A DNA stretch of 32,000 nt from Kofleriaceae bacterium. GTDB lineage: Bacteria > Myxococcota_A > Polyangia > Haliangiales > Haliangiaceae. The notes below the pieces were generated by a model, which was not told the origin of the DNA, ran no database searches, and saw only the letters and a program-made list of their open reading frames with translations. The position numbers and the translations under genes were made by a program. Location: assembly GCA_035500135.1 (NCBI GenBank), contig DATJXL010000090.1, positions 647 through 32,646 of the forward strand, written 5' to 3'. This document shows positions 1 through 32,000 of the stretch, in pieces; position 1 is the stretch's first letter; every line of letters starts with the position of its first letter.

Positions 1-663
1 CAGGTCGGCGACGAGTGGGTCCCGGCCGATCAGCTTCACTTCCTGCATGCGGAACCAGGCTCGGTCACGGTGCGCGCGCGTCACGACGGCTACCAGCCGG
101 GCGAGCAAACGGTCGTCGTCGCCGTCGGCCAGGCGCCGGCGGTGACGATCGCGCTCGCGCTGGTGCCGACGAAGCCGTTGATCGTCACCGTGCACGACGA
201 CATCCCGGCGCTCGAGCAGGCGGAAGGGCCGCGCTCGCGCTACGGCGGGTTCGTGATGGCGCACGTCAGCGTCGCGCCGAAATTCGGCAGCGCGTGGCTG
301 CTCGGCGGCACCGCGGATCTGACCGAGCAGCTCGCGATCGATGCCGCGTTCATCCTCGGGCCCGGCATCGTCAGCAACGGCATGACCGGCTATCCCGCAC
401 CGCCGCCGAAATTCGGCGGCTATGTCGGCGCGAGCTTCTCGTTCCTGTCGGGTCAGATGCGGCCGCGGGTCTCGGCGGGCATGCCGGTGTTCGCATCCGA
501 CGGTGCGCGCTTCTCGCTGCGCGCGGCCGGCGGTGTCGAGTATGTCGCGAACCGTCACATCTCGATCACGGCCGAGCTCGGCGTCGAAGAGAACCTGAAT
601 CCGCCGGGTGACATCCGGAAGGCCGCGTTCGTACCCGCGCTCGCGGCGATCGGCCGGCTCTGA
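1..663 (+). CDS. Envelope protein, C-terminal part (5' end outside the window). It has a PEGA-like segment followed by a Gly/Ala-rich segment that may be a beta-barrel.
   Basis: Frame 1 is open from base 1 (QVGDEWVPADQLHFLHAEPGSVTVRARHDGYQPGEQTVVVAV resembles a PEGA domain). High GC3. Stop TGA at 661-663. The C-terminus shows alternating hydrophobic/Gly patterns. Confidence 0.5.
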   Translation, partial: QVGDEWVPADQLHFLHAEPGSVTVRARHDGYQPGEQTVVVAVGQAPAVTIALALVPTKPLIVTVHDDIPALEQAEGPRSRYGGFVMAHVSVAPKFGSAWLLGGTADLTEQLAIDAAFILGPGIVSNGMTGYPAPPPKFGGYVGASFSFLSGQMRPRVSAGMPVFASDGARFSLRAAGGVEYVANRHISITAELGVEENLNPPGDIRKAAFVPALAAIGRL

Positions 664-665
664 GA

Positions 666-1496
666 TCAGTCGAGCACGCGCAGCTTGAAGTGCTCCGCGC
701 GCGGCGCCGGCGCCACGGCCGGCCGGATCTCGGGCGCGCGCTCGGCCCACGCCCGCGCGACCTCGCGATCGAGCAGATGCGTCGGGCGCACGTTGGCGAG
801 CGCGTTCGCCATCACGGCGCGCACGTGCGGGTTCGCGCGCTCGAGCTGGTCGAGCAGCGCGGTCATCGCGTCGCGCTGCAGGCCGTCCTGCGAGCCGCAC
901 AGGTTGCACGGGATGATCGGAAACGCACAGCTCGCCGCGAACGCCGCGATGTCCCGCTCGGCGCACTCGACGAGCGGGCGCACGACGTCGAAGCGGCCGT
1001 CGTCGGTGCGATAGCTTGCGGGCATCGCCTGCAGCTTGCCGCCGAACACCAGGTTCATGAGGAACGTCTCGAGCGAGTCGTCGCGATGATGGCCGAGCGC
1101 GAGCTTGTTGCAGCCGAGCCGCGCCGCCGCCGAATACAAGATTCCGCGGCGCAGCCGCGAGCACAGCGAGCAGTACGTCGCGCTCTCCGGAAGATGCGAC
1201 GTGACGACCGAGTACGTGTCCTCGCGGAGGATCTCGAACGGCCAGCCCGACGCCTCGAGGTACGCGCGCAGGCCGGTGCCGTCGTAGCCGGGCTGCGCCT
1301 GGTCGAGGTGGACGGCGACGAGCTCGACGCGAAACGGCAGCCGCGGCACGAGCCGGGTCAGCAGGTGAAACAGCGTGTAGCTGTCCTTGCCGCCCGACAT
1401 CGCGACGAGGATCCGGTCGCCTGCCGCGAGCAGCTCGTAGCGCTCGCAAGTCCGCTTGACCTGACGGTACAGCTTTGCCTCGGCGCGGGCGTCCAT
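666..1496 (-). CDS. ttcA: tRNA 2-thiocytidine biosynthesis protein TtcA (PP-loop ATPase)
   Basis: PP-loop SGGKDS motif (VAMSGGKDSYTL). It also has the CSLCSRLRRG and PCNLCGSQ cysteine motifs typical of TtcA. 276 aa. Confidence 0.9.
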   Translation of the reverse strand: MDARAEAKLYRQVKRTCERYELLAAGDRILVAMSGGKDSYTLFHLLTRLVPRLPFRVELVAVHLDQAQPGYDGTGLRAYLEASGWPFEILREDTYSVVTSHLPESATYCSLCSRLRRGILYSAAARLGCNKLALGHHRDDSLETFLMNLVFGGKLQAMPASYRTDDGRFDVVRPLVECAERDIAAFAASCAFPIIPCNLCGSQDGLQRDAMTALLDQLERANPHVRAVMANALANVRPTHLLDREVARAWAERAPEIRPAVAPAPRAEHFKLRVLD

Positions 1497-1544
1497 GGGC
1501 GAAGTGCTACACGATCCGCGGCGCGCGAGCTACCATCATCGCGA

Positions 1545-2486
1545 ATGAGGGCGGCCTGCGTCCTGACGCTCGCGGCGTGCGGATCGTCGTCGGTGGCCTC
1601 GCCGCCGATCGACGCCTACGTCGATCTCGACGCGCCCGCTCGTCCGGGCGCCGGACCGGGCGGCGGCCTGCTCGACACGCTCGACTTCGCGGTGATCGGC
1701 GACTGCCGACCGGCGAACCTCGACGACACGCCGAACTATCCGACCGCGGTCGCCACGCAGATCTTCGCCGACGTCCAGGCCGAGGTGCCGCAGCCGGCAT
1801 TCGCGGTCACGACCGGCGACTACATGTTCGCGTCGACCGGCGGCACCGAGGCCGCGCCCCAGCTCCAGCTCTACCTCGGCGCGCGCGCCGGCTACGCGAA
1901 CGCGGTCTATCCGGCGATGGGCAACCACGAGTGCACCGGCTACACCGACTCGAACTGCGGCCCCGGCGGCGCCGACGGCGATACCGAGAACTACCAGCAG
2001 TACCTGTCGCAGCTGGTCGCGCCGGTCGGCGAGACCAGGCCGTACTTCATCGAGCACTTCGCGGCGAGCGACGGCACCTGGAGCGCGAAGTTCGTGTTCA
2101 TCGCCGGCAATGCGTGGAACCAGTACCAGGCGGCGTGGCTCGACCTCGCGCTCGCCGAACCGTCGACCTACACGTTCGCGGTGCGCCACGAGCCGCACTA
2201 CTCGGAGACCGCGCCCGGCGTCGATCCGAGCACGCAGATCCTCGCGCGGCATCCGCTGACGATGCTGCTGACCGGTCACACGCACTCGTACGATCACGTG
2301 CAGGCGTACAAGGAGATCATCGTCGGCAACGGCGGCGCGCCGCTCAACAGCGGCTACGACTACGGTTACGTGATCATCGCGCTGCAGCCGGACGGCACGC
2401 TGCAGGTCACGTCGTACGACTACATGACGCACGCGACCGTCGACCAGTTCGCGATCAATCCCGATGGCAGCCTGGTCACGCCGTAG
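1545..2486 (+). CDS. Metallophosphoesterase-family lipoprotein
   Basis: ATG at 1545 gives MRAACVLTLAACGSS, a lipoprotein-type signal. Calcineurin-like phosphoesterase motifs are present: GDCRP, GDYMF, GNHECTGY, GHTHSYDH. The upstream part of the 690..2486 ORF is antisense to ttcA. Confidence 0.8.
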   Translation: MRAACVLTLAACGSSSVASPPIDAYVDLDAPARPGAGPGGGLLDTLDFAVIGDCRPANLDDTPNYPTAVATQIFADVQAEVPQPAFAVTTGDYMFASTGGTEAAPQLQLYLGARAGYANAVYPAMGNHECTGYTDSNCGPGGADGDTENYQQYLSQLVAPVGETRPYFIEHFAASDGTWSAKFVFIAGNAWNQYQAAWLDLALAEPSTYTFAVRHEPHYSETAPGVDPSTQILARHPLTMLLTGHTHSYDHVQAYKEIIVGNGGAPLNSGYDYGYVIIALQPDGTLQVTSYDYMTHATVDQFAINPDGSLVTP

Positions 2487-3039
2487 CCTCGCGGTGCTCG
2501 CGCCGGTCGCGTGCGTCGCGTGCGGCAAGCACGAGAGTGCGCGCGAGCAGGCACCGGCTCCGAAGCTCGCGCCCGATGTCGTACCGCGCACCGGCGTCGC
2601 GATCGCGGTCGACGGCGAGCTCAAGGAGCCGCCGTGGAACCATCGCTCGCTGCGTGCGGTGCTGACCGGCGACGACGGCCGAGAGGCGCACCCGTACTCC
2701 GAGCTGCGCATGCTCCACGACGACGCGACGCTGTATGTCGGGCTGTACGCCGCCGACGAGGACATCCGCACGACCGACGCGTGGACGCTGACGCTCGGCC
2801 CGCGCGTCATCCACGTCGATGCCGCCGGTCGCGCCGACGCGCCCGACGTGCGCGCCGCGGTCGATCGCGACGGCACGCTCGATCAGCCGGGCGATTACGA
2901 CGAGGAATGGGTGATCGAGCTCGCGATCCCGTTGCCCGCGGGGGCGACCTCGTTCGATGCCGCCGCCGAGCGCTGCGACACGCCGAAGGACGGCAAGACG
3001 AGGTGCGGCCGGTGGCACGCTCGGGTCGGGCTAGAGTAG
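2464..3039 (+). CDS. Putative lipoprotein with a carbohydrate-binding-family-9/DOMON-like domain
   Basis: N-terminus MAAWSRRSLAVLAPVACVACG is signal-like. The VDGELKEPPWN motif resembles CBM9-type domains. It overlaps the upstream gene by 23 nt. High GC3. Confidence 0.55.
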   Translation: MAAWSRRSLAVLAPVACVACGKHESAREQAPAPKLAPDVVPRTGVAIAVDGELKEPPWNHRSLRAVLTGDDGREAHPYSELRMLHDDATLYVGLYAADEDIRTTDAWTLTLGPRVIHVDAAGRADAPDVRAAVDRDGTLDQPGDYDEEWVIELAIPLPAGATSFDAAAERCDTPKDGKTRCGRWHARVGLE

Positions 3040-3045
3040 CGAGCG

Positions 3046-3597
3046 ATGTCGGATCTGGCCTGGACGCTCGGCGCGCGGATGCCCGCGCACGATTACCGCA
3101 TCTTTCGCACCGCGTTCGTCGACGGCGAGCACCCGCGCGTCGGCAAGAAGCGCTTCAGCGTGATCGAGTGCGTCGACTGGGTGAACGTGATCGCGCTGAC
3201 CGCGGACGAGCGCGTCGTGCTCGTCCGCCAGTTTCGCGTCGGCACCGGCGAGCTGTGCCTCGAGATTCCGGGCGGCATGGTCGATCCGGGCGAGGACGCG
3301 CTCGCCGCCGCGCGCCGCGAGCTGCGCGAGGAGACCGGTTACGACGGCGGAAGCTGGCAGCTGATCGGGCGCGTCCGCCCGAACCCGGCGATCCAGAACA
3401 ACACGCTCTACACCGCGCTCGCCGAGGGCGTGGTCGCGACCGGCGGCCAGGAGCTCGACGGCAGCGAGGTCATCGACGTCGAGACCGCGACGCTCGCCGA
3501 GATCCGCGAGAAGCTCGTCGCCGGCACGATCGATCACGCGCTCGTCGTCGCCGCGTTCGGCCACCTCGCGTTTCGCTCCGGGCCGCTGTCGCGATAG
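3046..3597 (+). CDS. NUDIX hydrolase (ADP-ribose pyrophosphatase-like)
   Basis: Nudix box GGMVDPGEDALAAARRELREETGY. 183 aa. Confidence 0.85.
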   Translation: MSDLAWTLGARMPAHDYRIFRTAFVDGEHPRVGKKRFSVIECVDWVNVIALTADERVVLVRQFRVGTGELCLEIPGGMVDPGEDALAAARRELREETGYDGGSWQLIGRVRPNPAIQNNTLYTALAEGVVATGGQELDGSEVIDVETATLAEIREKLVAGTIDHALVVAAFGHLAFRSGPLSR

Positions 3598-3635
3598 CAT
3601 CGGCTGGCGCCGACCCCAAGAAGTACGGCGCGTCG

Positions 3636-3755
3636 ATGAAGCAGATCGGCATTCCCGACGACCGGCTGGCGAAGTGCACGAACGACTACGCGGCCCGCTA
3701 CAAGGCATGCAACGAGCTGCTCGAGCCGTTCCGGAGGCTGCCGGCCAAGAAATAG
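3636..3755 (+). CDS. Possible small ORF (39 aa, two Cys). It may be a remnant.
   Basis: ATG at 3636 and stop at 3753-3755. GC3 is high over all 39 codons (MKQIGIPDDRLAKCTNDYAARYKACNELLEPFRRLPAKK). No clear SD and no homology recognised. Confidence 0.25.
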   Translation: MKQIGIPDDRLAKCTNDYAARYKACNELLEPFRRLPAKK

Positions 3756-3783
3756 CGCTCGCGCCGTGGCATGCTGCGCGCCT

Positions 3784-4013
3784 ATGCCGCCCAAGACCGC
3801 GTGCCCCGTTTCGCTCACGCAGTTTCTCGAGAAGGCCGAGCCGCTCAAGGTCGTGATCAACGGCCAGGAGATGCTCGCCGAGGTGAAGCAGTTCTCGACC
3901 GGCAGCTTCGGCTGGTACATGAACGGCAAGACCGTGGTCGCCATCGACGGCAAGGCGATCTCGGTGCAGATCGGCATGAACCTGACCGTGGTCGGTAGTA
4001 AGGAAGCCGCGCG

Positions 4014-4017
<4 letters not shown>
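3784..4017 (+). CDS. Small hypothetical protein (77 aa), translationally coupled to asnS
   Basis: ATG at 3784 ([49 protein letters not shown]...). Very high GC3. Its TGA stop (4015-4017) overlaps the asnS GTG start (4014) as GTGA. Confidence 0.6.
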
Positions 4018-5420
<1,403 letters not shown>

Positions 5421-5434
5421 TCACGCGCGAGCTG

Positions 5435-5971
5435 GTGCTCGCGGTCGAGGCGGCCTACGCGGCTGCCGCAGGGCGGCCCACGCCGACCGGGAAGCTCGGC
5501 GAGCTCGGTGCTGGACTGGCGTGCGCGGCCGCGGTCGCGTCGCGCTACCTCGCGGTCGGCACGCCGCGCAGCTTCGCGATCGTCGGAGACGGCCCGGGCG
5601 CGCGCGACGTGCTCGCGGCGCATCGCGCGTGGTTCGCGCCACTCGACATCCGCGTCGCGCGCGCGCCGCGCGCCGTGGCGCGCACGCGCACGGTCGAGCT
5701 CGGCGAAGCGCTCGCCGCCGACATCGTCTGCGTGTGCGAGCCGCTGCGAATCGCGGCATCGGAGCTGCGCCGAGGCACCCACGTCAACGCGCTCGCGGCC
5801 GTCGAGCTCGACGACGATCTGCGGACGCTCGCGACGATCGTCGACGAGCTGCGCGGCCTGCCCGCGCTCGCGGCCGGCCTCGTCGACGGCCGTCAGCTCG
5901 ACGAGCTCACCGTGTTTCTCGCAGGAGAAGCGGCGATCGCCCGGCACGTGCTCTGCACGTACAGCGATTAG
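5435..5971 (+). CDS. Short ornithine cyclodeaminase/mu-crystallin-like protein (only the Rossmann/C-terminal part is present)
   Basis: FAIVGDGPGARDVLAAH (G-x-G-x-x-A-like), ADIVCVCEP, GTHVNALAA and LDELTVFLAGEAAIA follow the order of motifs in the C-terminal two-thirds of OCD family proteins. The start is uncertain (GTG 5435, or CTG 5417). The frame upstream lies inside asnS. Confidence 0.45.
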   Translation: MLAVEAAYAAAAGRPTPTGKLGELGAGLACAAAVASRYLAVGTPRSFAIVGDGPGARDVLAAHRAWFAPLDIRVARAPRAVARTRTVELGEALAADIVCVCEPLRIAASELRRGTHVNALAAVELDDDLRTLATIVDELRGLPALAAGLVDGRQLDELTVFLAGEAAIARHVLCTYSD

Positions 5972-6014
5972 CCGGCACCGTAGCCGGCCGAGGGTCGATC
6001 GAAAGGAGGGTCCC

Positions 6015-6770
6015 ATGGGCTACGTGAGGACCGGAGACAACAACAGGCAGAACAACGAGCCCGAGACGTTGTATCGCGCCCCCGACGAGATCATTTCCGA
6101 CACTCGCGGGGCAGCGCAGGCGGCGTTCGAGCAACGCGCACAGCAGACGACGGAGCGCGTCTTCACCGGCGGTACCTCGCTCGAGGTGATAGGCGGCGCG
6201 GCCGCAGTCGTGCTCGCGATCATAGGCATCTCGTCGTACATGCCGCTCGCGATGTGCGCGATCGCGACGATCGCGATCGGATGCGCCCTGCTCTCGCACG
6301 GCGGCTCGATCGCGGCGCGCTGGAATCACGCGCTGGCGCGAATCGAGCGCGACCGCGGCGAACGCGCGGAGCTGGCCAGTGGCGTCGGCACCGAGGTGTT
6401 CGCCGGCGCGGCCGGGATCGTGCTCGGCGTGCTCGCGCTCGCGCACGTGTTACCGCACGTGATGCTACCCGTCGCGGCGATCTTGTTCGGTGGCTCGCTC
6501 TTGCTCGGCGGCTCGGCGAGCGCCGAGCTCGAGAAGCTCGCGCCCGAGCGCGGCACCGGACGCGCCGCGCGCGTGACACATCAAGCGATCCAGGCGTCGG
6601 GTGGGGTGATGGTGCTCGTCGGCATCGCGGCAGCGGTGCTCGGCATCCTCGGGCTCATCCACGTCGGGCCGTACTTGACGCTGTCGCTGATCGCGATGCT
6701 GTGCGTCGGCGCGGCGCTCGTGTTCTCGGGCAGCTCGCTCGCTGCTCGCTTCGTGCACCGGATGGCGTGA
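6015..6770 (+). CDS. Integral membrane protein with three internal ~70-aa repeats
   Basis: A GGAGGG SD at 6005-6010 lies 4 nt before ATG 6015. A polar N-terminus is followed by three similar hydrophobic hairpin units (..EV.GGAAAVVLAIIGI.., ..EVFAGAAGIVLGVLAL.., ..GGVMVLVGIAAAVLGILGL..). Confidence 0.7.
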   Translation: MGYVRTGDNNRQNNEPETLYRAPDEIISDTRGAAQAAFEQRAQQTTERVFTGGTSLEVIGGAAAVVLAIIGISSYMPLAMCAIATIAIGCALLSHGGSIAARWNHALARIERDRGERAELASGVGTEVFAGAAGIVLGVLALAHVLPHVMLPVAAILFGGSLLLGGSASAELEKLAPERGTGRAARVTHQAIQASGGVMVLVGIAAAVLGILGLIHVGPYLTLSLIAMLCVGAALVFSGSSLAARFVHRMA

Positions 6771-6792
6771 ACGTGAGAGTACACTGCGTCGC

Positions 6793-7968
6793 GTGAGCGA
6801 ACGCGACGTGGACGTCGTCGTCGTCGGCGGCGGGCCGGCCGGCCTGTCGACCGCGCTTCACCTGCAGGCGGCGGCTCCGCACGCGCGGCTCGTCGTGCTC
6901 GAGGCCGAGCGCTATCCGCGCGAGAAGATCTGCGCCGGCGGCCTCGGCGCGCGCGGGCTGCGCGTGCTCGAGCGGATCGGCGTCGCGGTCGACGTGCCGA
7001 TGGTGCGTCTCGACGCGATCGCGGTGCACGTCGCGGGCGAGACCGTGGTGACGCGCTCGCCCGGGCTCGGCGTGGTCGTGCGCCGGGTCGAGTTCGATCA
7101 CGCGCTCGCGCAGCACGCGATCGCGCGCGGCATCGCCGTGCGAGACGGCTGCACGGTCACCGCGCTGCGCGTCAACGACGATCATGTCGAGCTCGACACC
7201 GCGAGCGGCGAGACCTGGCGCGCCCGCGCGGTGGTCGGAGCCGACGGTGTCGCCGGCATCGTGCGGCGCGCGGGCGGCTTTCCGCGCGGCGAGCTGCGCG
7301 CCCAGGTCGTCGAGCTCGACACCGAGGCCGCGCCCGCCGACCTGCCGCGCGACACGATCGCATTCGATTTCACCGCGCGCGACCTCCATGGCTACGCCTG
7401 GGACTTCCCGACGCTCGTGCACGGCGAGCCGCTCGTGTGCCGTGGCGTCTACGTGCTGCATCGTCTCGGCTCCGATTCACCCCGCGCGCGGGTCGATCGC
7501 TACCTCGCGGCGCGCGGGCTATCGCTCGCGCGCTATCGCCTCAAGCAGTTCGCCGAGCGCGGCTTCGAGCCCGGCGCGCCGATCGGCAAGCCGCGCGTGT
7601 TGCTCGTCGGCGAGGCCGCCGGCATCGACATCGCGACCGGCGAAGGCATCGCGCAGGCGATCGAGTATGGCGCGCTCGCCGGGCCGTACCTCGCACGCGC
7701 GCTCGCCCGCGACGACCTCGGCTTCGCGAGCTGGCGCCGCCACGTCGACGTCCACCACGTGGGCTGGCAGCTGCGCGTGCGCCACGCCTGCTATCGCATC
7801 TTCTACAGCCGCCGCCGCGCGAAGGTCGAGCGCATGCTGCCGGCGATGACCGCGCTGTTCCGCGTCGGCGTGCAGGACTTCGCCGGCCTGCCGCTGTCGA
7901 AGCTCGCGATCGCCCGCGGAGCCGCGCAGTTCGTCCGCGCGTACATCCGGGAGAACGCGCGCGACTAG
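6793..7968 (+). CDS. FAD-dependent oxidoreductase (geranylgeranyl reductase / aromatic-ring hydroxylase family)
   Basis: N-terminal dinucleotide fold VDVVVVGGGPAGLSTALHL, and later VGADGVAGIVRR and LLVGEAAGIDIATGEGI motifs. GTG start. Confidence 0.8.
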   Translation: MSERDVDVVVVGGGPAGLSTALHLQAAAPHARLVVLEAERYPREKICAGGLGARGLRVLERIGVAVDVPMVRLDAIAVHVAGETVVTRSPGLGVVVRRVEFDHALAQHAIARGIAVRDGCTVTALRVNDDHVELDTASGETWRARAVVGADGVAGIVRRAGGFPRGELRAQVVELDTEAAPADLPRDTIAFDFTARDLHGYAWDFPTLVHGEPLVCRGVYVLHRLGSDSPRARVDRYLAARGLSLARYRLKQFAERGFEPGAPIGKPRVLLVGEAAGIDIATGEGIAQAIEYGALAGPYLARALARDDLGFASWRRHVDVHHVGWQLRVRHACYRIFYSRRRAKVERMLPAMTALFRVGVQDFAGLPLSKLAIARGAAQFVRAYIRENARD

Positions 7969-9416
7969 CTGCGACGACGCCGCGCGATCAGGAAGCCGAG
8001 CGCGAGCACCATCGCGAATCCGGCGCTGCCGCCGCCGGCGGCGCAACCGCCGACGACGTCGTTGCCGCCGTCCTCGGAGATGCCGCCGCCATTGGTCCCG
8101 CTGCCCTCGCCGCTCCCGCCGGTGCCGGATCCGGAGCCCGAGCCCGAGCCCGAGCCGGTGCCGGTCGTCACGTTGAGCGCCGCGAGCGCGGTCGCGTTCG
8201 GCGTGCCGTAGCCGGTCGGGCCGTCCCAGCCGGTGCCCGCGTTGCACAGGACGTTGCCGCAGTTGCCGTTCGATCCGCTCGTCACGTCGTTGAAGATCGA
8301 CGCGTGCTGCATCACGTACGAGCCCGAGGTCTGCGCGCCGTTGCCGGTCGCCGCCCAGATCGCCGCGACGAGCGGGCTCGCCGCGCTCGTGCCGCCGACG
8401 ACCGTCCAGCCGCCGTTGTTGTAGACCGCGACGCCGGTCTGCGGATCCGCGACGGCCGCGATGTCGGTCGTCGCCTTGTACGTGCACGACGTGCTGGTCT
8501 GATACGACGGCTTCGGGACGCTCAGGCTGCACGCGCTGCCGCCGCTCGTCCACGCCGTCTCGGTCCAGCCGCGCGTGTTCGCGCTCTTCTGCAGATTCGT
8601 CCCGCCGACCGCGATCGCGTACTGCGACGTCGCCGGATAATCCGGGCCCTGGCCGCCATCGTCGTAGCCATCGTCGCCGGCCGACACGAACACCGCGACG
8701 CCGGCGTGGTTGAAGTAGGTCTCGTAGGCCGAGACCGAGCTACCGGATTGCTCGGGGCCGCCCCAGCTGTTGCTGACGACGGTCGCGCCGAGCGTCGACG
8801 GCACGTCGTTCGCGACGAACAGGCCGCTGCCTTGATCGTCGGTCGCCTGGACGACGACGATCTTGCAGCTCGGGCACGCGGCGCTGACCATGTCGACGTC
8901 GAGCGCGGTCTCGATCGTCCAGTCGTCACCCGACGGCGGCGGGCCAGGCAGCGGCGTGGTCTGGCCGCTCTGGTTCACGATCTTCAGGCAGCCGTTCGCC
9001 GTCGTGCATGCCGGCAGGCCGTATTGCGCGCGATACGCCGCGAGATCCGACTCGAGGCTCGCGTAGCCATATGCGTCGACCACCGCGACGGTCGGCGTCG
9101 TGGTCGGCACGACATGCGCCGCATCGATCCCGTAGGCCGATTGCAGATCGGCCGGGCCCCAGCCTTGCGGCGCCGCGTACGCCTTGACGTGGCCATCCTC
9201 GGTCGCGTGCACGTGCGCGAAGCAGCGCAGCGCGCCGCCGCCGCAGACCGCGCCGGTCGGAACGTCGGTAACGTGGCGTACCGGATCGAGCCGCGAGAGG
9301 TGCACCGGCGAGTCCGCACGAGCTGAGGACCCAAGCCCCAGCACGAGCCCCACCGCGAGCGGCGCAACCTGGCGAAACCCAGCGAACGTTCGGTGCAAGC
9401 GGCTGTTCGAACGCAT
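7965..9416 (-). CDS. Secreted sedolisin-like (S53) serine peptidase with Gly/Ser linker and MYXO-CTERM-like sorting tail
   Basis: Signal peptide (VAPLAVGLVLGLGSSARA). S53-like motifs: ETALDVDM, SNSWGG, SAGDDGYDD, GGTSAASP. A GTGSGSGSGSGSGTGGSGEGSG linker follows. The C-terminus GGCAAGGGSAGFAMVLALGFLIARRRRS is a Cys, a hydrophobic helix and an Arg cluster. Confidence 0.85.
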   Translation of the reverse strand: MRSNSRLHRTFAGFRQVAPLAVGLVLGLGSSARADSPVHLSRLDPVRHVTDVPTGAVCGGGALRCFAHVHATEDGHVKAYAAPQGWGPADLQSAYGIDAAHVVPTTTPTVAVVDAYGYASLESDLAAYRAQYGLPACTTANGCLKIVNQSGQTTPLPGPPPSGDDWTIETALDVDMVSAACPSCKIVVVQATDDQGSGLFVANDVPSTLGATVVSNSWGGPEQSGSSVSAYETYFNHAGVAVFVSAGDDGYDDGGQGPDYPATSQYAIAVGGTNLQKSANTRGWTETAWTSGGSACSLSVPKPSYQTSTSCTYKATTDIAAVADPQTGVAVYNNGGWTVVGGTSAASPLVAAIWAATGNGAQTSGSYVMQHASIFNDVTSGSNGNCGNVLCNAGTGWDGPTGYGTPNATALAALNVTTGTGSGSGSGSGSGTGGSGEGSGTNGGGISEDGGNDVVGGCAAGGGSAGFAMVLALGFLIARRRRS

Positions 9417-9510
9417 GTGACCGCGACGTAACTCATGATGTGTGCCAATCCCCTACGCGGATCGGCTTCACGAGTTGCGCAAAGGGCTGCGCGATTCGCC
9501 GGATAGCACG

Positions 9511-9894
9511 TCACTCGGCTGTGCGGTCGTACTGCATCGCCCCGAACAGGTTGCCTTCGGGATCCTGGAAGAACATGAGCGTGCCGACTCCGACGATCAC
9601 CGAGCGCTCGAGCAGCACCTTCCCGCCCGCCGCCTTCACCGCGGCTTCGGTCTTGTCGATCGACGGCACGCCGATCGTGCACTCGAATCCGACCGTGCGC
9701 TGGCCCGGGACGAGCTGGCGCCGGCCCTGGAGCGCGCCGAGCACGGGCGAGTCCTTCGACTCGATCATGTAGAAGCCGGGCGGGCCCCACGCGTTGAACT
9801 TCCAGCCGAACACCTTCTCGTAGAAGCCGCGCGCGCGTTCGACGTCGTCCGCGTTGATCGCGAAGTGAGCGAGCGTGTTGTTGTTGGTCATCAT
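9511..9894 (-). CDS. VOC (glyoxalase/bleomycin-resistance/dioxygenase) family protein
   Basis: 127 aa. FAINADDVERARGFYEKVFGW..., then a second beta-alpha-beta-beta-beta half ending FFQDPEGNLFG, which is typical of VOC fold proteins. Confidence 0.8.
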   Translation of the reverse strand: MMTNNNTLAHFAINADDVERARGFYEKVFGWKFNAWGPPGFYMIESKDSPVLGALQGRRQLVPGQRTVGFECTIGVPSIDKTEAAVKAAGGKVLLERSVIVGVGTLMFFQDPEGNLFGAMQYDRTAE

Positions 9895-9923
9895 GCGCGC
9901 AACCTAGCGGTTTCGGCCGTGGC

Positions 9924-10721
9924 GTGCTTACGCTAGACTGTCAAGTCGTGTCGAAAAAACGACAACCCCGCCTTCCCGACGGCCCGGTCTGGGTGCGGAC
10001 GTTTCCGGTGACGTTCCTGCACGATCAGACCTCGGAACGCCATCGCCACGACTGGCACCAGCTCACGTACGCGGTGCGGGGCCATCTCGAGGTCGTCACC
10101 GACGACGCGCGCCGGATCGTGCCGGCGGACCGCGCGGTGTGGGTGCCGGCCGGCGTCGAACACGTCGAGGTGATGCGCGCGCCGGTGTCGATGCGTTCGA
10201 TCTACGTCGCGCCGGCGGCGCTGCGCAAGAAGCCCGGCAGCTGCCGCACGATCGCGGTCACGCCGCTCCTGCGCGAGCTCGTGCTTCACGTCTCGCGCAT
10301 CGGCGCGCTCGATCGCCGCGACGGCGAGCAGGCACGGCTCGCCGCGGTGCTGCTCGATCTGCTCGCGATCGCCGAGGACGTGCCGCTCGAGCTGCGCTCG
10401 CCGCGCGATCCCCGCGCGCGCCGGTTCGCCGACCGCGTCGCGGCCGATCCCGGCGACGACACGCCGCTGCCCGAGCTCGCGCGCGCGGTCGGCTCGAGCC
10501 TGCGCACGCTCGAGCGGTGCTTTCTTGCCGACACCGGGCTCACGATCGGCGCGTGGCGCCGGCGCGTGCGGCTGTTCCACGCGGTGCGCCTGCTCGACGC
10601 CGGCCGGCCCGTCACCGAGGTCGCGCTCGACGTCGGCTACGCGACGACGAGCGCGTTCTCGGCGGCATTCACCCGCGAGCTCGGCCGGTCGCCGACCGGG
10701 CGGCGTAGAGTTGCAGCGTGA
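9924..10721 (+). CDS. AraC-family transcriptional regulator with N-terminal cupin domain
   Basis: Cupin segment (HRHDWHQLTYAVRGHLEV). The C-terminal double HTH (LPELARAVGSSLRTLERCF...GYATTSAFSAAFTRELGRSP) is present. The start is uncertain (GTG 9924 or GTG 9948). Confidence 0.85.
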   Translation: MLTLDCQVVSKKRQPRLPDGPVWVRTFPVTFLHDQTSERHRHDWHQLTYAVRGHLEVVTDDARRIVPADRAVWVPAGVEHVEVMRAPVSMRSIYVAPAALRKKPGSCRTIAVTPLLRELVLHVSRIGALDRRDGEQARLAAVLLDLLAIAEDVPLELRSPRDPRARRFADRVAADPGDDTPLPELARAVGSSLRTLERCFLADTGLTIGAWRRRVRLFHAVRLLDAGRPVTEVALDVGYATTSAFSAAFTRELGRSPTGRRRVAA

Positions 10722-11110
10722 GCGAGGAACGCGCGGCCAAGCAGGTGATCGTGATGCGCAAGGATCTCGGCATGCGCAAGGGCAAGATGATCGCGCAAGG
10801 TGCGCACGCGTCGCTCGCGGTCGTGCTCGATCGCGGCGAGATCCGCGATGGCCGCTGCGAGATCGCGCTGTCGCCCGCGCTCGAAGCCTGGCTGGCCGGC
10901 CGGTTCACGAAGGTGTGCGTCGGCGTCGAGTCCGAGGCCGAGCTCGACGCCGTGGTCGCGCGCGCGCGCGCCGCCGGCGTCCCGTGCGCGCTGATCGTCG
11001 ACGCCGGCGTCACCGAGTTTCGCGGCGTGCCGACGAAGACGTGCTGCGCGGTCGGTCCGGCGTGGAGCGACGAGGTCGACGCGATCACGGGTGCGCTGAC
11101 ACTGCTGTGA
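10718..11110 (+). CDS. Peptidyl-tRNA hydrolase, PTH2 family
   Basis: KQVIVMRKDLGMRKGKMIAQGAHAS ... KVCVGVESEAEL ... IVDAGVTEF.GVPTKTCCAVGP ... ITGALTLL matches the Pth2 family pattern. The GTG start overlaps the AraC stop (GTGA). Confidence 0.8.
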   Translation: MSEERAAKQVIVMRKDLGMRKGKMIAQGAHASLAVVLDRGEIRDGRCEIALSPALEAWLAGRFTKVCVGVESEAELDAVVARARAAGVPCALIVDAGVTEFRGVPTKTCCAVGPAWSDEVDAITGALTLL

Positions 11111-12833
11111 ACAGCACGAGCCAGCGCTGCGCCGCCGCGTGGACCTCGTCCGCGGGCGCGCCGACGTCGATGTCGACCGCGTCGCCGGTGATCCGCTGCA
11201 GCGCGCGCTTCGCGAAGTAGCGCACGAGCGGATACTCGTGCCACAGCATCGGCACGAGCGCGGCGATCGCGTCGCGCTGGTTGAAGTCGGCGAGCGTCAC
11301 GATCGCGACCGCCTGCTCGTGCGGCTTGCCGCGCTCGAGCGTCGCACGGATCGCGTTGACGGCGAGGTCGGCGCCGTACAGTCGCTGCACCGCGGCGCGA
11401 TCGTAGTGCTTGCTCCACCACGTCTCCATCGTCGTCAGCAACGACTCGACCGACTTGTCGACGTGGCACAGCGCGCACTCGAGCGGGCGATCGCGCTCGA
11501 CGCGGTTCGCATCGGTCGGCGAGCCGATGCGGTGGTAGCGATTCAACACGTAGTCGAGGCCCATGTTCTTCTTTGCCATGTGGCACGCGATGCAGCCGAC
11601 GGTCTGATGATGCGTGTGCTCGGCGCCGTGGCCGGCGTGGCACTTCTGGCAGAGCGCGTCGCCGGCGGTCGTCGCGAGCTGGGCGAGCTTCGCCGGCGAG
11701 TCCTCGGTGTGCGGATCGTGACACGCGGTGCACGCCATCTGCGATGCACAGCCGCCGAGCTGGTAGTCGCGGCCTTCGCCCGAGCTGATCGACGAGCCGC
11801 CCGGATCTCGCGCGCGTCGCTCGCCGCCCTCCCACGTCCACGGGTAGCGCGAGAACAGCACGGTGTGGCACTTCGCGCAGGTGTGGTTGATCCACTGCGC
11901 GCGCGTCCCGGTCTCGCCGCGCGGCGGCTCGAGGCCGACGAGCGAGCTCTTCGCCTCGAACGCGGGCAGCACCTCGGGCTTGGCGGCGTGCGCGCGCGAG
12001 CCGTTGTGGCAGGCCTCGCAGCCGATGCCGAGCTCGACGAGCTTGTCGCCGTCGAGCCGCTTCTCCATCGTGGTCGCGGCCGCGGCGAGCGTCGCGCGCA
12101 GGCCGTCGTCGCCGGGAGGTTGACCGCCGAGGAAGCCGATCTCGTCGTCGAGCGCGTGTGCGAGGCCGCGCTCGTCGAGCGCGTGCGCGCTCCACGTCTT
12201 GTCGTGCGGCAAGATCCGGTCCTGCATCTTGCCCTGGTAGGGCGGCAGCGTCGGCCCGTACAGCTCGTCGTAGAGCATCGTGACGAGCGGCAGCGTGTTG
12301 TGGCAGCCGATGCATTCCTTCGCCCACTCGCCGTTCCACGCCATGCGCGGCCGCTCCTTCACCATCACCGAGTAGCCCTTGTAGCGCCACGACTTCGCGG
12401 CGAACACATACGTCATCGGCAGCACGAACTCGGTCGCGCCGCCCGCGGTGTCGACGCCGACGAAGTCCTCGCGGTAGCGCCCGCCGACGACCTTCGTGAC
12501 GCGGAACCGCTTGTCGCCGGCCGGCGAATGCAGCGTGATGTAGCGCTCGCCGTTCTCGGTCTCGGCCGTGCTCGTGTCGCTGCCGACGTGCAGCGTGGCG
12601 CCATCGAACGGCGCGCGGATCGCCGCGGTCTTCGCGTCGCGCGTCATGTTGCGCATCGGCGACGCAGCCCACGCGCTGTAGACCTGGCCGTGACAGTCGC
12701 TGCACGCCGGCGAGCCGGCATAGTCGGCACGCAGCACGTTGCTGGCGAGCCCCGGACTGGGCGCCGGCTCGCGGGCAGGCGCACCGGGCGCACCGCACGC
12801 CGCGAGCACGAGGAGCCAGCGGGTGATCCGCAC
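11085..12833 (-). CDS. Multiheme (8 x CxxCH) c-type cytochrome lipoprotein with HEAT-like C-terminal segment
   Basis: Signal MRITRWLLVLAACG. Eight CxxCH motifs: CSDCH, CIGCH, CEACH, CAKCH, CTACH, CQKCH, CIACH, CALCH. The C-terminus (LVPMLWHEYPLVRYFAKRALQRI) is HEAT-repeat-like. Confidence 0.85.
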   Translation of the reverse strand: MRITRWLLVLAACGAPGAPAREPAPSPGLASNVLRADYAGSPACSDCHGQVYSAWAASPMRNMTRDAKTAAIRAPFDGATLHVGSDTSTAETENGERYITLHSPAGDKRFRVTKVVGGRYREDFVGVDTAGGATEFVLPMTYVFAAKSWRYKGYSVMVKERPRMAWNGEWAKECIGCHNTLPLVTMLYDELYGPTLPPYQGKMQDRILPHDKTWSAHALDERGLAHALDDEIGFLGGQPPGDDGLRATLAAAATTMEKRLDGDKLVELGIGCEACHNGSRAHAAKPEVLPAFEAKSSLVGLEPPRGETGTRAQWINHTCAKCHTVLFSRYPWTWEGGERRARDPGGSSISSGEGRDYQLGGCASQMACTACHDPHTEDSPAKLAQLATTAGDALCQKCHAGHGAEHTHHQTVGCIACHMAKKNMGLDYVLNRYHRIGSPTDANRVERDRPLECALCHVDKSVESLLTTMETWWSKHYDRAAVQRLYGADLAVNAIRATLERGKPHEQAVAIVTLADFNQRDAIAALVPMLWHEYPLVRYFAKRALQRITGDAVDIDVGAPADEVHAAAQRWLVLFTAVSAHP

Positions 12834-12842
12834 GCGTGCATT

Positions 12843-13469
12843 CTAGCCGGTCCGGCGAAACCGGTGCGTCTCGAGCACGCCCTCGGCCGCGAGCGCGGCC
12901 TGCACGCCGGGCCGATCCTGGACCTTGAGGTAATACGCGTCGAGGTTCGGCCACACCTGGCGATCGATCTCGAAGCGCTCGCACCAGCGCAGCATGACGA
13001 ACAGGTAGCAGTCCGCGACCGAGAACGTCTCGCCGTCGAGGTAGCCGCGGTCGACCATCACGCGTTCGAGATACTCGAGCTGCTGCGCGATCTCGGCGCG
13101 CGCGCGCACCGCGGTCACGGGCGGCGTGTCGGGCACGAACAGCGGCTCGTACGTCTTGTCGAGCCGGGCGAGAAACGCCAGCCACTCCTGCACGCGATAG
13201 CGATCGACCGTCGCGTTCGGTGGCGCCAGCCCGCGGGCCGGTGCGAGATCCGCGATGATCTGGAGCACGACGGGGGATTCCGTCCACAGCTTGCCGTCGA
13301 CATCGAGCGCCGGCACCGAGCCTTTCTCGTTGATCAGCAAGTAGTCCTGGCCGGCCGCGGTGCGATTCGCCTTGAGATCGACGCGGTCGAGCTCGAATTC
13401 CTGCCCGGCTTCGCGCAGCGCGACATGCGCCGCGAGCGAGCTCGCGCCGGGTGAGTAGTACAGCTTCAT
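12843..13469 (-). CDS. Glutathione S-transferase (bacterial beta-class-like)
   Basis: MKLYYSPGASSLAAHVALREAG...KGSVPAL... is typical of GST N- and C-terminal domains. The SD AGGAGG (complement of 13474-13479) lies 4 nt from the ATG (complement of 13467-13469). The rest of the 12843..14249 ORF is a non-coding extension. Confidence 0.9.
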   Translation of the reverse strand: MKLYYSPGASSLAAHVALREAGQEFELDRVDLKANRTAAGQDYLLINEKGSVPALDVDGKLWTESPVVLQIIADLAPARGLAPPNATVDRYRVQEWLAFLARLDKTYEPLFVPDTPPVTAVRARAEIAQQLEYLERVMVDRGYLDGETFSVADCYLFVMLRWCERFEIDRQVWPNLDAYYLKVQDRPGVQAALAAEGVLETHRFRRTG

Positions 13470-13618
13470 ACGGCCTCCTGATCGCGGTTCGAGCATCGGC
13501 CGTGCCGCGCGCGCACGTGTCACCAGCGCACGGCGTGCACTCGCGGCGCGCTCTCGTCCCCGGCGCCGCGTGGAGGTGATTCTCCGATCCCGGCACGCAC
13601 GCTGCAGCACGCCATGCC

Positions 13619-14143
13619 ATGCCCACCGCGAACGAGAGCGATCGCCAGCGCTTGCTCGGCAAGCTGGTACGCGAGCTCTTGCGCTCCGAAGCGCGCGCGG
13701 CCGAGCACGCCGGCCGCGAGGCGCGCCGCATCGGCGAGACGCCTCCCGTGCTCGCGCTGCGCGAGGTCGGCGTGCACGCGACCGGTGCACGCCCTCGCCT
13801 GCAGCACGCGCTGACCGCCCACCGCCTACCCGGCACGGCGCACGGTTTCGGCGCCACCCTCGGCACGCTGCGCGACCTCGTCGTCGACCGCGTCCAGGAC
13901 GCCGAGCGCGCGTTTCGCGGCGCGCTGCTCGACCTCCGGCACGGGCTCGATATCGTGCGCGTCCTGCGCGAGGTGGCGCGCCTCGAAGAGCAGTTCGCGC
14001 TGATTCGCTGGTGCGACGACTGGCTGCCCGCACGGCGCACGCTGGTCGCGCGCGTCGCAGCACAGCTCGCGTGGTTCGCCGATGCGCCGAAGCCTGGCAT
14101 CGCCGCGGAACCCGAGGCCGGTCCGACCGATCGCGGCGCGTGA
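13619..14143 (+). CDS. Hypothetical protein (174 aa, predicted helical)
   Basis: ATG start. GC3 is about 90 percent by eye across the ORF. No motif recognised. Confidence 0.55.
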   Translation: MPTANESDRQRLLGKLVRELLRSEARAAEHAGREARRIGETPPVLALREVGVHATGARPRLQHALTAHRLPGTAHGFGATLGTLRDLVVDRVQDAERAFRGALLDLRHGLDIVRVLREVARLEEQFALIRWCDDWLPARRTLVARVAAQLAWFADAPKPGIAAEPEAGPTDRGA

Positions 14144-14175
14144 GCGTGGCACGTCGATCGCAACACCTGGGGTCG

Positions 14176-14306
14176 GGCACGACCAGGAACGAAACACGTA
14201 AAATCGGCCAAAACCCGAACGTGACGTTCGATCGCGGCGACGAGGTCACGCGAAGCGGTGATCCACGATGGCGAGGTCACGGAGGATCCCGCATCCTGGT
14301 CGTGCC
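14176..14306 (+). other. 13-nt inverted repeat pair flanking a 105-nt AT-richer spacer, followed by a T-rich tract. It is a candidate structured RNA or long-stem terminator.
   Basis: GGCACGACCAGGA at 14176-14188 is the exact reverse complement of TCCTGGTCGTGCC at 14294-14306. Immediately downstream is TTCTTGTTTCTTTTT (14307-14321). A local AGGAT-cccgc-ATCCT hairpin lies at 14283-14297. Confidence 0.4.
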
Positions 14307-14328
14307 TTCTTGTTTCTTTTTCGGCCGC

Positions 14329-14358
14329 TTGGATACTTGCTACTCAAAGCAGTATAAT
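14329..14358 (+). promoter_or_regulatory. Sigma70-like promoter candidate upstream of the ClC gene
   Basis: TTGGAT (14329-14334), an 18-nt spacer, then consensus TATAAT (14353-14358), in an otherwise GC-rich genome. It lies ~95 nt upstream of ATG 14454. Confidence 0.35.
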
Positions 14359-14453
14359 GCGCGGCCGGAGGTGCGTTCGTTCGTGGGCAGAGCCTGATCG
14401 ACCGCGCGATCGAGCTGTACAAGCGCAGCTACGACGCGTGGCTGCGCGCGCGC

Positions 14454-16244
14454 ATGCTGCTCGTCCCGACCGAGCGGCAGCGGCTGTTCGGCCTGACGAT
14501 CGCGATCGGCGGCGCGTGCGGCGTCGCCGCCGTGTGGTTCCACCTCTCGATCCAGTACCTCGAGACGCGCACGATCGAGCGCGCGCTGTCGGCCGACGAT
14601 TACGGCTGGATCTACTGGACGCTGATCGTGCCGACGCTGGGGGGCCTCCTGTCGGGACTCCTCCTCTACTACGTCGTGCCCAACGCGCGGGGCAGCGGTA
14701 TCCCCCAGGTGAAGGTCGCCTATGCCGCGAAGGGCGGCCGGCTGCGCGTGCGCGACTCGGTGGGCAAGTTCGTGATCGGCACGCTGCAGATCGGCACCGG
14801 CTCGTCGCTCGGCCGCGAGGGACCGACCGTCCAGATCTGCGCCGGCGTCGCGAGCGGGCTCGCGAGGCTCGCCGGCATCTCGCAGCGCAACGCGCGGCGG
14901 TTGATACCGGTCGGCGCCGCGGCCGGCATCGCGGCCGCGTTCAACGCGCCGATCGCCGCGGTGACGTTCACGATCGAAGAGGTCGTCGGCACCCTCGACC
15001 AGACGCTGCTGTCGGGCGTGATCGTCGCGGCGGCGCTCGCCGCCGTCGTCGAGCGCAGCGTGCTGGGCCGCCATCCCGTGTTCTCGCTCCAGCACACGGC
15101 CGATCAGTTCGGCGTCGATTCGGCGCAGTCGCTGCTGCTCTACGCCGCACTCGGGATCGCGGCCGCGTTCGTCTCGATCGCGTTCACCGAGGGCCTGCTG
15201 GGGCTGCGCAAGTACTTCCGCGACGTCGCGCGCCTGCCGAAGTGGGCGCAGCCGGCCGCCGGCGCGCTGCTCACCGGCGGGCTCGCCGTGGCGGCGCTCG
15301 GCTGGCTGCACTCGCGCGGGGTCACCGGCGGCGGCTACGATACGGCGCGCGCCGCGCTCGACGGCGAGGTCGCGGTCAAGGTCGCGCTCGCGCTGTGCGG
15401 CATGAAGCTGGTCGCGACCGTGTGCTCGTATGCGAGCGGCGGCGCCGGCGGCATCTTCGCGCCGTCGCTGTTCATCGGCGGCATGCTCGGCGTCGGGTTC
15501 GGCTCGGCCGACGTGTGGATGTTCGGCGACTCGCACGCCGCGGTCGGCTCGTTCGCGCTCGTCGGCATGGGGGCGGTGTTCGCCGGCATCATTCGCGCGC
15601 CGATCACCTCGGTCCTCATCATCATCGAGATGACGAACGGCTACTCGTTGATCCTCCCGCTCATGATCGCGAACATGACCGCGTACGGCCTCGCGCGCCG
15701 GCTGCGTCCGACGCCGATCTACGAGGCCTTGCTCGAGCAGGACGGCATCAAGCTCGCGCAGCACGCGGCCGCCCCCGACGGCCTCGACGCGATGTCGCTC
15801 GAGGAGTTTGCCGGCGTCAACCACGACTTCGTGTCGTTCTTCCCGTCGCTGACGGGCGCCAAGCTGGTCAAGGACTCGGAAGCGGCGGACCGCCAGGAGG
15901 TCTTCCCGGTCCTCGATGCCGACGAGCGGCTCGTCGGCATCATCACGCTCGAGGATCTCGCCCTGCTCGCCGCCGAGCCCGACCTCCAGAACGGACTGGT
16001 CACCGCCGTCGACGTCATGCGACCGCCGATCGCGATCGTCGAGACCGAGACCGTGCGCGCGGCGTTCGACCTGCTCGTCTCGCACGACCTGCGCGAGCTC
16101 CCGGTCATCGACGACGAACAGCGCGTCGTCGGCATGATCGACGAGGTCGCGCTTGCCCACGCCTACATGCGCGCGCGCCAGCCCCGCACCGGCGGTGCGC
16201 CTCGCTCCAGCGACAGCCAGATCTTGCCCGACGACATCCAGTGA
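14454..16244 (+). CDS. ClC-family chloride channel / H+-Cl- antiporter with C-terminal CBS pair
   Basis: ClC selectivity motifs GSGIPQVK, GREGPTVQ and GGIFAPSLFIG. The C-terminal ~150 aa has two CBS-like repeats (PVLDADERLVGIITLEDL; LPVIDDEQRVVGMIDEVAL). The frame is open upstream to 14358, but ATG 14454 is the only ATG/GTG/TTG start in that stretch. Confidence 0.92.
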   Translation: MLLVPTERQRLFGLTIAIGGACGVAAVWFHLSIQYLETRTIERALSADDYGWIYWTLIVPTLGGLLSGLLLYYVVPNARGSGIPQVKVAYAAKGGRLRVRDSVGKFVIGTLQIGTGSSLGREGPTVQICAGVASGLARLAGISQRNARRLIPVGAAAGIAAAFNAPIAAVTFTIEEVVGTLDQTLLSGVIVAAALAAVVERSVLGRHPVFSLQHTADQFGVDSAQSLLLYAALGIAAAFVSIAFTEGLLGLRKYFRDVARLPKWAQPAAGALLTGGLAVAALGWLHSRGVTGGGYDTARAALDGEVAVKVALALCGMKLVATVCSYASGGAGGIFAPSLFIGGMLGVGFGSADVWMFGDSHAAVGSFALVGMGAVFAGIIRAPITSVLIIIEMTNGYSLILPLMIANMTAYGLARRLRPTPIYEALLEQDGIKLAQHAAAPDGLDAMSLEEFAGVNHDFVSFFPSLTGAKLVKDSEAADRQEVFPVLDADERLVGIITLEDLALLAAEPDLQNGLVTAVDVMRPPIAIVETETVRAAFDLLVSHDLRELPVIDDEQRVVGMIDEVALAHAYMRARQPRTGGAPRSSDSQILPDDIQ

Positions 16245-16246
16245 TG

Positions 16247-16270
16247 GGCGTCTGTCATCTGGCCGACGCC
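16247..16270. terminator. Weak hairpin between the convergent ClC and GH15 genes
   Basis: GGCGTC (16247-16252), a 12-nt loop, then GACGCC (16265-16270). There is no U-tract, so this is only a candidate. Confidence 0.2.
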
Positions 16271-16290
16271 TGACGTGCGAAGCCCGGATT

Positions 16291-18090
16291 TCACACCCAC
16301 GCCCGCACCCGGCCATCGCGCACGTCGGCGAGCGCGCCGATCGTCATCGCGGCGTGGATGAGGCCGACGTGCGTGTACGCCTGCGGGAAGTTGCCGAGCA
16401 GCGCGCCGGTTTCGGGCTCGATGTCCTCGGAGAACAGCCCGAGCGGGTTGGCGTGGCGCACGACACGATCGAACACCGCGATCGCCTCCTCGAGGCGCCC
16501 CGCGAGCGCGAGCGCCTCGGCCCACCAGAACGAGCAGATCGTGAACGCGCTGGTCGTCTCGCCGAAGTCGTCGAGGTTCGTGTAGCGCATCATCAGACCG
16601 TGACGCGTCATGCGGCGCGCGTAATCGTCGAGCGTCGACAGGAAGCGCGGGTCGCGGGCGTCGACGATGCCGATCGTCGGCAAGAGCAGATTCGACGCGT
16701 CGCCGCTCTCGCTCTCGAACGACTGTGTGAAGCAGCCGTGCACGACCGAGAACCCGCGCTCGAGCACGATGCGCCGCTCCTCGAGCGCGATCTCGCGCCA
16801 GCGCGCCGCGAAGTCGTGCTTGCCGAACTGCGCCGCGATCGTCGCGCCGCGATCGATCGCGGCCCAACACATCGCACGGGAGAACGTGTAGTGGCGCGGC
16901 AGCGAGCGAAACTCCCAGATGCTGGTGTCGGTGAGCGGCGCGAGCGCGATCGCTTGCTCGACGAGCCGCTCGACGATCGGGAAGAACGCGTGCGGCTCGT
17001 CGATCACGATGCGCGGATCCGACAGCACGGTCTCGAGGCACAGGATCATCTCGCCGTTGAGATCGTTCTGCTGCTGGTCGGCCGCCGCGTTGCCGATCCG
17101 CACCGGCCCGGTGCCGGCGAAGCCGCGCCAGTGGTCGAGCACGTGCTCGGTCAGCTCGCGCTCGCCGGCGATCCCGTACAGCGGCTGCAGCGGCGCGCGC
17201 TCGGCGACGTCGCGCAGAAAGCCGATGAACTGCTCGCCCTCGTTCAGATGCGACAGCCGGCGCAGCGCCTCGACCGTGAACGCGGCGTCGCGCAGCCAGC
17301 AGTAGCGATAGTCCCACGTGCGCGGCGTGGCGAGCGCCTCGGGGATGCTCGTCGTCGCCGCGGCGATGATCGCGCCGGTGTCGACGTAGGCGTGCAGCTT
17401 CAGGCACAGCGCCGAGCGCAGCACGTGCTCCGGCGCGAAGCTCGGCAGCGCGCACGTCTTCGCCCACAGCCGCCAGCCCCGCACGGTCTCCTCGAGGTCG
17501 AAGCTGACGTCGTTGAGCGTCGGGGCGCCGTGGCGGTTGCCGTAGCACAGCACGAAGTACAGCGTGCTGCGCACGGTGATCTCGAGCCGCCGGCAGATCT
17601 GGTCGCCGGGCACGTTCGAAAACAGATGGAGCGGCGCACCGGCATCGAGCACCTCGACGCCGCGCGCGGTCGCGATCGCCTGGCCGGGCTTGCGGCCGTA
17701 ATCGGGCCGCGGATCGAACTCGATCGTGATGCGGGGTGTGCCCGCGATCGGGCGCACGACGCGGACCAGCTCGTGCGGCGCGTCGACCGTCGCGCCGCCG
17801 CGATAGACGCGCGGTGCGAAGTCGATGATCTCGACGCCGCTGTCGCCGGCGACGAGCTCGGTGCGCAGCACGTTCGTGTTCGGCACGTACGCGGAGCGGC
17901 CGACGTGGCGCTGGCCGCCGAGCAAGAACCGGAACACGCCGCCGCGCTCCTCGTCGAGCAGCGCGCCGAACAGCGACGGCGAATCGAACCGCGGCAGGCA
18001 CAGCCATTCGATCCCCGAATCGGGCGCGACCAGCGCGAGCACGCGGCCGTTTCCGATCACGCCGTGGTCGAGCCGTGCGGTCACTCGCAA
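16291..18090 (-). CDS. Glycoside hydrolase family 15 (glucoamylase/trehalase-like)
   Basis: 599 aa. N-terminus HGVIGNGRVLALVAPDSGIEWLCLPRFDSPSLF. YRYCWLRDAAF and FSEDIEPETGALLGNFPQAYTHVGLI are characteristic of bacterial GH15 proteins. Confidence 0.85.
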   Translation of the reverse strand: MRVTARLDHGVIGNGRVLALVAPDSGIEWLCLPRFDSPSLFGALLDEERGGVFRFLLGGQRHVGRSAYVPNTNVLRTELVAGDSGVEIIDFAPRVYRGGATVDAPHELVRVVRPIAGTPRITIEFDPRPDYGRKPGQAIATARGVEVLDAGAPLHLFSNVPGDQICRRLEITVRSTLYFVLCYGNRHGAPTLNDVSFDLEETVRGWRLWAKTCALPSFAPEHVLRSALCLKLHAYVDTGAIIAAATTSIPEALATPRTWDYRYCWLRDAAFTVEALRRLSHLNEGEQFIGFLRDVAERAPLQPLYGIAGERELTEHVLDHWRGFAGTGPVRIGNAAADQQQNDLNGEMILCLETVLSDPRIVIDEPHAFFPIVERLVEQAIALAPLTDTSIWEFRSLPRHYTFSRAMCWAAIDRGATIAAQFGKHDFAARWREIALEERRIVLERGFSVVHGCFTQSFESESGDASNLLLPTIGIVDARDPRFLSTLDDYARRMTRHGLMMRYTNLDDFGETTSAFTICSFWWAEALALAGRLEEAIAVFDRVVRHANPLGLFSEDIEPETGALLGNFPQAYTHVGLIHAAMTIGALADVRDGRVRAWV

Positions 18091-18135
18091 GGCTAGCGCG
18101 CGTGCTTGGGCGGCGCGGCCAGCGATAGGCGCACC

Positions 18136-19896
18136 TCACATCGAGATCGAGCCCTTGCGGAAATCCGTGCGGCGCAGATGCACGTTCACGCACACCGGCC
18201 GGCCGGTCTTCGCGATCGCCTTGGCCTCGGCGAGCGTCGCGTCGACGCGGGCCGGGTCGGTCAGGACCAGCCCGACTCCGCCGTAGCCCGCCGCGACCTC
18301 GTGGTAGGCGCTGCGCCGCAGATCGGTGCCGAGCGACGTCCCGAGCATCTCGACCTGCTCGCGCGCGATCTGCATCCACGACGCGTCGTTGCCGATGAGC
18401 GCGATCGGCGCCACGCCGTGCCGCACGTACGTGTCGAACTCGGCGAGCGTGTACGCGCACGAGCCGTCGCCCCACAGCAGCCAGACTTCGCGGCCCGGCC
18501 GGACGAGCGACGCGCCGAGCGCGAAGCCGCCGCCGACGCCGAGCGTGCCGAACACGCCGGGATCGAGCCACGACAGGGGCGCGCGCGGCCGCACGATGTA
18601 GCTCGCGGTCGCGACGAAGTCGCCGCCGTCGACGACGAGCACGGCGTCGTCGGCCATCACCTCGTCCAGCCGCGTGAACAAGTGCACCGGATCGACGAGC
18701 TCGCCGGCCGGCGCCGCCTTCGCCGCGATCTCGGTGTCGCGCGCGCGCTCGCGCTCGCGTAGCGTCGCGAGCCACTCCGGCGATGCCGCGCCCCGTGCGG
18801 ACGGCGTTTCGCCGCGCGCGGTTGCACGCTCCGCGAGCGCGACCAGGAAGTCGCCGGCATGCATCTCGACGGCGATGTCGGGCCGGCGGTTCTTGCGCAT
18901 CTCGTCGGTCGACAGGTTCGCCGCGATCAACGTCGCCGCGCGGTTGATCCCGCGGCCGTAGCCGAGCCGGAAGTCGAACGGAAAGCCGCACACGATCACA
19001 CAATCGGCTTCCTTGAGCGCCGCGCCGCGGTGGTGGCGGAGCTGCAGCTCGTGCGTGCGGCCGAGCAACCCGCGCGCCATGCCGGCGAGATAGACCGGCA
19101 CGCCGAGCGCGCCGATCGCGCGCGCGATCCGGCCGGGATCGCGGATGCCGACGAGCGTCTGGCTTCCGACCACGAGCACCGGCTTGGTCGCGGCGCGCAC
19201 CGCGTCCGCCGCGCGCTCGAGCGCGCCGTCGCCGCGCAGGCTCGGGAGCTTCACCGGCACGTTCCACTCCGGCAGGACCGGCGCGCGAAACTGCCGGTAG
19301 AGGTGTCCGCGCACGTAGAGCTCGAGGGCCTTGCCGGCGATCCCCTTCGCCTTGCCGAGGCCCGCCTCCTTCTCGTACATCGCGCGGATCAGCTGCTCGG
19401 GATAGAGCAGATCGACCGGTACCTCGACGAACACCGGCCCGGGCACGCCGTCGAGCGCGACCGCGATCGCGCGCTCGATCGTCGGTTGCAGCCCCGGCAC
19501 GGTCTTGACCGTCGTCGCCCACTTCACGTGCGGCTTCATCAAGGTCATCTGATCGATATCCTGAAGAGAGCCGCGGCCCTTGAGCAGCGTCGCGGTCGCG
19601 CCCCCGAACAGGACGAGCGGCGTCTGCGCCATCTGCGCGTTCTTGACCGCGGTGATGGTATTGGTCACGCCGGGCCCGGCGGTGACCGCCGCGGCGCCGA
19701 TCACGCCGGTCATCCGCGCGACGGCATCGGCGGCGAACACGGCGTTGCCTTCGTCGCGGACGTCGACGACGCGGATCCCGCGTGCGTCGCAGCCGGTGAG
19801 GATCGGCGAGATATGGCCGCCGCACAGCGCGAACAGGTGCGTCACGCCATGGCGCGCGAGCACCTCCGCGATCAAGTCTCCGCCATGCCTCGTCAT
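18136..19896 (-). CDS. Thiamine-pyrophosphate enzyme, acetolactate synthase large subunit-like family
   Basis: N-terminal TPP pyrimidine-binding domain ([23 protein letters not shown]...GPGVTN). C-terminal TPP motif [32 protein letters not shown]. 586 aa. Confidence 0.9.
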
Positions 19897-19927
19897 GAGC
19901 GGTACAATAGACGCGGGCAGAGCCGAC

Positions 19928-20788
19928 GTGGCGAACCTCGTCCTGTATTCGATTCCCGCGTTTTTCGCGCTGATCGCGCTCGAGGTCGTGTGGGCGTCGC
20001 GGCATCCCGACGCGAAGGGCTACGAGAAGCGCGACACCGCAGCGAGCCTGTCGATGGGCCTGCTCAACGTGTTCATCTCGGCGGGCGCGAAGGGCCTATC
20101 GATCCCGCTGTTCGCATGGGTGTACGAGCATCGCGTCGCCGAGCTCGGCCGCGCCGACCTGTGGTGGTCGTGGATCGTGCTCCTGTTCGCCGAGGACTGC
20201 TGCTACTACTGGTTCCACCGCATCCATCACGAGGTGCGCTTCCTGTGGGCGGCTCACGTCAACCACCACTCGAGCCAGTACTTCAACTTGTCGACGGCGC
20301 TGCGCCAGACGCTCTTGACACCGTTCACGTCGCCGATCTTCTGGACGCCGCTCGCGCTGCTCGGCTTTCCGCCGTGGATGATCCTGACCGCGCAGGCGTG
20401 GAGCCTGCTGTACCAGTTCTGGCTGCACACCGAGGCGATCGACAAGCTCGGACCGATCGAGTGGGTGATGAACACGCCGTCGCATCACCGCGTGCACCAC
20501 GGCAAGAACGTGCGCTACCTCGATCGCAACCACGCCGGCATCTTCATCATCTGGGACCGCATGTTCGGAACGTTCGAGCTCGAGACCGAGCGCGTGGTCT
20601 ACGGCCTCACCAAGGACATCCACACGTTCAATCCGCTGCGAATCGGCTTCCACGAGGTCGCCGCGATCGCGCGCGACGTCGCTCGAGCCCCCACCGTGGC
20701 TGCGAAGCTCGGCTACGTGCTGGCGCCGCCGGGCTGGAGCCACGACGGGTCGACGAAGACCGCCGGCGAGCTTCGCCGCGAGCTCTGA
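19928..20788 (+). CDS. Fatty acid hydroxylase / sterol desaturase family membrane protein
   Basis: Histidine boxes HRIHHE, HVNHHSS and HHRVHHG. The start is GTG 19928 or ATG 19895. The ATG option would share a CATG with the divergent TPP gene start. Confidence 0.85.
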
Positions 20789-20836
20789 CTCGGCGTTTTG
20801 TAACACGCGGATGTTGCACTTCTCGTCCTCGTGATT

Positions 20837-20848
20837 CCAAGTACTTGG
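20837..20848. promoter_or_regulatory. Perfect 12-bp palindrome CCAAGTACTTGG, a candidate activator (UAS) site
   Basis: Read directly. It lies ~125 nt upstream of the sigma54-like -24 element. A second perfect 10-bp palindrome, GTGTGCACAC, is at 20877-20886. Confidence 0.3.
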
Positions 20849-20924
20849 ACGGTGGTAACAACGAACCCCATCTGGGGTGTGCACACTCATGCGCGATGTA
20901 GTTCGTTGTCCGCAAACTCCCCTG

Positions 20925-20942
20925 TTTTCAATTGTTTGAAAA
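20925..20942. promoter_or_regulatory. AT-rich inverted repeat TTTTCAA-TTGT-TTGAAAA containing an IHF-like site
   Basis: TTTCAATTGTTTG (20926-20938) matches the IHF consensus WATCAANNNNTTR with one mismatch. It is centred ~33 nt upstream of the -24 GG. Confidence 0.3.
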
Positions 20943-20964
20943 TGTACCTCAGGCGATCTCTGGC

Positions 20965-20979
20965 GGCACAACGGTTGCT
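20965..20979 (+). promoter_or_regulatory. Sigma54 (RpoN) -24/-12 promoter candidate
   Basis: GGCAC (20965-20969), AACGG, then TTGCT (20975-20979) matches TGGCAC-N5-TTGCW with correct spacing. Only the 5' T is replaced by C. It sits directly upstream of the 20994-25639 operon. Confidence 0.55.
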
Positions 20980-20993
20980 GTAGAGTCGGGGAC

Positions 20994-22367
20994 ATGCTGG
21001 GTGCCTTCACCTCGATTCGAGCGACTCGGTCGCCGCTGAAGTCTCGGCGGGCGATGCTCGACACGCTGCTCAAGCACTTGGATATGGTCCGGTTGTCGGT
21101 GGGGCTGGCCGGGCTGGTCCTCACCCTGGGCCTGGTGGGGTGCACCGGCCTCATCAGCGGTGACAATGGGGGTGGCGGTAGCCCGGAGGAGCAGGCGGCG
21201 ATCGATGACTGGGTCACGATGGCCTACCCCGCTCTGACGCAGGGCTCGTGCACCAGCTGCCACGGCGCCGGTACGGGTGGCGCGCCGACGTTCCTCGCCG
21301 GCGACAAGCAGCTCGACGTCCGCACCACGATCCTCGGCTTCATGCCGTCGATCCTGAACTTCGACACGCCGGCCTCGAGCACCCTGCTCACCAAGGGCGT
21401 GCACGAAGGACCGGCGCTCACCACCGATCAGTTCTCGGGCATCGTGACCTGGGTCCAGGCCGAGGCGACCGCGGCGGGCAGCGGGAGCGGCAGCGCGACC
21501 GCCGACATCACCACCGACCCGTTCCAGTTCCAGCTCTGCACCGCAGGCGTGGCCGGCGATCCGACCTGCCCGATCAACACGGTCGACATCAGCGCGCTGC
21601 CGAACGCGCCCGCGCTGACCGGCGCGAAGATCACGTTCATCGCGCAGCCGCTGTCGAACGACATCTACGTGACCGACCTCTACGCCGATACCGGCACGAG
21701 CGGCCTCTACATCGAGCATCCGCTGTTCGTCTACATCCCGCCGACCGGCACGATGTGCTCGACCGGCGAGGCGCCGCCGTGCCCGGACGACATCGATCGC
21801 TTCTCCGACGTCAAGCTCGACATGATGCCGACCGATCCGCCGACGCATATCGGCGATGGCATCGCGGCGTTCACCGGCTTCGCGCCGGTCACCGGCGCGC
21901 AGCTCCAGATCGCGTTCAAGGTCGTCGACATGTACCGGCCCGCCAGCGGCGGCGGCACCACGAACACCGGCTGCAAGGTGATGACCGGCACCAACGGCTT
22001 CTACACGACGGTCACCACCGTCATGAACGCGAAGGTCGGCGCGGCGCTGACGCCGGGCGCGATGTACTGCGAGCAGTGCCACTCGAGCACCGGCTCGAAT
22101 CCCAACATGAACGCGATGAATGCAATGAACATCAGCGGCATCGAGGGCTGTGCGACCGACACGTCGGCGACCAGCACGTGCGCCACCGCGTGCGGCCAGA
22201 TCCTCGGTCAGATCAACTTCCAGAGCATTCCTACGAGCGGCATCATCCTCGCCCCGGAGTCGGGACAGGATGCTGCTCATCCCGAGAAGTTTTCATCCAC
22301 CACCGATTTCAACACCTTCAAGACCGCACTCGTGAACTGGGCGACTGCCGAGAATTCCGCTCAATAA
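20994..22367 (+). CDS. Exported lipoprotein with two CxxCH motifs in Planctomycete-cytochrome-C-like (PSCyt-like) end domains
   Basis: Lipoprotein signal MVRLSVGLAGLVLTLGLVGC. The likely true start is ATG 21084, with alternatives at 21054 and 20994. CTSCH at 21249-21263 and CEQCH at 22068-22082. The composition is Thr/Gly/Ala/Asn-rich and Arg-poor. Confidence 0.75.
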   Translation: MLGAFTSIRATRSPLKSRRAMLDTLLKHLDMVRLSVGLAGLVLTLGLVGCTGLISGDNGGGGSPEEQAAIDDWVTMAYPALTQGSCTSCHGAGTGGAPTFLAGDKQLDVRTTILGFMPSILNFDTPASSTLLTKGVHEGPALTTDQFSGIVTWVQAEATAAGSGSGSATADITTDPFQFQLCTAGVAGDPTCPINTVDISALPNAPALTGAKITFIAQPLSNDIYVTDLYADTGTSGLYIEHPLFVYIPPTGTMCSTGEAPPCPDDIDRFSDVKLDMMPTDPPTHIGDGIAAFTGFAPVTGAQLQIAFKVVDMYRPASGGGTTNTGCKVMTGTNGFYTTVTTVMNAKVGAALTPGAMYCEQCHSSTGSNPNMNAMNAMNISGIEGCATDTSATSTCATACGQILGQINFQSIPTSGIILAPESGQDAAHPEKFSSTTDFNTFKTALVNWATAENSAQ

Positions 22368-22376
22368 AGGAGCCCC

Positions 22377-23543
22377 ATGAACAGGATCTCGACACTATTG
22401 ATGGCTGCCGCGCTGGCGGTTCCCGCTTGCAGCACCGGTGACTCCGGTAGCGGGACCGGGTCCGGCTCGGGGTCAGGTAGCGGCTCGGGCAGCGACGACC
22501 AGTACCAGCAGCTGCTCAACAACCGCGTCTACGACTACAACGCCGCGCTGAGGATCGCGTCGTTGCGGTTGACCGGCCACGTCCCATCGATGGCGGACAT
22601 CGCGCAGATCTCGAGTGCGCCCGACCAGCCGAGCCAGAAGGCGGCCTACCAGAGCCTGCTCACCAACTACATGGAGACGCCGGAGTTCTCGAACCAGATG
22701 TTCTACTTCTGGCGAGACACGTTCAAGCAAGGCGACACCGCGGTGCTCGACACCGCGCCGGCGCTCGCCGCGCAGCTCTCCGTGCAGAACGGGTCCTACA
22801 TGAACCTGTTCACGCAGGCGAGCGGCAACTGTCCGACCTACGACACGGCGACCACGACGTTCACCCCCGCCGAGTGCGGGAACGGTGGCCCGGTCGCCGG
22901 CGTGCTCACCAACCCCGGCGTGATGACGCAGTTCTACTCGAACTTCGCCTTCCGCCGCGTGCGGTGGATCCAGGAGGTCTTCGACTGCACCGCGTTCCCG
23001 GCCGAGGTCTCGGCCACGCCGGTCGATGTCGGCGGCGCCTCGCCGTACACCGGCGTGTGGCCGTTCAACTCGATCGCGAGCCCGACGAACGGCGGCGGCC
23101 GCGTCAACTTCCAGGACGTCTCCGCCGTCATCTGCGCGAACTGCCACACGACGATCAACCACCGTGCGCCGCTGTTCGCGTACTACGACATGAACGGTGC
23201 GTATCAGACGACGATCTCGGTGACGACGCCGCTCGACGGCGCGCCGCTCGCGAAGCTGTCCGACTACCTGCCGCCGGGCGAGACCACGGCGTGGAAGTAT
23301 CAGGTCCCGGCCGCCGACATCCCGTCGTTCGGCGCCGACATGGCCGCCGACCCGGCGGTCGCGCAGTGTGGCGTCGCCCGCATCTGGAACTGGGCGCTCG
23401 GCAAGACGGACATCGTCGACACGCTCCAGACCGTTCCGCCCGACACCATCGCGGACCAGGTTGCCGCGTTCACGGCCGACGGCTTCAAGCTGAAGGACCT
23501 CATCTTCGCCGTCTACACCAGCGACGACTTCACGAAGTTCTAG
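22377..23543 (+). CDS. Lipoprotein resembling the DUF1592/DUF1588/DUF1585 (PSD/PSCyt3-type) part of Planctomycete-type proteins
   Basis: SD AAGGAG (22367-22372) before ATG 22377. Signal MNRISTLLMAAALAVPAC plus a GSGTGSGSGSGSGSGS linker. The motifs are GVLTNPGVMTQFYSNFAFRRVRWIQEVFDC, ICANCHTTINHRAPLFAYYD (CxxCH 23133-23147) and the C-terminal GFKLKDLIFAVYTSDDF. Confidence 0.75.
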   Translation: MNRISTLLMAAALAVPACSTGDSGSGTGSGSGSGSGSGSDDQYQQLLNNRVYDYNAALRIASLRLTGHVPSMADIAQISSAPDQPSQKAAYQSLLTNYMETPEFSNQMFYFWRDTFKQGDTAVLDTAPALAAQLSVQNGSYMNLFTQASGNCPTYDTATTTFTPAECGNGGPVAGVLTNPGVMTQFYSNFAFRRVRWIQEVFDCTAFPAEVSATPVDVGGASPYTGVWPFNSIASPTNGGGRVNFQDVSAVICANCHTTINHRAPLFAYYDMNGAYQTTISVTTPLDGAPLAKLSDYLPPGETTAWKYQVPAADIPSFGADMAADPAVAQCGVARIWNWALGKTDIVDTLQTVPPDTIADQVAAFTADGFKLKDLIFAVYTSDDFTKF

Positions 23544-23553
23544 GAGGATGACC

Positions 23554-24234
23554 ATGACCCGCTTTGCCACACTCGCGATTCTGGCCGCGTCGGTCCTGGC
23601 ACCCGCCTGTACCGATGACCTGCCTCCCCCCAACACGCCGCCGCCGGGTTCGACCTCGGGTGGAACGAGCGACACCTTCGACCACGAGAACGATCAGATC
23701 AGCCCGTGGGATCTGCTCCAGCGCATCGAGGTCGAGGGCCCGCCGAGCTACACCTCGCATACGCACTCGTGTCCGAAGGTCCGGTACTCGAACCTCGGAT
23801 CGCTGCTGACCGACATCGGCGTCAACGCGGCGAACACCACGCAGCTGTCCGCCGGCGAGCTCTACACCGACGGCTACAACGCGCTCGGTGGTCCGAACTA
23901 CGCCAACCGCATCCGCGAGAACATCGGCATCACGATCTCCGGCGCGTCGAAAGAGTTCGACATCTTCGCCGCGGCGGCGCCTGAAGTGATGGCCGCGTTC
24001 ACGAGCACCACGACGAACGCGCTGCAGGCGCGTTGCCCGGGTGCGCAGCTGTTCGACACGTCGGGCTCGGTGCCGACGTGCCGTCCCGACGGCATCGAGT
24101 GCTTGATCGGCGTCCCGCCGCAGAGCGAGCACGTCGACTACTGCAACCTCACCATCACCAATGCTTCGACCCCGGCGGTGGGTCAGCAGCTAGCCGTCGC
24201 TGCCATCCTGGCTGCGGCTTACACCTGCGAGTAG
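23554..24234 (+). CDS. Cys-rich lipoprotein of unknown function (226 aa)
   Basis: SD AGGAGG (23542-23547) lies 6 nt before ATG 23554. ATG 23548 directly abuts the SD. Signal MTRFATLAILAASVLAPAC. Seven further Cys residues. No family recognised. Confidence 0.75.
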   Translation: MTRFATLAILAASVLAPACTDDLPPPNTPPPGSTSGGTSDTFDHENDQISPWDLLQRIEVEGPPSYTSHTHSCPKVRYSNLGSLLTDIGVNAANTTQLSAGELYTDGYNALGGPNYANRIRENIGITISGASKEFDIFAAAAPEVMAAFTSTTTNALQARCPGAQLFDTSGSVPTCRPDGIECLIGVPPQSEHVDYCNLTITNASTPAVGQQLAVAAILAAAYTCE

Positions 24235-24244
24235 GAGACCTCCC

Positions 24245-25639
24245 ATGGCGAAACACCCTTTCACCAAGCGTGACGAGCACCGCGAGCTGACGCGCCGCGC
24301 GCTCATCAAGTGGAGCGTTGCCGCGGGTGCTGCCCTCGGCGTGTCGCGGGCGAAGGTCTTCGACATCCTCGAGAAGACGGCCGGCAAGGACACCGCGTTT
24401 GCCGCGGCGACCAACCCGACGACTCGCTCGGTCCACGTCGTCGCCGGCAACGGCGGCCTGGCCTGGTTCACCCAGTTCTGGCCGTTCCCGTCGATCGCCG
24501 CCGCGAACAACGCGTCGTTCGCGTGGAACTTCCCGGGCAAGCAGGTGCTCGTCGCGGGCACCGACAAGCCGCTGTACACCGGGCCGGTCACGCCGTGGGC
24601 GACCATGGCGGCGACCCAGCAGGTGACCGTCTTCCAGTGCGGCAACAACGAGACGCACACGCAACAGCCGCAGTCGGTCGTCGGCCTCAACGGCAGCAAC
24701 ATCTTCTCGGTCGCGAGCGCGCTGCAGTCGGCGTCGCCGTCGGTGATCCCGCTGGTGACGATCGGCAACGTCGACGTCGGCACGGCAGCCGGCGCCGCCA
24801 CACCCGCGAACGTGACGGCGGCCACCGGCATCGTCGATCTGTTCAACAGCGCCGCGTCTCGCGCGGGCGGCCTGCTGTCGAAGACGTCGGACGCGCAGCT
24901 GTACAAGGCGCACTACGACGCGTTCACGCAGCTCAACCGCGCGGCGGGAACGTCGACGACGAAGCTCGCGTACACCACGGCTTCGGGCGCGGCCGGATTC
25001 CTCGGCACGAACCTGTCGGCGAAGCTGGCGATCACGGCCGCGGACAACACGCGGTACGGCATCACCAGCACGACGCGCTCGAACGTCGCGGCCATCGGCC
25101 AGGCGTTCATCATCGGGGCGAAGTCATTCGCCATGGGGCTCACGAACTCCATCGTGTTGCCCGCGATGGACGACGACCCGCACGGCGCGTTCGACGGCGG
25201 CGACATCAACATCGTCCCGCAGCAGCTGACGTCGATCTTCAACGCGTTCATGGCCGACCTCAACGGCATGACCGACCCGGTCACGATGGAGAACCTGTGG
25301 AGCGACACCGTGATCACGATCCACGGTGACACCCACAAGGATCCGATCACGCCGGCTGGCTGGCCCGACGGCACGGCGAACAACTCGAACACGGTCTACG
25401 TGTACGGCGCCGGCCACTTGTTGTCGGGCTGGTTCGGAGACTACACGAGCGCCAACGGCGGCACCGCGGTGGGGTTCGACCAGAACGGCGCCGCGGCGAC
25501 GTACAACGGCACCAACCAGGCCAAGTACGCGATGGCCGCGATCGCGTACGCCATCGCGAAACGCGACAGCCGTGCGATCTCGCAGTTCGCGAACGGCATC
25601 AACATCTCGGGGGTGTTCGGCCGCCCGCAGACGATGTGA
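24245..25639 (+). CDS. Tat-signal exported protein, possibly DUF1552 (HXXSHH)/DUF1501-like
   Basis: SD AGGAG (24233-24237) before ATG 24245. Twin-arginine motif LTRRALIKW, then a hydrophobic stretch and SRA. HGDTHK at 25322-25339 is reminiscent of the HXXSHH signature. 464 aa, Thr/Ala/Asn/Gly-rich. Confidence 0.75.
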   Translation: MAKHPFTKRDEHRELTRRALIKWSVAAGAALGVSRAKVFDILEKTAGKDTAFAAATNPTTRSVHVVAGNGGLAWFTQFWPFPSIAAANNASFAWNFPGKQVLVAGTDKPLYTGPVTPWATMAATQQVTVFQCGNNETHTQQPQSVVGLNGSNIFSVASALQSASPSVIPLVTIGNVDVGTAAGAATPANVTAATGIVDLFNSAASRAGGLLSKTSDAQLYKAHYDAFTQLNRAAGTSTTKLAYTTASGAAGFLGTNLSAKLAITAADNTRYGITSTTRSNVAAIGQAFIIGAKSFAMGLTNSIVLPAMDDDPHGAFDGGDINIVPQQLTSIFNAFMADLNGMTDPVTMENLWSDTVITIHGDTHKDPITPAGWPDGTANNSNTVYVYGAGHLLSGWFGDYTSANGGTAVGFDQNGAAATYNGTNQAKYAMAAIAYAIAKRDSRAISQFANGINISGVFGRPQTM

Positions 25640-25668
25640 GCTTCGCGGTTTCCTTGCTACGCTAGGGC

Positions 25669-26295
25669 GTGACCGGGTCGCGGGTCCTCGCCCTAGCGTT
25701 TGTTGTTTTCGGCGCGCTGGCGTGCGGGCACAAGGACAATGCGCAGGGCGATCCGACCGCGCGCGCCGGCTCGGACGACCTCGCGGGCGAGCAGCAGAAG
25801 TTCGATGCCGAGCGCCGGCCCGATCAGGTCGTGACCGCGATGGGGATCGGCCCCGGCTCGCGTGTCGCCGACATCGGCGCCGGCTCGGGCCTTCTGACCG
25901 TGCACCTCGCGCGCGCGGTCGCGCCGGACGGCCGCGTGGTCGCGACCGATATCGATCAGGGCGTGCTCGACCTGCTCGGCAAGCGGATGACGGCGATGGG
26001 GTTCGGCCAGGTGGTCCAGCCCAAGCTCGTCTCGGCCGACGCGCCCGGCCTCGAGGACCACGCGTACGACGCGATCCTGCTCGCCGAGGTCGATCATTAC
26101 TTCCAGGATCCGGTCGCGTGGCTGAAGGCGGCCACCGCCGCGCTCAAGCCGGGCGGCCGCATCGTGATCTCGAACCGCATCTACCATCGCGCGCAGTCGA
26201 TGGAGGCCGCGCGCAAGGCCGGGCTCGTGCTCAAGAGCGAATCCGAGCCGGTTCCCACCCACTTCGTCGCCGTGTTCACCGCCCCCGAAACGTGA
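25669..26295 (+). CDS. Class I SAM-dependent methyltransferase fold protein with N-terminal signal/lipoprotein peptide
   Basis: GTG start. MTGSRVLALAFVVFGALACGHKD is signal-like. SAM motif I is VADIGAGSGLLTVHLA, followed by VVATDID and LKPGGRIVIS. Confidence 0.8.
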   Translation: MTGSRVLALAFVVFGALACGHKDNAQGDPTARAGSDDLAGEQQKFDAERRPDQVVTAMGIGPGSRVADIGAGSGLLTVHLARAVAPDGRVVATDIDQGVLDLLGKRMTAMGFGQVVQPKLVSADAPGLEDHAYDAILLAEVDHYFQDPVAWLKAATAALKPGGRIVISNRIYHRAQSMEAARKAGLVLKSESEPVPTHFVAVFTAPET

Positions 26296-26303
26296 GGCTC
26301 ACC

Positions 26304-26441
26304 ATGAGAAGCGCAACGTGCTTGGTCGTGCTGTTGGCCGGTTGCCCCGGCCCCGAAGGCAACCCGAAGGTCCTGTGGCTCGCACCCGACATGGCCGAGA
26401 CCGCGGTCAAGCTGGTCGATACCGAACCTCCGCCGTTTTGA
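26304..26441 (+). CDS. 45-codon lipoprotein-signal ORF ending at an in-frame TGA. It is probably the 5' part of the next ORF.
   Basis: SD GAGG (26293-26296) lies 7 nt before ATG 26304. MRSATCLVVLLAGCPGPEG has a lipobox LLAGC. Stop TGA at 26439-26441. It is in the same frame as 26499..26819 and no other stop lies between them. Confidence 0.4.
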   Translation: MRSATCLVVLLAGCPGPEGNPKVLWLAPDMAETAVKLVDTEPPPF

Positions 26442-26498
26442 GCGCCCGGTGTCGGGGCCGGTGGCTCCGAGGAGGCAGCGTACACGCTCAAGGCAGGA

Positions 26499-26819
26499 GT
26501 GCCGGCGGGCACGTATCACCTCGTCCTCGACGCGGTGATCACGGGCTCGGTCGACGTCACGTTCGATCTGATCTGGCGGCGCAGCACGACCGACATGGAG
26601 CTCGCGAACTGGACCGAGCACTACGACCCGCTCGGCGGCGGCAACTACGACGCCCAGCCGTTCGAGTACGACGAAGACGCGATGGCGATCGACTGGAAGA
26701 GCGGCGACCAGCTCGTGTTCCGCTACACCGGCGCGAACGCGACCGTCAACGAGGCGTACATCCCGAACGGCGACGGCGTGAACTCGAAGGGCCGCGATCC
26801 GAACATCACTCTTCCGTGA
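26499..26819 (+). CDS. Hypothetical beta-rich domain protein, with no signal peptide of its own if started here
   Basis: GTG 26499 is the only start candidate in this frame after the TGA, and it has no spaced SD. A coding-like frame already runs from 26442 (APGVGAGGSEEAAYTLKAG-VPAGTYHLVLDAV...). Confidence 0.5.
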   Translation: MPAGTYHLVLDAVITGSVDVTFDLIWRRSTTDMELANWTEHYDPLGGGNYDAQPFEYDEDAMAIDWKSGDQLVFRYTGANATVNEAYIPNGDGVNSKGRDPNITLP

Positions 26820-28035
26820 AGTCGAGGTCGACGCCGAACGACTCCTTGAGCGCGAACAGGCCGGCGAACGCGAGCACGAGCACGACCGCGCCGACCGCGA
26901 TCGCCGACTGCACGGTGCCGGTCCACACCGCGAGCAGGACCGGGACCGATCCGCGCACGAAGTTCGGCACGGTCGTGGTCACGGTCGCGCGCAGGTTCGT
27001 GCCGAACAGCTCGGCGGCGGTCGACACGAACACCGCCCAGTAGCCGCTCGCGAACCCGATGAACGCGCACAGCGCGTACATGACCTCGGTCGAGGTGCCG
27101 CCGAGCGTGAAGTAGAGGACGAGCGAGAGCGCGGTGAGGCCGAGGAACGTCGCGAGCGCGCGGCGCCGCGAGTGCAGCTTCTGGCTGAGCAGGCCGGACG
27201 CGAGCCCGCCGATCGTGCACGCGCCGTAGCAGAAGAACGTCGCGGTCGCGGGATTCGGCGGCGGCTGAAGGCCGAGCGCGCCGCCGAGCTCCTTGGACGC
27301 CGACACCGGGATCGCGATCACGAACCAGATCGGAACACCGACGAGGATCACGGCGATGTAGCGCACGAACCGCTTGCCGCTCGTGAACAGCGCGAGGAAG
27401 TTGCCGCGCGACACGGCCTTGTCGCGCACGGCGTGGAACATGCCCGACTCGACGACGCCGATGCGCAGGATCAGGAGCACGAGCCCGAGGCCGCCGCCGA
27501 CGAAGTACGCGACGCGCCAGCTCGGGTGCGGCACGTCGGGGAACGCGCCGCCGATCAGGCCGGCGAGGATCCCTCCCGAGACCCCGAGCGCGGCGACCAC
27601 GGTCGTGCCGTAGCCGCGGCTGTCCTTGCCCATGAGCTCGCTGACGAGCGTGATGCCGGCGCCGAGCTCGCCGGCGAGGCCGATGCCGGCGATCAAGCGC
27701 CACACGCCGTACGCGTCCAGCGAGTGCACCATGCCGTTCGCGATGTTCGCGATCGAGTACAGCGTGATCGACCCGAACAGCACGCTCAGGCGCCCGCGCT
27801 TGTCGCCGATCACGCCCCACAGGATGCCGCCGGCGAGCATCCCCCACATCTGCATCGACAGCATGTGCTTGAACTCGGCGAGCTGCTGATCGGGCGCCAC
27901 GCCGAGCTCGGTCAAGCTCGGCACCCGCACCATGCTGAACAGGATCAGATCGTAGATGTCGACGAAGTAGCCGAGCGCGGCGACGATGACGGCGAGCGTC
28001 GCGGCGCGCTTGGCGGTGACTGCGGTCGAAACCAC
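26806..28035 (-). CDS. MFS transporter
   Basis: About 12 hydrophobic segments. It has the MFS loop 2-3 motif GVIGDKRGRLSV. 409 aa. Its 3' end overlaps the convergent ORF by 14 nt. Confidence 0.9.
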   Translation of the reverse strand: MVSTAVTAKRAATLAVIVAALGYFVDIYDLILFSMVRVPSLTELGVAPDQQLAEFKHMLSMQMWGMLAGGILWGVIGDKRGRLSVLFGSITLYSIANIANGMVHSLDAYGVWRLIAGIGLAGELGAGITLVSELMGKDSRGYGTTVVAALGVSGGILAGLIGGAFPDVPHPSWRVAYFVGGGLGLVLLILRIGVVESGMFHAVRDKAVSRGNFLALFTSGKRFVRYIAVILVGVPIWFVIAIPVSASKELGGALGLQPPPNPATATFFCYGACTIGGLASGLLSQKLHSRRRALATFLGLTALSLVLYFTLGGTSTEVMYALCAFIGFASGYWAVFVSTAAELFGTNLRATVTTTVPNFVRGSVPVLLAVWTGTVQSAIAVGAVVLVLAFAGLFALKESFGVDLDFTEE

Positions 28036-28049
28036 GGCCCGAGTTTACG

Positions 28050-28059
28050 CGTTATAACG
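28050..28059. promoter_or_regulatory. Perfect 10-bp palindrome CGTTATAACG in a 28-bp divergent intergenic region
   Basis: Read directly. It is AT-rich and lies between the MFS start (28035, minus strand) and ATG 28064. It contains a TATAAC -10-like hexamer. Confidence 0.25.
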
Positions 28060-28063
28060 AGGC

Positions 28064-29956
28064 ATGAGGCAAGCGCTCGCGCTCCTGCTCGTCGTCGCGC
28101 TCGGCGGATCGGCGCGCGCCGACGAGCACCGCTCGTGGGTCAAGCAGATCCCCGATGCCGCGACCTGGAAGACGTACTCCAAGACGGTCGGCTCCGACGA
28201 GCTCGGCAAGTGCATCATCGACATCCACACCAACGACATCTACTTCTTCGACGTCAACCTGTTCGAGATCCACGCCGACTTCGTGCTCGGCGTGCTGCTC
28301 AAGCAGGCGTGGACGCGCGAGAACATCATCGAATACAACAAGAACTACGAGCGCGTGAAGCCGCGCTTCATCCTCTGCTACCTCACGCACCATCTCAAAG
28401 TCGATCGCTGGACGTTCTCGTTCTGGGAAGGCGACAAGATCGATCCCGACGGCGTCGTGCGCGTCAAGAAGCGGCTCGAGCCGAGCTTCTTCATCAAGAG
28501 GCTCGCGTTCCGGCCCGACTCGCCGATGCAGCAGAAGGTCGCGCTCGAGGTGAGAAGGCGCGGGCTCGAGACCGTCACGAACGACGAGATCTACAAGGCC
28601 GCCGAGGTCCAGGCGTTCACGAAGGGCCGCGCGGTCGGCAAGCTGCACGTCGTCCCGCTCGGCACGCCGTACGAGTCGCTGACGTTCGATCGCCACGACA
28701 TCGCGCTGCTGCAGGAGAGCTACCCCGACATCACGCCGGTCGCCGGCATCATCGCGACGCAGTTCTCGACGCCGCTGTCGCACGTGAACCTGCGCGCCGG
28801 CGCGTGGGGCATCCCGAACGCGGGCGACAAGAAGGCGCGCGAAAAGTACGGCGCGCTCGACGGCAAGGTCGTCTATTACGAGGTCACGGATACCGCGATC
28901 ACGTTGCGCGAGGCGACGCCCGACGAGATCCGCGAGCTCGAAGGCAAGATCGCCGCGGCCAAGCACGTCGAGCTGCCGGCCGCGAACCTGACGAACCGGC
29001 GGTTCGCGATGCTGACGCGCATGCGCGCGAAGGACGTCGTCGTGTTCGGCACGAAGGCGTCGAACCTGGGCGAGATCGTGACCGCGAACCTGCCCGGCGT
29101 GCGCGTGCCGATGGGCTTCGGCGTGCCGTTCTTCTACTACGACCAGCACATGCGCCAGAACCACCTGCTCGACAAGCGCGACGCGATGCTCGCCGATCCG
29201 CGGTGGAAGACCGACGCGGCCTGGCGCCGGGCCGCGCTCGACGACATGCGCAAGGCGGTGATGGACGCGCCGATCGATCCGGCGACGCTCGACGCGATCT
29301 ACAAGCGCGTGCGCGTCGAGCTCGGCGGCAAGGGCGTGTTCGTGCGCAGCTCGTCGAACTCCGAGGACCTGCCGGGCTTCAACGGCGCGGGGCTCTACGA
29401 CACCGTCGGCAACGTGCGCGGCGAGAAGGCGCTCGGCGACGCGCTCAGGTACGTGTGGGCGTCGCTGTGGAACCTGCGCGCGGTCGAGGAGCGCGAGGCG
29501 TTCGGCATCGACCACAAGCAGGTGTACATGGGCGTGCTCGTGCAGATCGGCATCAACGCGACCGCGGCCGGCGTGCTGGTGACGAAGGATCTATTGGACA
29601 CGACCGACAAGAACGGGTTCACGATCAACGCGAAGTGGGGCCTCGGCGAGCGCGTCGTGCAGGGCCAGAAATCACCCGAGCAGGTGATCTTCGATCCGAC
29701 CAACGACGGCACGAAGATCATCACGCGCACCGACGATCCGATCCGGCTCGTGTTCGACGACTCCGGCGGGACCAAGGAGATCCCGGTCGATCCGGCGGCC
29801 GGCGTGATCTTGAGCGAGGAACGTGCGAAGAAGCTGTGCACGATGGTGCTGAGCTTCGTGCCCGTGTTCGCGAAGGGCGTCCCGCTCGATGTCGAGTGGG
29901 TGCTCGAAGGCGAGGACTTCTGGATCGTGCAGGCGAGGCCGTATGTCGGGCAGTAA
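28064..29956 (+). CDS. PEP-synthase/PPDK-like protein: signal peptide, unknown N-domain, phospho-His swivel domain, then ATP-grasp (PPDK_N) domain
   Basis: Signal MRQALALLLVVALGGSARA-DE. Swivel-domain motif GIIATQFSTPLSHVNLRAGAWGIPNAG. PPDK_N-like segments FGTKASNLGEI, VRSSSNSEDLPGFNGAGLYDTV, WGLGERVVQG and DVEWVLEGEDFWIVQARP are collinear with the E. coli PpsA N-terminus. Confidence 0.85.
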   Translation: MRQALALLLVVALGGSARADEHRSWVKQIPDAATWKTYSKTVGSDELGKCIIDIHTNDIYFFDVNLFEIHADFVLGVLLKQAWTRENIIEYNKNYERVKPRFILCYLTHHLKVDRWTFSFWEGDKIDPDGVVRVKKRLEPSFFIKRLAFRPDSPMQQKVALEVRRRGLETVTNDEIYKAAEVQAFTKGRAVGKLHVVPLGTPYESLTFDRHDIALLQESYPDITPVAGIIATQFSTPLSHVNLRAGAWGIPNAGDKKAREKYGALDGKVVYYEVTDTAITLREATPDEIRELEGKIAAAKHVELPAANLTNRRFAMLTRMRAKDVVVFGTKASNLGEIVTANLPGVRVPMGFGVPFFYYDQHMRQNHLLDKRDAMLADPRWKTDAAWRRAALDDMRKAVMDAPIDPATLDAIYKRVRVELGGKGVFVRSSSNSEDLPGFNGAGLYDTVGNVRGEKALGDALRYVWASLWNLRAVEEREAFGIDHKQVYMGVLVQIGINATAAGVLVTKDLLDTTDKNGFTINAKWGLGERVVQGQKSPEQVIFDPTNDGTKIITRTDDPIRLVFDDSGGTKEIPVDPAAGVILSEERAKKLCTMVLSFVPVFAKGVPLDVEWVLEGEDFWIVQARPYVGQ

Positions 29957-30398
29957 GTGGATCGCGATCGCGGTGATGGCGCTTGCCGCGTGCGAGCTCG
30001 AGCCGGCGCCGAAGAAGCAGGCGGCCGCGGAGACGGGATCGGCTGCGGCGCCGGCTGCGGGATCGGCTGCAGGATCGGCCGCGGCGCCGGCTGCAGGATC
30101 GGCTGCGGCGCCGGCTGCAGGATCGGCTGCAGGATCGGCTGCGGCGGCTGACGTGACCGACGCGTGCATGCAGGTCGGCGTTCACTTCGCGGAGGTCTGG
30201 ATCGACGAGGCGCAGAACGCGCAGGATCGCGCCGCGCTCGAGCACGAGCGCACGTTGCTCGTGCGGAGGACCGCGGTCGCGTGCACGAAGGCGGGCTGGA
30301 GCGAGGAGGCGCGCACGTGCGTGGAGCACGCGAAGACGCGCGCCGAGATCTCCGCGTGCGAGAAGAAGATCGTCGGAGGAGCCGGATCCGGTCACTGA
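29943..30398 (+). CDS. Lipoprotein with Gly-Ser-Ala-Pro tandem-repeat linker and 4-Cys C-terminal domain
   Basis: ATG 29943 gives MSGSKWIAIAVMALAAC, a lipobox. It overlaps the upstream gene by 14 nt. The repeat linker is GSAAAPAA/GSAA. The C-terminal helical domain has four Cys. Confidence 0.65.
   Translation: MSGSKWIAIAVMALAACELEPAPKKQAAAETGSAAAPAAGSAAGSAAAPAAGSAAAPAAGSAAGSAAAADVTDACMQVGVHFAEVWIDEAQNAQDRAALEHERTLLVRRTAVACTKAGWSEEARTCVEHAKTRAEISACEKKIVGGAGSGH
30036..30146 (+). repeat. In-frame tandem repeat of 24-nt and 12-nt units (GGATCGGCTGCGGCGCCGGCTGCR / GGATCGGCTGCA)
   Basis: Units are at 30036-30059, 30060-30071, 30072-30095, 30096-30119 and 30120-30131, with a partial unit from 30132. 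They are nearly identical at the DNA level. Confidence 0.9.
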
Positions 30399-31246
30399 CG
30401 TGGCTCGCCGTCGTCGCCGGCTGCGGGCACGTCGACTTCGACCCGGCCGCGTGCACGGCGTTCGGCCCGTGGTCGAGCCCGACGCCGCTCGCGCCCGCGA
30501 TCAACAGCTCCGCGCGGAACTGGGGCGGCCAGATCACGCCCGACGGGCTCGCGCTCTATTATTCGGCGAAGACGGCGAACGGCCAGCGCACGTTCGTCGC
30601 CGAGCGCGCTTCGCGCGCCGACCCGTTCGCATCCAGTCAGCCGACGAACGTGGCGATCGCCGCGAGCGATGACGACGACGACCCGTCGCTCACCGGCGAC
30701 CAGCTCGAGATGTGGTTCGATCGGACGACGCCAGCCAGTGCCGGACGGTTGTACTCGACGGCGCGCACCGCGATCGGGCAGGCGTGGAGCGACCCGATCT
30801 TGCAGGATGGCGTCGACAACAACGCGGTGACCGACGCGCCGTGGATCGCGCTCGACGGGCTGAGCGTGTATTACACCGACGTCGACTCGTACACGATCAG
30901 GGTGCAGACGCGCGCGTCGCGCTCGGATACGTTCACGGGCGGCGGTCAGCTCGTCCCGCTCGGGATCGCTGCGAATGTCGGCACGGCCTGGCTGTCGGCC
31001 GACCAGCTCGCGATCACGTTCCAGGCCACGACCGGGGCTGGCGGGACGAACCAGCTCTGGGACGCCGAACGCCAGACGATCGCCGACGGTTTCGGCGCGC
31101 CGACCCAGATCGCGGGGATCGGCGCCCCCGGTGCGGACGACGTCGACGCCTCGCTCACCGAGGATGGCCTCGAGCTGTACTTCGCGTCGAACCGCTCCGA
31201 CGGCATGACGTTCGAGATCTATGTCGCGACGCGCACGTGCAAGTAG
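30356..31246 (+). CDS. Lipoprotein with TolB-like PD40 beta-propeller repeats
   Basis: Lipobox LAVVAGC. Repeated motifs of the type ITPDGLALYYSA, LTGDQLEMWFDR, IALDGLSVYYTD, LSADQLAITFQA and LTEDGLELYFASNRSDG..FEIYVATR. The start is uncertain: GTG 30356 is chosen and overlaps the upstream gene, and CTG 30395 is an alternative. Confidence 0.6.
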   Translation: MREEDRRRSRIRSLTWLAVVAGCGHVDFDPAACTAFGPWSSPTPLAPAINSSARNWGGQITPDGLALYYSAKTANGQRTFVAERASRADPFASSQPTNVAIAASDDDDDPSLTGDQLEMWFDRTTPASAGRLYSTARTAIGQAWSDPILQDGVDNNAVTDAPWIALDGLSVYYTDVDSYTIRVQTRASRSDTFTGGGQLVPLGIAANVGTAWLSADQLAITFQATTGAGGTNQLWDAERQTIADGFGAPTQIAGIGAPGADDVDASLTEDGLELYFASNRSDGMTFEIYVATRTCK

Positions 31247-31252
31247 CGCCGG

Positions 31253-32000
31253 TCAGCCGATCCGGCTCGCGAGCGGCGAGCGATAGCTCGCGTCGGCGGC
31301 GCGGCGCGCGCGTTCGCCGAGCCCGCGGCACACGGCCGAGGCCAGACCCGGCACGTCGTCGACGAGCTCCTCGAAGTCGACGCGCTCGAGGCGGATCACG
31401 CGCGCGGCCCGCACGACGACGAGATCGGCCGACGCGGCGAGCGGCGCGACGCAGGCGAGCTCGTCGACGACGTCGCCTTTGCCGAACGTGCGGTCGCCCA
31501 TGCGCAGCTCGCCGTCGTCGACCGCGATCAGCGCGTCGATCGGATCGCCCGCCGAGACGACGACCGTGCCTTCGCGCGCGGTGACCCAGCGGGCGCGTTC
31601 GGCGACGTCGGCGAGCTGGCGCGTCGTCAACGACGCGAGCAGCGGCACGCGCCCGAGGGCGATCAGCGTTTCGACGCGAGTGGGCATGTCGGCTCCTTCG
31701 GTTTCGGCAGGCTCGGGCTCGGAGATGGCTTCGGTGAGGCGGCGCACGAGATCGGCGGGGCTGGCGGAGAGCGCCTCGGCGTGTGCGGCGCGCGCGATCG
31801 TCTCGCGGTGCGCGCCGCGGCCGCCTTCGCCGAGCGCGTGGAGGACGAGCGCGCGAGCCAGTCGATCGCGGCCCGCGAGCTCGCCGCGGATCGCGGCCTC
31901 GCGGGTCGGCGGCGTGCCGCCAGCCGCCGCGATCGCGGCCGCGCGATCGGCCGGGGCGATCGCGTCGACGACCTCGACGAGCCTGCCGACGAGCGGGCGC
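31253..32000 (-). CDS. Cyclic-nucleotide-binding domain protein with helical (HEAT-like) N-terminal region. The 5' end is outside the window.
   Basis: I translated the minus frame by hand and it stays open from 31747 to 31999 with no stop. The cNMP-binding-like segment is VPLLASLTTRQLADVAERARWVTAREGTVVVSAGDPIDALIAVDDGELRMGDRTFGKGDVVDELA. Confidence 0.65.
   Translation of the reverse strand, partial: RPLVGRLVEVVDAIAPADRAAAIAAAGGTPPTREAAIRGELAGRDRLARALVLHALGEGGRGAHRETIARAAHAEALSASPADLVRRLTEAISEPEPAETEGADMPTRVETLIALGRVPLLASLTTRQLADVAERARWVTAREGTVVVSAGDPIDALIAVDDGELRMGDRTFGKGDVVDELACVAPLAASADLVVVRAARVIRLERVDFEELVDDVPGLASAVCRGLGERARRAADASYRSPLASRIG

Follow-up and report, generated by a model that had tools for sequence, protein, structure and literature searches.

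The 32,000-nt stretch of a Kofleriaceae genome (Haliangiales, Myxococcota) that we analyzed, referred to here as the window, carries four adjacent genes for exported proteins (g1 to g4), and the question it raises is whether they form one system and what that system might do. The initial annotation described them as a split version of the classical pairing of a DUF1592-DUF1588-DUF1585 protein with a DUF1552 partner. We find that these genes make up a genuine module for exported proteins, conserved and co-oriented under a sigma-54 promoter, and that it is related, in compact form, to the abundant, uncharacterized "Planctomycete cytochrome" modules. All four lie on the forward strand with 4-10 nt between neighbors. 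The gaps of 9-10 nt originally given hold for g1-g2 (9 nt) and g3-g4 (10 nt), whereas g2 and g3 are separated by 4 nt, or 10 nt from the second ATG of g3; median gaps across related loci are 9, 11 and 11 nt. The ORFs, export signals and SD sites agree with the earlier description of tightly packed exported genes with an SD sequence before the last three (AAGGAG upstream of g2, AGGAGG of g3, AGGAG of g4); no SD site was found before g1. As had also been stated, the products are rich in Thr, Ser, Gly, Asn and Ala (together 43-50%, versus 29-39% in nine neighboring genes) and poor in Arg (1.8-3.1% versus 4.2-9.6%).

The sigma-54-type promoter (-24 GG / -12 GC; 20964..20978, forward strand) reads CGGCACAACGGTTGC, has the form GGCAC-N5-TTGC with one mismatch to TGGCAC-N5-TTGC, and ends 15 nt upstream of the g1 ATG. 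The site is not significant from the window sequence alone; the proposal of a promoter here is borne out by related genome loci, 53 of 55 of which carry GG[CT][AG][CT]-N5-[TC]TGC at a fixed place 13-17 nt upstream of the g1 ATG. The motif stands at the same place in 12 of 25 more divergent metagenome loci, and its background rate is 0.15 per kb per strand. Scanning ten further ORFs of the window revealed no gene for an enhancer-binding protein.

The first gene, g1 (20994..22367, forward strand), encodes a 457-aa lipoprotein in which a central domain lies between two homologous heme domains (hhalign 97.4%, E 9e-12). Its lipobox Cys50 (21141-21143) and first heme motif, CTSCH (21249-21263), are kept in 68/68 homologues, and the second motif, CEQCH (22068-22082), is mostly kept (C362 and H363 in 67/68, C359 in 56/68). 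Two further histidines, H137 (61/68) and H429 (67/68), fall within the Hx-GP / HP segments that align between the two domains. Pfam matches are to generic cytochrome c models only, with Cytochrome_CBB3 matched in 22 of 25 homologues, and cytochrome c6 is matched weakly over the full domain (E 0.17). The CxxCH motifs reported in both terminal domains are thus conserved, while the claimed likeness to a PSCyt domain is not upheld, as no PSCyt1 model matched any of the 25 homologues. Judged by its sequence, g1 is a duplicated diheme class-I-like cytochrome c, in which heme ligation is probably His/His with the conserved histidines as likely distal ligands. Of the four genes it is the most weakly conserved: most homologues share 28-44% identity, and the closest relative, L005, 72%. 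The idea that g1 is a fragment of a g2-like protein was rejected (hhalign of g1 domains against g2, <10% probability).

The product of g2 (22377..23543, forward strand) is a 388-aa all-alpha lipoprotein with a single CxxCH. Both its lipobox Cys18 (22428-22430), followed by a Gly/Ser linker, and its CANCH (23133-23147), followed by TTINH, are kept in 76/76 homologues, and C152, C167, C204, C331, C253, C256, H257 and H262 are invariant. Of the domain order DUF1592-DUF1588-DUF1585 originally read here, the last two members stand: Pfam matched PSCyt3/DUF1588 in 24 of 26 homologues (best E 3.8e-7) and PSD2/DUF1585 in 23 of 26 (best E 8.9e-6). DUF1592 was not matched in the g2 homologues, and neither were DUF1587 and DUF1595; instead, all 26 matched PSCyt2/DUF1549 (best E 1.4e-8), the window protein scoring exactly the gathering cut-off (29.8 bits) in its N-terminal region. 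The AlphaFold model (pLDDT 79.5) is helical for the most part; it matched no PDB fold with E<1, and sequence comparison with the PDB gave no relative. These matches identify g2 as a compact PSCyt2 (N-terminal part)-PSCyt3-PSD2 protein of the Planctomycete PSCyt/PSD superfamily.

The third gene, g3 (23548/23554..24234, forward strand; 228/226 aa, annotated start 23554), encodes a small lipoprotein whose lipobox Cys (23608-23610) and six other cysteines (C73, C161, C176, C183, C197, C225) are kept in 79/79 homologues; the six likely form three disulfides. It matched nothing in Pfam or the PDB, and none of its 705 homologue clusters has a Pfam domain. Two apparent g3-g4 fusions turned out to be frameshift artefacts. 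Lipobox conservation throughout the g1, g2 and g3 homologues corroborates the assignment of three lipoproteins, which would presumably be sorted to the outer membrane.

The last gene, g4 (24245..25639, forward strand; 464 aa), belongs to a new family. The RR of its proposed twin-arginine signal, TRRALIK (24290-24310), is invariant in diverse homologues, and [ST]RRx[LFIV][ILFV]K is present in 70/81, which confirms the signal. Three conserved motifs, NNETHT (24644-24661), DDPHGA (25172-25189) and (H)GDT(H)K (25322-25339), come after beta-strands, with NETHT, DDPHG and GDTxK following model strands 128-134, 300-306 and 355-361, respectively; H138, D311, P312, H313, G361, D362, T363, K365, W373 and D375 are invariant or nearly so. 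HGDTHK had been likened to the HXXSHH signature of DUF1552, but its histidines are not conserved (H360 in 41/81, H364 in 3/81) and the conserved core is G-D-T-x-K. HMM searches likewise gave no sign of the claimed kinship: DUF1552 and DUF1501 matched 0/70 sequences (g4 and 69 diverse homologues) at E<=0.1, and had no match at E<=10 with the family consensus. No Pfam domain was present among 820 homologue clusters (90% identity) or 311 representatives (50% identity), and no PDB sequence matched. On account of its position and signal we therefore treat g4 as a Tat-exported partner; it forms a family of its own and is no demonstrated DUF1552 member.

The predicted g4 model (pLDDT 89.9) has an alpha/beta core with a ~100-residue helical insertion at residues 194-296. 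All 50 Foldseek matches listed against the PDB are LtaS, sulfatases, ENPP/autotaxin or YejM, members of the alkaline-phosphatase superfamily, with LtaS, LtaP and YejM the best whole-domain matches among those listed; the best E among them, 0.018, is not significant, and TM scores are about 0.25-0.36. The conserved Asp, His and Thr after core strands are placed like metal ligands in that superfamily. Enzymes of the superfamily have a metal ligand immediately following core strand 1, whereas no acidic or nucleophilic residue was seen at that place in g4 (AGNGGL). The model weakly suggests that the core of this new family resembles the superfamily, the fold matches being individually not significant.

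We examined the neighborhoods of g4 homologues. The order g1-g2-g3-g4 is kept in most related loci fetched, and among loci with enough flank Tat-type g4 genes are preceded by g3 in 117/119 (directly upstream), by g2 in 109/111 and by g1 in 91/96. Non-Tat, lipoprotein-type g4 relatives stand alone (adjoining g2 in 0/6, g3 in 0/13); the Tat signal of g4 thus tracks the presence of the module. Since some relatives are Sec/lipoprotein-exported and solitary, neither a need for Tat arising from a cofactor nor a need for partners is family-wide. The order and tight spacing persist in two bacterial clades whose flanking genes differ, and g1 is missing from some paralogous copies. Three viral-collection contigs, from freshwater phage and one of them 200 kb long, carry g2-g3-g4 with all motifs intact and without g1. 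The phage module sits among structural genes, beside a small membrane protein, and in the 200-kb contig a major-head-protein gene adjoins it. That g2-g3-g4 travels alone argues for a self-contained unit, and the lack of g1 in phage copies implies that this unit can do without electrons delivered by g1.

The nearest known systems are the pairs of PSCyt3/PSD2 proteins with Tat-signal DUF1552 proteins in Planctomycetota, Verrucomicrobiota and others, to which no function is assigned. Shared features are the domain order in g2, the conserved CxxCH, a Tat-signal protein encoded downstream and the export of all products. Unlike these pairs, g2 has only 388 aa, lacks DUF1587, DUF1595 and DUF1592, and begins like PSCyt2/DUF1549; g4 has no DUF1552 match, g3 stands between the two genes, a separate diheme g1 lies upstream, and the three Sec-exported products are all lipoproteins. 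The PVC superphylum has PSCyt1/PSCyt2/PSD1 plus DUF1501 modules, four-gene clusters included (Kamneva et al. 2012, PMC3542564). In these, too, putative cytochrome-motif proteins accompany a twin-arginine protein in multi-gene clusters that are conserved, and the g2 N-terminal region reaches the PSCyt2 gathering score; however, PSCyt1, PSD1 and DUF1501 are not matched here, and the host lineage (Kofleriaceae/Haliangiales) and subunit set differ. Genes encoding PSCyt2 or PSCyt3 have also been reported beside two families of unknown genes (PMC5615132). As the initial annotation stated, no function for such pairings was found in the literature searched. In Cellvibrio japonicus Cbp2D (Branch et al. 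2021, PMC8981238), the extracellular c-type cytochrome domains X183 and X132 occur together with DUF1587, and electron donation from X183 to an LPMO, an enzyme acting outside the cytoplasm, was demonstrated in that study. These are single-CxxCH class-I-like domains in an exported protein with a Planctomycete-type PSD domain, while g1 has two homologous heme domains with a conserved His as likely distal ligand; X183 may serve as a working analogy for g1, by description rather than sequence. No LPMO gene was seen among the window ORFs examined.

The reading we favor, and give about an even chance, is an operon under sigma-54 control that encodes a heme/metal complex located outside the cytoplasm and tethered by lipoproteins, with g2, g3 and g4 as its core. 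In it g4, a divergent alkaline-phosphatase-superfamily-like protein, would be exported by Tat folded and presumably metal-loaded, with its conserved His, Asp, Thr and Lys motifs at the C-terminal ends of core strands. The g2 protein, with a c-type heme attached at CxxCH, would take the role of the large cytochrome partner of DUF1501/DUF1552 proteins; g3 would be the disulfide-rich subunit, and g1, the most variable component, an accessory linking the core heme to the periplasmic electron pool. A phospho-/sulpho-ester-like or envelope-derived compound would be the favored g4 substrate, with the g2 heme gating its turnover or being coupled to it. Against this reading count the lack of any significant fold or sequence match for g4, the missing acidic or nucleophilic residue after its first core strand, the solitary g4 relatives and the phage copies without g1; moreover, alkaline-phosphatase-superfamily hydrolases do not normally need cytochromes.

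That the locus is instead a split classical protein, g1 and g2 being fragments and g4 a true DUF1552/DUF1501 homologue, seems unlikely to us but is the most credible alternative. PSCyt3 and PSD2 do follow in the right order in g2, the Tat signal and downstream place of g4 are those of the partner, and the weak g4 fold matches listed all fall in the alkaline-phosphatase superfamily, where DUF1501 is also placed. The L122 g2 (viral-collection contig, = L165) has a weak DUF1800 match (E 0.001), and there are precedents in the unknown genes beside PSCyt2/PSCyt3 genes (PMC5615132) and the four-gene DUF1501 clusters (PMC3542564). Against this stand the 0/70 count and blank consensus search for DUF1552/DUF1501, the unconserved HXXSHH-like histidines, the lack of DUF1592, DUF1587, DUF1595 and PSCyt1 matches in g1 and g2, and the generic, duplicated nature of g1, which does not align with g2. 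The same fold matches would fit a nutrient-scavenging hydrolase, with g4 a Tat-exported phospho-/sulpho-esterase, g2 and g3 anchoring it or binding substrate, and hemes structural or regulatory without catalytic electron transfer. Tat-dependent phosphatases offer an analogy, sigma-54 control suits nutrient-limitation regulons, phage carry the core much as they would an auxiliary metabolic gene, and g1 is dispensable in phage and some paralogous copies. We consider this rather improbable: the g2 and both g1 CxxCH motifs are almost perfectly conserved and g1 co-occurs in 91/96 bacterial loci, and in g4, its fold matches individually not significant, neither a nucleophile nor a first metal ligand is obvious after strand 1.

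Less probable again is an envelope-modifying system in which g4 acts on a lipid or polymer like LtaS, EptA or YejM and phage use it to remodel the host surface, e.g. for superinfection exclusion. The best whole-domain matches listed, the lipoprotein nature of all g4 partners, the phage setting among structural genes beside a small membrane protein and an upstream fatty-acid hydroxylase gene in the Kofleriaceae clade would suit it, but LtaS, EptA and YejM have a membrane domain that g4 lacks, and the hydroxylase synteny is lineage-specific. Finally, that four functionally unrelated proteins merely share an operon is scarcely credible given the order and spacing kept in two clades with different flanks and the movement of the core as a unit in viral contigs.

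Encoded 29 nt downstream of g4 is a protein that has a class-I SAM-methyltransferase fold and a lipoprotein signal (25669..26295, forward strand; Pfam Methyltransf_12/11/25). The gene is absent from divergent-clade loci and phage copies and follows the module in most Kofleriaceae-clade loci (72 complete copies extracted; lipobox Cys kept in 72/73), making it a possible fifth, lineage-specific member.

An ORF scan of the window, part of a metagenome-assembled genome of Kofleriaceae (Myxococcota), resolves four consecutive genes on the + strand: g1 (20994-22367), encoding a putative dihaem cytochrome c lipoprotein, g2 (22377-23543), a CxxCH lipoprotein, g3 (23548/23554-24234, alternative starts), a Cys-rich lipoprotein, and g4 (24245-25639), a Tat-signal protein. 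This is the exported module that the initial annotation had described from the sequence alone; as a whole, that observation is confirmed, and its interpretation is supported in part. The gaps between the genes are 9, 4 (or 10) and 10 nt, and the spacing of 9-10 nt noted originally therefore holds for g1/g2 and g3/g4, and for g2/g3 when the second g3 start is taken. Shine-Dalgarno (SD) sites precede g2 (AAGGAG), g3 (AGGAGG) and g4 (AGGAG), and g1 is without one. The region is 68-70% G+C, with the coding GC3 signature confined to the four named frames; the numerous ORFs that overlap them in other frames are what such a high G+C content usually produces. Exact copies of g4 (VMJ10_09940) and g3 (VMJ10_09935) have been deposited, both labelled as hypothetical proteins.

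The export signals and the unusual composition of the products also stand up to comparison. The lipobox Cys is kept in every aligned homologue of g1 (68/68), g2 (76/76) and g3 (79/79), and in 72 of 73 homologues of a methyltransferase-like protein encoded downstream, and is followed by low-complexity linkers; the RR of the g4 twin-arginine signal is invariant. Thr, Ser, Gly, Asn and Ala together make up 43-50% of the g1-g4 products versus 29-39% in nine neighbouring genes, and Arg accounts for 1.8-3.1% versus 4.2-9.6%.

In order to determine how far this arrangement is conserved, we scanned one genome per species, which gave 159 g4 relatives, of which 80 loci were kept, and added 80 further loci from a metagenome scan. 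The kept genome loci are almost all labelled as Kofleriaceae, Haliangiales or Myxococcota MAGs. In the fetched loci, tblastn and profile searches recover the order g1-g2-g3-g4 nearly everywhere, with median intergenic distances of 9, 11 and 11 nt. Among loci with enough upstream sequence, g3 lies directly upstream of a twin-arginine g4 in 117 of 119, g2 within 1.5 kb in 109 of 111, and g1 in 91 of 96. The loci form at least two bacterial clades, one flanked as in the window, by genes for a fatty-acid hydroxylase (upstream) and a methyltransferase (downstream), and a second, more divergent one in which the flanks differ and g1 is built differently; thus the conserved unit is the four genes and not their neighbourhood. 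Some genomes carry extra copies consisting of g2-g3-g4 only or of a lone g4. Such same-genome second copies include L057 and L059 (6000-9400), in which a Ser/Thr protein kinase gene replaces g1 before g2-g3-g4, and the solitary Tat-type g4 genes of L034 and L049 (8001-9400). One module fragment, L076 (JBBRPC010000329.1), is binned as Acidimicrobiia; this placement is probably a binning error, since the contig is 3.4 kb long and 56-63% identical to Kofleriaceae genes. Two apparent g3-g4 fusions (P0461 and P0448), considered as Rosetta-stone evidence, were rejected because their Arg-rich, out-of-frame junctions mark them as frameshifted ORF calls.

A sigma-54-type element, CGGCACAACGGTTGC, lies upstream of g1 at 20964-20978 and is not significant within the window alone. 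Of the related loci, 53 of 55 have an element of the GGCAC-N5-TTGC type, placed 13-17 nt ahead of the first ATG of g1, which is itself conserved, and so do 12 of the 25 divergent loci; the background is 0.15 per kb per strand. The maintenance of this element at a fixed spacing from the g1 ATG supports the sigma-54 promoter proposed earlier, and the operon is predicted to be under sigma-54 control; the same conserved distance fixes the g1 start at 20994. With the -12 element ending 13-17 nt ahead of the ATG in most loci and no SD site before g1, the transcript is probably leaderless or nearly so, with a predicted 5' UTR of about 5 nt or less; a leader this short would be in keeping with the missing site. 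A leaderless or near-leaderless transcript (window 20964-20996) would be unusual for a sigma-54 promoter. No enhancer-binding protein gene (Sigma54_activat) occurs among the ten other window ORFs scanned. A scan across 20000-26500 detected no sigma-70-like promoter; its one terminator-like site (20865-20878, minus strand) precedes g1 and is not part of the operon.

The CxxCH motifs noted in both terminal domains of g1 are conserved in its homologues: the first (C86/C89/H90) is invariant in 68/68, as is the lipobox Cys50, and in the second C362/H363 are kept in 67/68 and C359 in 56/68. The two haem domains are homologous to one another (hhalign 97.4%, E 9e-12). Their aligned Hx-GP / HP segments contain H137 (61/68) and H429 (67/68), and these matching positions in homologous domains point to probable His/His ligation. 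The suggested resemblance of g1 to the Planctomycete cytochrome domain did not hold, as PSCyt1 (PF07635) matches 0 of 25 g1 homologues; the matches obtained are to the generic models Cytochrome_CBB3 (22/25) and Cytochrom_C (9/25). The g1 profile has a weak full-domain match to cytochrome c6 in the PDB (E 0.17), and PDB sequence searches with single sequences and profiles of g1-g4 returned nothing significant. The hhalign program found no relationship between the g1 domains and g2, or between g3 and either g1 or g2. g1 is the least conserved gene of the module, with 28-44% identity for most homologues and 72% in the closest relative, compared with 51-87% for g2 and 48-84% for g4. As exported proteins with a conserved CxxCH, g1 and g2 both qualify as predicted c-type cytochromes that would carry covalently attached haem.

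Assignment of g2 draws on its family as well as on the window copy. Against PSCyt2/DUF1549 (PF07583) the window protein scores 29.8 bits, exactly the gathering score, in a partial match to profile positions 15-89 of 209, the N-terminal third of the model only; all 26 g2 homologues match this model (best E 1.4e-8). Against PSCyt3/DUF1588 (PF07627) it reaches 16.5 bits (cut-off 27 bits), and 24 of 26 homologues match at E<=0.1 (best 3.8e-7), so that membership holds at the family level with the window copy alone below threshold. The same pattern is seen for PSD2/DUF1585 (PF07624), with 15.5 bits over residues 323-385 (cut-off 25.8 bits) and 23 of 26 homologues matching (best E 8.9e-6). A phage-borne copy exceeds both the PSCyt2 and PSCyt3 cut-offs, with 29.9 and 28.8 bits, respectively, the latter over profile positions 3-96 of 98. 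Some g2 homologues are already labelled DUF1549 or DUF1588 in public annotation. The DUF1592/DUF1595/DUF1587 models (PSD4/PSD5/PSD3) have no match among the 26 g2 or 25 g1 homologues at E<=0.1. The DUF1592-DUF1588-DUF1585 order originally read into g2 is thus supported among the homologues for DUF1588 and DUF1585 and not supported for DUF1592. These matches across homologues, including the phage copy, place g2, by sequence, as a compact (388-aa), lipoprotein-anchored member of the Planctomycete PSCyt/PSD superfamily.

The CxxCH of g2 reads CANCH, with C253/C256/H257 present in 76/76 homologues, and H262 and four further Cys are also invariant. Its AlphaFold model, built on a shallow alignment (65-76% identity), is helical with a pLDDT of 79.5 and has no match to PDB folds at E<1. 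Several minor features were observed in g2 proteins. In P0131, P0169, P0239, L054, L059 and L076 a four-Cys insert, CG(D/N)G(V/I)C...(E/S)xSCPxDC, replaces the Gly/Ser linker just after the lipobox. A weak side match to the Pfam 'peroxidase' model (PF00141) occurs in 5 of 26 homologues (alignment A4; best E 9e-4). The g2 of the viral-collection contig L122 (5907-7079) has a weak DUF1800 match (E 0.001, residues 314-388); DUF1800 is another usual neighbour of DUF1501.

Neither of the two remaining proteins has a Pfam family. g3 is a lipoprotein of ~225 aa in which six Cys and two His are invariant; none of its 705 homologue clusters has a Pfam domain, and it has no relative in the PDB. The g4 family comprises 820 homologue clusters at 90% identity and 311 representatives at 50% identity, again without a Pfam domain. 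The HGDTHK motif of g4 had been likened to the HXXSHH signature of DUF1552; H360 is kept in only 41/81 homologues and H364 in 3/81. Neither DUF1552 (PF07586) nor DUF1501 (PF07394) matches any of 70 diverse g4 members at E<=0.1, and the family consensus has no Pfam match at all at E<=10; hmmscan of g4 itself was equally negative. Membership of g4 in either family is therefore not supported by these Pfam searches. The positions that are (near-)invariant are G70, P80, H138 (NETHT), D311-P312-H313 (DDPHG), G361-D362-T363-x-K365 and W373/D375. In the g4 model (pLDDT 89.9) the conserved motifs come after core beta-strands. A Foldseek search of the PDB gave a best E of 0.018 and none at E<=0.001, and all 50 matches listed belong to the alkaline-phosphatase superfamily (LtaS, sulfatases, ENPP/autotaxin, YejM). 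These matches suggest, and do not prove, that g4 has an alkaline-phosphatase-like fold of a highly divergent kind.

In a sister group of g4 (alignment A9), a lipoprotein signal takes the place of the Tat signal, together with a low-complexity linker and a Cys conserved in the context 'LPEC-AQR'. These relatives (L085-L099, L101-L103, L107, L112, L134 and L163) stand alone, with an adjacent g2 in 0 of 6 and an adjacent g3 in 0 of 13 loci, which indicates that Tat export goes with module membership. In functional terms g4 would count as a DUF1501/DUF1552-type partner, judging from its invariant RR and the g2 gene at 109 of 111 loci.

Outside bacterial genomes, the core g2-g3-g4 is present without g1 on four low-G+C freshwater contigs whose neighbouring genes match phage families. 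A viral-collection scan returned the same contigs and a further one of 200,303 bp, IMGVR_UViG_3300034101_006325 (L167). There the core (8075-11380) follows, 2.3 kb downstream, a gene for a major head protein (phrog_138, E 1.7e-73), and genes for an HNH endonuclease and virion structural proteins are close by. All of these (L167, L165/L122, L166/L124, L116 and L117) lack both g1 and the methyltransferase gene. The phage proteins retain the lipobox Cys, CxxCH (CANCH), all Cys, RR, DDPHGAF and GDTPK. In g4, the phage version shares 62-68% identity with that of the divergent bacterial clade and 40% with that of the window. Scans with Kofleriaceae-type and lipoprotein-type g4 alignments added no further viral copies, and tblastn of g2 and g4 against a plasmid collection gave no match. 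The presence of the core without g1, with its motifs intact, argues that these three genes are a mobile, self-contained unit. Its occurrence in viral-collection contigs, one of 200 kb with a head-protein gene close by, suggests that the core works alone in hosts foreign to it and is selectively advantageous during infection. This phage-borne core is new information on this class of modules.

The best model for the module is that g2, g3 and g4 would form an exported, lipoprotein-tethered complex, in which g4 may be the metal-binding and probably catalytic subunit, exported folded by the Tat system, g2 its haem partner and g3 a disulphide-rich subunit, with g1 as a possible electron link to the periplasmic pool. 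We propose for g2 towards g4 the role that is ascribed to large PSCyt/PSD proteins towards DUF1501 and DUF1552 proteins. The initial annotation suggested a split Planctomycete-type DUF system, and one rival explanation is a true split PSCyt3 plus DUF1552 system. The PSCyt3 matches of the g2 family and the Tat signal of g4 agree with that explanation, which is not supported at the HMM level for g4, as neither the 70 homologues nor the consensus match DUF1552. Roughly 1.7 Mb of fetched loci contained no classical PSCyt3 or DUF1552 pair.

Two rival explanations concern what the complex would do: it could be a nutrient-scavenging esterase with non-catalytic haems, or an envelope-modifying enzyme. 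A further reading has g4 founding a new, redox-coupled alkaline-phosphatase-like branch whose metal centre would exchange electrons with the g2 haem (and with g1 where present), and g2·g3·g4 constituting an unrecognised type of extracytoplasmic oxidoreductase that phages would spread as an auxiliary metabolic module. We consider this reading improbable. The compound oxidised might be, for example, one containing reduced phosphorus or sulphur, or else a polymer or a component of the envelope. If true, redox-coupled g4 would offer a mechanistic template for the hugely expanded PSCyt/PSD plus DUF1501/DUF1552 (and DUF1800 plus DUF1501) pairs.

In Planctomycetota and Verrucomicrobiota, PSCyt/PSD proteins and the Tat-signal proteins paired with them recur as expanded gene families, and their function was stated to be entirely unknown in 2012 (PMC3542564) and 2017 (PMC5615132). 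In agreement with the first reading, no paper in the literature accessible to search assigns a function to PSCyt/PSD, DUF1501, DUF1552 or DUF1800 proteins; the only experimental hint is Cbp2D, which also carries DUF1587 and whose c-type cytochrome domain reduces LPMOs (PMC8981238). The locus is a variant within a class of systems that is known but uncharacterised, and it holds two protein families without a Pfam model (g3 and g4) and a partner fold without solved relatives (g2). It amounts to a minimal, well-delimited version of an abundant system, made up of a predicted PSCyt2/3-PSD2 haem lipoprotein of 388 aa, one dedicated cytochrome and two small partner families; sigma-54 is its defined regulatory input, and its natural sequence variants number in the hundreds. 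Being compact, delimited and rich in variants, the module is tractable for complex structure prediction and biochemistry.

Several genes around the operon were also noted. A gene for a class-I SAM-methyltransferase-fold protein (25669-26295, +) begins 29 nt downstream of g4 and is conserved there in the Kofleriaceae clade only. Its product retains a DIGAGSG motif alongside the lipoprotein signal and so looks like an exported methyltransferase-like lipoprotein. Directly upstream of the module, a thiamine-diphosphate enzyme gene (18136-19896, -) and a fatty-acid hydroxylase gene (19925-20788, +) form a divergent pair that is syntenic in the Kofleriaceae clade and is reminiscent of a 2-hydroxylation / 2-hydroxyacyl-CoA-lyase (alpha-oxidation) pair. 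About 8 kb upstream, the window encodes a multihaem cytochrome of 585 aa (Cytochrome_C7, Paired_CXXCH_1; 11085-12842, -), and a similar gene is found near the module in the related locus L003.
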